Origin: a virus
Length of the DNA: 64,000 nucleotides
Virus record (IMG/VR): IMGVR_UViG_3300025030_000068
Location: 25,929 to 89,928 of that record
Strand: one strand, 5' to 3'
In this document: positions 1 to 64,000 of the stretch, piece by piece
Position numbering within the stretch: the stretch's first letter is position 1
Layout of the letters: every line of letters starts with the position of its first letter
Program-made: the position numbers and the translations under genes
The notes under the pieces: generated by a model
Told to the model about the DNA's origin: nothing
Database searches by the model: none
Seen by the model: the letters and a program-made list of their open reading frames with translations, nothing else

Positions 1-421
1 CGTTCCACTTTTTGAACTTGTCGTCTATGCCGTCATGGGCGACGGTGGGCGGGAGGTTTTTGTTGATGTCCATTGGGCTGGGCTCCTTTGTTAGATATTC
101 GTCTTCTGGATGATCTCGCTGGACCAGATCGGGATGCAGAGCAGCCACCACGTTGTGCGGTAGACGACCTCGGTGTGCTTCGCGTCGTCATGCCCGGCAT
201 CCCATGTCGGTACGCTGCGGCGGAACTGTCTCACGGTCTTGCGGATCATGGCTGGCATCCTTTCCCGACATGGCCGCAGTAGCCTTTTCCGGTGAGTTCC
301 CGCTTGATGTGGGGCTGCGCCGGGGTGGTGTACTCCTCCTGCCATGCCATGCAGTTGTCCGCTACGCAGCGGCGGTCCTGTGTGCAGCAGTGCCTCTTTC
401 TGGCCTCGTCCGGGGTGTGGG

Positions 422-1927
422 TCATTTCTTCCTCGCTTTCTGCACTTCACTGAATGGCGTCATGCTTCCGTCCTGATTCATGAGTTGCGGCTCTTCTTGG
501 CAGTATTCGAAATAGCGCTGGAGGCTGCTCTGGACGTAGGCCGTGGACAGCTCAATCCCACGATATCTGCGTCCGGTCTTGCGGCAAGCGATCAACGTTG
601 TGCCACTGCCGTTGAAGAGATCGATGACAATCTCCCCGTACTGGCTGCTGGCATAGATGCAGCGCTCGACCAGGCGTACTGGCTTCATTGTTGGGTGGTC
701 GGGGGACTTGTGGGGCTTGTCGATTCTGATCACTGTGGTCGGTTCCCGTAGGCGGAGTTCCTTGGCAATTTTGATCAGCTCCGGCTTGGAGAGCTTGGTG
801 ATGTCGATATCGTCGTCTATGACGGTCGTTTGCGAGAAATCGCCGCTGAAGTAGTGGGCGGCTCCTTCTTTCCAGCCGTAGAGTATCGGCTCGTGCTGCC
901 AATTATAGTCTTGGCGGCCCAGTGCAGCAGAGTTCTTAATCCAAACAAGGCATTGCTTAATCAGTAATATGGGGGCACTATTAATTGCCTTCCTGAAAGT
1001 TGTTCCGAGGTTGGCGGTATCCGCATGTGCGACATAAAAGCAACCTCCTGGTTTCAACGCATGACTCATCGAAGTGAATGCTCCGAGCAGAAACTCCTCA
1101 AACAAAGAATCTGTCATTTTGTCATTCTTTATGCCCTGTTCATCCGTCCGTTTATGTTGACTCCTTGGCTTCGCTCGATTCTCGTTGTGCTGGACGTCCA
1201 CGTTGTAAGGAGGATCAGTCCAACAAAGATCCGCCTTCTCCCCATTCATTATGCGTTCGACATCTGCGATCGATGTGCTGTCGCCGCAAAGCAGCCGATG
1301 GTCGCCTCCGCCGAGTACCCACAAGTCCCCCAGCTTCACGAACGGTTCCTCGACGGGTTCGACGACGGCATCCTCGTCTCCAGTCGGGTCCGGCTTATTC
1401 AGCCCCAGAAGTTCGTCGATCTCTTCCTGATTAAACCCGGTGAGGTTCATGTCGTAGCCGGTCTCGACAAGCTCCTGCATGAGCTGCGCGAGGAGGTCGT
1501 CGTCGAACTCTCCGCCGTGCCGATTTGCAGCTATATTCGCCGATTTTTCCTTTTGTTCATCCCACTCAACCTCCCGGTAGTTGAAGCGACCGTCTGGAGT
1601 GTCGATGTATCCGCTGGCGACCGTTCCCGCCTTGTCCGTGACCGCTTCCTTAACGATTGGCCAGCTGGGATCGAGGTTTTTAACACGCTGATGTCCACCA
1701 ACAAGTCTTCCGGTTCGGATGTTGAAAACGATAGAACCTAATTCGCCGAACTCCTTCATAGCGTCACGGAGCATATGAAGTTTTTCCGGGGAAATCCGGC
1801 GGGGGTTGTACCCGCTGGGCCGCAAATCGCTAATAGATGTCGGCACCAGTTCTTTTGCTGCTGTTGTTAGGTTGTCTACGGTCCTATCTGCGTTTGACAC
1901 CGCGCTTTTTCTTTTTTGCGTCGCCAT
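422..1927 (-). CDS. ParB-like N-terminal domain fused to N6/N4 DNA methyltransferase
   Basis: YNPRRI...GGHQR ParB-like N-terminus; catalytic DPPY, HPTMKP and DLFNGSGTT SAM-binding motif. Confidence 0.9.
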   Translation of the reverse strand: MATQKRKSAVSNADRTVDNLTTAAKELVPTSISDLRPSGYNPRRISPEKLHMLRDAMKEFGELGSIVFNIRTGRLVGGHQRVKNLDPSWPIVKEAVTDKAGTVASGYIDTPDGRFNYREVEWDEQKEKSANIAANRHGGEFDDDLLAQLMQELVETGYDMNLTGFNQEEIDELLGLNKPDPTGDEDAVVEPVEEPFVKLGDLWVLGGGDHRLLCGDSTSIADVERIMNGEKADLCWTDPPYNVDVQHNENRAKPRSQHKRTDEQGIKNDKMTDSLFEEFLLGAFTSMSHALKPGGCFYVAHADTANLGTTFRKAINSAPILLIKQCLVWIKNSAALGRQDYNWQHEPILYGWKEGAAHYFSGDFSQTTVIDDDIDITKLSKPELIKIAKELRLREPTTVIRIDKPHKSPDHPTMKPVRLVERCIYASSQYGEIVIDLFNGSGTTLIACRKTGRRYRGIELSTAYVQSSLQRYFEYCQEEPQLMNQDGSMTPFSEVQKARKK

Positions 1928-1942
1928 TACGTCCTCTTCCCT

Positions 1943-2611
1943 TTATGTTGTTTTAAGGAGTCGCTCTTCTTTGCTGTGACATTTTGAACACAAGGTTATA
2001 AGGTTCTCCATGCTGTGAGCCTCTTCTGGGGTATCGAATAGCCTGAATGGTTTTTTGTGGTGGACATGCAACCTCTTCCCGGTCTTCCCACACTTGGTGC
2101 ATTTATTCCCGTCTCTTTCCCTTGCTTGCCGGCGGATTCGATCCCACCCGCCGTAATAGGGTTGCGATCCGTCTTTGCATAAATAGCCACCCTTCCATCT
2201 AGGATGATTTTCTTTTGACCAGTTCAAAGATTTCCACGTCCCGAAGCATTTAGTTGAACAAAAGACTGAGTTCCTCGTCTCTATTTGGTCTCTATTTCTG
2301 AAAAACTTTTTGCTGCAAATTATGCATTCCCTTTCTACCGGGCCGCCTTTCCATCTCTTTGTGTTCTCTCCTGTAACTGCCGCTCGCTGTAATTTCATCC
2401 TGCATTCAATAGAACAACAGTCTTTGGTCCTTCCGCTCTTCCGAAGGATGTCGCTTATCGTTTTATAAAAGTATTCACCGCATGCATGGCAGGTTACTTT
2501 CACCGACAATCGTATCCTTCCATTTCTCGCTATTCGGATCGGCTCATTTATTATCCCGATTGTTTTGAGCCTTTCTTTGTATTCTTCTATTCTTCTGTCC
2601 ATCTCCGTCAC
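1943..2611 (-). CDS. HNH homing endonuclease with repeated Cys zinc ribbons
   Basis: C-terminal RDGNKCTKCG...HVHHKKP...NLITLCSKCHSKE; repeated CS..C and HPRWKGG-like motifs; AT-richer than flanks. Confidence 0.85.
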   Translation of the reverse strand: MTEMDRRIEEYKERLKTIGIINEPIRIARNGRIRLSVKVTCHACGEYFYKTISDILRKSGRTKDCCSIECRMKLQRAAVTGENTKRWKGGPVERECIICSKKFFRNRDQIETRNSVFCSTKCFGTWKSLNWSKENHPRWKGGYLCKDGSQPYYGGWDRIRRQARERDGNKCTKCGKTGKRLHVHHKKPFRLFDTPEEAHSMENLITLCSKCHSKEERLLKTT

Positions 2612-2625
2612 GCCTTTTGCCCTCC

Positions 2626-3051
2626 CTATCTCTGTATTTCCCGCAGGCGGATAATCGACGCGGCAATGTAGTTGATGGCACCGAGGCGTTCGGCGATGGC
2701 AGCCTCCGTGGCGAGACGTTGGCTCTCCCAGAGTTTCTTGGTCGCTTGCCCTACCGGGTAGCCGTCGCCGACGTTGCGGGTGATCTCCAGTATCGGCTGG
2801 TCGACGAATGGCTTGCCGTTGGCGTGGCGCTCCTTGCCCTTCCCTTGCTGGCTTTGGTCAAGCGCCTGCTGCAGCACTTCGGCAAGGGGCTCGTAGCCGG
2901 GCTCGATCGTCTGGCTGTGTTCCCTCTTAGTTCCGTAGTCGATCAGCATCCCGTCCTTGCCGCAGGTCGGGCAGTCTATAACTCGAAAATTTGCGTCTCC
3001 GGTGTTGTGGATCGTCGCGTCAAACCCGCAGTGGACACATTGGACTCGCAT
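2626..3051 (-). CDS. conserved phage hypothetical protein with N-terminal zinc ribbon
   Basis: CVHC/CPTC followed by the LxxALxQxxxGKGKERH motif; start moved to MRVQC after a GAGGAG RBS. Confidence 0.6.
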   Translation of the reverse strand: MRVQCVHCGFDATIHNTGDANFRVIDCPTCGKDGMLIDYGTKREHSQTIEPGYEPLAEVLQQALDQSQQGKGKERHANGKPFVDQPILEITRNVGDGYPVGQATKKLWESQRLATEAAIAERLGAINYIAASIIRLREIQR

Positions 3052-3062
3052 CTGTTCTCTCC

Positions 3063-3218
3063 TCACTTGCTTTTGTCGCTGGGCTCGATTTCTTTGCAGC
3101 TGAACCACTCCGCACCGCACTCGGTACAGCGGTACAGCGGGTCTCCGGGGTTGCAGGTGTCGAGCGGATGCTCGTCGGCTACCTTCTTGGCTTTGCCGTC
3201 GCAGACGAAGCATGTCAT
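3063..3218 (-). CDS. small zinc-finger protein
   Basis: CFVC...CTEC; ATG overlaps the thyX stop codon. Confidence 0.5.
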   Translation of the reverse strand: MTCFVCDGKAKKVADEHPLDTCNPGDPLYRCTECGAEWFSCKEIEPSDKSK

Positions 3219-3868
3219 GACTGGCAGCCTCTGGCGCCTTCCGGACAGCTCCCGCGCGTGCAGCCCGGTCCGGCGTCTGCGAATAATGCGGGAGCAATGC
3301 GCCTGCATGCGTTCAGCATCTCCTTCGCCATTTCCCGGATCTCCCATTGGGCACGGCTGCAGCAGCGCAGCGAGAAGAAGTGGCGCAGCTCTCTGGCGTT
3401 CATGGTCATCACCAGTTTCGTCTCGGCGGCGTTCGGGAGGACGAAACGGGCGTCTTCGGCGGGCACTCCGGCGTGGATCAATTCGTCGTAGAAAGCGAAG
3501 GCCTGCAGTTCCATGAATTCACGGTAGGCGGCCTCGTACCCGGCGGCGGAGATGCTTTCCGGGATGATGTAGTTAGCATCCTTCGTCCGGACATACCGTT
3601 GGCTCTGCTGCGAGAATGAAGCGACCCGGTGTCGCACCAGCTGGTGCGAGCAGGCCCGGCTGATTCCATCGACGGCGAAGGTGAAGCTGGCGTGCTCTGC
3701 GACCGACTCGTGTCCCATGCCGAGAACTTTCCGCAGCAGGAGAATGTCGCTGTCGGTTGTCGTGCCGGGGACAATGGCTGCTGGCATCCCGGCGCTGTAG
3801 CATACCCTTGCCGCGTAGGCGCAGACCGCTTCCGGGTCCGGGGTGTGGGTAACTAGTTGGACTTTCAT
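3215..3868 (-). CDS. thyX: FAD-dependent thymidylate synthase
   Basis: GHESVAEH and the RHRVASFSQQSQRY signature (RHRx7S); start MKVQLVTHTPDPE. Confidence 0.95.
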   Translation of the reverse strand: MKVQLVTHTPDPEAVCAYAARVCYSAGMPAAIVPGTTTDSDILLLRKVLGMGHESVAEHASFTFAVDGISRACSHQLVRHRVASFSQQSQRYVRTKDANYIIPESISAAGYEAAYREFMELQAFAFYDELIHAGVPAEDARFVLPNAAETKLVMTMNARELRHFFSLRCCSRAQWEIREMAKEMLNACRRIAPALFADAGPGCTRGSCPEGARGCQS

Positions 3869-4062
3869 GGGCTCTCCTCGAATAGTGTCATCTGCCCCTC
3901 GCAGGTCCGGGCCTTGCGTTTGCGGTCCGCTCTGGCTGCTCCGAGTATCTTGCGCAGACAGGTCTTGCCGATGCCGATATGGATCGACTCCGGGTCTGTC
4001 AGTTTTCGGTTGCAGCGTCGACAGCGAGTGCTTTCGGCTTTTGCTTTTCCCATGATGTCCAT
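3865..4062 (-). CDS. DUF6011-like zinc-binding protein
   Basis: CRRCNRKLTDPESIHIGIGKTC motif. Confidence 0.7.
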   Translation of the reverse strand: MDIMGKAKAESTRCRRCNRKLTDPESIHIGIGKTCLRKILGAARADRKRKARTCEGQMTLFEESP

Positions 4063-4472
4063 CCGTTATCCGTTCTCTTCTCGACCATCTGCCAGTATAG
4101 GAGCGCTCCGGTTTCGCGGATGTTCTCACCTTGGTATTTCTTCGTCGGGCTGGGGTCGTGGACGACGACGCCATTCATGTCCATCACCACCGCGTGGGTT
4201 TTGCCTTCAAAGTTCTTACTTGGAACCGCAGCGTCGAAGTATCCCTCGATGCTGTCTTCGAAGAGTAATTCCCGCTTCCCCGGATATCCCGACCCGCAGC
4301 ACTCGTAACCCATCGACCAGAAGAAGCACGTCCAGACGTTTTGCCATATCCATTCTGGCAGCAGGATGAAGTGCGGGACCGCTTCCAGTTCCAGATCGAA
4401 CAGGCTGGCGACGACGGCTCGCATGCAGTCTCCTCGGCCTTGGTCGTGAATTGATTGTTCGACTTTGGTCAT
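3999..4472 (-). CDS. phage hypothetical protein, possible Cys-peptidase-like fold
   Basis: Q...GDCMRA...HAVV...HDP pattern. Confidence 0.5.
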   Translation of the reverse strand: MTKVEQSIHDQGRGDCMRAVVASLFDLELEAVPHFILLPEWIWQNVWTCFFWSMGYECCGSGYPGKRELLFEDSIEGYFDAAVPSKNFEGKTHAVVMDMNGVVVHDPSPTKKYQGENIRETGALLYWQMVEKRTDNGWTSWEKQKPKALAVDAATEN

Positions 4473-4685
4473 GCTTTTCTCCCTGTGTTTTACTGGCCAG
4501 CGGCAGGGGGTACCGGAGATCACATCTCCAGCTCCCTACCACCGGCCTCCGTTTGCGACCGGATGTGGTCCTGCTCTCTCAATGAGGCCAGCAGTCGTCG
4601 CGAGGTTGAATGGTTGCGGTGCCGACGACAGCAGTTCCCGCTTCCCCTATGCCTTTGCTGTTGGGTGCCTCTGGGGGTTCTGTAT

Positions 4686-4850
4686 TTATCCTTCACCGAC
4701 GATAGTCTTGTCCCGGCGGTAGCCCGGCACGCTCGGTACTCGATCGGCCACACACTTGCAGACTTCGCAGGTGGTCTGGACGTGGGAGTGTGGTGCGATC
4801 TCCTCTTGCCGTTGGCCGCAGAATCGGCACTCGTAAGTGTAGAGCGGCAT
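4686..4850 (-). CDS. FmdB-like zinc-ribbon protein (54 aa, below the ORF-track cutoff)
   Basis: Manual translation MPLYTYECRFCG...CEVC; AAGGA RBS. Confidence 0.7.
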   Translation of the reverse strand: MPLYTYECRFCGQRQEEIAPHSHVQTTCEVCKCVADRVPSVPGYRRDKTIVGEG

Positions 4851-5413
4851 TATCCTTTGATCTCCTTGTAAATACGCAGGACGCTATCGGCGTACCGGAC
4901 TGCCGCCGGCCCTTGCCCGTTGTAGCGGATCAAGGCTTTTCTTATGCTGCCGTGCTGGCCTATCAGCGTCCGGATCACTCTCTCCGCCTGTGCTGCCTGC
5001 CCGAACACGTCCGCCGGGACATGGCCCCAATACTTCGCCCGGACTTGCCATGCGCCCTGTTCCCCAGCGGTTCCTCTCGGTGACCACGGGTTGGCGTTGC
5101 TTTCGATGGTGGCGATAGCTGCCAGCAGGAAAGGGTCAGCGCCTGCCTCGACGCACGCTGCGGCGATATCGGCGGAGCCGATAGACTTCTTTGCGTTGAG
5201 GTAGGTGATGATCCTTGACTCGACGTCCTTCTGCTTCTGTTCGTACTGTTGCTTCTCTACTTTGAGCTGTTGGATCTCGATGCGGAGGCGTGAGGTTTCC
5301 CTCTCGTTGTCTATCGTCTTGACGATGTGATAGGAGAGGGCGATCGCTGAGACAATGATTCCAATAATAATGACGTCGAGGAGCTGGTTGGTGGCATCGT
5401 TTTTCCTGTTCAC
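4850..5413 (-). CDS. membrane-anchored lytic transglycosylase (SLT domain)
   Basis: N-terminal TM helix, coiled coil, IATIES catalytic Glu, GAWQV and YNG motifs. Confidence 0.8.
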   Translation of the reverse strand: MNRKNDATNQLLDVIIIGIIVSAIALSYHIVKTIDNERETSRLRIEIQQLKVEKQQYEQKQKDVESRIITYLNAKKSIGSADIAAACVEAGADPFLLAAIATIESNANPWSPRGTAGEQGAWQVRAKYWGHVPADVFGQAAQAERVIRTLIGQHGSIRKALIRYNGQGPAAVRYADSVLRIYKEIKG

Positions 5414-5880
5414 GGTTTTCTCCTGATCGTGATTTCGAGCCCATCGACTCCGGGGACGAGGTGTGGCTGGTTCTTGTCACAGCCCATTGTGACCCATCGT
5501 TTGTGCTGTCGCTTGTGCAGGTCGCAGACGAGGTGGTTTACTCCTTCGACTTCAATCTTCTGGCCGTCCCATGCCCGGTGACCACACCTCTGGACAGCGC
5601 AGAGCGAGGGGAAAACGGGATGCTGACCGTCAGTCACCGGGTTGTTGCGTTCATAGACAATCTGTCCCCGGTTGATCCTGGCGCTGCAGTTGACGCAGAC
5701 ATATTCGACCCCCTTGTGGATGAGTCGTGGGTGGACCGCCAGCACGAGGTGCGTCACCATGAGCGTTCCGCCGCAGACGGAGCAGGTGCGGCAGCTCAGG
5801 CATCGGCGGACGCCATGCCGCTTGCACCATTGCCGGTCGGCGTTAATGCACTCCGGGTGGATGCCGTCCTTGAACGACAT
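5410..5880 (-). CDS. Cys-rich hypothetical protein
   Basis: Multiple CxxC pairs; start uncertain. Confidence 0.45.
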   Translation of the reverse strand: MSFKDGIHPECINADRQWCKRHGVRRCLSCRTCSVCGGTLMVTHLVLAVHPRLIHKGVEYVCVNCSARINRGQIVYERNNPVTDGQHPVFPSLCAVQRCGHRAWDGQKIEVEGVNHLVCDLHKRQHKRWVTMGCDKNQPHLVPGVDGLEITIRRKP

Positions 5881-5917
5881 ACGGGCGTAGCGCTGCCGCT
5901 CCCGTGGTCCCAGCGGA

Positions 5918-6532
5918 TCATCGCTTGAGTTTGATCCATTCATTGAACCGGTCGACAAGGGCGGTGAACTCCTCACGGTTGATGTCTGTGCAGCTGGCGA
6001 CGTTAAAGTGTTCCTTGAAACATGCCTTGCAAGTCTCCGGGCTATCAATACTTCTGGCTGCTGGCCAGAAAATTATCTCTCGCAAAAAATCCCAAAATCT
6101 CTCGTTGCGGAACCAGCCGACATGCAGCCCCTTGATTTCGTGCGAAGTCAGGGGGGAGCTGTTCTGTCTCTTTTCTGGTACCGGCACGTCGCTATAGCTG
6201 CGGATAGTCATGGTAATGCTGGTATCGGGAAGGGCGGTGATCATCGGGCCGATGCTCGCTTGTTGCTCGAAGCATGTCTCGAAGGAGAGAAAGAACTTTT
6301 TACCTTTGTGGGGGACGTCGACGATGAAGGCCGGCGAGATGGTGATGTTGATCTCCCCTTGTATTTCGATCTCGACCTTGCTGTCGATCAGGCCGGTCAG
6401 TTGCGAGGGGAGTTCCTTTTCTGTGGGGATTTCAACGAGGCAGCGCCATGCCTTCTGCGACCTCATCCACTTTCGTTCAACGAAGCGGCAAGGAATGACT
6501 AAATCTTTCGATATAGGGAACACTTGAGGCAT
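5918..6532 (-). CDS. hypothetical protein
   Basis: 204-aa ORF in operon orientation. Confidence 0.55.
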   Translation of the reverse strand: MPQVFPISKDLVIPCRFVERKWMRSQKAWRCLVEIPTEKELPSQLTGLIDSKVEIEIQGEINITISPAFIVDVPHKGKKFFLSFETCFEQQASIGPMITALPDTSITMTIRSYSDVPVPEKRQNSSPLTSHEIKGLHVGWFRNERFWDFLREIIFWPAARSIDSPETCKACFKEHFNVASCTDINREEFTALVDRFNEWIKLKR

Positions 6533-6615
6533 ACGCTTGCCGCTTTCTTATTTTTCCGGGCGGGGGGAGGGAACAACGGATTCAACCGCCGTCCCCGTCC
6601 CCGCTCCTGTTAGTT

Positions 6616-6858
6616 TTAGTTCTGGCACTCTTTGGCGGTACAGGTGGGACAGATAAACGCCTCGATCATCGCCGTTTGTACGTTGTTCTGCTCTGCGTAG
6701 ATCGCCTCTTCGAGATTCAACCACAGAGGTCGTTGCTCTCTGGTCATGGTTGCCAGTAGCGACTGTTCCGCGTCAGAGCGTTGCTGGCTGTTCTTTCCTC
6801 TTCCGGATTCCGCGATTTCCGAGAGCCGTTCCATGTCCTTCTTTGGGCACTGTGCCAT
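6616..6858 (-). CDS. hypothetical protein
   Basis: AGGAGG upstream, operon orientation. Confidence 0.55.
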   Translation of the reverse strand: MAQCPKKDMERLSEIAESGRGKNSQQRSDAEQSLLATMTREQRPLWLNLEEAIYAEQNNVQTAMIEAFICPTCTAKECQN

Positions 6859-7147
6859 TCCCTTTTCCTCCTATTGTTTTTCTACCGAATTTCCCGCCAA
6901 CCTGCATGCTCTCCAAGGCGGCGAGGATATGTGGCACCATGAACTTGTTCGGCTTCCCCGGTATATGCGGGAGCATTTTGCGGCGGCATAAGCGCGTGAC
7001 GTGCGTTTCGCTCCAGCCAGTCATGCGGGAGACGTCCCCGGTATCGAGCAAAAGCTGACCGATGCCGAGGAAGAGGTTGAGCCGTTCCTCCGCTTCTGGA
7101 GACGAGAGAAGAAAAGCAGTAATCTTTGCCTCAAGATGGTCCGTCAT
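6773..7147 (-). CDS. excisionase-like helix-turn-helix protein
   Basis: LLDTGDVSRMTGWSETHVTRLCRRKMLP resembles HTH_17/MerR-type HTH; close to the integrase. Confidence 0.6.
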   Translation of the reverse strand: MTDHLEAKITAFLLSSPEAEERLNLFLGIGQLLLDTGDVSRMTGWSETHVTRLCRRKMLPHIPGKPNKFMVPHILAALESMQVGGKFGRKTIGGKGNGTVPKEGHGTALGNRGIRKRKEQPATL

Positions 7148-7148
7148 G

Positions 7149-7370
7149 TCAAGCGACTTTACCGCAATCAGCCGGCTTATCGTCGGAAGGGACAAGGCCG
7201 TCCCGGCGCAGGGCCGCGACATAGGACGACACGACCGGGCCGTTACTCGTCCATTGACCCCGCAGGAACATTTTAAAGGTGTTCAGGTTGAATTTGTTCG
7301 CCCGTGCGTATCCGGCGATAGAAAACCCGCGTGCAAGTAATTTCTGTTTTGCCAGTTCGACGTTGACCAT
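7149..7370 (-). CDS. Cro/Ner-like DNA-binding protein
   Basis: 73 aa with GFSIAGYARANKFNLNTFKMFLRG HTH; first gene after the leftward promoter. Confidence 0.65.
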   Translation of the reverse strand: MVNVELAKQKLLARGFSIAGYARANKFNLNTFKMFLRGQWTSNGPVVSSYVAALRRDGLVPSDDKPADCGKVA

Positions 7371-7401
7371 GTTCTTGCCCCTTTGGTATATTTGCGAATT
7401 G

Positions 7402-7430
7402 ATAGTAACTGCTCCCGTTCCCTATGTCAA
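7402..7430 (-). promoter_or_regulatory. sigma70 promoter for the leftward operon, overlapped by the operator-like motif
   Basis: Minus strand TTGACA-17 bp-TACTAT. Confidence 0.75.
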
Positions 7431-7438
7431 AGGTTTTT

Positions 7439-8623
7439 ATGGCGAAAATTTACGCGCACAAACAGCACGGGTGGCAGTTGCGTTTCACCATCTATTTTGC
7501 TGAACAAAAGGTCGTCCGCTACCGCTTCAGCCGGTCTCGCGACGAGATGTATTCCATGCACCGGGCAGCGGAAATGCTGGAACTCGCCAGCCGTCGCTGT
7601 GACGCCTCTTTCCGTGAGGTGGAGGTCGCCGTCAACCTCGGTCTGATCTCCAGTTCCGAGGCGGTCCTGCTGACTGGCGGAAAACGATCGTCGTCCTATG
7701 ATCTTGATCTGGTCATGGAGCGCTGGTCGGTCTCCTCCTCGTTGCTCAACTCCCCCTACGGTCATGGAGTCAACCTGCGGCGTGGTGTCCGTCTGCGCCT
7801 CTGGCTGGAAGCGAACCCGATCCCGACGCTCGACGACGCTGCCGTGAAGAGATATATCCAGAGGCGCCGAGACGGGCTGCTGACCTATCCCCATCCCCGG
7901 ACCGGGATCACCGTCGTCGGCTGTTCGACCAAGACCATCACCAATGAGCTGCAGGTGCTACGGGCGATCATTGACGAGGCCGTGAAGCTCAAGATGGTCG
8001 ACATGAACGTGGCTCGGTCTGTCGATCTCCCGGTGAAGAAGTCAAAGTTTCGACGGTCCATGTCGATGGATGAGGTTTCGGCGCTCCTTGAAGCCGCCCA
8101 GCAGTCTCGGCACCTCTGTCATGGGTATGCGGTCGAGGTCTTGTCCTGTGCTGTCTATGCTGGCCTGCGGCGCTCGGAGATTCGGACCCTGCAGTGGCGC
8201 GACATCGACTTCGACAATGGTCGTATCCGGATCGTGCAGAAGGCGGTACCGGGCGAGGATGATTTTATCCCCAAGGGTGGCAATGCCGGCGTGACGACGC
8301 TGCCGGATCGCCTTGCCGAGATTCTTGAGCAGGTAGAGCGCAAGGGGGAGTGGGTCTTCGGTGGAGAGAAGCCGCTGGTTCTTACCGCGTTTTGGCAACT
8401 TTTCAAGGAGGTGGCGTCCCGTGCCGGGCTCCCCTCGGATTTGTCGCTCCATCACGCTCGCCATACCTACGGGTCGTGGCTGCTCCGCATGACCGGCGAT
8501 CTGTCGTATGTTCAGTCCGAAATGCGGCATACCGATATCAACACGACGCGGAACTACATGCATACGACCGCCTCGGAAAAACCGGCCCGGCTGCTCGACT
8601 TCGGCATCAAAAAAAAGGATTAA
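7439..8623 (+). CDS. int: tyrosine integrase
   Basis: AGLRRSE (R), PKGG (K), HHARH (HxxR), RHTDINTTRNY (H, Y); attP immediately downstream. Confidence 0.95.
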   Translation: MAKIYAHKQHGWQLRFTIYFAEQKVVRYRFSRSRDEMYSMHRAAEMLELASRRCDASFREVEVAVNLGLISSSEAVLLTGGKRSSSYDLDLVMERWSVSSSLLNSPYGHGVNLRRGVRLRLWLEANPIPTLDDAAVKRYIQRRRDGLLTYPHPRTGITVVGCSTKTITNELQVLRAIIDEAVKLKMVDMNVARSVDLPVKKSKFRRSMSMDEVSALLEAAQQSRHLCHGYAVEVLSCAVYAGLRRSEIRTLQWRDIDFDNGRIRIVQKAVPGEDDFIPKGGNAGVTTLPDRLAEILEQVERKGEWVFGGEKPLVLTAFWQLFKEVASRAGLPSDLSLHHARHTYGSWLLRMTGDLSYVQSEMRHTDINTTRNYMHTTASEKPARLLDFGIKKKD

Positions 8624-8656
8624 ATGGTGGGCGGGCAATCGGATTTTTTTGGGCGT

Positions 8657-8914
8657 TTTGGTAGTTCTTTGGTAGCTCGTTTTATGCGTTCCTCTTTTCT
8701 CTTTAATTCCAAGTTCTTGCAAAAAGTCCGCGCGGGTTCGATTCCCGCAGGGATCACCAGTTAACCGCTATAAAAGCCACATATAAAGTTGCAGTTTTCT
8801 TTGCTTTTTTGCGTAGATACCGACTTGACAGTGGCTTTTATGGTTTTATCATTCTTTTGTATAGGGATCGATTAAGGCTTATTGTAGCCGAGAAGCTTGG
8901 TACTTTTTTGGTAC
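8657..8914 (+). other. attP: tRNA 3'-end core (8732-8759) with arm-type repeats
   Basis: GCGGG-TTCGATT-CCCGC-AGGGATC-A-CCA = T arm, acceptor strand and CCA; paired YTTGGTAS repeats at 8657/8668 and 8896/8907 with an 11-bp period. Confidence 0.85.
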
Positions 8915-8936
8915 ATGTGGAAAAGGAGGTTTTGTC

Positions 8937-9539
8937 ATGGTCTCTTTGAGTGGTGTCGTCCATGATCTTCGTCGTCAATCTGGTCTCGGTCTGCGCGAGC
9001 TTTGCCGCAAAACCGAGCAGACCGGGAGTCTCTCAGGGCCGTTGTCGATCGCCTATCTTTCTCGGATTGAAAATGGCGGTGTGCATAACGATCTGTCGAA
9101 GGTCTCGATTGACAAGCTCTGGGCGCTGGGGGTCGCTCTCTCTGTCGACCCTCTCCTCCTCTTCGTCCTCAAGGCCGAGCTGCCAGCGAAGTATCTCGAT
9201 CATGAGACGCGGAAGTCGCTCTTCGATGTTCGCGATGTTCCCGACATGCGCTTCGGCGAGTACGTCCGCAATCTTCGCCATGCACTAGACCTGTCGCTGG
9301 CCGATGTTTCGAAGGCGGCCAAGGTCGACCCGGCTCGCTTCGGCATCTCTCCCGGCTATCTGTCTCAGGTCGAGACGGGAGACGACGACCTTGTTTCCAA
9401 GGTGACCGGCGAACGGTTGTGGGCTCTGGGCTGCATCTACCGGGTTGATCCTCTGGCACTCTTTTGTCTCAGTCGCGGCATAACACCGTTGCTGGTTGCT
9501 CGCTATCGCAACTCCCTGTTTGGTAAATTCTCGCTTTGA
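8937..9539 (+). CDS. XRE-family repressor with two tandem HTH domains
   Basis: Internal duplication YLSRIENG...KLWALG...VDPLLLF and YLSQVETG...RLWALG...VDPLALF. Confidence 0.8.
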   Translation: MVSLSGVVHDLRRQSGLGLRELCRKTEQTGSLSGPLSIAYLSRIENGGVHNDLSKVSIDKLWALGVALSVDPLLLFVLKAELPAKYLDHETRKSLFDVRDVPDMRFGEYVRNLRHALDLSLADVSKAAKVDPARFGISPGYLSQVETGDDDLVSKVTGERLWALGCIYRVDPLALFCLSRGITPLLVARYRNSLFGKFSL

Positions 9540-9569
9540 TATAGGAGACGGATGTGATACTCTCCGGGC

Positions 9570-9833
9570 ATGAGTGATCGTGACCCGGAGTACCGTGCTT
9601 TTATCCGGCAGCAGCGTTGTCTGTGCTGCCCTGCTCCTGAGTCTATTCATCACCACCAGCCGCGTCGGTTTCATGGCTCTACCAGCATGAAGTGCTCCGA
9701 CTATCGCTGCGTTCCCCTCTGCTACATCCACCATGACGAGTTCCATCGCACCAGTTGGCCGTTTTACGCCAAGTATGGCATCGACGTCGAGGCCGAGATC
9801 GCCCGGCTCAATGCCCTCTATTTTTTTGCCTGA
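9570..9833 (+). CDS. DUF968/HNH-like nuclease-domain protein
   Basis: YRAFIRQQRCLCC...HHH...SDYRCVPLCYIHHDEFH. Confidence 0.7.
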   Translation: MSDRDPEYRAFIRQQRCLCCPAPESIHHHQPRRFHGSTSMKCSDYRCVPLCYIHHDEFHRTSWPFYAKYGIDVEAEIARLNALYFFA

Positions 9834-9922
9834 CGTGTTCCCCATATCGAAACCACCAGTTAGCGTCGGTTTCTTTTCATGATTGAGCAGCTTTGTCTGC
9901 CAACACCCCACAGGAGGTTCCT

Positions 9923-10291
9923 ATGTCACAACCAGAAAAAGTGTCCCTTGCTACCCTACGCGGTGGCGCCGCCGTCGAGCAGTTCGATGCCGAATTGCTT
10001 CGTGTCCTTGAGAATGTCATCGACATCAATACCGACGGCAAAACGCGCACCGTCACCCTCGCCGTCAAGATCACCCCGGACAAGAATCGCAGCTTCTGCA
10101 CTGTCGAGGTCTGCGTCTCGTCCAAGCTCCGCCCGAATGAGTCGTTTGAAACGCAGATGTATCTTGGCGTGCAGAACGGCCTGCCGTTCGCGATGGAGCA
10201 CAATCCGGAGCAGATGACTCTAGAGTTAAATTCGCAGGTGACGAAGTCGTCACTTCCCGTTATCCAATTTCCCATTGCCAAGGAGAACTAA
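9923..10291 (+). CDS. conserved phage hypothetical protein
   Basis: GGAAVEQFDAEL..VLENVID.NTD motif; AGGAGG RBS. Confidence 0.65.
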   Translation: MSQPEKVSLATLRGGAAVEQFDAELLRVLENVIDINTDGKTRTVTLAVKITPDKNRSFCTVEVCVSSKLRPNESFETQMYLGVQNGLPFAMEHNPEQMTLELNSQVTKSSLPVIQFPIAKEN

Positions 10292-10294
10292 CCG

Positions 10295-11014
10295 ATGTTG
10301 AAGGCCGCTATGGATCTGTTGTTGTCGCTCAAGACCCCGCCAACCATTAGTATTGATGATCGGACCTATTCGACTCTTCCCCTGTCACCGTGCAAGGAGC
10401 CAGCTCCGCCTAGAGTAGTCTTGCACTCCCTCTCTGGCCTGCGGGATTGCATCAAGGGGTTCAAGACCCGTGATCGGTCGTTGGTCGATCGCGACTTTTT
10501 CGTGTCGATCGACTCGCCGACGTGTGTCTCTGTCGTCAGTACCTGTGAGGGCGACTTCAACGAACGTTTCACCTTGGTACAGGCGACCACAGCGCATGAT
10601 GATTTTCCGTTCGGTCGTTACATGGAGCAGGAGGAGTTCGTCATCGCTCTTCAGACGATGTTCGTGCAGGACGATGCGCTTCGAGCTGTCCTTGGTGTCG
10701 CCGGCAATCTTTCGGCAGCAACGGATGTTAATGTTCAGGACGACGGCGTGACCCAGAAGGTCACGGTGCAGCTCGGTGTCGTGCAGAAGGCGGTTGTATC
10801 CGTCACCAATCCGGTCACGCTGAAACCGTACCGGACCTTCCTTGAGGTGGAGCAGGCTCCGTGCCAGTTGGTTTTGCGCTTCAAGAAGGGTCGTGATGGC
10901 GGGGCTCCTTCGTGTGCTCTCTTCGAGGCCGATGGCGGTCTGTGGAAGATCAAGGCGATGGAGAATTGTGCGGCGTGGCTTTCTGATAATGGCGTTGCCG
11001 ACGTCCTTTGCTAA
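10295..11014 (+). CDS. conserved phage hypothetical protein (usual partner of the preceding gene)
   Basis: DDGVTQ...NPVTLKPYRTFLEVEQ...LFEADGGLW motifs. Confidence 0.65.
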   Translation: MLKAAMDLLLSLKTPPTISIDDRTYSTLPLSPCKEPAPPRVVLHSLSGLRDCIKGFKTRDRSLVDRDFFVSIDSPTCVSVVSTCEGDFNERFTLVQATTAHDDFPFGRYMEQEEFVIALQTMFVQDDALRAVLGVAGNLSAATDVNVQDDGVTQKVTVQLGVVQKAVVSVTNPVTLKPYRTFLEVEQAPCQLVLRFKKGRDGGAPSCALFEADGGLWKIKAMENCAAWLSDNGVADVLC

Positions 11015-11034
11015 TCATCTCGTGATTGTTAACC

Positions 11035-11068
11035 GGAGCTGGTGTCGTTTGGCATCAGCTCCTTTTTT
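11035..11068 (+). terminator. intrinsic terminator
   Basis: GGAGCTGGTGTC/GGCATCAGCTCC stem followed by a T-run. Confidence 0.7.
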
Positions 11069-11083
11069 CTGGAGGTGTTTCAA

Positions 11084-11527
11084 ATGATGAATCAATGCAA
11101 CTTCATCGGTCGTACCGGCAAGGAGATTGAGCTGAAGTATACGCCTTCAGGCGATCCCGTGGCGACCGTCTCTCTGGCCTGTTCGGAATCGTGGAAGGAT
11201 AAGTCAGGTCAGAAACAAGAAAAGACGGAGTGGATCAATCTTGTTGTCTGGCGGAAGCTCGCTGAAATCATGGCGCAGTACGTCAAAAAGGGTGACTTGA
11301 TTTTCGTGTCAGGGAAGATGACGACTCGGAAATGGCAGGACAAGGACGGCAACGATAAATATTCCACGGAAATCGTTGTCAGCGATATGAAGATGCTCGG
11401 CTCCAAGGGCGACGGCGAGCGCTCGGCTGCTCCGGCCCGGACTGCGCGGGAGACAACTCCTGACCCTCATGGCAACAGCAAGTACGAAGAGCCGCCGTTC
11501 GATGCAGATCAAGAGATTCCCTTCTGA
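11084..11527 (+). CDS. ssb: single-stranded DNA-binding protein
   Basis: N..FIGR.G...ELKYT, TEW, acidic C-terminal EIPF. Confidence 0.95.
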   Translation: MMNQCNFIGRTGKEIELKYTPSGDPVATVSLACSESWKDKSGQKQEKTEWINLVVWRKLAEIMAQYVKKGDLIFVSGKMTTRKWQDKDGNDKYSTEIVVSDMKMLGSKGDGERSAAPARTARETTPDPHGNSKYEEPPFDADQEIPF

Positions 11528-11590
11528 TCTTGAAACCACCAGTTAACGTCGGCTTCTTTTCCCCTGTGAAGCGGATCGGATTTATCACTC

Positions 11591-11620
11591 TTGACAGGGA
11601 GCGGATTATTTTGGTATAGG
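11591..11620 (+). promoter_or_regulatory. sigma70-like promoter upstream of the replication genes
   Basis: TTGACA-18 bp-TATAGG; the -10 is covered by an operator-like copy at 11613-11626. Confidence 0.6.
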
Positions 11621-11645
11621 GAACACGTAAATAACGCGAACGGGA

Positions 11646-11740
11646 GTGACGGCCTGTAACGCGATGAGTTTTCGGGATGTCTAATCCCGGAAGGCCCATG
11701 CTCCCCGGCGTCCGTCACCGCCGGGGGGTATGGGTTTTTC
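11646..11740 (+). promoter_or_regulatory. structured leader/attenuator upstream of the replication initiator
   Basis: 17-bp hairpin 11694-11735 with T-run; loop CCGTCAC is complementary to GTGACGG at 11646-11652. Confidence 0.6.
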
Positions 11741-11813
11741 ATTTTCTGGAGGATTCTATGGTCCCTCATCTTATTGGTGGCTGGACAGATCATTTCACTG
11801 CCGGAGGTATGTC

Positions 11814-12731
11814 ATGGCGAGAATAAGAACGATCAAGCCGGAGTTTCCTCAATCCGAATCAATGGGCCGCGTTTCGCGAGACGCTCGGTTGCTTTTTATT
11901 CTTCTCTGGACACTCTCCGACGATGCCGGGAGGTCTCGCGGAAATTCGCGAATCCTCGCGAGCCTTCTTTTCCCTTACGATACTGACTCGGTAGAGTTCA
12001 TCGACGGTTGGATCGGTGAGCTTGAGGCTGAGGGCTGTGTTCTTCGCTACTCTGTTGGTGTGTCAACCTATATCCAGTGCCTTAACTGGCTGAAACATCA
12101 AAAGATTGACAAAGCCTCTCCGTCCAAACTTCCTGCCCCTCCTGAAAATTCGTTTCCTCCTCTCGATGTTTCGTCTCCTCCTCGCGAATCCTCTCCTCCT
12201 CCTCGCGAGCCTTCGTCGTGGGACCTAGGACCTAGGACCTTAGAACCTAGGAAGGGAAAGGAAGAGGAGCAGAGCAGCGTGCGCGATAATCTTTTTCCTG
12301 ACGTTTGTGGTTGTGTTCGTGACGCGGTTCGCAAGGTCCAGCTGAGTGCTAGGGACCTGGACACCATCCGTCAGTGGCTGACAATGTTTTCCGAGCCGGA
12401 AATCTTTTCCGCTTGTGTCATCTGCCAAGAGCGAGGCGGGACGTCTACTGCCTATATCGACGCTATCCTCCGCAGTGAACACGACAAAAAACCTTCTACA
12501 CCTCCTCCCGCCGACTCTGAGCCCGTCGATCCCAAGTGGGAGCGCAAGTACAAACCCCACTACCCTCGTTCAAACGGGATGCTGCTGAACGTCGTCGAAC
12601 TTGCCGACGAGATCGAGCGGGTCATGGAGTCGTCCCGCACATGTCGCGAAAATATTCTTGATATCGCCGCAAGTCATGGCTGGGGCGACATCTCCTGCCA
12701 TCTGGAGGCATACAATGCCAAAGCCGTCTGA
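11814..12731 (+). CDS. phage replication initiator (O-like)
   Basis: MARIRTIKPEF...DDAGR...W.KHQKID N-terminal domain; precedes DnaB; internal repeats. Confidence 0.8.
   Translation: MARIRTIKPEFPQSESMGRVSRDARLLFILLWTLSDDAGRSRGNSRILASLLFPYDTDSVEFIDGWIGELEAEGCVLRYSVGVSTYIQCLNWLKHQKIDKASPSKLPAPPENSFPPLDVSSPPRESSPPPREPSSWDLGPRTLEPRKGKEEEQSSVRDNLFPDVCGCVRDAVRKVQLSARDLDTIRQWLTMFSEPEIFSACVICQERGGTSTAYIDAILRSEHDKKPSTPPPADSEPVDPKWERKYKPHYPRSNGMLLNVVELADEIERVMESSRTCRENILDIAASHGWGDISCHLEAYNAKAV
12155..12260 (+). repeat. putative iteron/origin repeats inside the initiator gene
   Basis: TCTCCTCCTCGCGA-type repeats, then GGACCTA-like x4 and a purine-rich tract. Confidence 0.55.
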
Positions 12732-14034
12732 CCTGATTCAGCAATCGATCATCGGTTGCCTACTGCTGTATCCTGAAGAAGTCGAACTTGTCACGTCGAT
12801 CATTGCCCCTGCTGATTTCGTCAGCGAGTTGCACCGCACCGTTTACTTGACCATTCTCGAAAATCCGAAGTGCGATTTCGTCGCGCTCTCCCCGAAAATG
12901 AAACCGATTGTCGGAAGCGCAACGCTTAGCGAATGGATGGATGCTGAGTTTTCCGCTTCTTACCTCCCGCAATACTGCCGGGAGTTGAAGGAGATCGCTC
13001 TCAAGGAGAAGCTCTGGACGATTGCCTGCGAGGTCCGCAACGGTTGCGAGTCGATGTCGAGCGCTGCCCTTCTGGAACTTATCGAAAAAGGCTTGGCCGG
13101 CCTCTCCCTGCAATCGAAGGTCGAGCCGAAGACGATGCGGGAGCTGTGCCTGTCGGCTTCCGCTGAGTTGGAGCGTCGCTATCACGGAAAGGAACTCTCC
13201 GGTATCCCTTATGGTCTTACTGGTCTGGATGCCGTGACAGGTGGTTTGCATCGCGGCGACATGGTCGTCGTTGCCGGTCGTCCGTCGATGGGAAAGACTG
13301 CCTTTGTCGGCAACATCCTCGAAAATGCTGCAAAGAAAGGGCACCGTGGGCTGTCGTTTTCCATCGAAATGCCGGCGATGCAGTGCATGGATCGCTTGCT
13401 GGCCAGTCAGTCCGAGGTCAGCTTGACGCGGATTCGCAAGGGCGACATCGAGGATCGCCATTGGTTAAAAATCATGAAGGGCTTCGAGTCGATGCATACC
13501 CTTCCTCTGCTGATTGACGACTCTCCGTCGATCTCTCTGGCGGAGATCAAGTCCAAGGCACGAAACGCCAAGCGCAACGGCGGTCTTGATTTGATCGCTG
13601 TCGATTACCTGACGCTAGTTAAGGTCGAAGAACGCAAGGGCGAGTCACGGACGCGGGCCGTTGGCGACATTTCGCGGGGCTTAAAGGCTCTGGCTCGGGA
13701 GCTGGACGTGACGATGCTGGCGATTGCTCAGCTCAACCGTGGTGTTGACAGCCGTCAAGACAAGCGCCCGGCGATGTCTGATCTTCGCGACTCCGGGGAG
13801 ATTGAGCAGGATGCCGACGTGATCCTCTTCCCATTCCGGCCTGCTGCTTACTGCGAAAAGTGCCGAGACAAGATTGTGGACGCTGGTCACAACTGGCAGA
13901 CGCACGCGGCAGAGGCGGAGATTATTGTCGAAAAACAACGCAACGGTGAACGCAACGTCTCCATCCAGTGCGCATGGAATGGCGGCTGGCAGCGATTCAG
14001 CGACAAGGAGGTGGTCTATGGTCCGGGAAATTAA
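12715..14034 (+). CDS. dnaB: replicative DNA helicase
   Basis: GRPSMGKT Walker A, SIEM, VDYL, AQLNR, SDLRDSGEIEQDAD, KQRNG. Confidence 0.95.
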   Translation: MPKPSDLIQQSIIGCLLLYPEEVELVTSIIAPADFVSELHRTVYLTILENPKCDFVALSPKMKPIVGSATLSEWMDAEFSASYLPQYCRELKEIALKEKLWTIACEVRNGCESMSSAALLELIEKGLAGLSLQSKVEPKTMRELCLSASAELERRYHGKELSGIPYGLTGLDAVTGGLHRGDMVVVAGRPSMGKTAFVGNILENAAKKGHRGLSFSIEMPAMQCMDRLLASQSEVSLTRIRKGDIEDRHWLKIMKGFESMHTLPLLIDDSPSISLAEIKSKARNAKRNGGLDLIAVDYLTLVKVEERKGESRTRAVGDISRGLKALARELDVTMLAIAQLNRGVDSRQDKRPAMSDLRDSGEIEQDADVILFPFRPAAYCEKCRDKIVDAGHNWQTHAAEAEIIVEKQRNGERNVSIQCAWNGGWQRFSDKEVVYGPGN

Positions 14035-14271
14035 GCGGCTAGAGGCAGAGGTCGCTCGGCTGGAGTTGGCTCTGGCAGAAACTGAAAAAATGTGGCGCGT
14101 GGAGAGGAGGGCTCGTTTGCTTGTTGAAAGTGTTCCCTTTGTCAAACAGAAATCTATGGTGGGCGAATTCTTTGCCCTGTTTGGCGGCATTTCTCATGCG
14201 CGTCGCGGTGACGGCATGGGCTTGCACCCCTGCGACCCTCAAAATCGATTTCTTGGGAATGGTGGGCGCTG

Positions 14272-14682
14272 ATGATTAAGCTACCCGTACCGAATGAAGA
14301 CGAAGAGCAGGCGTCGGTGATCTCGTATCTTCTCTTTCGCAAGAACAACCTCGGCGACCGTCTGCGCTGGCACCATAGTCCGAATGGCGATGGCCGGGAG
14401 AAGAGGGTTGGTCGCAATGGTAAGCGTTATTGCCCGTCAGGGCAACGGCTCGCCGCACAGGGGACGTCTCCGGGCTTCCCAGATCTGGTTGTGTTCCTTG
14501 ATGCTCCCGGCGACGTTGTCTTCCAGGTCGCTATCGAAATGAAGCGCCGCAACGGGCGGCCATCGGATGTGAAGCTGGAGCAGCGGGAGTGGTTGTCGTT
14601 CCTCTCTCTCTGCGGTTGGCAGACGCGGGCCTGTTTCGGTGCCCAAGAAGCTATTAATTTTCTCCGCGAGTGCGGGGTTTGA
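14272..14682 (+). CDS. VRR-NUC domain nuclease
   Basis: EEQ...HSPNG...GFPDL...IEMKR...Q..W. Confidence 0.85.
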   Translation: MIKLPVPNEDEEQASVISYLLFRKNNLGDRLRWHHSPNGDGREKRVGRNGKRYCPSGQRLAAQGTSPGFPDLVVFLDAPGDVVFQVAIEMKRRNGRPSDVKLEQREWLSFLSLCGWQTRACFGAQEAINFLRECGV

Positions 14683-14693
14683 AAGGATGTTTT

Positions 14694-15656
14694 ATGACTG
14701 GAAAGGAGTTGTACGAGGGACGCTATTTTCATCGCAACCAGGATCGAGATTGGGCGTTTACCCGGCTGGACAAGATCAGCGACAATCAGGCTGCATTCAT
14801 CACCAAGCTGTGCGAGCGCGACGGCACATGTGGAACCGGCGGCCGTGGGATTGACTTCGGCGGATGGTCGGCTTGGTCATCTATCGTCACCGCATTGAAG
14901 CGCAAGGGCGTCTTGAAGGAAGAAGGCGGCAAGCTCATCTTGATCGAGGGCGAGCCGATTCCTTACGTGGAGCCGATGCTGCCAAAGCCCTACATGAAGG
15001 TCCAGCGCGTGTTGCTGGATGTGTTTGATGGCGAGCAGGTGTCGGTGCAGAACCAGTGGCTTTGGCTGGACCCGCGTGGCGATATGGAGTTTCTCGTGAT
15101 CCTGCCGCTGGAGATGGCGCAGGTGCTACCTGAGTCGAGCGAGCGGACCACAATGGCCGCCGGCTGCTTTTGTGCTCATGGCAAGGTGTCGAAGGAGGCA
15201 ATCAACCGTGCCTCGACGCTCTCGCGTGAGTTTATGGCGGTTCGCTCCGGCGTGTCGCGGCAGGTGCTCTTGATCGAGTTCGAGACGGAGATTAAAGATC
15301 CAGGTGAGCAGTATTACTCGAAAAACGGATTGATGTTCAGCTACAAGCGGATGCTCTATTTGGGTACTGGATTTCTTTATCTTGAATTGCCGGACGGCTC
15401 TCTGCGGCAGGCGAAGCATGTTGGAGACTTCGATACCTCCATCGTTAAGGCCAAGCTGGCCACCGACAAAACGGTGATCATCGATTATACCCCGGAGCGC
15501 GAGGTCGCTCTGGAGTCCCTGCGGATGCGGCTGGTGAATGCGGCTACCGATCTACAGCGCATTTTAACCGCCGACAACTTTGTGTCGGCCATCGACAGTC
15601 ACGGTCCGCGTCTTCTGAAGCTGGGCTCGACTAGCAAGAAGGGAATGGCGTCATGA
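14694..15656 (+). CDS. hypothetical protein
   Basis: 320-aa ORF with RBS, coupled to the next gene. Confidence 0.6.
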   Translation: MTGKELYEGRYFHRNQDRDWAFTRLDKISDNQAAFITKLCERDGTCGTGGRGIDFGGWSAWSSIVTALKRKGVLKEEGGKLILIEGEPIPYVEPMLPKPYMKVQRVLLDVFDGEQVSVQNQWLWLDPRGDMEFLVILPLEMAQVLPESSERTTMAAGCFCAHGKVSKEAINRASTLSREFMAVRSGVSRQVLLIEFETEIKDPGEQYYSKNGLMFSYKRMLYLGTGFLYLELPDGSLRQAKHVGDFDTSIVKAKLATDKTVIIDYTPEREVALESLRMRLVNAATDLQRILTADNFVSAIDSHGPRLLKLGSTSKKGMAS

Positions 15657-16450
15657 GTAAAAAAGGGTTCGATGCCGCCCGCTCCGGTAGCGGGACGAAA
15701 GAGTGGGCCGAGGTCACGGAAAACATCCAGCGCGGCTGCGCCAATAATTGCCTGTACTGCTATGCCGCTGCCAATGCGGCTCGCTTCCATCTCTGCTCCC
15801 GCGAGGACTGGCCCAATGAGGTCTTGACGAAGCGGGCGCTCATCACCTCCTACCCGGCCCGTGAAGGGGTTGTCATGTTCCCCTCGTCGCACGACATCAC
15901 CGCGTTCAACGTCGGCGCCTACCTCCGGGTTGCCCGGCTGATTCTGGAGAAGGGCAACCAGCTCCTGATCGTCACCAAGCCTCGCCGGGCCATCGTGAGT
16001 AACCTCATGGATATCCTTGCGCCGTGGCGGGAGCAGATTCTGTTCCGCTTCACCATCGGGGCTCTTGACGATCGGCTCATTTCCCTCTGGGAGCCGGGGG
16101 CGCCGTCGTCGCTGGATCGCCTTGATTCGTTGAGTGATGCCGAGGATCGGGGCTTTGCCCGCTCGGTGTCCATCGAGCCGATGCTGGCTGGCTACGACGA
16201 GACGATGCGTGTCGTCGAAAATGTCTTGGCGATGAATCCGGAGACGATCTGGATCGGCAAGATGAACAAGATGTCCTTGCGGGTGGTGGACCAGTCGGAC
16301 GAGGTCCGCGCGGCGGTCGCCTTGCTCCGCGAGCAGCAGTCGGCACCTGAAATCATGCGTCTTCATGCGGCGATCCATCTCGTTCCCTCGATCCGCTGGA
16401 AGGATAGTATCAAGCTGGTCTTGGCCGAAGCGGCGGGAGGTGCAGAATGA
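15653..16450 (+). CDS. radical SAM protein (phage DUF5131/SplB-like)
   Basis: GCANNCLYCYA CxxxCxxC; IVTK; VSIEPML. Confidence 0.8.
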   Translation: MSKKGFDAARSGSGTKEWAEVTENIQRGCANNCLYCYAAANAARFHLCSREDWPNEVLTKRALITSYPAREGVVMFPSSHDITAFNVGAYLRVARLILEKGNQLLIVTKPRRAIVSNLMDILAPWREQILFRFTIGALDDRLISLWEPGAPSSLDRLDSLSDAEDRGFARSVSIEPMLAGYDETMRVVENVLAMNPETIWIGKMNKMSLRVVDQSDEVRAAVALLREQQSAPEIMRLHAAIHLVPSIRWKDSIKLVLAEAAGGAE

Positions 16451-16710
16451 GGCTCGAAGATATCCCTGTTCGCCGTATCGGCAGCACGATTCTCGGTCTG
16501 GGGGTTGTCGGCTGTTTCTTTGTCGGCTTGTCGTTCTGTGTTAATCTCCTTTCCTGCAACAACTTCCACCTGATTGTTTTCGGTGAATCGCACTGGCTGA
16601 TAGACGGGCTTTTCTCCGCTCTTATTGTCTGGGGAGTCTGCGGGCTCTGGGGGATTCTCGTTTGGTGCTGGGAAGTGACCGATCCAAAGAAAGCCGAGGT
16701 GAAGTCATGA
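16447..16710 (+). CDS. two-TM membrane protein
   Basis: Two hydrophobic segments; ATGA overlaps at both ends. Confidence 0.6.
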   Translation: MRLEDIPVRRIGSTILGLGVVGCFFVGLSFCVNLLSCNNFHLIVFGESHWLIDGLFSALIVWGVCGLWGILVWCWEVTDPKKAEVKS

Positions 16711-16994
16711 TCTTCGTCAACACGACCACCGGCCATAGCCTCTTGAGCCGGGAGGAATTCGAGAAGCAGTTCGGCCAGCTCCCCTCGTCCTCTGGTCCCC
16801 ATATCGAGGAGGGCCGGCGCCTCTCTGCCGCCCGTAATGCCGCCGACATTTCCATGCGCGAGTTGGCCAAGGCCGTCTCTGGCTGGACGATGCTCACCGT
16901 CTCGGATATCGAGCATGGCCGCACCGAGATCACGCCGATGATCCGGGCTGCTTACCAGAAGACGATTTCTGCGAAGAAGGTTGGTGGCAAATGA
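16707..16994 (+). CDS. XRE-type HTH protein
   Basis: LSAARNAADISMRELAK...VSDIEHG. Confidence 0.7.
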   Translation: MIFVNTTTGHSLLSREEFEKQFGQLPSSSGPHIEEGRRLSAARNAADISMRELAKAVSGWTMLTVSDIEHGRTEITPMIRAAYQKTISAKKVGGK

Positions 16995-17311
16995 CCCGCT
17001 CGGAAGCGCAAAGGTTGCGGCGTGCAAGGGAAGCGAAGAGAAACCCGCGTCTTGGCCCGGACGACATCACTCGTTTCAAATGCCGCAAAATGTTTGGACG
17101 AAGCGCCAAGGCGGTCATCTTGGGAATGGCGCTAGACGGGTATAGCGGGACGACGATTGCCGGTGCTCTTGGCGTTAAATTCCGCAACTTAAAAATGTGG
17201 TGTGAGGATTGGGGCCATCCTGAAATCTGCTCGCATACGCCAGAAAAGCGCAGCCGCGCCGTGGTTCGGGCGTGGGCTGAACGATTGTCCGACGGAATTT
17301 GTTTGCCTTGA
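16991..17311 (+). CDS. HTH-containing hypothetical protein
   Basis: GYSGTTIAGALGV..RNLKMW. Confidence 0.5.
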   Translation: MTRSEAQRLRRAREAKRNPRLGPDDITRFKCRKMFGRSAKAVILGMALDGYSGTTIAGALGVKFRNLKMWCEDWGHPEICSHTPEKRSRAVVRAWAERLSDGICLP

Positions 17312-17340
17312 GTGTTCCCCTTATCGAAAGGAGTTGCGCC

Positions 17341-17703
17341 ATGACGCAGCCTGATTTGTTCACCGCTCCAGTCCTCTCTGACGACCAGTCCGCTATTTAT
17401 CGCTGCATCGAATCCCGCAAGGGGAAGGCTCTGGCTATCTCCGCTGCCGAGATCGTCCGCCTCACTGGTATTGCCGATCGTCGCTCCCGTGCGCTGGTGA
17501 AGGAGTTGGTCGAGGACCACGGCCTGCCGATCGTCTCCTGCCCCTCTGGGTTCTTCGTCCCGGCCACCGAGGAGGAGATCACCGCAGCCTATCGCCAGTC
17601 GGTGTCGTGGGCGCTGTCGCTGCTGCACCGGGCCAGCTGTTTGAAGCGATCGACCGATCTGCAGCGGATCGTCGGCCAGTTGCGGCTGGAGGTGGCGACA
17701 TGA
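17341..17703 (+). CDS. winged-HTH protein
   Basis: ISAAEIVRLTGIADRRSRALVKEL...GLPIVS...GFF. Confidence 0.6.
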   Translation: MTQPDLFTAPVLSDDQSAIYRCIESRKGKALAISAAEIVRLTGIADRRSRALVKELVEDHGLPIVSCPSGFFVPATEEEITAAYRQSVSWALSLLHRASCLKRSTDLQRIVGQLRLEVAT

Positions 17704-17954
17704 AGTGGCCGGTTGGGAAGTATAACGGCAGGCGCATTGTTGGGCTAGAGATCGACGCAAAGGTCCGCGTCAACGTCTGGTACTGGCGGCCTCGCTGGTT
17801 TACCTACACCTCTCGCATTGCCTGGCTCTGCTTCATTGTTTCGCTGGAGTGCGTCTACGACTGAAACCACCACTTAAGCGCGGTTTCTTTTCCTATATGA
17901 AGGGACGGCTGTCCCTAACTCTCATTTGCCTGCGGGCAGCAGAAAGGTTTTGCC

Positions 17955-18635
17955 ATGAACAACATTCTTTATCTCGATATCGAGACCATCCCCGATCAGA
18001 CTCCCGGTGCTCTGGAGGCGATTCGCGCCTCTATTGAGCCGCCCGGAAACATCTCGAAGCCGGAAACTATCGCCAAGTGGATGGAGGAGAACGCCGTCGC
18101 GAAATCTGAAGAGGCGTGGCGCAAGACTGCGCTGGACGGGAGCAAGGGGGAGGTGGTGGTTGCCGGCTGGGCGTTTAATGATTTTGTGCCGCGCCGTGTG
18201 ATTCGCGACTCGCTTCGTCCTGGCGACGAGAAGCGGCTGCTGTTTGACACCTTTGAGTCGATCCTGATGGAACTGGAGACGCTTCCAGATGCCCCTCTTA
18301 CCATTGTTGGTCATTGCGTCAAAGACTTTGATCTACGTTTCCTCTTCCAGCGGGCGGTCATTGCCGGCGTTCGCCCGACCTTTGACCTCGGCGTCGGCCA
18401 GCGCTATCCGGCTCATATCTACGACACCATGACCGAGTGGGCAGGATGGGGCAATCGGATCTCGCTGGCGAATCTCTGCAAGGCACTTAATGTCCCGGTC
18501 AAGCAAGGTGGCATTGACGGATCGATGGTTTGGGATTTGGTGAAATCGAATCGCATCGTTGAGGTGGCGGACTATTGCTGTACCGATGTTGTTGCGGTCC
18601 GCGAGTGTCACCGCCGCATGACCTTTGCGGGGTGA
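17955..18635 (+). CDS. 3'-5' exonuclease (DnaQ/PolB-exo-like)
   Basis: LDIET (ExoI), GH.VKDFDL (ExoII), YCCTDV (ExoIII). Confidence 0.85.
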   Translation: MNNILYLDIETIPDQTPGALEAIRASIEPPGNISKPETIAKWMEENAVAKSEEAWRKTALDGSKGEVVVAGWAFNDFVPRRVIRDSLRPGDEKRLLFDTFESILMELETLPDAPLTIVGHCVKDFDLRFLFQRAVIAGVRPTFDLGVGQRYPAHIYDTMTEWAGWGNRISLANLCKALNVPVKQGGIDGSMVWDLVKSNRIVEVADYCCTDVVAVRECHRRMTFAG

Positions 18636-18639
18636 GACC

Positions 18640-18873
18640 ATGACCATTCCCGAACTCCTCCGCGATATCAATCAGCATCTGGCGCCGACCGAGATCATCG
18701 GCGTGCGCTATGCCGAGTTCCCCAACGAGGAGACGGAGTGCTTGCGCCGTCGCTGGACGCTGGTGACGACGATGGGCGCTGCTCCTCGACATGTCCGGGC
18801 TTTCGACCACTTCTTTTCCCGTGAGGGCTGCATCGCTGCCCTGCGCGGTATCAGCTCCTTCCTCGACCGTTAA
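18640..18873 (+). CDS. hypothetical protein
   Basis: Short ORF in operon orientation. Confidence 0.45.
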   Translation: MTIPELLRDINQHLAPTEIIGVRYAEFPNEETECLRRRWTLVTTMGAAPRHVRAFDHFFSREGCIAALRGISSFLDR

Positions 18874-18938
18874 CCTCTCGCCGTCCTCCGGGGCGGCTTT
18901 ACTCCGATGCCGGTAGCGACTGGCAGAAAGGCATTCCC

Positions 18939-20258
18939 ATGTCCGAAGAATTTGAAGCTGTTGATTACAACACTGCCGTAGCTGGTCTTATTGAGACGGG
19001 CGACACCGAAGACGTCCAGATGCTCCTTGGTCACAAGGATCGCTTGCGCTGTGGCGGGATTATCCGTACTGGCGTCAAGGTTCCGAAATCCTCTTGCACG
19101 GACGCCGAGAAGAAAAAGTTTCTTGAACTCGAAGCGCAGGGGATGGGGTACGAGGCCATTGATGCCGCCATCGGTGGTGTCAGCCGGTCCGCGAAGTCCA
19201 AACTTGTGCCGCGTAATGCGAATCACTTCGTCGTGCGGGCGAACGATTTTGGCCGTCCGTCTGATGCCGAGTACATCTTAAACAACTTCGCTGATCCTGA
19301 TTCCAAGGTGCGGTCACTGCCGATCTGGTTGAGTCAGGACGCGATTGAAAAGTGTGTCCAGAACGGTTTCTGTGCCTTCAATGGCGGGGGGCAGCTTGTC
19401 GCCGCTTCTTTCTATGAGGGGAAGGAACTCCGTGTCCGCTATCTCCCGAAAGACTTCAAGGGCGGTGCGGTGAAAAAAGAGGATTGGAAGATTGCCAAAC
19501 TTGACCCGGATAATCCTGTCGATCCTGCCGGTCGCAAGTTGGACTTTGGCGCGATTTTTCGCTTCAATGTTCCGGGCTTGAAGGGCTTTGACGAGGTTGT
19601 TTGCATCAGCCGGTCTTGGTTTGGGGCGTCATACAGCATCGCCTTGCTGCGTCGTGTTCGGTCGATCCTTGGCCGGTTCTCGGGTCTCCTTAACGGCCAG
19701 CCGTTCCTGCAGCTCTCCAAGGTTGCCGAGGAGATTCGGCACGACGGCAAGACCGTGACGCAATATATCCCGGTCATCGAACTCTCCATTGACCCGATGG
19801 AGCTGGCCCGCTACGCCGAGCCGCAGGCCGTCGTTGCCCGTGCCCGCAATGCCATGTCGGCGCTGGCTGGTCCCCGCCCGGCTCCGGTCGCCCAAGATCG
19901 CGAGTCGTATTCCGACAACCAAGACCGCGAGTCGTACTCGGCTGAACATGCGCCTGTTGCCGAGCCTGTTGTTCCTGTCGTTCCTCCTGTCGCAGAGGCT
20001 CCCTTCGGCAACGAAGATCCGGCGCTGGTCCGGGCCAACGAGTATCTGCACGGCGCCGCCAAGCAGTGCCGCGTGACGTGGCCGCAGTTCTCCGCGTGGG
20101 CGTGCATGGAAGTGACCGAGGGTGTCGCGCTGGAAGATTGCAGCCTTGAGGAGTTGCGGAAGGTCGCCGAGGTCGTCAAGGCTGGTCTTGCCAGTCCGGA
20201 GCGCGAGGCGTTCGGGGCGAAGGTGAAAGAAATCGCCCTGTCTTTCGGCGTCGAGTAG
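18939..20258 (+). CDS. putative recombination protein (Gp3-like family)
   Basis: GIIRTGVK N-terminal motif, Pro/Ala linker; lies between exonuclease and SbcCD. Confidence 0.5.
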   Translation: MSEEFEAVDYNTAVAGLIETGDTEDVQMLLGHKDRLRCGGIIRTGVKVPKSSCTDAEKKKFLELEAQGMGYEAIDAAIGGVSRSAKSKLVPRNANHFVVRANDFGRPSDAEYILNNFADPDSKVRSLPIWLSQDAIEKCVQNGFCAFNGGGQLVAASFYEGKELRVRYLPKDFKGGAVKKEDWKIAKLDPDNPVDPAGRKLDFGAIFRFNVPGLKGFDEVVCISRSWFGASYSIALLRRVRSILGRFSGLLNGQPFLQLSKVAEEIRHDGKTVTQYIPVIELSIDPMELARYAEPQAVVARARNAMSALAGPRPAPVAQDRESYSDNQDRESYSAEHAPVAEPVVPVVPPVAEAPFGNEDPALVRANEYLHGAAKQCRVTWPQFSAWACMEVTEGVALEDCSLEELRKVAEVVKAGLASPEREAFGAKVKEIALSFGVE

Positions 20259-20304
20259 TCAATCACGGCGGGGGCTCCGGTCCCCGCCTTTCCCGGAGGA
20301 TATT

Positions 20305-21654
20305 ATGTCAATACGCTTGCTCCATACCGCCGATCTGCACTTCCAGAACAATCCCGAAATACTTGCCGAGGTCTGCCGCGTGGCCGACTACGTTGTTGAG
20401 GTCGCCATCCGGGAGCAGCCGGACGCGATCGTTCTTGCCGGCGACACGTTAGACAATTACAACTCGCATATCCGCATCGACTCTGATGCTGCCCGTGCCG
20501 CGATCCGCTTTGTCACCGCTTTGGCCGATGTGGCGCCGGTCGTCGTCGTCAGAGGTACCCGTTCTCACGATCGGGATTCGACATATCTCTTCCGGCACCT
20601 GCGGACGCGGCATCCGGTTCACGTTTCGTCGGAGCCGGAGATGGTCGGTCTCTACCGTTCGTTCGACGGCGCCGCCAAGTTCTCGTTTGAGTTCGAGACC
20701 GCTCCGGACGGCTACCAGCTGCAGGCGGCGTTCACTCTTGTCCCCTCCCTCGACAAGTCGTTTCTGGAGGCCGAATCGATCCGGCAGGGCAACCGCGACT
20801 TCCGCGAGCTGTCCCATGACCTCTGCGCTGGCTTCGGTGTCGTCAATGCCGCCATCACGGTGCCGCGTGTCTTTGTCGGGCACGGCATGGTGACCGGCAG
20901 CGTCTTCTCTTCGGGGCAGATGGCGATCGGCGAGGACTTGGAAATGTCTCTGGATGCGCTGCGGGCGGTTGGCTGCGATTATGTTGCTCTCGGCCATGTC
21001 CATAAGTTCCAGCAGTTCGGCAGCGTCGTTTACTCCGGTTCTCCCGGTCGGCTTAACTTCGGCGAACCGGAGGAGAAGGGCGTTTGCATGGTCGATGTTG
21101 CCTATGCTGAGTTCCCGGTCGTCACCTTCGTTCCGACTCCGGCCCGAAGTTTCGTTTTCATCGGCTGCGAGTTTGACGACCTGCATTTCGAGATTGATAC
21201 GCGCGACCTGTCTGGCGCCCATGTCCGAATCCGCTTCTCTTTGTCCGAGGAGCGCCGGCACGAGGTCGACCGGACAGCGATAGAGGGCCGGGTGATGGCC
21301 AAGGGCGCGGCGCTGATTAAGGTTGACTATCAAGTCATTCCGACGCAGCGGCAGCGGGCCGCCGGGATATCGCAGGCGACGTCGCTGGCAGCCAAGGTGC
21401 AGCGCTGGGCGGAGGTGACCGATGTAATCTTGCCGGCACGGGTGCTGGAGGTCGCCGGACGCATCGAGGGGCAGGAAGTGGATGAGTTGCTGCGGGAGGC
21501 TAATCAAATCCCCGATGCTGTAGTTGACCGGGTAGAGGCGACTCTGAATGGTAACTTGAGCGCTTATCCGACCCGCAAGGAAATTACCGGATACAGCACT
21601 CGTTCGGAAGAGCGGCTTGCAGATGGAGGGGTGGCCAATGGACAAAAAGCCTAA
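20305..21654 (+). CDS. sbcD: Mre11/SbcD-like nuclease
   Basis: DLH, GD..D, GTRSHD, GHVH and YSGS metallophosphoesterase motifs. Confidence 0.9.
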   Translation: MSIRLLHTADLHFQNNPEILAEVCRVADYVVEVAIREQPDAIVLAGDTLDNYNSHIRIDSDAARAAIRFVTALADVAPVVVVRGTRSHDRDSTYLFRHLRTRHPVHVSSEPEMVGLYRSFDGAAKFSFEFETAPDGYQLQAAFTLVPSLDKSFLEAESIRQGNRDFRELSHDLCAGFGVVNAAITVPRVFVGHGMVTGSVFSSGQMAIGEDLEMSLDALRAVGCDYVALGHVHKFQQFGSVVYSGSPGRLNFGEPEEKGVCMVDVAYAEFPVVTFVPTPARSFVFIGCEFDDLHFEIDTRDLSGAHVRIRFSLSEERRHEVDRTAIEGRVMAKGAALIKVDYQVIPTQRQRAAGISQATSLAAKVQRWAEVTDVILPARVLEVAGRIEGQEVDELLREANQIPDAVVDRVEATLNGNLSAYPTRKEITGYSTRSEERLADGGVANGQKA

Positions 21655-22024
21655 AATGGACGCCTGCAAATTCAGAAAAGAACTCATAAAAGTTATGCCC
21701 GGATACACTTGGACCGTTCACAAATCGAGTGCTCCGGAAATTTACTTGACGGCCACCGGGGTGCAGTCCAGCGGATTCAATAGGCTCTCAACGGTGTCCG
21801 TAACGTGGCGGGCTCATCCCACCACTATTCCGTGGTATGAGGTGAAAAGTTCCGGCTTCGGGTTGAAGTCACCTTGGCTGGCTGAAAAGGGTGGGAAGAC
21901 TCTGGCACAGGCGTTTCGCGCCCTGCAAAACCACTACGAGCACATGGCGCAGACGTATGCCTGTCAAGCCAGAAATTTGCAAGCGGCGAGGACGGTGGCG
22001 GAGGTGGACAATGGCCCATTTTGA
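21638..22024 (+). CDS. hypothetical protein
   Basis: GGAGG RBS; AT-richer than flanks; lies between sbcD and sbcC. Confidence 0.6.
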   Translation: MDKKPKMDACKFRKELIKVMPGYTWTVHKSSAPEIYLTATGVQSSGFNRLSTVSVTWRAHPTTIPWYEVKSSGFGLKSPWLAEKGGKTLAQAFRALQNHYEHMAQTYACQARNLQAARTVAEVDNGPF

Positions 22025-22253
22025 AGCGTGTTGGCTCGGCCCTTTGCCGGATAGTGAAACCACCGAAGCGTATTCCCGTGACCGTGGCGAACCTCTAGCT
22101 GACAATGCTCCGGAGTCGTACCACAGTCTGTTCTATCTGCGGAATGCTGCCCGCAAGGCCGACGCCGAGTTCCTTTATGTCTTCGCTGATGGCGTCTGGT
22201 CCTATCTTGATCCCCGCCGGGACGATCTCACTTTACTGGAGGTAACGAAATGA
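22011..22253 (+). CDS. hypothetical protein
   Basis: AYSRDRGE...EFLYVF.DGVW motif. Confidence 0.55.
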   Translation: MAHFEACWLGPLPDSETTEAYSRDRGEPLADNAPESYHSLFYLRNAARKADAEFLYVFADGVWSYLDPRRDDLTLLEVTK

Positions 22254-24652
22254 TTTTGCATTCACTCATCCTGAAAAACTTCAAGGGGCTTCTGGCTGGC
22301 GTCGGCTTGGCAGAGGTCACCATCGACTTCGACAAACTGCCAAACGGTCTTGTTGCCGTCGTCGGCAGCAACGGCATGGGCAAGACGACCCTGCTCGACA
22401 ACTTCCATCCCTTCCGGCTGATGCCCTACAAGCTCCGCAAGGCTGCCGGCTGGTCCCCGGCGGCGTTCTCTTACTACGACGAGTGCGTCGGCGAGGCCAA
22501 GAAGGAGCTGATCTTCTCGATCGGCGATGTCCGCTACAAGTCGGTTCTGCTGATCGATGCCGATCGCCGCAAGCAGGAGGCGACGTTGTATTGGTGGACT
22601 CCTGCCGCCGACTTTGTTGATGGCGGACCTGCATGGACTCCTCTTAACGACGGCAAGACCCGGACCTATGACGAGGCCGTCGAGAAGATCTGCGGCTCCC
22701 CTTCCCTCTTCTTCACCAGCGTCTTCCGGGCGCAGGGTGCCCGCAACCTCTCCGACTACACGCGCGGAGATATCATGTCTGTTGTCGCCGAGCTGCTCAA
22801 CATCGACCATATCAAGGAGCAGGGGGAGAAGGCCCGCAAGGTCGCCGCTGCTCTTGGTCTACAGGTCGATACCCTGCTCCGTGACAAGTCGGCGCTGTCC
22901 TGCGACGATCTTCCCCGACTGCAGGACGAGCTGCGGCAGGTCGTGGCTGAGGCCAGTGCATCCTCTGGCCACATCGTCGCCTACCGGGGCGATCTGGCCA
23001 CCATCGAAGCCAACCGCCGCGAGCTGGAGATTGCCAGCGCCGCCGAGGCTTCAACCCGGCAGCGCATTGCCGACAAGCAAAGCGTCCTGATGAAGTTGCG
23101 CGGCGAGCTGACTGCCGGGCACCTGCTGGCGCAGCGGGATACTCTTTCCTCCGATCTGAACGAGGTCAAGACCTCCCGTCCGCCGCTGTTGATCCGGCAC
23201 TCGACAGACCTCGACCGCCTGACGACAAAGTGCGCCGAGACCAAGAAGATTCTCGGCAATGAGGCCGCGATCCGTAATGGCTCTGCGGCGCTCCCGACGC
23301 GGCAGGCGGCGCTCGACGAAGCCCGTGTTTCGGTGCAGGCTGTCCGCGACCGTTATGCGGCCATTCGCGAGCAAGTGGCGGCACTATCGTCGCTGCCGGG
23401 AGAAATTGCCACAGCCGAGCGGCAGCTTGCCTCCCTCCAGCTCCGTGCTGCGGCCCTGGCGGGTCTGGACTGTACCGGCAGCGGTTCCGGGTGGATCAAC
23501 CAGTCCTGCCCGCTCCTGCGCGATGCGGTGGCGGCACAGGCCGAAATTGCACCGACGCAGGCGGCGATTGCCGGTTGCAAGGAGCGGTTGGTGGTGAAGG
23601 CCGATCTGGACGTGAAGCTGCTGGCATTGAAGACGACCGGGGAGAAGTTGGCTGCGGATGTGACGGCCTGCGAGGAGGCGCTGAAGTCCTGCCAGTATTA
23701 CGCCAACCTCTTGCCGCAGCTGGAGGGTGCCATCGTTCAATGCGCCGGCATCGAGGAGGAGATTGCCCGCCTCAAATCTGATCACGTGGCGGCGCTGGCA
23801 GATATTGACAGCCGGGTACTCGACCTGAACGATCGGCTCGGTCATCTCGAAACCGGGATCAACACGTTCCGGGGCGCGAAGGCACAGGAGGTCGCCGTTG
23901 TTGAAGAGGAGATTCGACAGCTGCGGGCTTCGGTCGGCGATGGTCTGGCCATCGAACTGTCCGGGCTGGACCAGAAGGCCGCCGAGGTGCGTTCGGTCAT
24001 TGAGCGGGCCGAGGCGGATCTTCGCCGGAAGCAGGAGGAGTCCGGGCGGGTGCAGGCTCGCATCGAGACGGCAGAGGCATCTGCTGCCAAGGTCGCCGAG
24101 ATCGACGGCAAGGTTGCGGCTCTGAATGAGGAGATCGCTAACTGGAACCTGCTGGTGAAAGCCTGTGGCAACAGCGGAATCGTGGCACTGGAAATCGACG
24201 AGTCGTCCTGCAACATCTCCTCACTCGCCAATGACTTGCTCCGCAACTGCTACGGGCCGCGTTTCTCGATTCGCTTTGAAACGCAGTCGGAGAAGCTGAA
24301 CGGCGAGTCCAAGGAGGATTTCGATATCACCGTCTTCGACTCGGAGACCGGAGAGCAGAAGTCGATCACCGATCTTTCAGGAGGTCAGACGACATGGGTG
24401 AATGACGCACTGACTCGTGCCATCTGCCTTTACAACATCCAGGCGTCCGGGCGGCCTTTTGGGACGTTGTTCAGTGATGAGCTTGACGGAGCACTGGATG
24501 CTGGCAAGAAAATTGAGTTCATGGCGGTGAAACGGCAGTCATTGGCGGTCGGTAGCCATACGCGGGAAATGTTTATTACTCAGGCTGCCGATCTGGTCGA
24601 TATGGCTGACGGCGTGATCCGGCTGCTGCCGGGGGAAGTGAGGGTGTCATGA
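22250..24652 (+). CDS. sbcC: Rad50/SbcC-like SMC ATPase
   Basis: GSNGMGKTT Walker A, Q-loop, coiled coils, LSGGQ signature, DELDGALD Walker B/D-loop. Confidence 0.9.
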   Translation: MILHSLILKNFKGLLAGVGLAEVTIDFDKLPNGLVAVVGSNGMGKTTLLDNFHPFRLMPYKLRKAAGWSPAAFSYYDECVGEAKKELIFSIGDVRYKSVLLIDADRRKQEATLYWWTPAADFVDGGPAWTPLNDGKTRTYDEAVEKICGSPSLFFTSVFRAQGARNLSDYTRGDIMSVVAELLNIDHIKEQGEKARKVAAALGLQVDTLLRDKSALSCDDLPRLQDELRQVVAEASASSGHIVAYRGDLATIEANRRELEIASAAEASTRQRIADKQSVLMKLRGELTAGHLLAQRDTLSSDLNEVKTSRPPLLIRHSTDLDRLTTKCAETKKILGNEAAIRNGSAALPTRQAALDEARVSVQAVRDRYAAIREQVAALSSLPGEIATAERQLASLQLRAAALAGLDCTGSGSGWINQSCPLLRDAVAAQAEIAPTQAAIAGCKERLVVKADLDVKLLALKTTGEKLAADVTACEEALKSCQYYANLLPQLEGAIVQCAGIEEEIARLKSDHVAALADIDSRVLDLNDRLGHLETGINTFRGAKAQEVAVVEEEIRQLRASVGDGLAIELSGLDQKAAEVRSVIERAEADLRRKQEESGRVQARIETAEASAAKVAEIDGKVAALNEEIANWNLLVKACGNSGIVALEIDESSCNISSLANDLLRNCYGPRFSIRFETQSEKLNGESKEDFDITVFDSETGEQKSITDLSGGQTTWVNDALTRAICLYNIQASGRPFGTLFSDELDGALDAGKKIEFMAVKRQSLAVGSHTREMFITQAADLVDMADGVIRLLPGEVRVS

Positions 24653-24800
24653 GGAGTCTGGAATTCTGCGTTCGCCAGTGCTCTCCGGTGCGGCACGGTA
24701 AGATTGACTTGGTGGAGGTGAACTGGCTGGCGTCGCTGGCCGGGACGTCGTGGCAGGAGGCGTTGCAGTCCGTCAGGCGGCGTTTCGGGAGGTAAAATGG

Positions 24801-24836
24801 AAAGGGGCGACCTTCGCAGGTCGTCCCTTTTTTTTA
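24801..24836. terminator. terminator between the convergent early and late operons
   Basis: AAAGGGGCGACCT-TCGC-AGGTCGTCCCTTTTTTTT. Confidence 0.8.
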
Positions 24837-25010
24837 TGGCGTTCGTCCGTCGCGGCAGAAGGCACAGCGACCGGCAATCAGTCGCGGCCTCGGCTCTCCG
24901 CAGTCGTTGCATTCTCCGGCAACTCCCGGTGGGATCGTGTAGCGGATGCTGTGGATCACAGCATCGTCCTTCAGCATCCGGAGGGCGACTATGTCTGCGT
25001 CATCGGCCAT
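24834..25010 (-). CDS. TraR/DksA-like C4 zinc-finger protein (58 aa, not in the ORF track)
   Basis: Manual translation MADDADIV...GECNDCGE...GRCAFCRD. Confidence 0.65.
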   Translation of the reverse strand: MADDADIVALRMLKDDAVIHSIRYTIPPGVAGECNDCGEPRPRLIAGRCAFCRDGRTP

Positions 25011-25086
25011 CTTCTTTCGTTATCTCCTTTGGTTGTCCTGTGCTCGCACTCGTTATCCGGTGCGCGGCTGTTCGGGCAGGTAGGCA

Positions 25087-25215
25087 TCACATCCCGCCTG
25101 AGCCTAAAAGACTACCGCCCTCAATGGTGATGACTGCCCCACTTCCCTGTGGTTGCTGCGGCACAGTCGTACAGGCACAAAGCGACAACAATAAGAGACC
25201 AATTAGCCAGCGCAT
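25087..25215 (-). CDS. small lipoprotein (42 aa, not in the ORF track)
   Basis: MRWLIGLLLLSLCAC lipobox; GGAG RBS. Confidence 0.55.
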   Translation of the reverse strand: MRWLIGLLLLSLCACTTVPQQPQGSGAVITIEGGSLLGSGGM

Positions 25216-25217
25216 GT

Positions 25218-25784
25218 TTAGTTGTCTCCGAGCGTAACGGAGTCAAAGGCAATGACCGCACCTTCAGCTGCGAACGCTTCCGTCGGGGAAATGATCTTAT
25301 GCATCAAACGAGCAATGCGGATAAAGCTGGTCGCTGCCCCTGCTGCCGGGAAGTCATAGGTCAGCGTGACAGCGGCAGGAGATACAGCTGCATGCTGCTG
25401 GACAAAGAGAATTTTATCGCCCTTGCTGGTGTTATAGACAACGCTGCACTCGCCGCCGGTAAAAGTAATCGTAGTGTTCACATCGTCGGGAAAGTCGAGT
25501 GTCCCGGTGGCGGTGTAGAGGGCGGCAGTCGGGGCAGCGAGGGTAAAGCCACCGGTCGTGTAACCGGCGCCTGAGACTTCGGTCGCTCCGGCGCTCCAGA
25601 CGGTCGAGGCGGTGCCGAATGTCGCGGTCGAGGTGTGTGTGGCGACCTTGTAGATGTCGGTTGGCAGGTGAACCCCGGCCAGCAGATCAGCCTTGGCCTG
25701 GTAGGGGATGCCCGTAGTACAGGCGGCGAACGCGCTCCCGGCGAGAAGGAGCAGGGCGAGGGTAAAACCGATAGTTTTTTTCAT
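25218..25784 (-). CDS. phage fibre-associated beta protein with Sec signal peptide
   Basis: MKKTIGFTLALLLLAGSAFA signal, then EVSGAGYTTGG...DF.D...YN...FIRIA motifs of a widespread phage family. Confidence 0.7.
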   Translation of the reverse strand: MKKTIGFTLALLLLAGSAFAACTTGIPYQAKADLLAGVHLPTDIYKVATHTSTATFGTASTVWSAGATEVSGAGYTTGGFTLAAPTAALYTATGTLDFPDDVNTTITFTGGECSVVYNTSKGDKILFVQQHAAVSPAAVTLTYDFPAAGAATSFIRIARLMHKIISPTEAFAAEGAVIAFDSVTLGDN

Positions 25785-25798
25785 GGTAAGTCTCCTTG

Positions 25799-28045
25799 TT
25801 ATTGGCCCCGTGGGGCGCGGATGATGATGTTGCCGTTGCGGTCGTTATGGGTGATAGGGTTGCCGAGGCGGTCAAGAGTGTTGGTAGCTATAAAATAATC
25901 AACAATGTTGTACGAAGCACCTGCAATGGATATTGTCGCCGCTACATCCTCCTCCCCCCATCCAGCGGGGAGAGACAACGGATTAGCTGTAATCATCCCA
26001 TCCAGCCTAACAGTGACCCCCATTAACCCCTCCAATACCCAGCGGATAAACTCGGCATCAGCACTCCATGTATAGGAACCATAGGTGGTTGTTTCGGGGT
26101 AGAACGAAATGCGGCCAGTTTCGGGCACATCAAACGGACAGACCCATGAGGCGTAGGAGCGGGCGGGGCTCCTCAGTCGTGCTTCTGTTTTTGCCCAGAT
26201 AAAGAATAACTCCGGCCACCCCTGTTCATAGTAGCCATTCCCAAACGCATCTGGAAGTGCTTGAATAGCGTTATAAGGCCCAGTGCGATAGCCATAAGTA
26301 TGGTCAAGAATGCTTATATCAGAGGACACTCCAGACTGAATCGCCCACGCCAATCCGTCGGGCTGCAAATCATCAATCGTAGAATTAACAAACGCACCAT
26401 TAACCCAAAAACGCCGATACAAATTATTCGTGGCGTCGAACCATTCTGAACTCTGCAAAATGGCTTTCACAGCATCGGCTCGACTGGTATAGGTGGCGGC
26501 CAGAGTCGGATTACCCTCGTGTGTCAGGATTTCCGCCATCCTTCGGCACGCCATGATGTAGCAGCACGATCCCTGAAACGCCTTCGAGTTTGGGGGCGTT
26601 GCTCCTGTCAACCACTCGCCTCCATAAACGTCATCCCAGTCATGGGTGCGAATCAAGCCACCATTACGGTTAGCATGGAGAAAATCGAGGGCGGCTAATG
26701 CGTGGTTGAGAATCGTTCTTGTTCCAGTGGTCTCTGCCAAAAAATCAAAATCTTGTGAATAGCAGAGGTAATTGTAGAGACACATCACAAACATCATCTC
26801 GTTGTAGGCGGATGAATAGTCGTGATAGCCAGAGGGGATCGAGTAAGAAACCTCGACCGCCATCTGCCCACTGGCGGATTGAATCTCCGATAGAGCGGCG
26901 ATCTCTGACTTAACTGGGGCATAATCCCCCAACATTAACAGCACATTTTGCATGGGATAGGACTGGTGGATTCTGTTGTGGATATATTCCCAGAAGCGAG
27001 CTCCCGAAACCGGATGATTGTGGATCTGTGGCCCCCCATGCCAAAAGGCCTTTTTCGTTGGGTCAAACCATTGGTGCGTCAGTGCCCCGTAGATATTGGC
27101 AATAGCGTAGCGCATGTAATCGTTGATTTTTTGGTTTGGAGTCTGTAGTGCCAGATTGTCAAACCAGCCGTCGATAGTGGCAATCTCCTCGGCATACCAT
27201 TGATCCAGCCCGTAGGTTTCCAACTCCTGCATTCCTGTAGTCAGTAAGGTTGCAGAATTAGTCACGTTTGCATAGACCACTCCGAAGAGCATGTAAGCGG
27301 TTGCCGTCTGGCCAGCGGGGATCGTTAAAGATACTTTGCCCGCAAAACAGGGGGCCGCGCCCGTATAAGATGAGGTATTAGACAAAGCCCCAGCTAAGGC
27401 GGAAGGGTTAGCATCGCCCCCTGCCCCAAAGAAGGTTGCCGCGTTAGTTTCCCACTCCGTCATGCCGGGGATGTAACACGTTTGGCGATGATCCATCGGA
27501 ACATCGAACGGTTCATCCTCAATGATAATTTCGTTGACGATGGTGCGGAGCGATGTCAAGAAATCCGTGCTTTTTGTCGCACTGGTTCCGAATAGTTCCA
27601 GGATCGGATAAAGGTTGATCTCCCGCTGAACCGTATCGTTATTTGTAATCGCCAGCCGTGAAACGACTATCGGTTTTTCCCGGTGGCAAATATCATTCTG
27701 TTCAAAATCCAGAGCACCGACCGTGAAACGGATTGCGGTTCTTTTCGGCTGATAAACACAGCGCCAGTTGGTCATAACTGCTGAATGTAGTGCGTGGTTG
27801 GTTGAGTAGGGATCGTTAGTGCCTTCCTTAATGTACCAACTTCGCCCCTGCAAAAACTCCCATGACACCCCCGCATCACTATTCGCCCCATCTGTCGATA
27901 GTTGGGAGACATCACCATGCGCGACCAGCCCCGCCGAACCGTTAGAATGCGGGTGATACATAAAATAGGGATTACCAAGGGGAAAGTCCGGCCACGCAGC
28001 CGAGTCCTCCCAAACTAATCCATGTTCAGCGGCGTCAAAAATCAT
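25799..28045 (-). CDS. GH94-like glycoside phosphorylase/hydrolase
   Basis: Beta-sandwich N-terminus, L.LQTPN...NDY linker, DFDFL, HDWDD (cf. GH94 DWND), WVLEGLMGV...P.LPAGW. Confidence 0.7.
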   Translation of the reverse strand: MIFDAAEHGLVWEDSAAWPDFPLGNPYFMYHPHSNGSAGLVAHGDVSQLSTDGANSDAGVSWEFLQGRSWYIKEGTNDPYSTNHALHSAVMTNWRCVYQPKRTAIRFTVGALDFEQNDICHREKPIVVSRLAITNNDTVQREINLYPILELFGTSATKSTDFLTSLRTIVNEIIIEDEPFDVPMDHRQTCYIPGMTEWETNAATFFGAGGDANPSALAGALSNTSSYTGAAPCFAGKVSLTIPAGQTATAYMLFGVVYANVTNSATLLTTGMQELETYGLDQWYAEEIATIDGWFDNLALQTPNQKINDYMRYAIANIYGALTHQWFDPTKKAFWHGGPQIHNHPVSGARFWEYIHNRIHQSYPMQNVLLMLGDYAPVKSEIAALSEIQSASGQMAVEVSYSIPSGYHDYSSAYNEMMFVMCLYNYLCYSQDFDFLAETTGTRTILNHALAALDFLHANRNGGLIRTHDWDDVYGGEWLTGATPPNSKAFQGSCCYIMACRRMAEILTHEGNPTLAATYTSRADAVKAILQSSEWFDATNNLYRRFWVNGAFVNSTIDDLQPDGLAWAIQSGVSSDISILDHTYGYRTGPYNAIQALPDAFGNGYYEQGWPELFFIWAKTEARLRSPARSYASWVCPFDVPETGRISFYPETTTYGSYTWSADAEFIRWVLEGLMGVTVRLDGMITANPLSLPAGWGEEDVAATISIAGASYNIVDYFIATNTLDRLGNPITHNDRNGNIIIRAPRGQ

Positions 28046-31000
28046 GGCAACGCCTCCACAAGAACATTGTTAATTAGCGTCGTAGGAGTAATGCTGCTGG
28101 TATCTGTAAGGAAAAGGTAGCTAAAGTCTGTGTAAGTGGCATCGTTGTACGTTATAACTGTCGTTCCGCCTATTTTTCCGATGAGGTCTCCGTTATCGTG
28201 CAATTCAAACCGGATAACACGGTTGGCAGATGATTGTGTTATTGCCTGAGACGCAACGATTGTCCCATTTTTCAGAATCAAGGCCATTCCGAAAGGCGTA
28301 AGTTCTATGTCAATTTCATTTGAAAATGCCAGACCATAACTGCCTGTTGCACCGTGCGTACTACTACTCCCCACACCAATTTCTGTACTGGTCCAATCAT
28401 CTTCTCCCGTTGCAAGGGGCATCTGTAAATCAATCTCAACTGCAAATCCCCGCACCATTGCCGTCGGGGTTCGCACCGCCTCTCCAATAGCGTTGAAGAG
28501 CAGCTTACTGCTCGAAATTGATGGTGATCCGGTCGATGTCCAAGGGGCCGGGACGGCACCATCCGAATAAGTGAAGAGGTCGACGAATGAGTTAGCCCCA
28601 ACTGCCGTCACTCCCAGCGTCCCATACGCCGAAGTCATCGACTGACTAGCAATCGTGATCGTCGCCGCTCCTGCCGGTGCGCTAACTGCCAAGCCCCCAT
28701 AACTGGAGGTCATCGACTGTGCATCCAGCGTAATAGTCACCGGCCCGCCTGCGGCCAAAACGCCAATAGCGCCATAGGCCGAAACCATCTCCTGCGCGGT
28801 CATACCGATGGTCTGTGGGCCTGCCGGTGCTGAGGGAGCAAAGCCGCCATAGGCCAGCGTCATCGACTGCCCGCTCATACTGATTGTCGGGCCGAGGGAC
28901 AGCCAGCCTGCACCGCACTCGATGTTGCTGTCGTTGATGCCGATGCTGTCGAGGTAGGTGTTGACAGAGTTGTACTGAACATGGAGCTCATCACAGATAG
29001 CGCTATCACCGCGTGCTGGCAACGTCCCACCCCAGGCAATCCATTGCTCGATGGAGATGGAGAGGAGTGGCTGTTTGCTTGATGCCAGGTCGTAGACCGC
29101 TTTCACCGCCGCGCTGTTGGCCGCCGTGGTCGAGCTGTCAGAATTGGTCGCGCTGGATAACTCCGACTCTTTGATGATGGCGGCGTCGGCGGATTCGGCA
29201 CCGATCGTGCCGGGAGTCAGTGCAGCAATGGCGCCACTGGCTATGGGGTCGGACTCCTCTTGTAACACGGCCTGCCACCCCGTTTCCGTAGCAGTTTTTC
29301 GCGTGCTGGTTGTCGTATCAAAGACCGTGGTTCCCTTTTGTATCTCGGTGTGGGCTGGCAAGGCCGCAGTAGTAAAGAATGCGTCTGTCATACCATACCC
29401 GACTGTCACGGCCCCACGGCGATGGATCAATCCGGCATCGATACCGTTGACTATCCCCATGTAGTAAAATTTGCAGCGCCTTGCATCGGCATGGCCGTAA
29501 CCGTAATTGATCCTGACGCGCAGTTCGAGCTTACGAGTTGCTACGGCATCAGTTAAAAAGGATAGGTTAATAAACTCGGCTTGACCACTTGGCATGACAT
29601 TATACTGAGTATCAGCCGCCGCCCATGTCTGCGAGTCCCAATCATAATATTGATTATTAACCGCGTCTCTCAACTGTATCTGCAAAAAGACGCTCGGTGG
29701 GACTTTTAGGGCGACTTGAGCATAGAGCGTGCTGTTAATTGGCACTGCTGCTGCCGACCCATACGCAGTGATTCCGTTTGTTTCGACCCCATCCGGTATA
29801 AATTCAACGTGGCAGCTTTTATTCTTGGCTGCGACGTGAGAGACGGCAGGATTAAAAAGGTTTCCAGTTGGGTACGAGACTGTAGACACTGCCCCCTCAA
29901 TAATCGTTACGGCGGCAGGGTTAGAATCATCGAGATAATTGACCCTCGCCGTATCAGTACTGACAGGCAAATCCCCCCATACCTTGATCTGTGTTCTAAT
30001 AATATTCCGGCCGTCATTGTCAATGACAGTTTTGCGAGATTCCGCGTTTGACGGATCAGTATAGTGGCTGCCAGTTGACAATAAAATCGTATTACCCTGA
30101 TTCCCGACATCAATCACTGTCTGACCATAGACTCCGGTCATGTCGATTATGTTTGAGTGAGATTCCTGCCGCCCTGCTCCTGAAGTGAGGTCCTTAGTAA
30201 TATGGAAAACAGGTGCGGAATTATTTGTCGGGTCAGTCCCTCCGAAAATTTTAACGCCGCAAATCCCACTCAGTTCTAGTCCGGGATTACTCCCCTCGTA
30301 ATATCCACCGTAGACGCGGATTGACGGGGAAAAATAGGCTTGGGCGCGAGATGTCCCGCCGTCGCTACCGCCGCGCAATAGAATGCCGCCGAGGTCATTT
30401 CCCTCAGCCCATGGAGAGAATAAATCTGCACCGATAACGCGACTCAGTTCAAGCCCCCTCCCCACATTAAAGTAGGCCTTAATTCTTCTGAGATCGATTT
30501 GCTGTGACGACTGAAACAGGAAACCCGTACCGCCACTGAATGACGCAACCACGCTGTCATAAGTATTGCCCCACCCAGAAAGCTCAACGAGTGCCGAAGT
30601 TCCTGGGTTGAGCTGTGCGCCGCCCCACGAAGCGGGCGGGTTATTTCCGTTAAATCTTACGCCACGGATTCCGGCTGAGTATTGCGTTGAGTCATATAAA
30701 AGCCGAGTATTCTCACCCGACGCCAACTTGAATTCGCTGACTGTTTCGTCGCCATAAATCCACACGTTATTTAAGGCTGAGAATCCTGCGACTTCACCAC
30801 CGAACATCGTTGTTACGTAGACACCAGGATCGACATAAAGCGGATTTTTACTGGATGCGCCATAGTTCCACCACGCCTTAATCGCTTCAAAATTTGACAC
30901 CTTGTCAGTATCTAAGCCAGTGCCTTTGGCTCCGAACCAACGCAAATGGACAGTCCCAGAATAATCGCGCAACCACCTCACCGAGCCATCCCCGCCAGTC

Positions 31001-31797
31001 GACACAAGGATTGTTCCGTTGTTGTCAACGAAAGTGCCAGTGTCTTTACGGAAGTTACCACCTCCACCATCTCCCGCCGTGGTATGCCCTTCGACGTAAA
31101 CCACCGTAGCCGAGCCGGTGTAATCGCGCAGGGCTTGGATGCTGGCAACGTGGGGGACAAGAGCTGGAAGGTTGGCTTTTTCGTCGGCGGTAGGAAACCG
31201 GGCATCATCAAACGCTGCAACCGTATCACCGATGGATTCTGGCTGCAGAGCCGTGGCCGCCAGGGCAATATTGGTCTGCTCCGTAGTGGTCGTGCCATGC
31301 TGGACCGTGGATGCGTGGGAAGAAATCGCCCCGGCGACGGAGGGATCGGTCTCGGCTTGCAGCGCCGTATCCGCTGTTGCTCCCTGGGCGGCGGTGGCGA
31401 AATCAACAGGATCAAAGCTGGCAGCGGGGGAGGCGGCAAAGATCGGATCAGCTTCCACCTCAATGCCTACCGGACCTTCTTGATCGGTTCCGCATGTAAA
31501 GTTTCCGGTGGCAGTGTCAAAGGCGATCACTTTATCCGTGCCGGTGCAGGTGACCGAGTTGACGACCGTCCCGGCACCCCCTAGCGCCGCTTCCAGCCCA
31601 TCGATGTCCGCGATGGCATGCCCGTGCCCCAGCAGCGAGAAGTAGGTCGTCAGCTGGAGGCCATACATGACGCCGGCCCGGTCCACAAGCACCTCATCGG
31701 TCGACTGCAGCGGTCCGGGAATCGGAGTGTACAGGCTGGCGCTGGCGGTGGCCGCCCAGAACAGGATAGTGATCAATAATCGCAGGGTACTCCTCAT
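28042..31797 (-). CDS. mosaic tailspike/fibre protein with pectate-lyase-like beta-helix and Sec signal peptide
   Basis: MRSTLRLLITILFWAATASA signal; GDGGGG.F, WFGAKG, LYVDPGVY; SSATNSDSSTTAANSAAVKAVYD fibre repeat. Confidence 0.75.
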   Translation of the reverse strand: MRSTLRLLITILFWAATASASLYTPIPGPLQSTDEVLVDRAGVMYGLQLTTYFSLLGHGHAIADIDGLEAALGGAGTVVNSVTCTGTDKVIAFDTATGNFTCGTDQEGPVGIEVEADPIFAASPAASFDPVDFATAAQGATADTALQAETDPSVAGAISSHASTVQHGTTTTEQTNIALAATALQPESIGDTVAAFDDARFPTADEKANLPALVPHVASIQALRDYTGSATVVYVEGHTTAGDGGGGNFRKDTGTFVDNNGTILVSTGGDGSVRWLRDYSGTVHLRWFGAKGTGLDTDKVSNFEAIKAWWNYGASSKNPLYVDPGVYVTTMFGGEVAGFSALNNVWIYGDETVSEFKLASGENTRLLYDSTQYSAGIRGVRFNGNNPPASWGGAQLNPGTSALVELSGWGNTYDSVVASFSGGTGFLFQSSQQIDLRRIKAYFNVGRGLELSRVIGADLFSPWAEGNDLGGILLRGGSDGGTSRAQAYFSPSIRVYGGYYEGSNPGLELSGICGVKIFGGTDPTNNSAPVFHITKDLTSGAGRQESHSNIIDMTGVYGQTVIDVGNQGNTILLSTGSHYTDPSNAESRKTVIDNDGRNIIRTQIKVWGDLPVSTDTARVNYLDDSNPAAVTIIEGAVSTVSYPTGNLFNPAVSHVAAKNKSCHVEFIPDGVETNGITAYGSAAAVPINSTLYAQVALKVPPSVFLQIQLRDAVNNQYYDWDSQTWAAADTQYNVMPSGQAEFINLSFLTDAVATRKLELRVRINYGYGHADARRCKFYYMGIVNGIDAGLIHRRGAVTVGYGMTDAFFTTAALPAHTEIQKGTTVFDTTTSTRKTATETGWQAVLQEESDPIASGAIAALTPGTIGAESADAAIIKESELSSATNSDSSTTAANSAAVKAVYDLASSKQPLLSISIEQWIAWGGTLPARGDSAICDELHVQYNSVNTYLDSIGINDSNIECGAGWLSLGPTISMSGQSMTLAYGGFAPSAPAGPQTIGMTAQEMVSAYGAIGVLAAGGPVTITLDAQSMTSSYGGLAVSAPAGAATITIASQSMTSAYGTLGVTAVGANSFVDLFTYSDGAVPAPWTSTGSPSISSSKLLFNAIGEAVRTPTAMVRGFAVEIDLQMPLATGEDDWTSTEIGVGSSSTHGATGSYGLAFSNEIDIELTPFGMALILKNGTIVASQAITQSSANRVIRFELHDNGDLIGKIGGTTVITYNDATYTDFSYLFLTDTSSITPTTLINNVLVEALP

Positions 31798-32777
31798 GCC
31801 CAGGTTCCTCTCATGATTTCAACGAGCCAAATGTTGTCGTTCAGCCCGGTTAATTTCAGCATGACGCCGGCAGCGGCAATACTTGTCAGGGTGATGCCGA
31901 TGGCCGACAGCGTGCCGTTCTGCAGGAGTAGTCGGTCGTCACCGGATAGTTGCACCGAGACGGCATTGTTCGACAGTCCGACGTAAATGTGGCTGATGCC
32001 GACCGCGCAGGCAGGGACGACGAATGCTTGCGCTCCGGTGGCGGTATGCACCGTTGAGCTGCCAATAGCGAGATCGCCGCTGCCGAGCAGGCTCTGGCCG
32101 TTGATGGTTTTGATGTTGGTACCGGAGACTAACGCGGGCTGCATAAGGACGAGCTGGTCGACGAAGTCCTCGGCACTGACCGCGCCGACGTCCGCCGCCG
32201 TCAGGGTGACGATGCCAACCTGCCCATTGACGCTGCCGACCGCGCCGCCCTCGACCAGGATACCGTCGATGGCCGCCGTGATATCCTCGGTGGTCGCGAG
32301 ATTGTCGGGCAGGCTCTGGATGACCGGGTTCCCGTCGTAGTAGAGAAGTCCGCCGACAATCGCGAATTTATCAAGAATGATGGTATGTTGGAGGATGTGC
32401 TGTTGGAACGCTGTGAGTTCCTGCGTCGTCAGTTCTCCGCCTCCCGCGCGAAAATCAAACCACTTGACCGGGCTGAGGTCGCCGCTATTCAGATTGGCGG
32501 CAAAGGACGGCTGCCCCATGATGCTGCAGAGGTATTGCCGTCCTCCTTCGCCGCGATCTGTTGGCCACAGGGACAGCGAGAATTCCCCTGATATGTTCGT
32601 GTAGACTGTATGCCGCCGGCTGACCACTTTTTCTTGGCTGATCAAATCAAAGGAGTCGGTGGGGATGAATCCCTTAACCAGACAGAACTCGATCTTCGCG
32701 CCGACAATCAGGTTGCCCGCCGAGTCGACGAGCGGTTGCCCGGCATTATTGATCTCGCGTGTGATAAGCGGTGGCAT
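31794..32777 (-). CDS. tail fibre-like protein
   Basis: GSVNGQVGIVTL and LVSGTNIKTINGQSLLGSGDL fibre motifs. Confidence 0.7.
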   Translation of the reverse strand: MPPLITREINNAGQPLVDSAGNLIVGAKIEFCLVKGFIPTDSFDLISQEKVVSRRHTVYTNISGEFSLSLWPTDRGEGGRQYLCSIMGQPSFAANLNSGDLSPVKWFDFRAGGGELTTQELTAFQQHILQHTIILDKFAIVGGLLYYDGNPVIQSLPDNLATTEDITAAIDGILVEGGAVGSVNGQVGIVTLTAADVGAVSAEDFVDQLVLMQPALVSGTNIKTINGQSLLGSGDLAIGSSTVHTATGAQAFVVPACAVGISHIYVGLSNNAVSVQLSGDDRLLLQNGTLSAIGITLTSIAAAGVMLKLTGLNDNIWLVEIMRGTWA

Positions 32778-32809
32778 AGGTTATCCCTTGCTGTGGCGGT
32801 TAGACGTTG

Positions 32810-33106
32810 TTACTTCGTCGAGTCCTTGATCTTCTGGACGGCCATTTCAATGGCCGCATTGACAAGGCTGGTGCCGACGTTGACTCCAACAATAATTCCC
32901 TGTTTCTGCAGGTCTCTGGTGATGAGTTGCAGGGCTGCGTCCCGCTTCTCGCTGGAACTGGCACCGCTGTAGTTTGCGGCAACGATCTTGACAGCAGCCA
33001 GTGCGGCCTTGGCAAGAATCGGCCCTGCGTCACGCGCCATCTGGCGCAGGAAGGGGAGGCAGAAATCGAAAATGCTGGTCATGGCAAGCTTCATTTTTTC
33101 CCACAT
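32810..33106 (-). CDS. holin-like/lysis-cassette protein
   Basis: SSEKRDAA...VNAAIEMAV motif seen in LL-H-type holins; within the lysis cluster. Confidence 0.5.
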   Translation of the reverse strand: MWEKMKLAMTSIFDFCLPFLRQMARDAGPILAKAALAAVKIVAANYSGASSSEKRDAALQLITRDLQKQGIIVGVNVGTSLVNAAIEMAVQKIKDSTK

Positions 33107-33203
33107 GGCTTGAGTCTCCTTTTGAGTTTGTTGAGTATTTTTAGCAGCCAGACGTCAATGTTCAGCCGCCATGTGTGGCTGATGCGGAGCGGGTTGCGTG
33201 GTA

Positions 33204-33455
33204 TCACGGTGCGGTGGCCTTGACCGCCTCGGTGTTCTTGTCGATCTTGCGTCCGATGCCGATCATGCCCAGGCCCCCCGAGATTGACAGCACGCACTGC
33301 TCGATGCTCATGGAAAGGTCGACGGGGACCATATCCGGCCAGGCAATACGGACGAAGCCCACGAGGCCGAGCATGATCAGGGCGACGCCTGCGACTTTCG
33401 TCCGGTAGCTCTCCGGGACATATTTGCCGACAAACTGTAAAATTTTCTCTTTCAT
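33204..33455 (-). CDS. holin (2 TM)
   Basis: Two TM helices, basic C-terminus; follows the endolysin; GGAGG RBS. Confidence 0.7.
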   Translation of the reverse strand: MKEKILQFVGKYVPESYRTKVAGVALIMLGLVGFVRIAWPDMVPVDLSMSIEQCVLSISGGLGMIGIGRKIDKNTEAVKATAP

Positions 33456-33465
33456 GTGGCCTCCC

Positions 33466-33987
33466 TTAAATTCTGACGTAGCAAACAACAGCACCGGGTG
33501 AAGTCCTGCGCTTCTCCCAGACACCATCTCCTGTGGTGCTCTCTCGATCCCCGGCTCCATTGGTATTCCCTTCAACTGTCGTAATGTGGTCGAAGCACAT
33601 GTGCTGGTCAGCGACTACGATGCCGATGTGCCCGCCTCCTTGCTGTGCTCCGTTGAAGTCGAAGATCACGAAGTCGCCGGCCTTGGCCAGTTCGGTCTTG
33701 GCGATGATCTCGCAGCCGTTCTTGCGGCCCCACGTCTCCCATCCAAATGCGCTGGCGTCTTGGCAGCGGGATAATTTGATCTCTGGGAAGAATGCGAGGG
33801 CTTCCCGGAGTACCCAGCAGCACAGCGCAGCACACCAAGGCCATGAAGCCGGCGCCAGCCATGTCGCCATCATGTACTGACGGATCTGGGCGCCGTTGTT
33901 GTTGCCGCCGACTTCGCGAGTTCCGACTTGCGACAACGCGATCTCGACGATCTTGGCACGGAGTTGCTGCTTTTGTTCGGGCGTCAT
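33466..33987 (-). CDS. CHAP-domain endolysin
   Basis: WPWCAA (Cys), GHIGIV (His), TVEGNT. Confidence 0.9.
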   Translation of the reverse strand: MTPEQKQQLRAKIVEIALSQVGTREVGGNNNGAQIRQYMMATWLAPASWPWCAALCCWVLREALAFFPEIKLSRCQDASAFGWETWGRKNGCEIIAKTELAKAGDFVIFDFNGAQQGGGHIGIVVADQHMCFDHITTVEGNTNGAGDRESTTGDGVWEKRRTSPGAVVCYVRI

Positions 33988-34051
33988 GGCTTCTTACCTC
34001 TTGCGTCCTCGTGGCGCTGCGTTGACATAGGGAACACTCCGGCCACAAACT

Positions 34052-34663
34052 TTACCAGCCGGTCTCGATGTCGTAGGCGTCGATAGTCTCGATGGTTCCG
34101 AGTGCCTCAATGGCTTCGGCATGTGCCCGCTCGGCGGTGAAGTGCGCCTGCACATGGCTACTGACGGCTGCGGCAATCTGCATAACCATCGGTGCGCCGA
34201 TCTTGATCCAGCCGTCAGCGCCCTTGAAGTCAATCTGTCGTGTCGGATCAATCTGCACTGCGACGTAGGCACCTGTAATCATCGCTTGGCTGGCACGGTC
34301 CGTCATGATCGTAGCCGGTCCAATGATGAGCCCTGCAGTCTCACGCTGGTAGCGGGCTGCGGCCAGAGCGGCGAGCTTATCTTCTTTGGCGCTGGCCAGT
34401 GTCCGGGCTGGCGGCTCCTCGTTGTAGGGCCGAGCTTGCCCGTGGAATTTTATGGAGCGACCCTTGCTCTGCCATTCCATCAAAGACTGGTACTCCTCCT
34501 CGGAGAGTTCTTTGGCATCGAGTGGGATCAGACAGTTGGGATTTGGAACCATGTATCTGTCAACGACGGCTCCTTCTCCATCGGTGTCGACCTGCTCTAT
34601 TTCCCGTTCGCCGTGAATGGTGGTATCGAAAAAACCCGATTTTGTCGCTGAGAAGTATTTCAT
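34052..34663 (-). CDS. tail fibre assembly protein (DUF4376-like)
   Basis: MKYFS...GFFD..IHG; RYQRETAG...TDR.SQ...F.AE. Confidence 0.8.
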   Translation of the reverse strand: MKYFSATKSGFFDTTIHGEREIEQVDTDGEGAVVDRYMVPNPNCLIPLDAKELSEEEYQSLMEWQSKGRSIKFHGQARPYNEEPPARTLASAKEDKLAALAAARYQRETAGLIIGPATIMTDRASQAMITGAYVAVQIDPTRQIDFKGADGWIKIGAPMVMQIAAAVSSHVQAHFTAERAHAEAIEALGTIETIDAYDIETGW

Positions 34664-34674
34664 GGCTGACTCCT

Positions 34675-35379
34675 TTAAACTCCAATCGCAATAAAATCGA
34701 GGACTTTTCCAGCGTCAGCAGCTGTCCACGTAAAATAGGAAGGTGCTTTGCCGGTAATTGTGTGCGTATGGGGAGGATAATTCCCGCCGTTTGTTTGTGT
34801 CGCAACGACGGCTAGGCAGGCACTGGGAAATGCGGTAGGGAAATAAGTGGTCCCACTACTCGTTGATCCCCACTGGATCATAAATCCTTGCGGTGTCTTA
34901 AAATATCCGTTGTAAGTGAGATAATGAGCGAAGGCGTTAATGTGGTTGGTGGCATTGGTGGCAGAACCAACCACCATCGCCGCTCTGGATGCCAGAAAAC
35001 CGTTGCCGTTGGAATCCGCACCCCACAAGTATGTCGGGTTATTGTGCGAATTTGCCCAACTGAAATGCTGCCCGTCGACTGTATCCGCATTGCCGGCACT
35101 GGTTGCCGATGTCGCGTTGCCGCTCAATGCTGCGGTGATGACCCTTGTGGAAAAGTCTCCGTTGGCATCGCGCAGAACCAGCCGGCTTCCGACGTTTGAA
35201 GCGGTCGCGCTGTGGGGATTGGTCAGCGCCGCATGTACGGCAGCCGCAAGTTTGTTGAACTCCGTGCGGTTGGCGAGGATCTGCATCAGTTCTTCGAGGA
35301 TGGCCTGATTCAGCTCGTCGCCGTCAATGATGGACTTGACGGGTGAAGTGAATTCATTGACGGGTGTCAGGTTCTTCAT
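34675..35379 (-). CDS. short tail fibre protein
   Basis: LANRT, GNATSAT, NADTVDG; C-terminal GF.IQWG...FPTAFP...IAIG. Confidence 0.8.
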   Translation of the reverse strand: MKNLTPVNEFTSPVKSIIDGDELNQAILEELMQILANRTEFNKLAAAVHAALTNPHSATASNVGSRLVLRDANGDFSTRVITAALSGNATSATSAGNADTVDGQHFSWANSHNNPTYLWGADSNGNGFLASRAAMVVGSATNATNHINAFAHYLTYNGYFKTPQGFMIQWGSTSSGTTYFPTAFPSACLAVVATQTNGGNYPPHTHTITGKAPSYFTWTAADAGKVLDFIAIGV

Positions 35380-35391
35380 CGGTGCCTCCGG

Positions 35392-35847
35392 CTATTGAAC
35401 CGAGATCGTCCATTCGACGGTGATTTTGTACAGCGTCGACTTGGTGATCGGGGTGATAATAACTCTTGAAAAAAGGATCTCGGTGGCGTCCGATTTGAGG
35501 CCGAGTTCTTGGTAGGTGAAGCTGCCGCCCTCGTTCCCTTCCATCGTCGTCGCGAACATGACCTTGTTATAGGCCGGATAGGTGACGGTGACCGCCTTCT
35601 CAAACTGCTCGTCGATCAGGGCGGTGTCGGCGGTCGCGGCTGCTTGGTTCGACGTACCGAACGCCATCTTGGTGATGTGCTCTAGGTTTTTATAGCTGGC
35701 ATCGCCGCCGAGAAGCTTGGCGACCAGAGTCTTTCCCCCATTCACAATCAAATTCTGGATGTCCCGCTCCTCAACCAGTGTTCCGTCGAGGGTTCGCACG
35801 GAAATCTTTAAGTCGCCGCGCAGGCCGATCATTTCACCGATGTTCAT
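35392..35847 (-). CDS. baseplate/tail-collar protein
   Basis: NLIVNGG...MAFGT...DTAL...ELGL...LFSR. Confidence 0.7.
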   Translation of the reverse strand: MNIGEMIGLRGDLKISVRTLDGTLVEERDIQNLIVNGGKTLVAKLLGGDASYKNLEHITKMAFGTSNQAAATADTALIDEQFEKAVTVTYPAYNKVMFATTMEGNEGGSFTYQELGLKSDATEILFSRVIITPITKSTLYKITVEWTISVQ

Positions 35848-35848
35848 C

Positions 35849-36859
35849 CTATCCTCCGTAAAGTCCGGTCGCGACGATGCTGCCATCGGCGACGAGAATG
35901 GTTTTCACTGCGATCTGTTCTTTGATGGCGTCATTGGTCCCACATAGCAGTCCCGGCGTCCCGCAAATCCATCCGGTACCGCAGATAATTGCGCCCGGAA
36001 GGAATGTGTCGTCGATGCCGGCGTTGATCGATGCGCCGACCGTCTCAGTAATCGACACGTTTTCGCTGATTGCGTTGAGCTTGCTCAGGACGGTCTGCAG
36101 GAAGTCGGTCCCGGCGGCCTTGTTCTTCCGCACCACGGCCTTCATGCGGTCAATCAGGAGCAGGGCTTCTTCCGCCGACAAGTCGTTCGGGACGGCAAGG
36201 TCGAGCAGGAAGCGTCCGGCGGCTTCGGCTTGGTCTTCTGGCGGCAGCTCGGCAACATTGGGCAGGGCATCGCGCACAGTGCAAATCATCCCGAAGGCTT
36301 CCGCGATGATGTTCTCCAGTGCCACATTGTTGCTGCGCGGCCTTATCGCTTCGGCGATGGCCCGGTTCAGAAAGGTTGCGTCGCTCTCTCCGGCGACCCG
36401 GTAGGTGCCAAAGAGGTCGCCCCACTCCTCCGCCCAGGTGCCGGTGGCGGAGTGCAGGTAGAGCTGCTTGGTGGCGTCGTCGATGCGATCTCGCTGGTTG
36501 TCCAGTTCCCATGCGCTGGTCTTGAGTTCCGACCAGAGCAGCGACTGGTGATAGCCGATGGATTCTCCCGACTGCGCCGTCCCCTGTTCGACAATCCCTC
36601 GCGCCAGCATGGTTCCGTACTGGCCGTCGTAGAGGACGGTGGTGAAGCCCTTGACTTGCAGGGCGGCAAGGAAATCGTTGACCGTGCCCGTTTCAAGGCT
36701 GATCGTCGTCGTTCCGGTGGCGTCGGTCGTCAGACACCGCAGGCCGACAATGCGAAAGGTGGCACCGTCCTTAGTGATCGTTGCGATCTCGACACGCTGC
36801 GGCGATTTATTCCATACGGAGTTCAGCCGGGCTAGGACTCGTTCGAAGGCGCCCATCAT
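35849..36859 (-). CDS. baseplate wedge protein (gpI-like)
   Basis: ATG.W.EEWG..FG..R..GESD motif; follows baseplate J. Confidence 0.7.
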   Translation of the reverse strand: MMGAFERVLARLNSVWNKSPQRVEIATITKDGATFRIVGLRCLTTDATGTTTISLETGTVNDFLAALQVKGFTTVLYDGQYGTMLARGIVEQGTAQSGESIGYHQSLLWSELKTSAWELDNQRDRIDDATKQLYLHSATGTWAEEWGDLFGTYRVAGESDATFLNRAIAEAIRPRSNNVALENIIAEAFGMICTVRDALPNVAELPPEDQAEAAGRFLLDLAVPNDLSAEEALLLIDRMKAVVRKNKAAGTDFLQTVLSKLNAISENVSITETVGASINAGIDDTFLPGAIICGTGWICGTPGLLCGTNDAIKEQIAVKTILVADGSIVATGLYGG

Positions 36860-37956
36860 GTCACCGTAATCGTGCCGGGGATGAGCACTTGCGTGTCGGT
36901 GATGGTGACGTCGGCGGCAGGAACCGACACGTCGCAGTTTGTCACGCCGTCGACCGCCATCGTCAGCTGCACCAGTTCCGCCCAGATCAAATCGTCTCCG
37001 ACCTTGAGCGTGGCGAAGTAGGCCAAGATCGCCTCTTCAATGGCTTCGGCAGCTCCGCTGGCGCTGGCAGACTGCGTCGTCGCGATGGTCACATCCTGTG
37101 CGACCGGCGTGGCGGAGACGGCGGTGACGACGACCCCGGCAGCTTTGTATCCGGCAATCTTCACGCCGTTGTCGTCGACATAACCGTCGATGATCTTCTG
37201 CGCTTCGGTAATCAGTCCCGCCGAGGCGGTTCCGACGCCGTTGTAGATAACGCAATCCGCGATGGCCTGCCCGGTCAGGATCGTCTTGGCCGAGACCACT
37301 TGCTCGGTGACAACTCCCTCCACCAGCAGCCGGGCCGTGGTGGCGCCGTATTCAATAGCGGTATCGGTGGCCCGCGACAGATTGAGGACGTAGTTGGCAA
37401 AGCGTTCGCGTCGGCTGGATTCTGTTTCGCGTTCGGCGCCATTCGAGAATGACAGCGGGTTGCTGACTGCGGTGATTCCGGGGATGGTCGTCTTTAGAAC
37501 CGTAATGGTGGCGGCGCCCGTGTTCCCGGTGGTCCCGGCAGTGGTACAGGCAACGTTGATGCTGGTGGTCGCTTGCCCGGCCAAGATCGTCCCGTCGGCG
37601 ACGGTGACGAAGACCTTCTCGGCGATGGTGGCGGTGGCGGTGGTCGCAACTCGCGTGCCGGCAGGAATATTGATGTCGCTACCGGGGACTGGATTCGCGG
37701 TAAAAGTCACGGCCCCAGCGGCTTTGCTCGCCGGCAGCAGGGAGAAAGTAAAGGCTTGATAGACTGCGACCGGGATCGCCTTCTTGACTGCCGCATAGAA
37801 CTGGTAGTCCTGCTCCTCCATTTCAACGGCAATGGCCTCGAACTTGGTGCGGAGCTTGGAGCCGACGACCAGATCGGTCACGGTACTGCAAATACCCGTG
37901 AACCAGCCGACCATGCGGGAAACTCTGATGTCTGCCTTGATAATCTCGAATGCCAT
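36856..37956 (-). CDS. baseplate J-like protein
   Basis: A.GAVTF, IPAGT.V, GTTGN, NG.ERE...RRER, YKAAGV. Confidence 0.9.
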   Translation of the reverse strand: MAFEIIKADIRVSRMVGWFTGICSTVTDLVVGSKLRTKFEAIAVEMEEQDYQFYAAVKKAIPVAVYQAFTFSLLPASKAAGAVTFTANPVPGSDINIPAGTRVATTATATIAEKVFVTVADGTILAGQATTSINVACTTAGTTGNTGAATITVLKTTIPGITAVSNPLSFSNGAERETESSRRERFANYVLNLSRATDTAIEYGATTARLLVEGVVTEQVVSAKTILTGQAIADCVIYNGVGTASAGLITEAQKIIDGYVDDNGVKIAGYKAAGVVVTAVSATPVAQDVTIATTQSASASGAAEAIEEAILAYFATLKVGDDLIWAELVQLTMAVDGVTNCDVSVPAADVTITDTQVLIPGTITVT

Positions 37957-37963
37957 GCCGGTA

Positions 37964-37991
37964 TCTTAACCTCTCGCGTTTCCTATATCAA
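37964..37991 (-). promoter_or_regulatory. sigma70-like promoter with overlapping operator-like copy
   Basis: Minus strand TTGATA-17 bp-TAAGAT upstream of baseplate J. Confidence 0.5.
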
Positions 37992-38000
37992 AGAATTTGC

Positions 38001-39902
38001 TCATGCGACCAGCAGCCGCATTTGTTCCGGATTTGACCTGCCCACCAGCTTGCAGCGCACGTCGACATAAAGGCTGATCCCCTCGGTCTGGAACGAGGAT
38101 TCCAGCACGCTCTCGACGCGCGGGTCTTGCAGGACCGCCAGCTCGGCCTCGAACAGCGCCCGCTCCTGCCACATCTCGTTGCTGATCTTCCCGACGATTT
38201 CCGGCAGCCGGGAGCCGTAGCCTTCGTGGCTCAACTGCTTCAGCTCGCCGCGAGTGGTGGCAATGCGGTGGCGGATCGCCATCTCCAGATTAGCGATGCC
38301 GCCGACGGTGGCGATGTCTCCCGATGGGGTGGCGACCATGAACCCGTCGGCGTCGAGCAGTTCGTCGATGCCGTAGGCACTCTCTTCAAAGGTGCTGCCG
38401 GCAGAGGCGAAGTTCTGTCCGATCGTGGTACCGGGGATGCGGACGGACTCTCCGGCAATCAGGATCGAGTAGCGGTCGGCATGGGTGCTGATCGGGGTGC
38501 CGGCAAGGATGTCGACGATCAGTTCTTCGGTCAGGGTCACAGTCGTGTCATCCACTGCCGCGACTTCTGCGAAAATGTCCCCGACGCTGATGGTGTCGGC
38601 ATTCGCTCGAAACAGGATGATCTCGCCCGGCAGGATGGACCCGTCGAAGGTGGCAACCTCAATCGTCCGGCTGCCGGCATAGGCGGTGTCGAGGACCGTG
38701 CCGAAGTAAAGAGCCGGGGAATAACGGTCCTCCTCGGTCTGGCCAATGTAGGGAAACGTCAGGCCGTTGATGGCGACGACGTCCTGCCAGCGGACGTTGT
38801 TCTTTCCGGCAACAGTCTGGATGGTGTCGCCATCGGTCAGGGCAATCTCGGTGGCGGAGAGGAGGACGGTCTCCTGCGTGTTACTGAACAGCGATTCTTC
38901 CGGGACTGTTTCACTGGCGATCGTGCTGTCGAGGATTGATGCTCCGGTGAGGATTTCCGGGTTGTCGCTGGCAGACAGGGTGCCCGATCTCTCCGGGATC
39001 ACGGTGGTCTCGATAAAGAGCTGCTCTTCCGCCTTGAGGGAGAGTAGCGCCCGCTCAACGTCGCGGAGTCCTCGCGTAATTTCGTGCGGGATGTCGGAGA
39101 AGCTGGAGATCGTGTGAATGATCGCCTGCGTGGCGTTGATCGTGGAGACGACCAGCGAGAAGGCGACGTTGATGACCTTGGAGACGCCATTGCGGAGGGC
39201 CGTGACCGCTGTCGAGATCGCCTTGACGTTGGCTTCGACCGTCGCCATGACCGTGAGGACCGTACTGACGACGCTCATGACAGCGGCATAGGCGTTCAGC
39301 GCCTTCATCAGCCAACCGGTCTTTGCCGGCAGGGTTCCGAAGTTGAAGTAAATGCTGATCATCGCCTGCTCATCGATCGACGGCAGGATGCGACCGAGGA
39401 CGGTCATGTCGAGATTGTACTGGTACATCATTCGCCGCTGGATATCTTTGGTCAGCGTGAACTGATTGAGCTGAACCCGGAAGTAGTCGCGGTTGCAGTA
39501 ATCGTAAAAGTGGAGGACGGGCTTCTTGGCACCAAGGGGCTTCTTGTTTTCAGCCCCATAGATATCGTAGGCCGCGAACTGAGCATGGAAGTCGGCAAAG
39601 ATCGCTTCCAGTTCCAGAAACAGGGCGAGGCCGGTCTTCTTATCCCCGGCCAGATGAACGGCTCCCGATCCGGGGTATTTCGTCCCTCGGATGCCGAAGA
39701 CGCCGCTGATCTTGATCTTCGGGATGCCGTAGCCGACATTGTCCTCGAATGCCCCTGCCTTGGTCATGGTGACGCTGGCACGCGTCGGGCGCGACAGCGT
39801 ATAGGACTCCGGGTTGATCGGGAGAATGTACTGGTTCTCGATGATCCCTCGGTCGTCCAAGACCTCGAACATGAACGGCAGTTTTTGTCTGCTGGCAGGC
39901 AT
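38001..39902 (-). CDS. fused baseplate protein: tube initiator, LysM and gp25/W-like domains
   Basis: LPINPESY N-terminus; GDTIQTVA...W..V..ING LysM; T.RGEL...H.GYGS...DPRV gp25-like C-terminus. Confidence 0.75.
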   Translation of the reverse strand: MPASRQKLPFMFEVLDDRGIIENQYILPINPESYTLSRPTRASVTMTKAGAFEDNVGYGIPKIKISGVFGIRGTKYPGSGAVHLAGDKKTGLALFLELEAIFADFHAQFAAYDIYGAENKKPLGAKKPVLHFYDYCNRDYFRVQLNQFTLTKDIQRRMMYQYNLDMTVLGRILPSIDEQAMISIYFNFGTLPAKTGWLMKALNAYAAVMSVVSTVLTVMATVEANVKAISTAVTALRNGVSKVINVAFSLVVSTINATQAIIHTISSFSDIPHEITRGLRDVERALLSLKAEEQLFIETTVIPERSGTLSASDNPEILTGASILDSTIASETVPEESLFSNTQETVLLSATEIALTDGDTIQTVAGKNNVRWQDVVAINGLTFPYIGQTEEDRYSPALYFGTVLDTAYAGSRTIEVATFDGSILPGEIILFRANADTISVGDIFAEVAAVDDTTVTLTEELIVDILAGTPISTHADRYSILIAGESVRIPGTTIGQNFASAGSTFEESAYGIDELLDADGFMVATPSGDIATVGGIANLEMAIRHRIATTRGELKQLSHEGYGSRLPEIVGKISNEMWQERALFEAELAVLQDPRVESVLESSFQTEGISLYVDVRCKLVGRSNPEQMRLLVA

Positions 39903-39912
39903 GGGCTTCTCC

Positions 39913-40134
39913 TTACGTTATGTTGCCGCTGTGCTCGCCGTCCGGGGCGCCGCTGGTAGTCGTGACGACGGCGTTGGCCTTGATATAGTCGACGATGGCG
40001 GTGGAGTCGGCCAGCAGCATCGCGTCACTGAGCGCTTGCACCGCTGCGGCGCTCGATCCCTGTGTGTAACTTGCCGTCACCGCGTCTCTGGCTGCCTCTC
40101 TGGCGGCATTGAGCCCTGCCCCTGTCATGGCCAT
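39913..40134 (-). CDS. small baseplate/spike-associated protein
   Basis: AIVDYIKANAVV motif; follows the spike gene. Confidence 0.55.
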   Translation of the reverse strand: MAMTGAGLNAAREAARDAVTASYTQGSSAAAVQALSDAMLLADSTAIVDYIKANAVVTTTSGAPDGEHSGNIT

Positions 40135-40143
40135 GTCATTCTC

Positions 40144-40869
40144 CTATTTGCTCAGCTTGACGGTCGCGGAGACCATCGCGTGTGGCTGCTTCGTGTAGGG
40201 GCAGAGGCAGTCTCCTTGAACGCCGCCCTTGACGCCTCCGCCAGCGGCGCCGTCGAGATCGATGCCGGCGCTGGTCCATGCGGTCTTGCCAGCGATCGTT
40301 ACCGTGCATTTCCCGGCGCTGGCGGTGATCGTGAGGTCGCCGCTGGTGATGGTGATGTCCTCGTTGCCCTCGATGATCGTCGTGCGCTTGCCGGCGACGG
40401 TAGTGTGCTCGTCGACCGCGACCACTGTCGTCCGGTTGCCGTCCTTGTCGATCTCCTCGCTGGTGCCGCTGCGCTTGCGGTAGCTGCGGGTGCGTTTGGC
40501 GGCGGGGGTGTAGATGGCGCTGTCCGCCGGGCCGAGGTAGCCGACGACCACCGGGTCGTTGCGGTCCTTGTTGAAGAAATCAATCGCGACAATGTCCCCT
40601 TCTTCCGGAGTCCACTCTTCGCCGTTGTCCTTGTTGATCTTCCCGTACAGCAGCGGCACGCCCATGAGGTATTCGTGCAGCTTGCCGACGTTCCGTCCGA
40701 ACAGGCCGATATCGACTTGCGTCCGCCGCCAGCCGCCCGCGTCCGCATGTTTGATGCCGTCCTTGAGCACGACTCCCCGGACGAGGCTGTCCGCCGAGAA
40801 ATTAACGGCTTTGACCGCCTTGTTTTGTTCCATCCCCGATTGCCGCCGGGCACCGTTGCGTTCAAGCAT
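40144..40869 (-). CDS. baseplate central spike (gpV/gp5-like)
   Basis: P..GD.V...F...PVVVG OB-fold, beta-helix repeats, C-terminal CPYTKQPH. Confidence 0.8.
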   Translation of the reverse strand: MLERNGARRQSGMEQNKAVKAVNFSADSLVRGVVLKDGIKHADAGGWRRTQVDIGLFGRNVGKLHEYLMGVPLLYGKINKDNGEEWTPEEGDIVAIDFFNKDRNDPVVVGYLGPADSAIYTPAAKRTRSYRKRSGTSEEIDKDGNRTTVVAVDEHTTVAGKRTTIIEGNEDITITSGDLTITASAGKCTVTIAGKTAWTSAGIDLDGAAGGGVKGGVQGDCLCPYTKQPHAMVSATVKLSK

Positions 40870-40956
40870 GTTTCTGTCCCTTTTATGTTTGACTTTACCG
40901 TTTGGTATATTATAGTGTTCCCTATGTCGCATATCTTACCCGCTGGCGGGGAGTGG

Positions 40957-40972
40957 TGGCAAAGTTTTTGCT
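40957..40972 (+). promoter_or_regulatory. sigma54-like -24/-12 element (paralogue at 46938-46953)
   Basis: TGGCAAAGTTTTTGCT fits GG-N10-GC. Confidence 0.5.
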
Positions 40973-41136
40973 GTATCGTGGGTGTTCCCTATATCGCTAA
41001 GACGTGATTTCGTTCTTTTTTTGTTGCAATCGTTTATGAGCCTGCGGTAACGTGCCTTCAACCTGCTCAACACAGGGACTGGACCGGCTACCGCACCCGT
41101 CAGTATTGCGGTATTTTTACGCCCTGCATTTAGAAA

Positions 41137-41210
41137 GGATGCCGGGAAGGACAGGGAATATCCAATACCTGTCGCAGCCGTCCATTGCTGTGTTGAACTT
41201 CCCGGCATCC
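41137..41210 (+). ncRNA. C4/CI-like antisense RNA, copy 1
   Basis: 13-bp closing stem 41137-41149/41198-41210 enclosing two hairpins; upstream complementary target; precedes an antirepressor. Confidence 0.7.
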
Positions 41211-41246
41211 TCTGCCGCATCCCTCAACAGGAAATGGAGCTTCACC

Positions 41247-41438
41247 ATGAAAAACATCAAGACCACCTGCCCCATCCCCTACCCGTCCGATCCAATCTTC
41301 AACGCCACCCTTCACGCCGGTTTTGCCAAAGAGCGCGGCGGCCAGATTTCGCCGGCCAATGTTCTGTGCCTGGCGGAGTATGCCGAGCAGTCGATTCGCC
41401 TCTTGCAGTCGCTGTTGGCTGGAAAGGCGGTGTGCTGA
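41247..41438 (+). CDS. small ORF upstream of the antirepressor (icd position)
   Basis: Paralogue of 47292-47537 (YP.DP.FN..L.AGFAKERGGQI); TGATG coupling. Confidence 0.7.
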   Translation: MKNIKTTCPIPYPSDPIFNATLHAGFAKERGGQISPANVLCLAEYAEQSIRLLQSLLAGKAVC

Positions 41439-42166
41439 TGAATCAGTTAATCGCAATCGCCAACCGTCCCATCGGCACCGACTCCATTCCGACCGTCAAT
41501 GCCCGCGACCTTCACGCCTTCCTCGCTGTCGGAAAGGACTTCTCGACATGGATCAAGGACCGCATTGACCAGTTCGGATTCGTTGAAAATCAGGACTTCG
41601 TGCGCTCCCCGATTCCGGGGAACGGCAAACATGCGGGTTTACGGGCGCCCATCGAATACCACCTCTCCATTGATATGGCGAAAGAGCTGTCGATGGTCGA
41701 ACGCTCTCCGCAGGGGAAGAAGGCGCGTCTCTACTTCATCGAGTGTGAGCGCCTCGCCAAGACGCCCCTCATCGAAACGCCAGAAATGCAGATGGCGCGT
41801 GGCCTCCTTGCCGCTGCCGCCATGATCGACGACAAGAACCGGCAGATTGCCGTACTGGAACCGAAGGCCGCCGCTCTCGACCGGATCGCGACCGCTGACG
41901 GCTCCCTGTGTATCACCAATGCCGCCAAGGATTTGCAGGTGCGCCCCAAGGATCTCTTCGCCTTCCTCTCTGGTCACAAGTGGATTTATCGCCGGGCCGG
42001 TGGCGGTGGCTTCGTCGCGTATCAGGATAAATTACAGTCCGGCCTACTGGAGCACAAGGTGACGCTCGTTTCACGCTCCGATGGCAGCGAGAAGCTCACC
42101 GAGCAGGTCTTGGTGACGGCCAAAGGCATGGCGCGGCTGGCGGAAGCCTTGGCGGTCACGGCGTAG
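41438..42166 (+). CDS. antirepressor (AntA/AntB N-terminus, KilA-C/ANT C-terminus)
   Basis: VNARDLHAFL.V.KDFSTWIK.RI; MAKELSMVER; LEPKA...ITNAAK...QVLVTAKG. Confidence 0.9.
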   Translation: MNQLIAIANRPIGTDSIPTVNARDLHAFLAVGKDFSTWIKDRIDQFGFVENQDFVRSPIPGNGKHAGLRAPIEYHLSIDMAKELSMVERSPQGKKARLYFIECERLAKTPLIETPEMQMARGLLAAAAMIDDKNRQIAVLEPKAAALDRIATADGSLCITNAAKDLQVRPKDLFAFLSGHKWIYRRAGGGGFVAYQDKLQSGLLEHKVTLVSRSDGSEKLTEQVLVTAKGMARLAEALAVTA

Positions 42167-42221
42167 TGTTATGGACTGGCCAATTCCGGCCAGAATTTGC
42201 AATTTTCTTAAGGGGATCTAC

Positions 42222-42377
42222 ATGAACGAAAAAGCACAGAAGATGATGGAAGTTCAGGCGCTGGTCGATGCAATCCGTTGCGGCACTGCCAATGACGAAC
42301 TGTCGATGGCCGTCAACACGATAAATGTCCTTGCCGGTATGGTGGTCGAAAGGATAGAGTGGTTGCTGGAAGGTTAG
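42222..42377 (+). CDS. small hypothetical protein
   Basis: Paralogue of 48337-48492 (T.NVLA.M..ER). Confidence 0.6.
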   Translation: MNEKAQKMMEVQALVDAIRCGTANDELSMAVNTINVLAGMVVERIEWLLEG

Positions 42378-42381
42378 AGGG

Positions 42382-42421
42382 ATAAAATTCGCCCGGTCAG
42401 TGATGGCCGGGCGAATTTTAT
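42382..42421. terminator. bidirectional terminator
   Basis: ATAAAATTCGCCCGGTCA-GTGA-TGGCCGGGCGAATTTTAT. Confidence 0.85.
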
Positions 42422-43725
42422 GTGTGTTTCTGCCCTCGCGTCAGGCCGAGGCAGGACTGATAAGTCGTCCCGGCCATGCCGATCTGGTAGTTATGGGTCA
42501 CCTGCTCCACGAAATATTCCAGCCCGTTCTTCATGAGGGCACCGTCGCCCACCTTGAACTCTGGGGCGCCGTGGATGCCGAGCGTGCCGCTTTCGAGGAG
42601 GTGGTTGCGTTTGACGCGAGTCCAGAGCATCGACGCTTTGTTCTTGATCGGCTCCAGTGCGAGGTCTTGCATCCAGACGTCGAGAGCCGGGACGTTTGGT
42701 GGCGCGAAGTTGGTATTGACCTCCCACGGGGAGAATCCGTGTGTGGCAATTTCGTCCTGCGTGTCGTTGAAGACGCCTTGCGCGAACTGGATGGGGATGC
42801 CTTCCAGCGCAGCGGCCATGACGAACTGCGGCGCCTTGAGGTAAACGTAGTTGATGCGTTCGTTGTCGCAGATGCCGAGGTCTTCGGTGACCACCAGCCG
42901 GTCGTCGATCGTGCGGAGGACGCCCCTGATCCCGGTCGCTCCCGGTGCTGCTCCGGTCTCGGTGCAGAGGAGTTTGCCGGTCGTCGGGTCGAACGGGTAC
43001 TTCTCGTGGATGACGTAGAACTTGCCGTCGTAGGTCTCGGTGGAGAGGACATTGAACGGTTCGTTGGCGGTGGCCTTCATCGCGTTCCAGATGCTGCCGG
43101 TAGATTCGAGGAGCGCCCAATTGTAGGTCTGCCAGTCGTCCGGAGTGACGTCCGGGAACCAGATGTCCATGTAATCTTGCGGCAGCAGCAGCTGGTTGAA
43201 GAAGAGCTTATAAAAGAGACTGTCAAGGATCTCCTTCGGTGTACCGGAGAACGTCACGCCGGCAGCCAAGCGAAACAGGTACTCGGAGTTGTCGCCGCCG
43301 GTCACGGTGCCGGTCTCGGTGTTCTTCAGCGGCATGATATCGACGATGCAGTCGTGTTTCATGAGCAGCTTGCCGAAGTCGGTGCCGTTGATGCGGCAGC
43401 GGAACTGCGGGCGGCCCTCGGCGTCATAGCAGCGGACCCGGCCTACGCGGTCGATGAGGCCGATCATGACCGACTGCATCCCCTTGCCGTCTCCGGCGTC
43501 GAGGCTGATCAGGATGATGTCGTCGGTCTTGACTATTTCATCATATCGTTTACTATCGATTCGCGTATTGAACGTGGTCGTGATCTGGAATCCGCCAGCA
43601 GCACGGGCAAACGCCTTGTTCGTGTTGATCGACACGATGTCATTGCTGATATCTTCGTCTGCGTAGCCGTTGGCGGCCCGGCGGAGAATGACTTTGTGGT
43701 CTGGTCGGAATGTCCCGTAAAACAT
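42418..43725 (-). CDS. baseplate hub protein
   Basis: Position after the tape measure; SGTL.I.G.P.FKVG...YFVEQVTH...LTRG C-terminus. Confidence 0.7.
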   Translation of the reverse strand: MFYGTFRPDHKVILRRAANGYADEDISNDIVSINTNKAFARAAGGFQITTTFNTRIDSKRYDEIVKTDDIILISLDAGDGKGMQSVMIGLIDRVGRVRCYDAEGRPQFRCRINGTDFGKLLMKHDCIVDIMPLKNTETGTVTGGDNSEYLFRLAAGVTFSGTPKEILDSLFYKLFFNQLLLPQDYMDIWFPDVTPDDWQTYNWALLESTGSIWNAMKATANEPFNVLSTETYDGKFYVIHEKYPFDPTTGKLLCTETGAAPGATGIRGVLRTIDDRLVVTEDLGICDNERINYVYLKAPQFVMAAALEGIPIQFAQGVFNDTQDEIATHGFSPWEVNTNFAPPNVPALDVWMQDLALEPIKNKASMLWTRVKRNHLLESGTLGIHGAPEFKVGDGALMKNGLEYFVEQVTHNYQIGMAGTTYQSCLGLTRGQKHT

Positions 43726-43746
43726 TGAGGCTCCGTGGAGGTTGTT

Positions 43747-44136
43747 ATGCGTTTATTGTGTGTTCTTTGTGCGTTTCTTCTGACTGTTGCTATTGCTTGT
43801 GCCGGCGAGCCGGGGAAATACATTTATCAGGGGGGGACGACAGATTCTGGCCCTGTTGCGGTTCGGACTTCGAGCCAAGAATTTGAGTATTTTTGGTACA
43901 TGAGTGGTGGTCGCTATGTCGCGGCGGCTTTTCATTCCCCCAACCATCTTGCAATCCTCCTGTCTGACTCCTCCGGAGAATCCGGCGATACTGAATTTTA
44001 TTTTGACGGGAAGACCAAGGAGGTGACTTTCCTCGATCCGGCGAACGGCGAGAGGGTTGTCTATCTTTCTCCCGGCTCCTCTGGTTATGAAATGGCGACA
44101 TCCATTTGGCGACACGCTGGTTTCCTGAGTAACTAG
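43747..44136 (+). CDS. secreted hypothetical protein (moron)
   Basis: Signal peptide MRLLCVLCAFLLTVAIACA; GGAGG RBS; antisense to the tail operon. Confidence 0.7.
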   Translation: MRLLCVLCAFLLTVAIACAGEPGKYIYQGGTTDSGPVAVRTSSQEFEYFWYMSGGRYVAAAFHSPNHLAILLSDSSGESGDTEFYFDGKTKEVTFLDPANGERVVYLSPGSSGYEMATSIWRHAGFLSN

Positions 44137-46157
44137 ACCTGCGAAGAGAGGGTGCGGACTTCACCGACAAGTCTCGTTATCTCTTCTGTCAATCTGTCAA
44201 TACTGCTTAATGGTTTTCCGAGCTGCATGTGACCATTCTTATCTGGGATAAATTCGCCCGTCTCTTCATCGTGCAGGATCTCCCTCTTCTTCTGTTTCTC
44301 CATTTCATGCGTAGCACTATGAACCTTCCGGTACCCAGAATTTCTGATGGATGGAGGGTCAGGGTCGTTTGGTCCCAATCCCCAGCCGAGGAGCTTTTTC
44401 GTGGTGCTATTGACGGCCTTGGTGACTGGCGATTCCTTTTTATCTGAGTACATTCCAGCCGGATCGCCAAGCATGAGGTTTGTCAGTTTCCCGACCGCCT
44501 TGGTGAACTCACCGGAGTTGATCGTGTTGGCGACATCAACAAGGCCAGCTTTGATCTTGTCGGTTACAGACAGCAAGGAATCACCGAGGCCGACCATGTA
44601 GTTCTCAATATCAGCCTGCACTCGCGTGTGCTCGTCGGTTCCCCTCCCCGCGTCCCCTGCGAGCGACCCGGCGGCGCGGGCCTTGGTGAATATCTCCCGG
44701 AACTTTTCGGGATCATTCAATGCCTCGTTCGATAGCGCTCCGTTGTCCTTCAGCGTCTTCAGCAGACTCTCGGTCTCCGCCACGGTCATCGTGAACTGCG
44801 ACGCCAGCGTGAATTTGGTAAGCGGTCCGTCCGCGCCGCCGCCGAAGGACATCGCCTTATTCATCATGCCCCGTACGTTCTCGCTGTCGCCGACGCCGAG
44901 AGACATGCGCTTCTTGAATTCCCAGAGGGCGCCGAGGTCGCCAGCCGGCAGCTTGTCGCCGCCGAGGGCCGACCACTTGAACAGCTGCTCCCCTGGTGAT
45001 CCGCCGTTGCCGGAGATCGACGAGTTCATCTTGGAAAGGATGTTGGCATTCTGCCCGGACGGGCCGTTGCTCCACAGGGACGCTTGCAGGCCGGCGACGA
45101 ATGAGGCCGACTCGCTGCCGATCTTGGCGCCTCCGGACGTGGCCGAGATTGTCTGCATCAAGCGCTGATTAACCTGAACGTACTCTTCGATCCTTGTGCC
45201 GATATTGTGCCGGCCCAGCTTGCCGAAGTCCCGCATCGCCTCGATATATTGCCGGGTCTGTTCCTGCGTCATGCCGGTGAGGGCGCCCGTTGATCCGACC
45301 ATGTTGGCGGCAGCGGACCCGTCCATGTTGAAGGCTCTGGCTGACTGCATGGCGAGGAGCGTTCCCCTTGCGCCGTAGTTCCCCTTTTTGGCGACCGCTT
45401 GCGCCATCTGCAGCTCGGCTGCCGGCCCAAATCCCAGATTGAGGCCGGCACCGAATCCGGTTTGTCCGCCGATCCCCGCGAGGCCGGTCCGGCCCTGTGA
45501 TATGGCTCCGGCGCGTGACATCGACTCCAGCATGAAGCCCATGACCGTGCCGGCGCCAATGAGAGCCGCTCCGTAGCCGATGGCTTTCTTCAGGCCTCCA
45601 CCAGAGGCCGGTGCTCCGCGTTGCTGCCCAGAGCCCTGCACGCTGTCCGTGTATTCGTTGAACTCGCCTTGAAACTGGTCCTCTTGCCCTTCCAGCCGAC
45701 GGTAGCTTTTCTGTTGCTGCCTTAACCGGCTCCTGAGCTGAGTTCTCTGTTCGGCAATTCTGGAGCGTTCCGATGCCGAATTGCTGTTCGACTCTTGCTG
45801 GTCGAGAGTTTTCAGCTCCCCCTTCATTTTGGTGATTTCTTGTCGGGCCTTGCTGATCTGCGCGGCGAAGTCCTGCATATTCTTGCCGAGCTTGGACGAA
45901 ATACTGGCGGCCTCCTGAAACTGTTTTGCGTTCAGGAGGCCGCCCTGTTTGTCGCTGGACGAGGCAATGCCCTTGAGCCGATTGATATCGTCGGTCAATC
46001 TCTTGATGAGAACGGAGGTTTCCTTGAGGCCGGTCTTCCCCGCCAGCTCAATGGGATCGCCAAGGTGTTGCAGCGCGTCCTTGGTCTTGTCGATGGATGC
46101 CTTGGCCGCAGCAACCTGTCGCGCGTCAACATTTATCCCGATGCCAATTCCGCCCAT
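44133..46157 (-). CDS. tail tape measure protein
   Basis: 674 aa, Ala/Gly-rich helical, follows the tail chaperones. Confidence 0.75.
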   Translation of the reverse strand: MGGIGIGINVDARQVAAAKASIDKTKDALQHLGDPIELAGKTGLKETSVLIKRLTDDINRLKGIASSSDKQGGLLNAKQFQEAASISSKLGKNMQDFAAQISKARQEITKMKGELKTLDQQESNSNSASERSRIAEQRTQLRSRLRQQQKSYRRLEGQEDQFQGEFNEYTDSVQGSGQQRGAPASGGGLKKAIGYGAALIGAGTVMGFMLESMSRAGAISQGRTGLAGIGGQTGFGAGLNLGFGPAAELQMAQAVAKKGNYGARGTLLAMQSARAFNMDGSAAANMVGSTGALTGMTQEQTRQYIEAMRDFGKLGRHNIGTRIEEYVQVNQRLMQTISATSGGAKIGSESASFVAGLQASLWSNGPSGQNANILSKMNSSISGNGGSPGEQLFKWSALGGDKLPAGDLGALWEFKKRMSLGVGDSENVRGMMNKAMSFGGGADGPLTKFTLASQFTMTVAETESLLKTLKDNGALSNEALNDPEKFREIFTKARAAGSLAGDAGRGTDEHTRVQADIENYMVGLGDSLLSVTDKIKAGLVDVANTINSGEFTKAVGKLTNLMLGDPAGMYSDKKESPVTKAVNSTTKKLLGWGLGPNDPDPPSIRNSGYRKVHSATHEMEKQKKREILHDEETGEFIPDKNGHMQLGKPLSSIDRLTEEITRLVGEVRTLSSQV

Positions 46158-46160
46158 GCG

Positions 46161-46527
46161 CTATTCTCCGTAGCCGGGGAGCATCCCGACCGTTTCGTGT
46201 TCGTGGCGCTTCCTGAAGATCGCGGTCAGATCGAGGTCTTCTCCGGCCTCCATCCGTTCCATGATCTCGTCCGCCAGCTGGTCCCCGGTGATCGTCATGC
46301 CGCATTCCGGGCACTGCGGGCGGTGGGTATCGATCTCGCATTTCGGGCAGGTCTTCAGCTTCTCTCCCTGCTCGATCATCTCCATCTCGTATTCCAGCAT
46401 GATCTCCTCGTCGGTCATGGCGAGGAAGCGCGGATCTGTCGGCGGCAGGTTATACTTGCGGCGAAACCATGCTCGCAGACCCCGGTGCAACTCCTGTGCT
46501 GTCGCCGCTAACTGGCGCGGGTCGAAA
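46161..46527 (-). CDS. tail assembly chaperone GT extension, reached by a putative +1 frameshift
   Basis: WFRRKYNLPPTDPRFLAMTDEEI motif; lies in the +1 frame of 46450-46869. Confidence 0.65.
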
Positions 46528-46869
46528 GGTATCGAGGAAGGTCTGGACCTCTTGCCAGACAGCCAGCACGGCGTTTTCATCGGTTTCGTCGAACAGATTG
46601 GCGAGGTCGAACCATGCCGGGACTTTGCCGTCGGTGACGTGGGTGACGAAGACGACGATATACGAGAGCAGGCGCAGCCCTTCGCCGATCTGGTCCGCAT
46701 CGACGCGACCAAAGGCATTGTTCTGGGCGGCGTCCTTGAGGGCGATGGTCCGCTTGTCGCCGATGCTGGGGCGGCGGATCACGAAGGTGCCGGCGTACTT
46801 GCTGCCGAATGGTAGCTGCGTGTGGCTGTTGATCTTTGTCTCGATGCTGAACGACGTGGCGTTGCTCAT
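46450..46869 (-). CDS. tail assembly chaperone (G-like)
   Basis: Between tube and tape measure; GTF.IRRPS...P.WF...FR; AGGAGG RBS. Confidence 0.75.
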   Translation of the reverse strand: MSNATSFSIETKINSHTQLPFGSKYAGTFVIRRPSIGDKRTIALKDAAQNNAFGRVDADQIGEGLRLLSYIVVFVTHVTDGKVPAWFDLANLFDETDENAVLAVWQEVQTFLDTFRPAPVSGDSTGVAPGSASMVSPQV

Positions 46870-47183
46870 TGAATCCTCCTGAGTGGTTTCGTGTGGTCGT
46901 TACCTATGTCAAATATTCTAGCGGTTGCGGGGCGCAGGGGCAAAGTTTTTGCTGTTGCCGGGTCACTCTTGGATAAACTCTACCAAACGGCATATTTCTA
47001 GTTGCGTTTAGTTTCTTCGTCCTGTAGGCTGTTCCCTATATCGCAATATCGTTGCGGTGTCGTTTTTGAGTTGCAACCAATCGGGAGTGCTGGTACGGTT
47101 TCTTTACCTGCTGAACACAGGGACACAACCCGGCCCGCACTCGTTAGCTTTGCGGTATTTTTATGTCCGGCGCTTTGAAAGGC

Positions 47184-47257
47184 GTGCCGGGATGGGCGAG
47201 GAATATATTGAATACTCGCCGCAGCTTGGTTGTTCGCTGTGTTCAACATCCCGGCAC
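47184..47257 (+). ncRNA. C4/CI-like antisense RNA, copy 2
   Basis: Closing stem 47184-47194/47247-47257 with two hairpins; covaries with copy 1. Confidence 0.7.
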
Positions 47258-47291
47258 TCTTGCCGAACCCCTTGAACAGGAGAACAACACC

Positions 47292-47537
47292 ATGAACACC
47301 TCAATGCACGTCCGTCCTGCGCCCCTGCCCTGTCACAAGTCAACCTCCCCGGCCATCTACAACTACCCGACTGATCCGCTCTTCAACGTCTCCCTCTATG
47401 CTGGCTTTGCCAAAGAGCGTGGTGGCCAGATTGCCGCTGGCAACGTCTTGGAGCTTGCCAAGTATGCCGAGGCCGCTGTTCGTCTTCTTCAGGCCGAAAT
47501 CGCGCAGCTGCGGTTGGCCGGAAAGGCGGTGTGCTGA
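47292..47537 (+). CDS. small ORF upstream of the antirepressor (icd position)
   Basis: Paralogue of 41247-41438; AGGAG RBS. Confidence 0.7.
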   Translation: MNTSMHVRPAPLPCHKSTSPAIYNYPTDPLFNVSLYAGFAKERGGQIAAGNVLELAKYAEAAVRLLQAEIAQLRLAGKAVC

Positions 47538-48340
47538 TGAACGCGACTACTCTTGACACCTCCTCCCTCGTGTTCCTTTCCGATGGCGAACCCCGGACCA
47601 CCTCCCTCGCGATTGCCGAGGGTATGGAACTTCAGCACAAAAACGTCATCGAGCTTATCCGCACCTATCTTGCTGATTTGGCGGAGTTTGGCCCTCTCGC
47701 GTTTGAAACGCGGAAGGGGCAAGCGCTCCCTCATGGTGGTTTTGCCAAGGGGACTGAATATGCCGTCCTCAACCAAGAGCAGTCAACGCTGATCATGACC
47801 TACATGAAAAACACCGAGATTGCCCGCTCCTTCAAGAAGCGGCTGGTCAAGGCATTTTTCGCTCTGGCGCGTCAGGTGACCGGATCGTTCCTGTCGGTCT
47901 CCTCCCTGCAAAACTTCCGGGCACCGGTCGAGGCGACCATCGTCTTCGACGCCTTCCACAGCCTGGCGCTCAAAGTCGGCTTGGAAGGGAATCAGGCGGT
48001 CCTCTCTGCCAACATGGCGACCCGTGCCGCGACCGGGATCGATCCGTTGCAGCTTCTCGGCGCGACGCATCTGCAAGCCGGGAATCAGAACCGGCACTAC
48101 ACGCCGACCGAGCTTGGCACTCGCTTCAACATGACCGGGCGCGAGTTCAATATTGCCCTTGAGGCTGCTGGGCTGCAAACCCGTCACGGCAAGCAGTGGA
48201 TGCCGACGGTGAAGGGCCGGGCCTATGCCGTCCTCCTCGACACGCAGAAACGCAAGGGAACCGGGACGCCGATCCAGCAACTCAAATGGACCGCTGATAT
48301 CGTCGACGTCCTGCCGTCGCTGAAAGGTGGTGCCCAATGA
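47537..48340 (+). CDS. Rha-family regulator/antirepressor
   Basis: TTSLAIAE...HKNVIELIR...LNQEQ...FKKRLVKAF; C-terminal TPTELG...FN..L...GLQ. Confidence 0.85.
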   Translation: MNATTLDTSSLVFLSDGEPRTTSLAIAEGMELQHKNVIELIRTYLADLAEFGPLAFETRKGQALPHGGFAKGTEYAVLNQEQSTLIMTYMKNTEIARSFKKRLVKAFFALARQVTGSFLSVSSLQNFRAPVEATIVFDAFHSLALKVGLEGNQAVLSANMATRAATGIDPLQLLGATHLQAGNQNRHYTPTELGTRFNMTGREFNIALEAAGLQTRHGKQWMPTVKGRAYAVLLDTQKRKGTGTPIQQLKWTADIVDVLPSLKGGAQ

Positions 48341-48492
48341 TCCCCGCCAAAAAGCTGATCGAGGCGATGGCGCTGGCTGAGGCGATAAAGGTGCTGACAG
48401 AACACGATGCGTATCACGCTCCGGCGCATACGTTGAATGTTCTGGCGGCGATGGCTATCGAACGAATGACGGCGGTCCTGGAAACTGAGTGA
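48337..48492 (+). CDS. small hypothetical protein
   Basis: ATGA coupling; paralogue of 42222-42377. Confidence 0.6.
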   Translation: MIPAKKLIEAMALAEAIKVLTEHDAYHAPAHTLNVLAAMAIERMTAVLETE

Positions 48493-48494
48493 CA

Positions 48495-48533
48495 ATAAAA
48501 ACCCCCGGTCAGTGATGGCCGGGGGTTTTTTAT
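48495..48533. terminator. bidirectional terminator
   Basis: ATAAAAACCCCCGGTCA-GTGA-TGGCCGGGGGTTTTTTAT; same core as 42382. Confidence 0.85.
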
Positions 48534-48571
48534 CGTTCAAGGTCCGAACATTTGACTGTGAGGTCCGAACA

Positions 48572-48976
48572 TTACACCATTTTCTTGCGGGCCTTGATCG
48601 AGTAATTTTCGCCGGAGATTACGTGCTTGCCGTAGCTGCGGCTGTGGGTTGCAAACTTGCAGCCGGTGTACTGCTCAATCGTCTGGAAGGTGACGTTGTC
48701 CTGAATTTCGATCTCGAATTCCGGCGCAGTCAGCCAGTCGCCAGACTCCGGCACGAAGCCGAGCTGCTTCAGGCTTTTGCCGCTGACCATGTAGCGGCTG
48801 CCGGAAATGTTGTGGGTGAATTTGCCGGGGACGAACTCTTGCGTCTCTGGGGAGCCGAGCGCGTCGACATCCTGCAATCCGAAGTCGTCGCTGACCTCGA
48901 CGTTCTGAGCAAGGCCGATCACTTCTCCGCCGATCTTGAAGAGTGCCCGGTTGCCCGTCATGGTATTGAGTCCCAT
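48572..48976 (-). CDS. tail tube protein
   Basis: 134 aa after the sheath; TGNR...IGLAQ...FG...LGS...E.V. Confidence 0.85.
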   Translation of the reverse strand: MGLNTMTGNRALFKIGGEVIGLAQNVEVSDDFGLQDVDALGSPETQEFVPGKFTHNISGSRYMVSGKSLKQLGFVPESGDWLTAPEFEIEIQDNVTFQTIEQYTGCKFATHSRSYGKHVISGENYSIKARKKMV

Positions 48977-49023
48977 GATGTTACCTCCTTAAAAGAGCGC
49001 TCCCCGGAGGGAGCGGTAGATGG

Positions 49024-50784
49024 TTACAGGCTGACGGTGAATTTCGTCGGCAGCAAGTGGAACACGCTAAAGATCCATGAAATTGGCAACACCGGCTGCG
49101 CCGAGTAGTCGATGTAGCGGACCACTCCGTCCGCCCGGAGCACCGTTGCCTTCGGGTCGTAGCTGACGATCAACTCGTCGCGCATGGCCGCTTCCAGCAC
49201 CGCGTTGGTGATGCTGATGATGCTCTGGTCGATACCCGGTGTTCCCGGCTTGCCGATGATCAGCTCGTGGCGGTTGCGGACTTCGCGGGCGATGTAGTCG
49301 GCGCCGCGTCCGACCGAGAACTCGACGCGGTAGAGGTCGGCGTCCTGCGCCCAAGTGGTGAGCTGCCGGGAGATCACGAAGCCGGCCCCCTGCACAAGAT
49401 CCTTGATCGGCACCGCGAGGTGGGCTTCGAGGAGGTCGTCGATCTCGGTGTTACGCAGTTCCACTTCAAGGCCGAGGCAGTTGAGGTACTTGCGGGTTAG
49501 CGGAGTAACGACCGAGGCGCCGCCAGCGATGCCCGCGTACATGACGGCGGTGATATAGGCCGGGTAGAGCTTGCTGACGCCATTCGGGTCATAGTGCTTC
49601 GAGCCGAGGCCGACGTGGACGGTGCGGTCGTTGTTGAGGGCGGACGCTTCCGCTTTGATAACTCCCATCGCCGTGATGCGGTTGGCTTCGCTACTCCACG
49701 ACTGCAGGGCGCCACCGACGAACTGCCGCCGCTCGCTTTTCCCTGCCGGGCCGCTCATGAAAGTACAGTGCGCGTCGCCGAGGGCATGGATCGAGGCCGA
49801 GGAGGAGAGGGGGACGATGATGTCGATGTCGACGGTCTTCAGCTCGTTGAAAGCCGAAACCCAATCATCGTTGGTGGTGGCACCGTCAGCGCCGCCGGCA
49901 AGGTAAGCCCATGCGCTGTTGGCCGGGACGGCTCCGGCTCCGGCGATGCGGGTTGCCGCGACGTAGGAGCTGCGCTCATTGAGGCGGTCGACGATCGCTT
50001 GCAGGTCGGAGGTGATGGTCGCTGCCGTGGTTTTGACCGACTCTGCCGTGAAGGCGTCAAGCTGCAAGCAGAGATCGGTTTTAGCTGACTTGGTGACCGC
50101 AACGGCAGTGTAAAAGCCGCTGGCGTTGATCGCGTCGATCAAGGACTGGATGGTCGGGTAGCTGTCGAAGTCGAGAGAAAGGTTCTCGGCGCCACCTGTT
50201 GCCGTGGTGGTGGTCAGCTTGTGATTGCCGGCGCCGGTCGCGACGTTGATCGTCACGGTTGCGGTCGCTGCGGCTCCGGTATAGAGCAGGGTAAAGCTCG
50301 GCTTGGCAACGTCGTCGTGGACCTCGGAGACGTCCTGAAAGCCGATAGTGATCTTCTTGCCGGTGTTGGTGCCGGCCTCGACTTTGGCCTTGATCTGGTT
50401 GGCGACCAATCCGTACAGGTATGAGTCGAGAGTGATAACGTCCGCCGCTGCTGCCGAGGCAAGGTTCTTGGTCGCCTTGGTCGCCGGGTTGACCGGCAGG
50501 AGGTAGACTTCGCTCGCGCCGGGGATGCCCTTGGAGGGGTTGAAGACCAGAGAGGCGGCCAGCCGGGCCTCTTCCCATGCCGGAGCAATCAGGAAATTGC
50601 CGAGGGTCGAATCGATCCGGGTCAGTTTCTTCGGCTCAAGGAGCCCGGTCATTTCCGCCATGATGACGACCTTGTTGGCCGAGCCGAGCTGTACCGGACT
50701 CAGAGCCGACGAGTCGATCGCGGAAGCGGCTTGCGGGCGCACATAGTACGTCCCCTTCCAAGTAACGCCAGTTTTTACTCCCAT
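49024..50784 (-). CDS. tail sheath protein
   Basis: 586 aa; LAGGADG, PLTRK and other sheath motifs; precedes the tube. Confidence 0.9.
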   Translation of the reverse strand: MGVKTGVTWKGTYYVRPQAASAIDSSALSPVQLGSANKVVIMAEMTGLLEPKKLTRIDSTLGNFLIAPAWEEARLAASLVFNPSKGIPGASEVYLLPVNPATKATKNLASAAAADVITLDSYLYGLVANQIKAKVEAGTNTGKKITIGFQDVSEVHDDVAKPSFTLLYTGAAATATVTINVATGAGNHKLTTTTATGGAENLSLDFDSYPTIQSLIDAINASGFYTAVAVTKSAKTDLCLQLDAFTAESVKTTAATITSDLQAIVDRLNERSSYVAATRIAGAGAVPANSAWAYLAGGADGATTNDDWVSAFNELKTVDIDIIVPLSSSASIHALGDAHCTFMSGPAGKSERRQFVGGALQSWSSEANRITAMGVIKAEASALNNDRTVHVGLGSKHYDPNGVSKLYPAYITAVMYAGIAGGASVVTPLTRKYLNCLGLEVELRNTEIDDLLEAHLAVPIKDLVQGAGFVISRQLTTWAQDADLYRVEFSVGRGADYIAREVRNRHELIIGKPGTPGIDQSIISITNAVLEAAMRDELIVSYDPKATVLRADGVVRYIDYSAQPVLPISWIFSVFHLLPTKFTVSL

Positions 50785-50786
50785 TG

Positions 50787-51029
50787 TCAGTTACCTCCCT
50801 GTTGTGAAAGCCATTCGCTCCATGTGAGCCGGGTCGGCTGGCTGCGGAAAAGTTCGAGCAGCCGTGCCCACTCGGAGCGCATTTTGTGGCCGTTGATTTG
50901 TTCCTTGCTCATGAGTGCCTTGAAGGCGCCCTTGATCTCTGCTTGTGCGTTGCCGAACTCACTGAGGAATTCGTCGACCGAGAGCTTGAACTCCTGCGGC
51001 TCGGTCTGTTCGGTGTCCTTCTTCTTCAT
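50787..51029 (-). CDS. small conserved protein upstream of the sheath
   Basis: GGAGG RBS; syntenic position. Confidence 0.6.
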   Translation of the reverse strand: MKKKDTEQTEPQEFKLSVDEFLSEFGNAQAEIKGAFKALMSKEQINGHKMRSEWARLLELFRSQPTRLTWSEWLSQQGGN

Positions 51030-51066
51030 GCAACCTCCGTTTTATATGGGGAACACTTCGGGCGCG

Positions 51067-51726
51067 TTACAGCGCCGTGTTGTCGCCTGTGGCATAAACT
51101 CCGACCGGCAGAGTCTTGTTCCATGTGTTTTCCAGCTTGGCGGTGATTCTCACTCCCCGGACGAAGGCTTCCAGCGGCTGCAGCGCTCCTTTTTCAAGGC
51201 GGATGTCCGCGAGGGAGATATTGACTTCCAGTATCCCCTTGGCGCCGATTTCGCCGATGTTCTGGCAGATGAAATACTGGCAGAATCGGGAGAGCCAGAT
51301 CGCCTCGTCCTTGGTTGCGGTGATCACGTCGATGTTGAAGCTGGCCTGCTCGTAATAGCCATAGGGTTGCTTCCAGCCGGTGAGCGTCTCTCCGTCGTCC
51401 GCGTAGACCGCTGTGGCCTCGCCAACGATATCGCCAAGGAAGCGATCGGTACTCGGCGACTCCCCGTGGTAAATGCCGATCTGCGGAAAGGGCAGCTCCG
51501 CCGAGGGGAAGTGGGGGAGGATGAAGACCCGCTTGCCGTCTTCGCTGCGGTCTCGGTTGCTGCCGACAAAGACCTTTCCGCGCAGGTAGGTGCCGATCTG
51601 CAGCTGCTCTTCGCTACTGCGGTCTTCGAAGAGATCGCTGATGATCTCCTGCGGGTCCATTTGCGCCGCAAGGAATTCCCGCAGGAAGAGGTCTTTGAGA
51701 ATGAGGTCGACGTTCGGGAAGCCCAT
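51067..51726 (-). CDS. tail terminator/completion protein
   Basis: Synteny; FP...FPQIGI; start MGFPNVD. Confidence 0.6.
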   Translation of the reverse strand: MGFPNVDLILKDLFLREFLAAQMDPQEIISDLFEDRSSEEQLQIGTYLRGKVFVGSNRDRSEDGKRVFILPHFPSAELPFPQIGIYHGESPSTDRFLGDIVGEATAVYADDGETLTGWKQPYGYYEQASFNIDVITATKDEAIWLSRFCQYFICQNIGEIGAKGILEVNISLADIRLEKGALQPLEAFVRGVRITAKLENTWNKTLPVGVYATGDNTAL

Positions 51727-51731
51727 TGTCT

Positions 51732-52481
51732 TTATCCTGTGAAGGTGACGTCCATGCCGATAGTGGCGGTAGGGACGAGGTCTTTGATCGCGGCCTCTCT
51801 CAGCATCGCTTCCACGGCTGGCTGGCAGTAGCCGGCGACCTTTTCGGCGATGTGGTGCGCTTTGTAGCCGGGGTGCCACCAGCTGCCGGGGTCGCTGTTG
51901 TCGGAGACGACCCGGAACGTCAGGTATTTGCTCTGGGTGGCGTTCTCGTAGGTCTTGGTGACCTTAGTCATCCCCTCGAACCTGCCGTTCTTGTGCTGGT
52001 ACCCGGTGCTGGCGTTCTGTTCTGCCGGGTGCCGGCCCTCGGTGCCGGTCAGGCGCCCGCCCGGTTTCAGCTTGGTCGCCTGCGCCAGTATGTCCCGTGG
52101 CATCGTCGGAAAGTTGCTGTTCGGGGCATGGTTGGCGGTGGTGCCGTGCCGGAAGGGGATAATGTTGTAACGGCCCTTCTTGCCGATCCGGGCTTTGGGA
52201 CCACCGAGGAGCATCGGCTTCATGTCCCACTTCGCCTTGCCGTATTCGAGGTCTTTGGCGGCTTGTGAAGTGGCGATGATGAACTGCCTCAGGTCGGCGC
52301 CGCCCTGCACTCGTTGGCCAAGGACGATGCTGTCAGCGTAGGCTTTTCGCAGACCGATGTTGGCTTTGATCTCTGGCACTCCCGGCAACGGCTGGGCGCC
52401 CATGACCGCCTGCTGCCATGTCGCTTGGACGTAGCTGGCGGCGAGGTTGATGGCGGCGTTGAGGTTAGGGAGGTCACTCAT
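51732..52481 (-). CDS. neck protein
   Basis: WDMKP...YNIIPFRH...YLTFRVVSDNS...WWHPG motifs. Confidence 0.7.
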   Translation of the reverse strand: MSDLPNLNAAINLAASYVQATWQQAVMGAQPLPGVPEIKANIGLRKAYADSIVLGQRVQGGADLRQFIIATSQAAKDLEYGKAKWDMKPMLLGGPKARIGKKGRYNIIPFRHGTTANHAPNSNFPTMPRDILAQATKLKPGGRLTGTEGRHPAEQNASTGYQHKNGRFEGMTKVTKTYENATQSKYLTFRVVSDNSDPGSWWHPGYKAHHIAEKVAGYCQPAVEAMLREAAIKDLVPTATIGMDVTFTG

Positions 52482-52482
52482 G

Positions 52483-53118
52483 TCATTGCTCGTAAATATG
52501 TTTCTTACGCAGCAGCACGCGGCTGCCGATATCGACTCCGTGGCTGACCCGTGTGGCGGGTGCCTCCACTGCAATCCACTCGACCATGCCGCGATACTTG
52601 ATGCTGTATTTCGTGCCGGGTCCGGGCGCCTTGGCGGTGAGCGCCTTCCCTACCCATGTCCAGACGATCGAGCGACCGTCGAGTTTGAAGTCGACGTTCT
52701 CGATATATTTGATGCGGTCGATGTCGTAGCAGACGATGGCGTCGGTCGCCGGGTAATAGAGGATGTCGCTGTCACCAAAGCCGCGCACCAGCGCTTCCCC
52801 CTGCCCGTGCGGGATCGGCCAGGTAAAGATGATCTTGTCGCCCTCGCTGACGATATCGGTCGAGAGGGGGGAAAAGACGCAATCACCGGGGAGCGCGACT
52901 CCCGATTCCAGCCAGTCCTTGTGCATGCTGATCGCCGTCACCAGACCAATCAACTGTTGCGACTCCGGGAAGAACCAGCCGCCCAGCTCATGCAGGTCGC
53001 AGTTCGGGTCCGGCTGGCCGTGGTCGTCGTGGCAGGGGCAGCGGGTACCGACCGCATGGGTGACGTACTCGCCTTCGGCTTCGACGAAGTTATTGATGGC
53101 GTCGACCGGGATCGTCAC
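52483..53118 (-). CDS. head-tail connector/neck protein
   Basis: CPC...PDPNC..H..GGW; GTG start overlaps the upstream TGA. Confidence 0.6.
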   Translation of the reverse strand: MTIPVDAINNFVEAEGEYVTHAVGTRCPCHDDHGQPDPNCDLHELGGWFFPESQQLIGLVTAISMHKDWLESGVALPGDCVFSPLSTDIVSEGDKIIFTWPIPHGQGEALVRGFGDSDILYYPATDAIVCYDIDRIKYIENVDFKLDGRSIVWTWVGKALTAKAPGPGTKYSIKYRGMVEWIAVEAPATRVSHGVDIGSRVLLRKKHIYEQ

Positions 53119-54476
53119 AGCGTCACCATTGACAGACCGCGATACTGATTTTTGATCTTCGGCAGATTCTCCTTGATCCACTTCTCGTTGTTCTCGATCG
53201 TCGCCGAGTAGATGCCGTAGCTGGCGCTGGCCGTGTAGCTGACCGAGCGGCTCACGCCGTCTTTGCTGGTACTCTCCGAGGAGAAGCCGCCGCGATAGGC
53301 TTGCCCGGCAATGGTCAGGATGCTGACTGCGGCCTTGAAACCAATCAGCTTAAGAATGTCCGCAGGCGTCTCCGGCAGCCCAGCCACAGCAATGTAGCGC
53401 CAGAAGTCGGCAATGTATTCTCGGAATCCCCAGAAGTTGATCTGCTGGAAGAACGTGTACATATAGCTGTACTGCCCGTTGTAGGGGAGGATGTCGAGGC
53501 TGCCGCTCTTCTTGTTGATCGCAAAGGCGCCGCTAGAGATTTCCAGTGCAGACGAGTTGCCGATGTAGCCGGCGACCTTGTCGACGCTCAGCAGCTGGTG
53601 GAAAGGAAGGTCCAGCTTCCATGCGAGCGAATTGTTGTTGAAATCGCGGGCGGTGTACATCACCGGGACAGCCTTGCGGTCATAGAAAGCGCCGGACTCC
53701 GAATAGTAGGGCTCGGTGGCGACTCGGTATGGCTCGACATAGACTTTTAGCAGGGTGTTCTCGACTTCGCTGATGGCCTTATCGATCTCCGCCCGCAGCT
53801 TGTCGTCTTCCCAATACTGTTTGTCGACCACGATCCCCTCGGAGGCGTCGGCGACCGGCAATTCGAATTCGTCGATATTGACCTCGGCATAGCCACCGCG
53901 CGGGTCCAGAAGAATCTCGCTGGCTCCGGTGATCGGGATCGCCGGACCTCCCCCCCATGACAGCGTTGCCGGGTTGCCGTCGACCTCTGCCGTGAAGACG
54001 AGGCCGTAGGTGGTCTTGCGGGTGTTCTCGGAGAGGCGATAAAAAGTGACGCCGGTCACCGCTGACGGCTGCCGTTTCGGGAATGGCATATCGGAGGCGT
54101 AGAGGGGGACACCAAAGCAGTACCCGTTCCGCATCTCCTCGACGGTGATCAGCGCAATTTTGAAGACGTCCGTGCTGGCGGTGACGGCTCCGGCTGTGGC
54201 CTCGACCAAGTACTCTCCCCGGACGCAGAGAGGGATGCCGCTGGCATCCTTGATCTCCGGCAGGTCAAAGGTGGCGACGTGCCCCTTCGGGTAGTCTCCG
54301 GCCAGGACGATCTCCTGCGTGGAGACGACCGGCCCACCTTTACGCCGCAGAGCGATAGTGACTGTCTCGGCCAAGCCCGTTGCCGGGGTCGGCAGGAGGC
54401 GCACCTTGACGATGCTCCTTGCCGATTCATGCCGTGAGTATTCGCTTTTGTCGGTTTTCAGGATCAGGCCGGTCAT
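53115..54476 (-). CDS. head-tail adaptor protein
   Basis: Y.FGVP...S.S.DGVS.S...TASA...YSA.I motif. Confidence 0.65.
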   Translation of the reverse strand: MTGLILKTDKSEYSRHESARSIVKVRLLPTPATGLAETVTIALRRKGGPVVSTQEIVLAGDYPKGHVATFDLPEIKDASGIPLCVRGEYLVEATAGAVTASTDVFKIALITVEEMRNGYCFGVPLYASDMPFPKRQPSAVTGVTFYRLSENTRKTTYGLVFTAEVDGNPATLSWGGGPAIPITGASEILLDPRGGYAEVNIDEFELPVADASEGIVVDKQYWEDDKLRAEIDKAISEVENTLLKVYVEPYRVATEPYYSESGAFYDRKAVPVMYTARDFNNNSLAWKLDLPFHQLLSVDKVAGYIGNSSALEISSGAFAINKKSGSLDILPYNGQYSYMYTFFQQINFWGFREYIADFWRYIAVAGLPETPADILKLIGFKAAVSILTIAGQAYRGGFSSESTSKDGVSRSVSYTASASYGIYSATIENNEKWIKENLPKIKNQYRGLSMVTL

Positions 54477-54486
54477 CGGTTATCCT

Positions 54487-54708
54487 TTACTTCGCTACAA
54501 CCGTTTTTGCTTCAGTGGCGGTCGCGGCCAGAGTGGCAGCATAGTCGGTGCCGGTCACTCCGCCATCGAGGTCGAGCTTGGCGAGCAGGGCAGCGTATTG
54601 GGTCTTGAGGACTTCCATCTCGTTGACGAGCACATTAAACTCGGCACGCATTGATTCAAGATCTTTACCCCCGACACTGCGGGTGGTCTTGCGGATTGTT
54701 CTGGCCAT
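54487..54708 (-). CDS. small virion-associated protein
   Basis: LLAKLD.D.GVT.TDY motif. Confidence 0.55.
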   Translation of the reverse strand: MARTIRKTTRSVGGKDLESMRAEFNVLVNEMEVLKTQYAALLAKLDLDGGVTGTDYAATLAATATEAKTVVAK

Positions 54709-54737
54709 GACTGGCTACCTCCTATGGGGTTGGTGCC

Positions 54738-55286
54738 CTACCCTTGCAGCTCGGTCATGCGTCCGTTCAGCACGGTCAGGCGGTTCTCTTTCGGCTCTTC
54801 TTTGGCGATCTCAATGGCGATGACCTCCTTGATCAAGTCGATGCTCTCGCACTTCTTGATGGCGGCCTTAAAACGGTTGAAGTTGGCGTCAGCAGCAAGC
54901 TCGGCAGCGGTGCCGTCCGTTTTGCCTTGGTCGTTACCCTTATTTTCGTTTTCGTCGCTCACAGCGCCGGATTTAGTGCCTTCTCTGCCGGATTCTGCGG
55001 ACAGCTTGGACTTCTCTTCCGCTTCCCGCTCCGCCTTACCCGCTGCGGCTGCCGCTTCGAGGGTGTCGTTGGCGGTCTGCTGGAGATCATCGGCACTCTG
55101 TCCCGGCTTCCAGAAGTCTTTAGGGAGGCGCAAGAGGACGCTGGCTTCGTCGTGATCGACCATAGCGACACCGACGGTCTTGCCGTCACGTGTCTTGCTC
55201 TCGAACGTAATCGTGCGGGATTCGCCATTGACGCTGACCGACATGGTGCCGATATTTCGGGAAATGATCTGGATCGACTTGCTCAT
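54738..55286 (-). CDS. hypothetical protein following the major capsid gene
   Basis: AAGGAG RBS; C-terminal E...R.TVL...R helix motif. Confidence 0.6.
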   Translation of the reverse strand: MSKSIQIISRNIGTMSVSVNGESRTITFESKTRDGKTVGVAMVDHDEASVLLRLPKDFWKPGQSADDLQQTANDTLEAAAAAGKAEREAEEKSKLSAESGREGTKSGAVSDENENKGNDQGKTDGTAAELAADANFNRFKAAIKKCESIDLIKEVIAIEIAKEEPKENRLTVLNGRMTELQG

Positions 55287-55310
55287 GGTTTGCTCCTTGA
55301 ATTTAAGTTA

Positions 55311-55336
55311 AGCCGGGGAGGATCGCCTCCCCGGCT
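55311..55336 (-). terminator. hairpin after the major capsid gene
   Basis: AGCCGGGGAG/CTCCCCGGCT stem. Confidence 0.55.
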
Positions 55337-55359
55337 GTTCTACATAGGAAACACTTCAA

Positions 55360-56799
55360 TTACGCCGGAGTATAGGTTCCGCAGTTCTTGAAGATTTTGA
55401 GGCGGTTCGGAGCCTTGACGACCGGCACCATGTAGAGCATGAGCAGGAACGGCAGGGTGGTCCCGACCAAGGGCAGGGGCAGCTTCATGAGCGGCGACAT
55501 CTGCGCGATGGCAAGGTCTTTCGGGTCCGGCTTCATGAGGATGCAGACGCCGTTCTCTTCCTTGCCGGCAGCGGACAGGGTGCGCCATTCGTTGCGGTCG
55601 ACGAATGTGATGTTGCCGCTGGAGCTTTGAGGCACTTTCGCGATCCACTGTGCATCGGACCCGTCGTCGACAAAGCCGCGATAGATGCGGTAGCCGGTGG
55701 CACCAGCAAGGCGGGTAATGACGGTCGTAACCTTGGTGGTGGCGTCGGCGACGACGGCTGCCGTGGTGGTGACGCCGAGGGACTCGCCAGTGTCGTTGAA
55801 GGCCGCGATGGTGTAGTAGTAGGTACCGGCGACGAATTTGCCGGCGGCATCGTCGGCGGCGGTGGCCTGGGTGGTGATCGCCGGGGTGGCGGGGGCTCCG
55901 GCGACAGCAGCTTCGACCGGCATGTTGGTGTCGACTTCCTGCGACATGATCGTGTGGTCGAAACCAATCGTGCCGTAGTTCGTGTCGTACTTGTTGACGA
56001 CGCTGCCGGGGGTATATGCCTGCCCGGTCGCAAGGTCTTTGTTGAATCTCTGCAGGTTGCGGGTGTTGAACAGCTTGTTGAGACCGCCCATGACGTGGAT
56101 GGAGCCGAGGGCTTCATACCCGTTGACGGTTGCCTGCTTGCCGACTTTCAGGAACTTCTCGGCGGCATCGTCGAGTTCGTCGAAGGAAAGGGGCTCACCT
56201 TCCATGTCGATGACGTTCTCGGCAAAGTTGGTGGTCAACTGTGCGAGCAGACCGTCGAAGTTGGCCTCGACGCCGTTCTCGTCGAGGACGAGCTTGTTGC
56301 CGAACAACAGTTCGCGCTCGACTTTGTCGAGAAGCTCGATGGAGCGGTCCTGGTTCTCGCGGACGCTGGGGTCTTCGAAGGCGCCGCCGTTGCTGCCGAC
56401 GGTCTGCATCTGGAGGGTGATCCCGCCAGCGACCCCGAGGTATTTGTTGCGGATGGTTTCACGCTTGAAGCTCGACACACCACCATTGGGGGCGCCGCCT
56501 TCGCGGAAGCCAGCACCGCCGCGACGGCTGGAGCCGAAGGAGGTGTGGACGTTATACTCGTAGAGCGGGGTGGCGCTGGGGACGCGCGGGAGCTTGTTGA
56601 ACAGCTTGATGTGCTCCTGAGTGATCAGGGTGCTGGTCATCAAGGCGTCGAGGTTTTCCAGCATGAGCGGGCCGTTGCCATTGGCAAGGGCTGTGCCGGT
56701 CTGGGTGTTGAGGGCTTTGGCGAATTCCTCGACGTAGGTGTCGACGTTCATCCCCATCCCTGCGGATTTCAGCATCTGGTCGAACGACTGAATGTTCAT
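55360..56799 (-). CDS. major capsid protein (SPO1/Twort-like)
   Basis: L..ENLD, YEYN, E..LFG, FDGL; Ig-like insert GTYYYTIAAFNDTGES; PLMKLPL. Confidence 0.9.
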   Translation of the reverse strand: MNIQSFDQMLKSAGMGMNVDTYVEEFAKALNTQTGTALANGNGPLMLENLDALMTSTLITQEHIKLFNKLPRVPSATPLYEYNVHTSFGSSRRGGAGFREGGAPNGGVSSFKRETIRNKYLGVAGGITLQMQTVGSNGGAFEDPSVRENQDRSIELLDKVERELLFGNKLVLDENGVEANFDGLLAQLTTNFAENVIDMEGEPLSFDELDDAAEKFLKVGKQATVNGYEALGSIHVMGGLNKLFNTRNLQRFNKDLATGQAYTPGSVVNKYDTNYGTIGFDHTIMSQEVDTNMPVEAAVAGAPATPAITTQATAADDAAGKFVAGTYYYTIAAFNDTGESLGVTTTAAVVADATTKVTTVITRLAGATGYRIYRGFVDDGSDAQWIAKVPQSSSGNITFVDRNEWRTLSAAGKEENGVCILMKPDPKDLAIAQMSPLMKLPLPLVGTTLPFLLMLYMVPVVKAPNRLKIFKNCGTYTPA

Positions 56800-56829
56800 C
56801 TTGTTTCTTCTCCTTTTCCTTGGCGGCTG

Positions 56830-57543
56830 TTACTGCTGTTCGAGTTCTGATTTAACGAAATCAGGGAGGGCGTCGTACCCTTTGACCGCATAAATCGACA
56901 GAAATTTCGCATCGACTTTTTTCGCCACAACGAGGTTTTGCAGGTCTTCCGCAATCTCGCTCTTGCTTTTCTTGAGCGTGTCGACGACGTTTCCGGGCTC
57001 TTTGCCAGCGCCGAGGAATCCAGGGCGGTGGGCAGCGGGACCGGCGCCAGCGTCTTCGATGGACTTGGTCATCGTCTCGGTCATGCCGGCGAGGGCCTTG
57101 GCCATCTTGATCTGGAGGTTGAGGGCGGCCATCTGCGACTTCTCGATGGTACGAAGGCGCTGATCGAGGTTGCCCATCGACTTGTGGATGGTGTCTTCCA
57201 GTTCGGCATAGGCTTCACTGGCTTTGACGAGTTCTTCGTGGAGGTCGTCTTCCGGCATCGACTTGTCCATGTCGTCGTCGTCCTCTTTGTCGTCGTCCTC
57301 TTTGTCCGAGTCGCCGCCTTCGTCGTCTGCATCGCCGTCGTCGGACTTGAGCAGATTGTCCTGCTCTTCGAGGGCCTTGATCATGTCGTCGAGGCTCTCC
57401 TCGTCGCTGTCGGATTTGGTCAGGTCGTCAAGTACGGCCAGCGCTTTTTCCAGCGTTTCGCCGTCCAGACCCTGCTCCTTCAGGGCTTTCTCGATGTCCT
57501 CGGTGGACATCCCTTCTGCTTTCATTTCTTCGGCTGTCTTCAT
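56830..57543 (-). CDS. capsid scaffold protein
   Basis: Highly acidic coiled coil between protease and capsid; many hydrophobic-x-K-[SA] motifs. Confidence 0.75.
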   Translation of the reverse strand: MKTAEEMKAEGMSTEDIEKALKEQGLDGETLEKALAVLDDLTKSDSDEESLDDMIKALEEQDNLLKSDDGDADDEGGDSDKEDDDKEDDDDMDKSMPEDDLHEELVKASEAYAELEDTIHKSMGNLDQRLRTIEKSQMAALNLQIKMAKALAGMTETMTKSIEDAGAGPAAHRPGFLGAGKEPGNVVDTLKKSKSEIAEDLQNLVVAKKVDAKFLSIYAVKGYDALPDFVKSELEQQ

Positions 57544-57562
57544 TGTGGTGCCTCCTGTTTGT

Positions 57563-58435
57563 TTAACCTGCGATGCCGGACTGTTTGACCAGAGCCATGA
57601 TGTCCGGTCGTTTGGTTGCGCCTTTAATCAGCCCGCGCATGAATGCCGCTGACTGAGCCTTATCGTGTCCGAGGCACTCGTTCATGTGGACGAGGGCGCC
57701 GGCCATGCCTTTTTTAAATTTGCCGTTGGCGTCACAGCAGCCGCAGCCGGTGTCGCCGTAGAGGACGTTGGTCATTCCCCGGTCAAGATTCTGCAACATG
57801 AGCGGACCGGCGCTGGTCGTGCTCATGGCTGCCGCGTCGGATTTGTGCATGTGATCGCCGCAGGTGTGTCCGGGGATGTGCAGAGGGTGGAGAGGTTGGC
57901 AGCGGCCACAGCAAAAACTTTTGGCGAAGATTTCGACGGTGCAGTCTGGGTTCACAGGCTTATGGGTGATGGCCAGATGCTTGACAATGGCCTTCTCGAT
58001 CTTGTTGCCGCTGCGCTTGATGACTGATCCTTCGACCGAATAGGACAGGGTGCGGCGCCCGCTCTTCTGGAGGGCAAGGCCGAGTTCCCACATTTCGTTC
58101 GCCAGCCGCAGCTGTTCGCTGGCCGGGTTCTGGATATCACTCTTGAGGAGTTCCCCTTCGACCCACAGTCCCTTCTCGCGCATCTCCGCGTGCGTCGGGT
58201 AGCCGATGATCACCGGCATGCGGGTTCCGGCGAGTTCCTGATACTGGTGGTCGTAGTTGAGGAAACCGCTTTTCAGCAGCGGTCCGAAGTCAAGACCGTT
58301 CTGGAGGATGATCTCGCCTTGCTGGTCAAGGTTCTCAGTGGAGGCGTAACCGCGCACGATCCGGCGTCCATCGGACTCGGACTTCACGAAATCAATCTCG
58401 GCTTGAAATAGAACCTGCGTCTCTTCCACTGTCAT
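57563..58435 (-). CDS. prohead protease
   Basis: GYAST...DQQGE, NYDH, YSVEG, AIT.KPVN. Confidence 0.9.
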   Translation of the reverse strand: MTVEETQVLFQAEIDFVKSESDGRRIVRGYASTENLDQQGEIILQNGLDFGPLLKSGFLNYDHQYQELAGTRMPVIIGYPTHAEMREKGLWVEGELLKSDIQNPASEQLRLANEMWELGLALQKSGRRTLSYSVEGSVIKRSGNKIEKAIVKHLAITHKPVNPDCTVEIFAKSFCCGRCQPLHPLHIPGHTCGDHMHKSDAAAMSTTSAGPLMLQNLDRGMTNVLYGDTGCGCCDANGKFKKGMAGALVHMNECLGHDKAQSAAFMRGLIKGATKRPDIMALVKQSGIAG

Positions 58436-58442
58436 CTCCTTG

Positions 58443-58489
58443 AAAACGCAAAAGGGCAAACTCCCGGCTGTGCGGGTGTTTGCCCTCTG
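58443..58489 (-). terminator. terminator/attenuator upstream of the protease gene
   Basis: Minus strand AGGGCAAACACCCG...CGGGAGTTTGCCCTTTTGCGTTTT. Confidence 0.6.
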
Positions 58490-58528
58490 ATCCCAACTGG
58501 CTTGCTTTCGCTGGCTGGCTGGGGAGTG

Positions 58529-58708
58529 CTACGTATTATCGATGGTGATCATGATCAGCTTCCCGGCCTTGGTCCGGCTGATCTCAAAAGTTCTGGCTCC
58601 AAAAAGGAACCGTGCCGGGAAGTCGGAATCTTTCAGCACCGGGACGTGCTCCCCGGTTCCCTGCTTTGACTTTCGGAGTAGGTAGATGCCGGGAAGAATC
58701 TTGCTCAT
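58529..58708 (-). CDS. 59-aa leader ORF with HemP-like motif
   Basis: Manual translation ends in FEISRTKAGKLIMITIDNT. Confidence 0.45.
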   Translation of the reverse strand: MSKILPGIYLLRKSKQGTGEHVPVLKDSDFPARFLFGARTFEISRTKAGKLIMITIDNT

Positions 58709-59012
58709 GGGGGCATTTTTGCAGTCCGTGTTCCCTATGTCAATTTTTTTGCTGCCATGGTATTTTTTCTCTGGATCGAAACCACCAGTTAACCGGGGTT
58801 TCTTTTCCTTTATGAAGGGATGATCCTTCCTCTTTCGGATGCGCCAGCGGGCGCTTGGAGGTTCTTATGTTGTCTGTTTGCGGGTACATCAAAGGTCGTC
58901 GCCATTTTTTCTTCTCTGTTACCGACGCCGCCGCAGCCGGTGCTATCGGGGTCTATGTCCTCGGCGCTCCTCTCGATCCTAATTCTGTTCTCTCCTCAGA
59001 ATGGGGGTGGAA

Positions 59013-59336
59013 ATGACCGGACTTATTCCCACTCCCGGCCCGTGGCACTTCGGCGTCGGCAACGGTTCCGGCTGCATCTTTGCCGACGCTGGCCGCGTGC
59101 GGTTGAAGGAAGGCGAAACGACTCTCTTCCCTATCGCCACCGTCGACTTTGATTTTGATGCGACGGCAGGTGCTGGCAACGGTCTCCGTATGGCCGCCGC
59201 CCCGGAACTCTTTGCTCTGGCCGAGCGCGTTTCCCGTCTCAATCGTGACGCGGGTGAGATCGGCGCTGGCATGCTGGCGCAACTGATCGTCGAGGCTCGT
59301 CTTGCTGTGGCCAAAGCCAATGGTGAGCTACCATGA
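59013..59336 (+). CDS. phage hypothetical protein
   Basis: TPGPW...N..MAAAPEL...AVAKA.GE motif. Confidence 0.7.
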   Translation: MTGLIPTPGPWHFGVGNGSGCIFADAGRVRLKEGETTLFPIATVDFDFDATAGAGNGLRMAAAPELFALAERVSRLNRDAGEIGAGMLAQLIVEARLAVAKANGELP

Positions 59337-59536
59337 CGGCTCCTCGCATCCAGTCCCTCTCCTGCTGCTGCTGCGGTAACTCGACCCTTGGCCGCCAGTG
59401 GTGGAATCGCGATACCGGCTTCGGCCTCTGCGACAACTGCATTACTTTCGTCGGGGACGCTGATGTCCCTGTTGGTGAAACCGCTCAAAGCTACGGCATC
59501 CGTGGCTTCCACTACGATGTCTCGAAAGGAGTTTGA
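59333..59536 (+). CDS. small Cys-rich phage protein
   Basis: CCCCG...GRQWWNRDTGFGLC..C...YGIRG.HY. Confidence 0.65.
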   Translation: MTAPRIQSLSCCCCGNSTLGRQWWNRDTGFGLCDNCITFVGDADVPVGETAQSYGIRGFHYDVSKGV

Positions 59537-59728
59537 TCATGTATTGTGCTCGACGTGTTCCCCATAGTAAAATGTCCATTGGCCATTACCTCATGGTCGC
59601 CATCCTGATCGTCTTGATCGCGATCATCCTCTGCCAGTTGCCGCATGCTATCGATGTGGAGCTGGATATGTCCGACGCCTCTGCCCAGCGCAATCAGGCG
59701 CAATCTTCGAATTGAAAGGAGACTTGCC

Positions 59729-59875
59729 ATGCACCGACCTGTTCCAAAGCGGATCATTCGCGATCCCGTCTTCCGCTGCCACCTCTGCATGTTTACGACC
59801 AGGTGGCGGCCAGAGTATGTTAGTCATATTGTAATGCATCAGCGAGTTGCGGCAGAATCGGCGAAGACGCCATAA
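59729..59875 (+). CDS. C2H2 zinc-finger microprotein
   Basis: FRCHLCMFTTRWRPEYVSHIVMH; AAGGAG RBS; its stop codon lies in the attC1 core. Confidence 0.6.
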   Translation: MHRPVPKRIIRDPVFRCHLCMFTTRWRPEYVSHIVMHQRVAAESAKTP

Positions 59876-59925
59876 CGCCCCTGAACTGTACGGCGCAAAG
59901 CGACCGGACGAGTGATTTGTTAGAC
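59870..59925 (+). repeat. attC-like site 1
   Basis: CCATAAC...internal hairpin CGGCGC-AAA-GCGACCG...GTTAGAC. Confidence 0.75.
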
Positions 59926-59943
59926 ATCAGAACGGAGACGAGA

Positions 59944-60318
59944 ATGAGCGGATTATTTTACCTGCAAGACAAGAGGTCATACGTCGGCAATGACATGCTC
60001 TTCTGGGCAGAGAGTGGCGGATATACCACAGACTTAAGGAAATCCGAGGTGATGACCAAAGAAGAAGCCTTCGCACAAAATCGGTGTAGATCAACCGACA
60101 TACCTTGGCCGAAGGAGTATATCGACGCGAGGGCAAGACCGGCTGTCGATATGCAGTATGTGAATATAAGGGAAGCGTTGCAGGACGTTGACGGCGAATT
60201 GTATGTTGAACCTAAGCCGCCACGGGAGATTTTTAAGTGCTACCACTGTGGGAAATTTATATCTGAGCGTGAGTCTTATTCTACATGCCCTCACTGTGAC
60301 GGCAGCAATCATCATTGA
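59944..60318 (+). CDS. cassette 1: conserved phage hypothetical protein with C-terminal zinc ribbon
   Basis: FYLQDKRSYVGND..FW...GYTTDL...DIPWPK.YID; CYHC/CPHC. Confidence 0.75.
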   Translation: MSGLFYLQDKRSYVGNDMLFWAESGGYTTDLRKSEVMTKEEAFAQNRCRSTDIPWPKEYIDARARPAVDMQYVNIREALQDVDGELYVEPKPPREIFKCYHCGKFISERESYSTCPHCDGSNHH

Positions 60319-60319
60319 T

Positions 60320-60373
60320 GTCTAACGATTTCAACTAAGCGGTGCGTAGCATCCGGTTCAGTGGGTGTTATGG
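60320..60373 (+). repeat. attC-like site 2
   Basis: GTCTAAC...CGGTGC-GTA-GCATCCG...GTTATGG. Confidence 0.8.
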
Positions 60374-60389
60374 CGCGGGAGGTAGAAGG

Positions 60390-60641
60390 ATGGAAACCGA
60401 AACATTGGAACGACTCAGAAATAATATTTTGACGGCAAAAATTGAGATGGAAGAAGAACTCGAAATGAGATGGCCGAAAGGGTCGAGGGTAAACGTACTG
60501 TTGAATTGTCGGCAGACCATACCGACCACAGGAGTAGTCGTCGGCCACGATGGTCGCGGGTTTGTCCGTGTTCGGATCGACAGTGCAAAAGAACGTAGTC
60601 GGCGTGGGTGTCGGGATGTTTATTTCACTGAGATGCGTTGA
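60390..60641 (+). CDS. cassette 2: hypothetical protein
   Basis: GGAGG RBS just after the attC2 core; stop 3 bp before the attC3 core. Confidence 0.65.
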   Translation: METETLERLRNNILTAKIEMEEELEMRWPKGSRVNVLLNCRQTIPTTGVVVGHDGRGFVRVRIDSAKERSRRGCRDVYFTEMR

Positions 60642-60644
60642 GCG

Positions 60645-60749
60645 CTATAACGGGCCATGATCAGCGGACCGCGACGACAGGCCGCAACCCGCTGAGATTT
60701 TCGAGAGTAGCAGAGAGTTATTCGGTCCGCCTGGATCTTTTGGTTGTGT
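60645..60749 (+). repeat. attC-like site 3
   Basis: CTATAAC...GATCAGCGGACC / GGTCCGCCTGGATC (pairs with bulged bases)...GTTGTGT. Confidence 0.8.
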
Positions 60750-60763
60750 GCCGGTTTTGTAGG

Positions 60764-61468
60764 ATGGATGAAATGATAGATCTTCTGAACGTCGACTGTA
60801 TGGAATATCTGAAAGGCTGCGCTAACAACGCTTTTGATTTGGCGATTGTTGACCCGCCTTATGGTCTAGGTGAGGACGGCGGAACCAATAGGTGCCACGG
60901 AGTAAAGCAGAAAAACGGGACAGTGCTCCGCTGTCTTGATGGTGGATACCAGAAAAAGGCATGGGACAAGGAGACGCCGGCCCCTGAATATTTCGCCGAG
61001 TTGAAACGAGTGGCGAAGCATCAAATTATATGGGGAGTAAATTACTACCCCGTGGCGCTGCCGGGTGGCCGGATCATCTGGGACAAGGTAAACGACGGGG
61101 CCGACCAGTGCGGAGCCGAGATAGCTTACAACAGCCTGAATGAGCGGGTGGACATCGTGCGCTATATGTGGCGCGGAATGATGCAAGGGGTTTCGGTTGC
61201 TCGAGGAACTGTGCAGCAGGGCAACAAGGCACTCAACGAAAAGCGGATACACCCGACGCAGAAGCCAGTGAAGTTGTATTCCTGGCTGCTGGAAACCTAC
61301 GCCGCAAAGGGGTGGCGGGTAGTTGACACCCACCTTGGGAGCGGAAGCGCTGCAGTGGCCGCGCATTATTTCGGTTGTGATTTTGTGGGCTGCGAAATCG
61401 ACCACGATTATTACGAGGCGGCGAAGAGACGCTTTGAAGAGGACACGCGGCAAATCGCCATGTTTTGA
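60764..61468 (+). CDS. cassette 3: N6/N4 DNA methyltransferase
   Basis: IVDPPYG, IIWDK, IHPTQKP, DTHLGSGS. Confidence 0.9.
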   Translation: MDEMIDLLNVDCMEYLKGCANNAFDLAIVDPPYGLGEDGGTNRCHGVKQKNGTVLRCLDGGYQKKAWDKETPAPEYFAELKRVAKHQIIWGVNYYPVALPGGRIIWDKVNDGADQCGAEIAYNSLNERVDIVRYMWRGMMQGVSVARGTVQQGNKALNEKRIHPTQKPVKLYSWLLETYAAKGWRVVDTHLGSGSAAVAAHYFGCDFVGCEIDHDYYEAAKRRFEEDTRQIAMF

Positions 61469-61471
61469 GGC

Positions 61472-61523
61472 GCACAACGCTATAGCATCACCGGCTCCGT
61501 CCGGTGCATAGCGTTGGTTGTGC
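61472..61523 (+). repeat. attC-like site 4
   Basis: GCACAAC-GCTAT..GCA.CACCGG...CCGGTGCATAGC..-GTTGTGC. Confidence 0.8.
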
Positions 61524-61560
61524 GAGCCCTAAATTATTTTAAAATAATGTCGTTTTCCTG

Positions 61561-61589
61561 TTGACACCGTACAATGTACGGGCTATAGT
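61561..61589 (+). promoter_or_regulatory. sigma70 promoter with a palindromic operator in the spacer
   Basis: TTGACA-17 bp-TATAGT; CCGTACA-A-TGTACGG at 61567-61581. Confidence 0.85.
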
Positions 61590-61633
61590 TAAATCACAAC
61601 AGAGGAAAACAAACCCCAAACAGGAGAAACGAC

Positions 61634-61933
61634 ATGAAATACAAAATCCAGAGTCGCAAACAGGAAAATTGGTTCAGCAACGAGTTGGTGACGGAAACTG
61701 TCAGGACTGTCACCGTGCAGGGCGTGACGATGAGCATCCCGGAATCGATCGCTAGCCAGCCGCTGCAAATTCAGTGGGCGCATCAGCACGGCGGGAACAT
61801 CAAACCGGCCGGAGTGACTAACGGATATTTGGTTCTCGCTGGCCAGGCGAGAGACATGACGGACATCGGTATAAACAAATATCAAGGGGATTTTTGCCAC
61901 ATTGATGGCGAATATCTCGTAATCGAGAAATGA
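61634..61933 (+). CDS. cassette 4 gene A: hypothetical protein
   Basis: AGGAG RBS; follows a consensus promoter. Confidence 0.7.
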   Translation: MKYKIQSRKQENWFSNELVTETVRTVTVQGVTMSIPESIASQPLQIQWAHQHGGNIKPAGVTNGYLVLAGQARDMTDIGINKYQGDFCHIDGEYLVIEK

Positions 61934-61934
61934 T

Positions 61935-62111
61935 ATGACGTTGGCGGAGTTCAAGGAGGCTCAGGGCAACCTGGGCCTCACCAACGAGGCAATGGCCGAC
62001 CTGCTGTGCTGCTCTCTACGGCTGGTCGAAAAAATACGACAGGGTGAGCGGGCAGTGTCCGCCCGCACATCACGGATGATTGAACGCGAGTTACAGCAGC
62101 GCGGCGAGTAG
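61935..62111 (+). CDS. cassette 4 gene B: XRE-type HTH protein (58 aa, not in the ORF track)
   Basis: MTLAEFKEAQGNLGLTNEAMADLLCCSLRLVEKIRQGER. Confidence 0.75.
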   Translation: MTLAEFKEAQGNLGLTNEAMADLLCCSLRLVEKIRQGERAVSARTSRMIERELQQRGE

Positions 62112-62245
62112 GCCGCCCAACTACTGATTATACAGACCGTTCGGCAGTCTAACAACTTGTCTTAATAAATGGCGGATACCTAAAACAATCGCACAGTTAA
62201 TTCTGCTTCCGGCGGATAACGGAATCACGAAAGGCCGCCAATTGC

Positions 62246-62290
62246 AAAAAAGGCCCCACACCGGCACAGGGCTGGTGTGGGGCCTTTTTT
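62246..62290. terminator. bidirectional terminator
   Basis: AAAAAAGGCCCCACACCGGC-ACAGG-GCTGGTGTGGGGCCTTTTTT. Confidence 0.85.
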
Positions 62291-62291
62291 G

Positions 62292-62624
62292 TCAGTCTTT
62301 TCTGCGCTCCAGTCGCTCCCTCCGCCGATCCTTCGGCGTCACCTTCCGCTGCCATTGCCGCTTGAAGAGGATGCGCTCGCAGGTCAGCAGCCGCGTGCCG
62401 CTTTCGTCCAGTACCAGCCGCCATCCGTCCGCGACGAAGTATTGCGCTGGCTGGAAGCTGTTGCTGATCAGTCGCAGCGCAGAGGCAGCCAACTCCTCCG
62501 GGACGGCCTTCTCCAGCAGTTCCCGCAGCGCCGTGCTCCAACACTCCGGCTTCTCTGCGTGCGGCCACCGTGTCGCGAAACGTTCGCTGGCGTGGCAGGT
62601 GATGAAGAGACCGTTGGGGTTCAT
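62292..62624 (-). CDS. hypothetical protein
   Basis: IT.HA.ERF motif; coupled to the upstream gene. Confidence 0.55.
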   Translation of the reverse strand: MNPNGLFITCHASERFATRWPHAEKPECWSTALRELLEKAVPEELAASALRLISNSFQPAQYFVADGWRLVLDESGTRLLTCERILFKRQWQRKVTPKDRRRERLERRKD

Positions 62625-63532
62625 TATGCTGCGTCTTCCTCATACCAGAAGAGGTTATAGCCAAAAGTGACGGCGATGTCGTCGGCGTTGCTGAACGCGA
62701 CCAAATACGAAACCCCTTGCGCCAGCACCTTCTCTTCTGGCTCTCCGGATTCCGAGCTGACTTTGACCTGTCCTGTTGATGCTCCGGGGAGAGTCAGCGT
62801 GCCCAGAGTGACAGGAATGTCACCGGCCTCGGCTGCAACGTCGAGGTATGCTGTCACCGCTAGCGTCGACTGTTGCACGGGCCGGGCGCGATGATGGTTG
62901 ATCGGAGTCAGATCGGCGGCAATAGCGGCAGCCGTGGCATCCATCGCGTAGTCTTCCAGTATCGACACCGAGCATGGCCCTGATGTTGCCGTTATGGAAG
63001 CCGCCTGGAAATGGACGTAGGCTTTGGCGTTCCCTCCGGCCAATGCTGTTTCGGCTACGGCATTCACGACGCCACTGCCGTCTCCTTCGGCGGCGCACGT
63101 CACCAGTTCGGCGGCGTCAGCATTGGCAGCGATCGCGGCGGCGACCTGTGCTGCGGTGGAGGTGATCGCAGCGCCAGCGTTGACGGCAAGGTTGACAACG
63201 ATATCTGTCCCGGTCACCACCACTGACAACGGTGCCTCCGCGCCGGGATTGATGTGGGCGACGGTCGTCAGGTTCCCACGGAGCCCGATGGCCGTGGCGG
63301 TGTAGGTCAGGTCGGCAAGAGCATTGGTCATGTCAATGGCGAGGCTGGCGGCGCGGTCGTCGGGCACGTCGATCTGGATGGCACCGACATTGCCGGCGGC
63401 GACAGTGATCGATCCACTGAGAGAGTAGGCTTTCTTGTCGTGGACCTTTTGGTGGTTGGAGTTGATGCCTACCAGTGCTCCGGTGACTCTCTCGATGGGG
63501 TTGTCGCTGCGGTTCCGGCTGATACCTTTCAT
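62624..63532 (-). CDS. putative virion structural protein
   Basis: Ala/Thr-rich beta protein; ITSTAAQV.AAI...GDGSGVV...LAGG sheath-like subdomain. Confidence 0.5.
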   Translation of the reverse strand: MKGISRNRSDNPIERVTGALVGINSNHQKVHDKKAYSLSGSITVAAGNVGAIQIDVPDDRAASLAIDMTNALADLTYTATAIGLRGNLTTVAHINPGAEAPLSVVVTGTDIVVNLAVNAGAAITSTAAQVAAAIAANADAAELVTCAAEGDGSGVVNAVAETALAGGNAKAYVHFQAASITATSGPCSVSILEDYAMDATAAAIAADLTPINHHRARPVQQSTLAVTAYLDVAAEAGDIPVTLGTLTLPGASTGQVKVSSESGEPEEKVLAQGVSYLVAFSNADDIAVTFGYNLFWYEEDAA

Positions 63533-63558
63533 TATTGTGCTCCTTTATGGTTGGGTGC

Positions 63559-63990
63559 CTATTTGCGTTTCTTCAGCAGGTGGACGCCGGGGACGGCCTT
63601 CTCGACGTACTTTTCGAGGAGCGAGTAGTACCGTTCGTTTTCCTTGAGGTGGACTAGTACGATCTTCGCTGTTAGCACCGGATCGCCGCCGGTCACGTCC
63701 TTGTGCTCCATCTCGATCTTGTAGCCGCGACGGAACTCCGCCATGTCGATCTGCGCCGGGTCGCCGCCGGCTTCCCGGATGAATGGCTTAAAGTCGTTGT
63801 CGACGACGAGCTTGTCGAAGAGCGCCATCATCGGCTGCGCCATCTCCTGCATGACCTCGCCCATTTCCGGCGAGTGGCGTCTTGCAGCGTTCTTCAGCTC
63901 TTGACTGTTGGAATATCGGTAGGAGGCGACAGTTTCAGACTTCCGCAGAGCCGCCATGACTCGCTCCGCCAGCCGATCGATCGCCTTCAC
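63559..63990 (-). CDS. DUF5661-like protein (start may lie at or beyond the window edge)
   Basis: G.KIEMEH...AKI...HL.E...YY..L; LRKS motif near the N-terminus. Confidence 0.65.
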   Translation of the reverse strand: MKAIDRLAERVMAALRKSETVASYRYSNSQELKNAARRHSPEMGEVMQEMAQPMMALFDKLVVDNDFKPFIREAGGDPAQIDMAEFRRGYKIEMEHKDVTGGDPVLTAKIVLVHLKENERYYSLLEKYVEKAVPGVHLLKKRK

Positions 63991-64000
63991 TATCGGCTTT

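Follow-up and report, generated by a model that had tools for sequence, protein, structure and literature searches.

An insertion-type footprint with integron-like logic around a small accessory gene of a groundwater phage

Described phage cassette systems and the present locus

Stem-loop elements between small accessory genes, as found in the locus studied here, recall the PeSL mobile regulatory cassettes, which Arbiol et al. reportedly described in 2010 from the hyperplastic regions of T4-type phages. PeSLs have reportedly been proposed to shuffle genes via mini-circles, using homologous recombination between direct repeats that include a promoter. Unlike in PeSLs, the informative relation in our locus is inverted and crosswise, and the sites carry no promoter.

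Clusters of attC sites without an integrase (CALINs) have already been published in phage genomes, and the attC sites of phage TJE1 recombine with IntI1 (Qi et al. 2023, PMC9892861). Our locus resembles such systems in several respects. There is one promoterless ORF per unit, as in integron cassettes and CALINs, and the sites open with TAAC at or beside a stop codon and close with GTTA some 25 nt ahead of the following start codon, as attC sites do. In the units of genes 1 and 2 the opening bases complement the left end of the unit's own site, as they do in integron cassettes, and the sites contain a predicted bulged hairpin. The units include a DNA methylase, which is also true of the TJE1 and P12002L arrays, and the placement is that of the published CALIN of Shewanella phage M16-3 (L155, 14664-17002), a plus-strand island of small genes lying antisense among minus-strand baseplate and tail genes. 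The differences are equally clear. Our sites reach at most 11.5 bits with an attC model versus 23.6-70.6 bits for known sites, their internal loops measure 7-8 x 4-5 nt instead of ~3 x 3, their bulges are on the opposite arm, and IntI is missing. Unlike in integron arrays, the arm logic holds for only two of the four units, and a 5-bp direct repeat (GATTT) is present here, whereas integron recombination makes no such repeat.

The mycobacteriophage elements MPME1 and MPME2 provide another comparison, since they too are phage units of ~0.4 kb with 11-bp inverted repeats near the ends and a single ORF of ~123-125 codons filling the element. MPMEs occur in multiple copies and are identical in several phages, have imperfect repeats and add a 6-bp sequence of unknown origin (Sampson 2009; Pope 2011, PMC3029335). 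Our element, by contrast, occurs only once, its repeats are perfect and the duplication has 5 bp, and its ORF comes from an unrelated, widespread phage accessory family. We considered whether this ORF (gene 1) could be an MPME homologue and ruled it out, as its relatives are accessory genes of Proteobacteria phages.

Our analysis indicates that the locus carries a real and statistically solid footprint of the insertion type, integron-like in its logic, for which a transposon-like mechanism is a serious rival; the insertion footprint itself is well supported. If the footprint is what it seems, it would represent a clean single-event record of small-gene gain at defined hairpin junctions in phages, and the published phage attC clusters would be extended to sites that standard attC detectors miss. 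These implications come from one locus and one event, in an uncultured phage, with a gene of unassigned function.

Crosswise arms around a compositionally foreign gene

The DNA analysed is the final 64 kb of a virus record in IMG/VR, which measures 89,928 bp, originates from groundwater metagenomes and is rated complete by CheckV. This 64,000-nucleotide stretch is called the window, and positions refer to it unless the genome is named. The virus is a tailed phage, with the genes for a tail fibre (53115-54476), the major capsid protein (55360-56799) and a head protease (57563-58459) all on the minus strand. A small-gene operon (58820-61468) runs antisense, on the plus strand, between the conserved minus-strand structural genes and contains the insertion footprint. 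The nearest relatives, L057 and L058, show 55-65% amino-acid identity in the flanking genes and have other small genes, unrelated to those of the window, at this position. Compared with them, the plus-strand island 58460-62290 is a variable insert between the head protease and a conserved 110-aa structural gene (62292-62624); the counterpart in L058 is 5536-7001. Since the relatives carry other small genes at the same position, we regard the island as a variable accessory island. A 302-aa gene next to it (62624-63532) is also absent from both relatives.

A promoter-like repeat of ~75 nt stands at the head of the operon (58779-58854, plus strand), and matches to it recur in the contigs of the sequencing runs. 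The 90-kb genome has seven further full or partial copies with 83-100% identity, three inside the window (17863-17905, 9846-9878 and 11532-11547) and four upstream of it (genome positions 14923-14995, 6835-6910, 11681-11707 and 3302-3330). The repeat, with the core TTTCTTTTCCTTTATGAAGGGATGATCC, precedes gene clusters and is probably a phage-specific promoter. L058 has a repeated element of its own, with the same GGGATGAYCC core, ahead of each small gene.

Gene 1 (59944-60318, plus strand) encodes a 124-aa protein with a C-terminal zinc ribbon (phrog_2457) and no assigned function; we found no transposase or recombinase signature in its product. Its homologues are in Burkholderia, Pseudomonas, Vibrio and P1/P7 phages. 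Gene 2 (60390-60641, plus strand) encodes an 83-aa orphan. Both genes are compositionally foreign: their GC contents are 47.7% and 48.4%, versus 57.8% for the genome, and their GC3 values are 54% and 46%, versus 71 +/- 8% in the long ORFs. Gene 1 has a cassette-like layout, with GTT 25 nt ahead of its ATG and TAAC directly after its stop codon, and gene 2 is enclosed by arms of its own, TTATGGCGC (60368-60376) and GCGCTATAA (60642-60650), which are complementary in 9 of 10 positions. The closest relatives found through the protease, gene 1 and gene 2 have a best amino-acid identity of 62-63%, which makes a comparison at the nucleotide level impossible.

Upstream of gene 1 lies a 48-aa ORF (59729-59875, plus strand) without a family match, whose stop codon TAA (59873-59875) falls inside the left outer arm described below. 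The coding end of this ORF (59839-59853) and the 3' arm of the site C hairpin (60681-60695) match in inverted orientation over 15 nt (93%); as chance alone would give ~0.15 such matches in the region, this one may mean nothing.

The two spacers flanking gene 1, i.e. site A (59868-59929) and site B (60316-60375), match each other in an inverted and crosswise manner. A first-pass annotation of this DNA had pointed out that GCCATAAC (59869-59876) is the exact reverse complement of GTTATGGC (60367-60374), and we found this to be correct, with every motif in place. These two 8-nt sequences occur twice and once, respectively, in the 89,928-bp genome. The complementarity covers 20 nt rather than the 8 first noticed, between the left outer arm CGCCATAACGCCCCTGAAC (59868-59886) and the right outer arm GTTCAGTGGGTGTTATGGCG (60356-60375), with one mismatch and one indel; a repeat search returned 13 nt of it at 92% (59868-59880 / 60363-60375). 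The same search found the inner arms, GTTAGACATCA (59919-59929) and TGATGTCTAAC (60316-60326), to be a perfect inverted repeat (11/11) around gene 1. The left one starts with GTTAGAC (59919-59925) and fits the core-site consensus GTTRRRY, and the right one begins with the stop codon of gene 1, ends with GTCTAAC (60320-60326) and fits RYYYAAC. All four arms are given as read on the plus strand.

The inverted match of the two spacers is far beyond chance. A gapped alignment of the first spacer with the reverse complement of the second aligns the whole ~62 nt with a score of 46, while 5000 shuffles gave 15.7 +/- 3.0 with a maximum of 30, and 2415 genome-wide window pairs at the same spacing gave a maximum of 35. 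No further copy of site A or site B is present in the genome. Among 43 homologues of gene 1 in other viral contigs, none has an exact flanking inverted repeat of at least 9 bp, so the repeats belong to the locus and not to the gene family.

A 5-bp direct repeat, GATTT, directly abuts the outside of both inner arms on the plus strand (59914-59918 and 60327-60331). Of the 75 inverted-repeat pairs of at least 11 bp in the genome, none but the pair around gene 1 is flanked by a direct repeat of at least 4 bp; shuffled genomes give 0.2 such cases on average.

Each site encloses a predicted hairpin of 29 nt on the plus strand. Hairpin H_A (59885-59913) folds as ACTGT.CGGCGC-AAA-GCG.CCG..AC.AGT, with two bulges in the 3' arm and one 1x1 mismatch, and hairpin H_B (60334-60362) folds into the same bracket pattern in direct orientation. 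The two share 18 of 29 bases, and three base pairs have changed in a compensatory way (G-C to A-T, T-A to A-T and C-G to T-A). The bulges, two per hairpin, lie in the 3' arm in both cases, so the hairpins are direct to each other though the arms around them are inverted. This identical, direct and compensated architecture speaks for a pair of sites belonging to one family rather than for a simple inverted duplication. We found no Rfam match at the sites.

In silico removal of 59920-60367 yields two matched hairpins, a restored target and a circle junction, as the first-pass annotation had predicted. The restored target has a stem of 9-10 bp (DNA fold z -3.1) and the circle junction a stem of 12 bp (z -5.6), whereas the folding predicted for today's hybrid sites is poor (z -1.3 and -0.35). 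The predicted fold of the restored sites consists of an R stem of 9-12 bp, an internal loop and the bulged 29-nt hairpin with a triloop.

Candidate mechanisms of a proposed insertion

Crosswise complementarity of this kind is what a unit classically leaves behind when it is spliced into a site that already existed. We tentatively favour, with rather less than even confidence, the interpretation that gene 1 and one hairpin site form a cassette of ~0.45 kb, which would have been spliced site-specifically into a hairpin site that was already there and belonged to the same family. The insertion event that we infer, and its mode of working, would be as follows. A pre-existing hairpin site between two accessory genes of the phage operon would receive a one-gene unit. 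The plan of such a site would be a left arm ending with TAAC, 7-8 nt, the 29-nt bulged hairpin, 4-5 nt and a right arm starting with GTTA. After the insertion, site A would consist of the left arm of the old site and the right arm of the cassette, and site B of the left arm of the cassette and the right arm of the old site. Because the insertion would have mixed the arms, each arm now pairs across gene 1 and not inside its own site. Gene 2 and the methylase downstream have the look of additional units of this island. A fairly young event, in line with the recent insertion that the first-pass annotation had proposed, would agree with the perfect match of the 11-bp arms and with a GC content that is still unameliorated.

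Three crossover positions fit the arm pattern: G|TT, GATTT (for a transposon-like insertion or as an att core) and a position inside the hairpin. A crossover in the hairpin centre is unlikely, since both H_A and H_B are internally compensated. At G|TT each site would stay a complete unit with one hairpin. The first-pass annotation had placed the breakpoint there (59919|59920), and the good folding of the restored sites agrees with it; the position is not unique, however, as the GATTT repeat and the 20-nt outer match fit equally well with 59919-60326 plus one GATTT having entered the centre of a longer palindromic element.

The first-pass annotation had further read the event as a site-specific insertion at an attC. 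The insertion footprint part of that claim is supported by the cross-complementarity, and the same logic applies in phage TJE1, our positive control, where the bases that open a cassette after G|TT complement the R'' of the cassette's own attC site (7/7 and 7-8/8). The attC part is not supported by a model of such sites. We built a covariance model (R1) with R and L stems from 12 attC sites of three phages. On the three control phages it recovered ~36 sites at 23.6-70.6 bits, with no matches outside the arrays, including some 16 Vibrio-type sites of which only one was in the training set. The score threshold of the published pipeline is 20 bits. With default filters the model gave no match in the whole 64-kb window. 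With filters off, the region 59500-62500 gave 11.5 bits for site A, 6.3 for D, 5.1 for C and 4.0 for E, and none for B, so that every score is below the threshold and below all control sites. These weak matches sit exactly on the sites, those at A, C and D on the minus strand. A simple fold-based attC scanner, which recovers real sites but gives many false positives in a GC-rich genome, found only site D.

The geometry differs as well. The internal loops of the restored sites are large and asymmetric (8x5 and 7x4 nt) compared with ~3x3 in the control sites, and their bulges, taken in gene direction, fall on the 3' arm, opposite to canonical cassettes; the sites would look canonical only if the minus strand were read. 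The arms of gene 1 (GTCTAAC/GTTAGAC) fit the RYYYAAC/GTTRRRY consensus perfectly, and the other pairs of the island, i.e. CCATAAC/GTTATGG, CTATAAC/GTTATTC and GCACAAC/GTTGGTT, are each 1-2 positions off; validated phage attC sites deviate as well, e.g. GTATAAC/GTTATGC. The complementarity between the cassette start and its own R'' is 11/11 for gene 1 and 9/10 for gene 2, versus 5/7 or worse for the methylase unit and the last unit. We found no integron integrase in the 89,928-bp genome: the only PF00589 match is at 7424-8623, and this sole tyrosine recombinase scores 47 bits on TIGR02249, for which the cut-off is 265. No serine recombinase, Y1, rve or IS110 enzyme was found in the genome either. 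Since the phage lacks IntI, the enzyme would have to act in trans or be an unrecognised one. Membership of the attC family is thus not shown, the resemblance in logic stands, and the attC claim is partly supported.

An alternative hypothesis could be that the insert is a 408-bp transposon-like element (59919-60326) with 11-bp terminal inverted repeats, carrying only gene 1, moved by a host transposase in trans and flanked by a GATTT target duplication. Its target would have been a structured intergenic element of ~95 nt, in which a 20-bp outer stem enclosed two tandem hairpins, hit at the centre. Perfect terminal inverted repeats directly flanked by a 5-bp duplication are a textbook signature of transposition, and this is the sole such combination in the genome; repeats and duplication together reach a genome-wide p of only ~0.05. 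Such an element would account for the GATTT repeat and the full 20-nt outer match together, both of which integron-like splicing leaves as coincidences (for the outer match, the part beyond the 9-bp arm). The restored 104-nt target also folds very well (DNA z -5.6, RNA z -4.8), and the size, the 11-bp repeats and the ORF of ~124 codons recall the MPME elements. We nevertheless judge transposition to be unlikely. Gene 1 is not a transposase and is unrelated to MPMEs, its relatives being ordinary accessory genes of Proteobacteria phages without repeats; the phage encodes no transposase; and no second copy with these ends, 370-400 nt apart, was found in 2.9 million viral contigs. Transposition would also need several coincidences, i.e. 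ends with GTTA and TAAC like the outer arms, the fit to GTTRRRY/RYYYAAC, and attC-like distances to the hairpins. Splicing of a cassette in turn has to cope with attC scores of 4-11.5 bits against at least 23.6 for every control site, with large asymmetric loops, with an arm logic that fails for the methylase unit and the last unit, and with searches that found no second copy, empty site or circle. In its favour, the restored sites fold well and the present hybrids poorly, the model's four weak matches across the 3-kb island coincide exactly with sites A, C, D and E, the homology of the methylase to other phages stops at GTT and AAC motifs, and genes 1 and 2 have a GC content of 48% versus 58% in an island that varies between conserved structural genes. 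We place the integron-like mechanism slightly ahead of the transposon-like one because of the unit architecture, the parallel of gene 2 and the cassette-like layout. A more specific speculation, which we hold to be rather unlikely, is that the phage bears a cassette system that copies the integron logic with non-attC sites, made of complementary arms and conserved bulged hairpins, and uses an unrecognised or host recombinase.

The repeats might also have arisen without any insertion, being kept by selection because they pair across gene 1 (20 bp + 11 bp) as RNA or single-stranded DNA, in a processing or regulatory structure or as the ends of an invertible segment. The long-range helices would be stable, both spacers lie within one operon driven by the repeated promoter (58779-58854), and the predicted hairpins with their conserved bulges resemble protein-binding operators. 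The direct, not mirrored, orientation of the hairpins and the foreign GC of genes 1 and 2 weaken such a structural or regulatory role, as do the lack of an Rfam match and the 43 homologues without such repeats; an inversion finds no counterpart either in an invertase gene of this genome or in an inverted or alternative joint in the contigs at ~1290x depth. We therefore consider this origin quite improbable. Very unlikely in our estimate is ordinary phage mosaicism, in which genes would be swapped by homologous or illegitimate recombination at short similar palindromes at gene boundaries, comparable to PeSLs or linkers, with no dedicated recombinase. It would suit an island that is variable in the relatives, the methylase homology block that stops at gene borders, and a contig of run X1 whose divergence from the phage begins at 59623, within a gene rather than at a site. 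Homologous exchange between direct repeats, however, leaves no crosswise inverted complementarity and does not create a perfect inverted pair of 11 bp flanked by a 5-bp direct repeat, and the similarity of sites A and B in direct orientation is weak (z 1.7).

Integron-like splicing and transposition predict different sequences for the empty site and the circle. Splicing at G|TT predicts a circle that retains H_B, with the junction ...GTGGGTG|TTAGACATCA, and transposition predicts abutted ends, TGATGTCTAAC(GATTT)GTTAGACATCA. The viral contigs, with near-identical records excluded, had no match to the empty junction GTGATTTG|TTATGGCG that the first-pass annotation had suggested, and none to the empty site expected after transposition, AGTGATTT|CAACTAAG, with one GATTT and both hairpins. 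The hairpin pattern shared by the two sites had no match in viral contigs. As the collections searched exclude near-identical records, the negative results on the empty site, the circle and further copies are weak evidence of absence. A pattern covering the G|TT empty site had 0 matches in the JGI metagenome contigs, where its 38-nt gap limit would miss the site predicted by transposition. The 21-nt left flank had 0 matches there too, so these contigs offer no relative to compare. No joint skipping gene 1 was found in the contigs of four groundwater runs, bearing in mind that contigs drop rare variants; contigs at ~1290x depth are identical to the phage over 59445-62496. A pattern of the site architecture matched once in species genomes, in an AT-rich stretch of a deltaproteobacterial MAG, and we judged this match to be due to chance.

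Further sites and genes of the island

The X1 contig (extra depth ~9) tracks the phage up to 59623, within the gene 59533-59715, and then continues with unrelated sequence, which suggests a co-occurring strain with a different downstream island.

Site C (60642-60723, plus strand) follows gene 2 and reads GCGCTATAAC, a 35-nt hairpin, GATTTT and finally GTTATTC. Aligned in direct orientation, the left parts of sites C and A resemble each other (z 2.8). Site C (60658-60745) is matched over 88 nt at ~84% by a separate contig, one of 43 kb from run X4 (depth ~23), and site C together with the methylase start (60643-60832) recurs unchanged on a 190-nt contig that comes from another study (X5). These matches suggest that site C or the methylase leader may move between genomes.

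The methylase (60764-61468, plus strand) is an N6/N4 DNA methyltransferase module (PF01555), and the arms of its unit do not match each other. It shows nucleotide homology of 82% and 79% to two unrelated viral contigs only across 60725-61478, a block whose edges run from just after GTTATTC to GCACAAC. Phage records searched by DNA similarity gave only distant methylase matches. The protein has 42% amino-acid identity to the methylase of the TJE1 cassette, and the 5' leaders of the two agree in 12 of 15 nt, which is not significant unless anchored (p 0.06).

Site D (61472-61523, plus strand) forms a strong hairpin that closes the operon, with fold z values of -3.4 and -4.1 and a self-complementarity z of 6.2. 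It is most simply explained as the terminator-like hairpin of the operon, and its attC-like look is noted as well. Behind this hairpin (61562-62111), two genes, the first of 99 aa and the second of 58 aa, lie downstream of a sigma-70-like promoter (TTGACA-17-TATAGT). Fourteen contigs encode the 99-aa protein; one of them, with 90,033 bp, is a sibling assembly of the phage.
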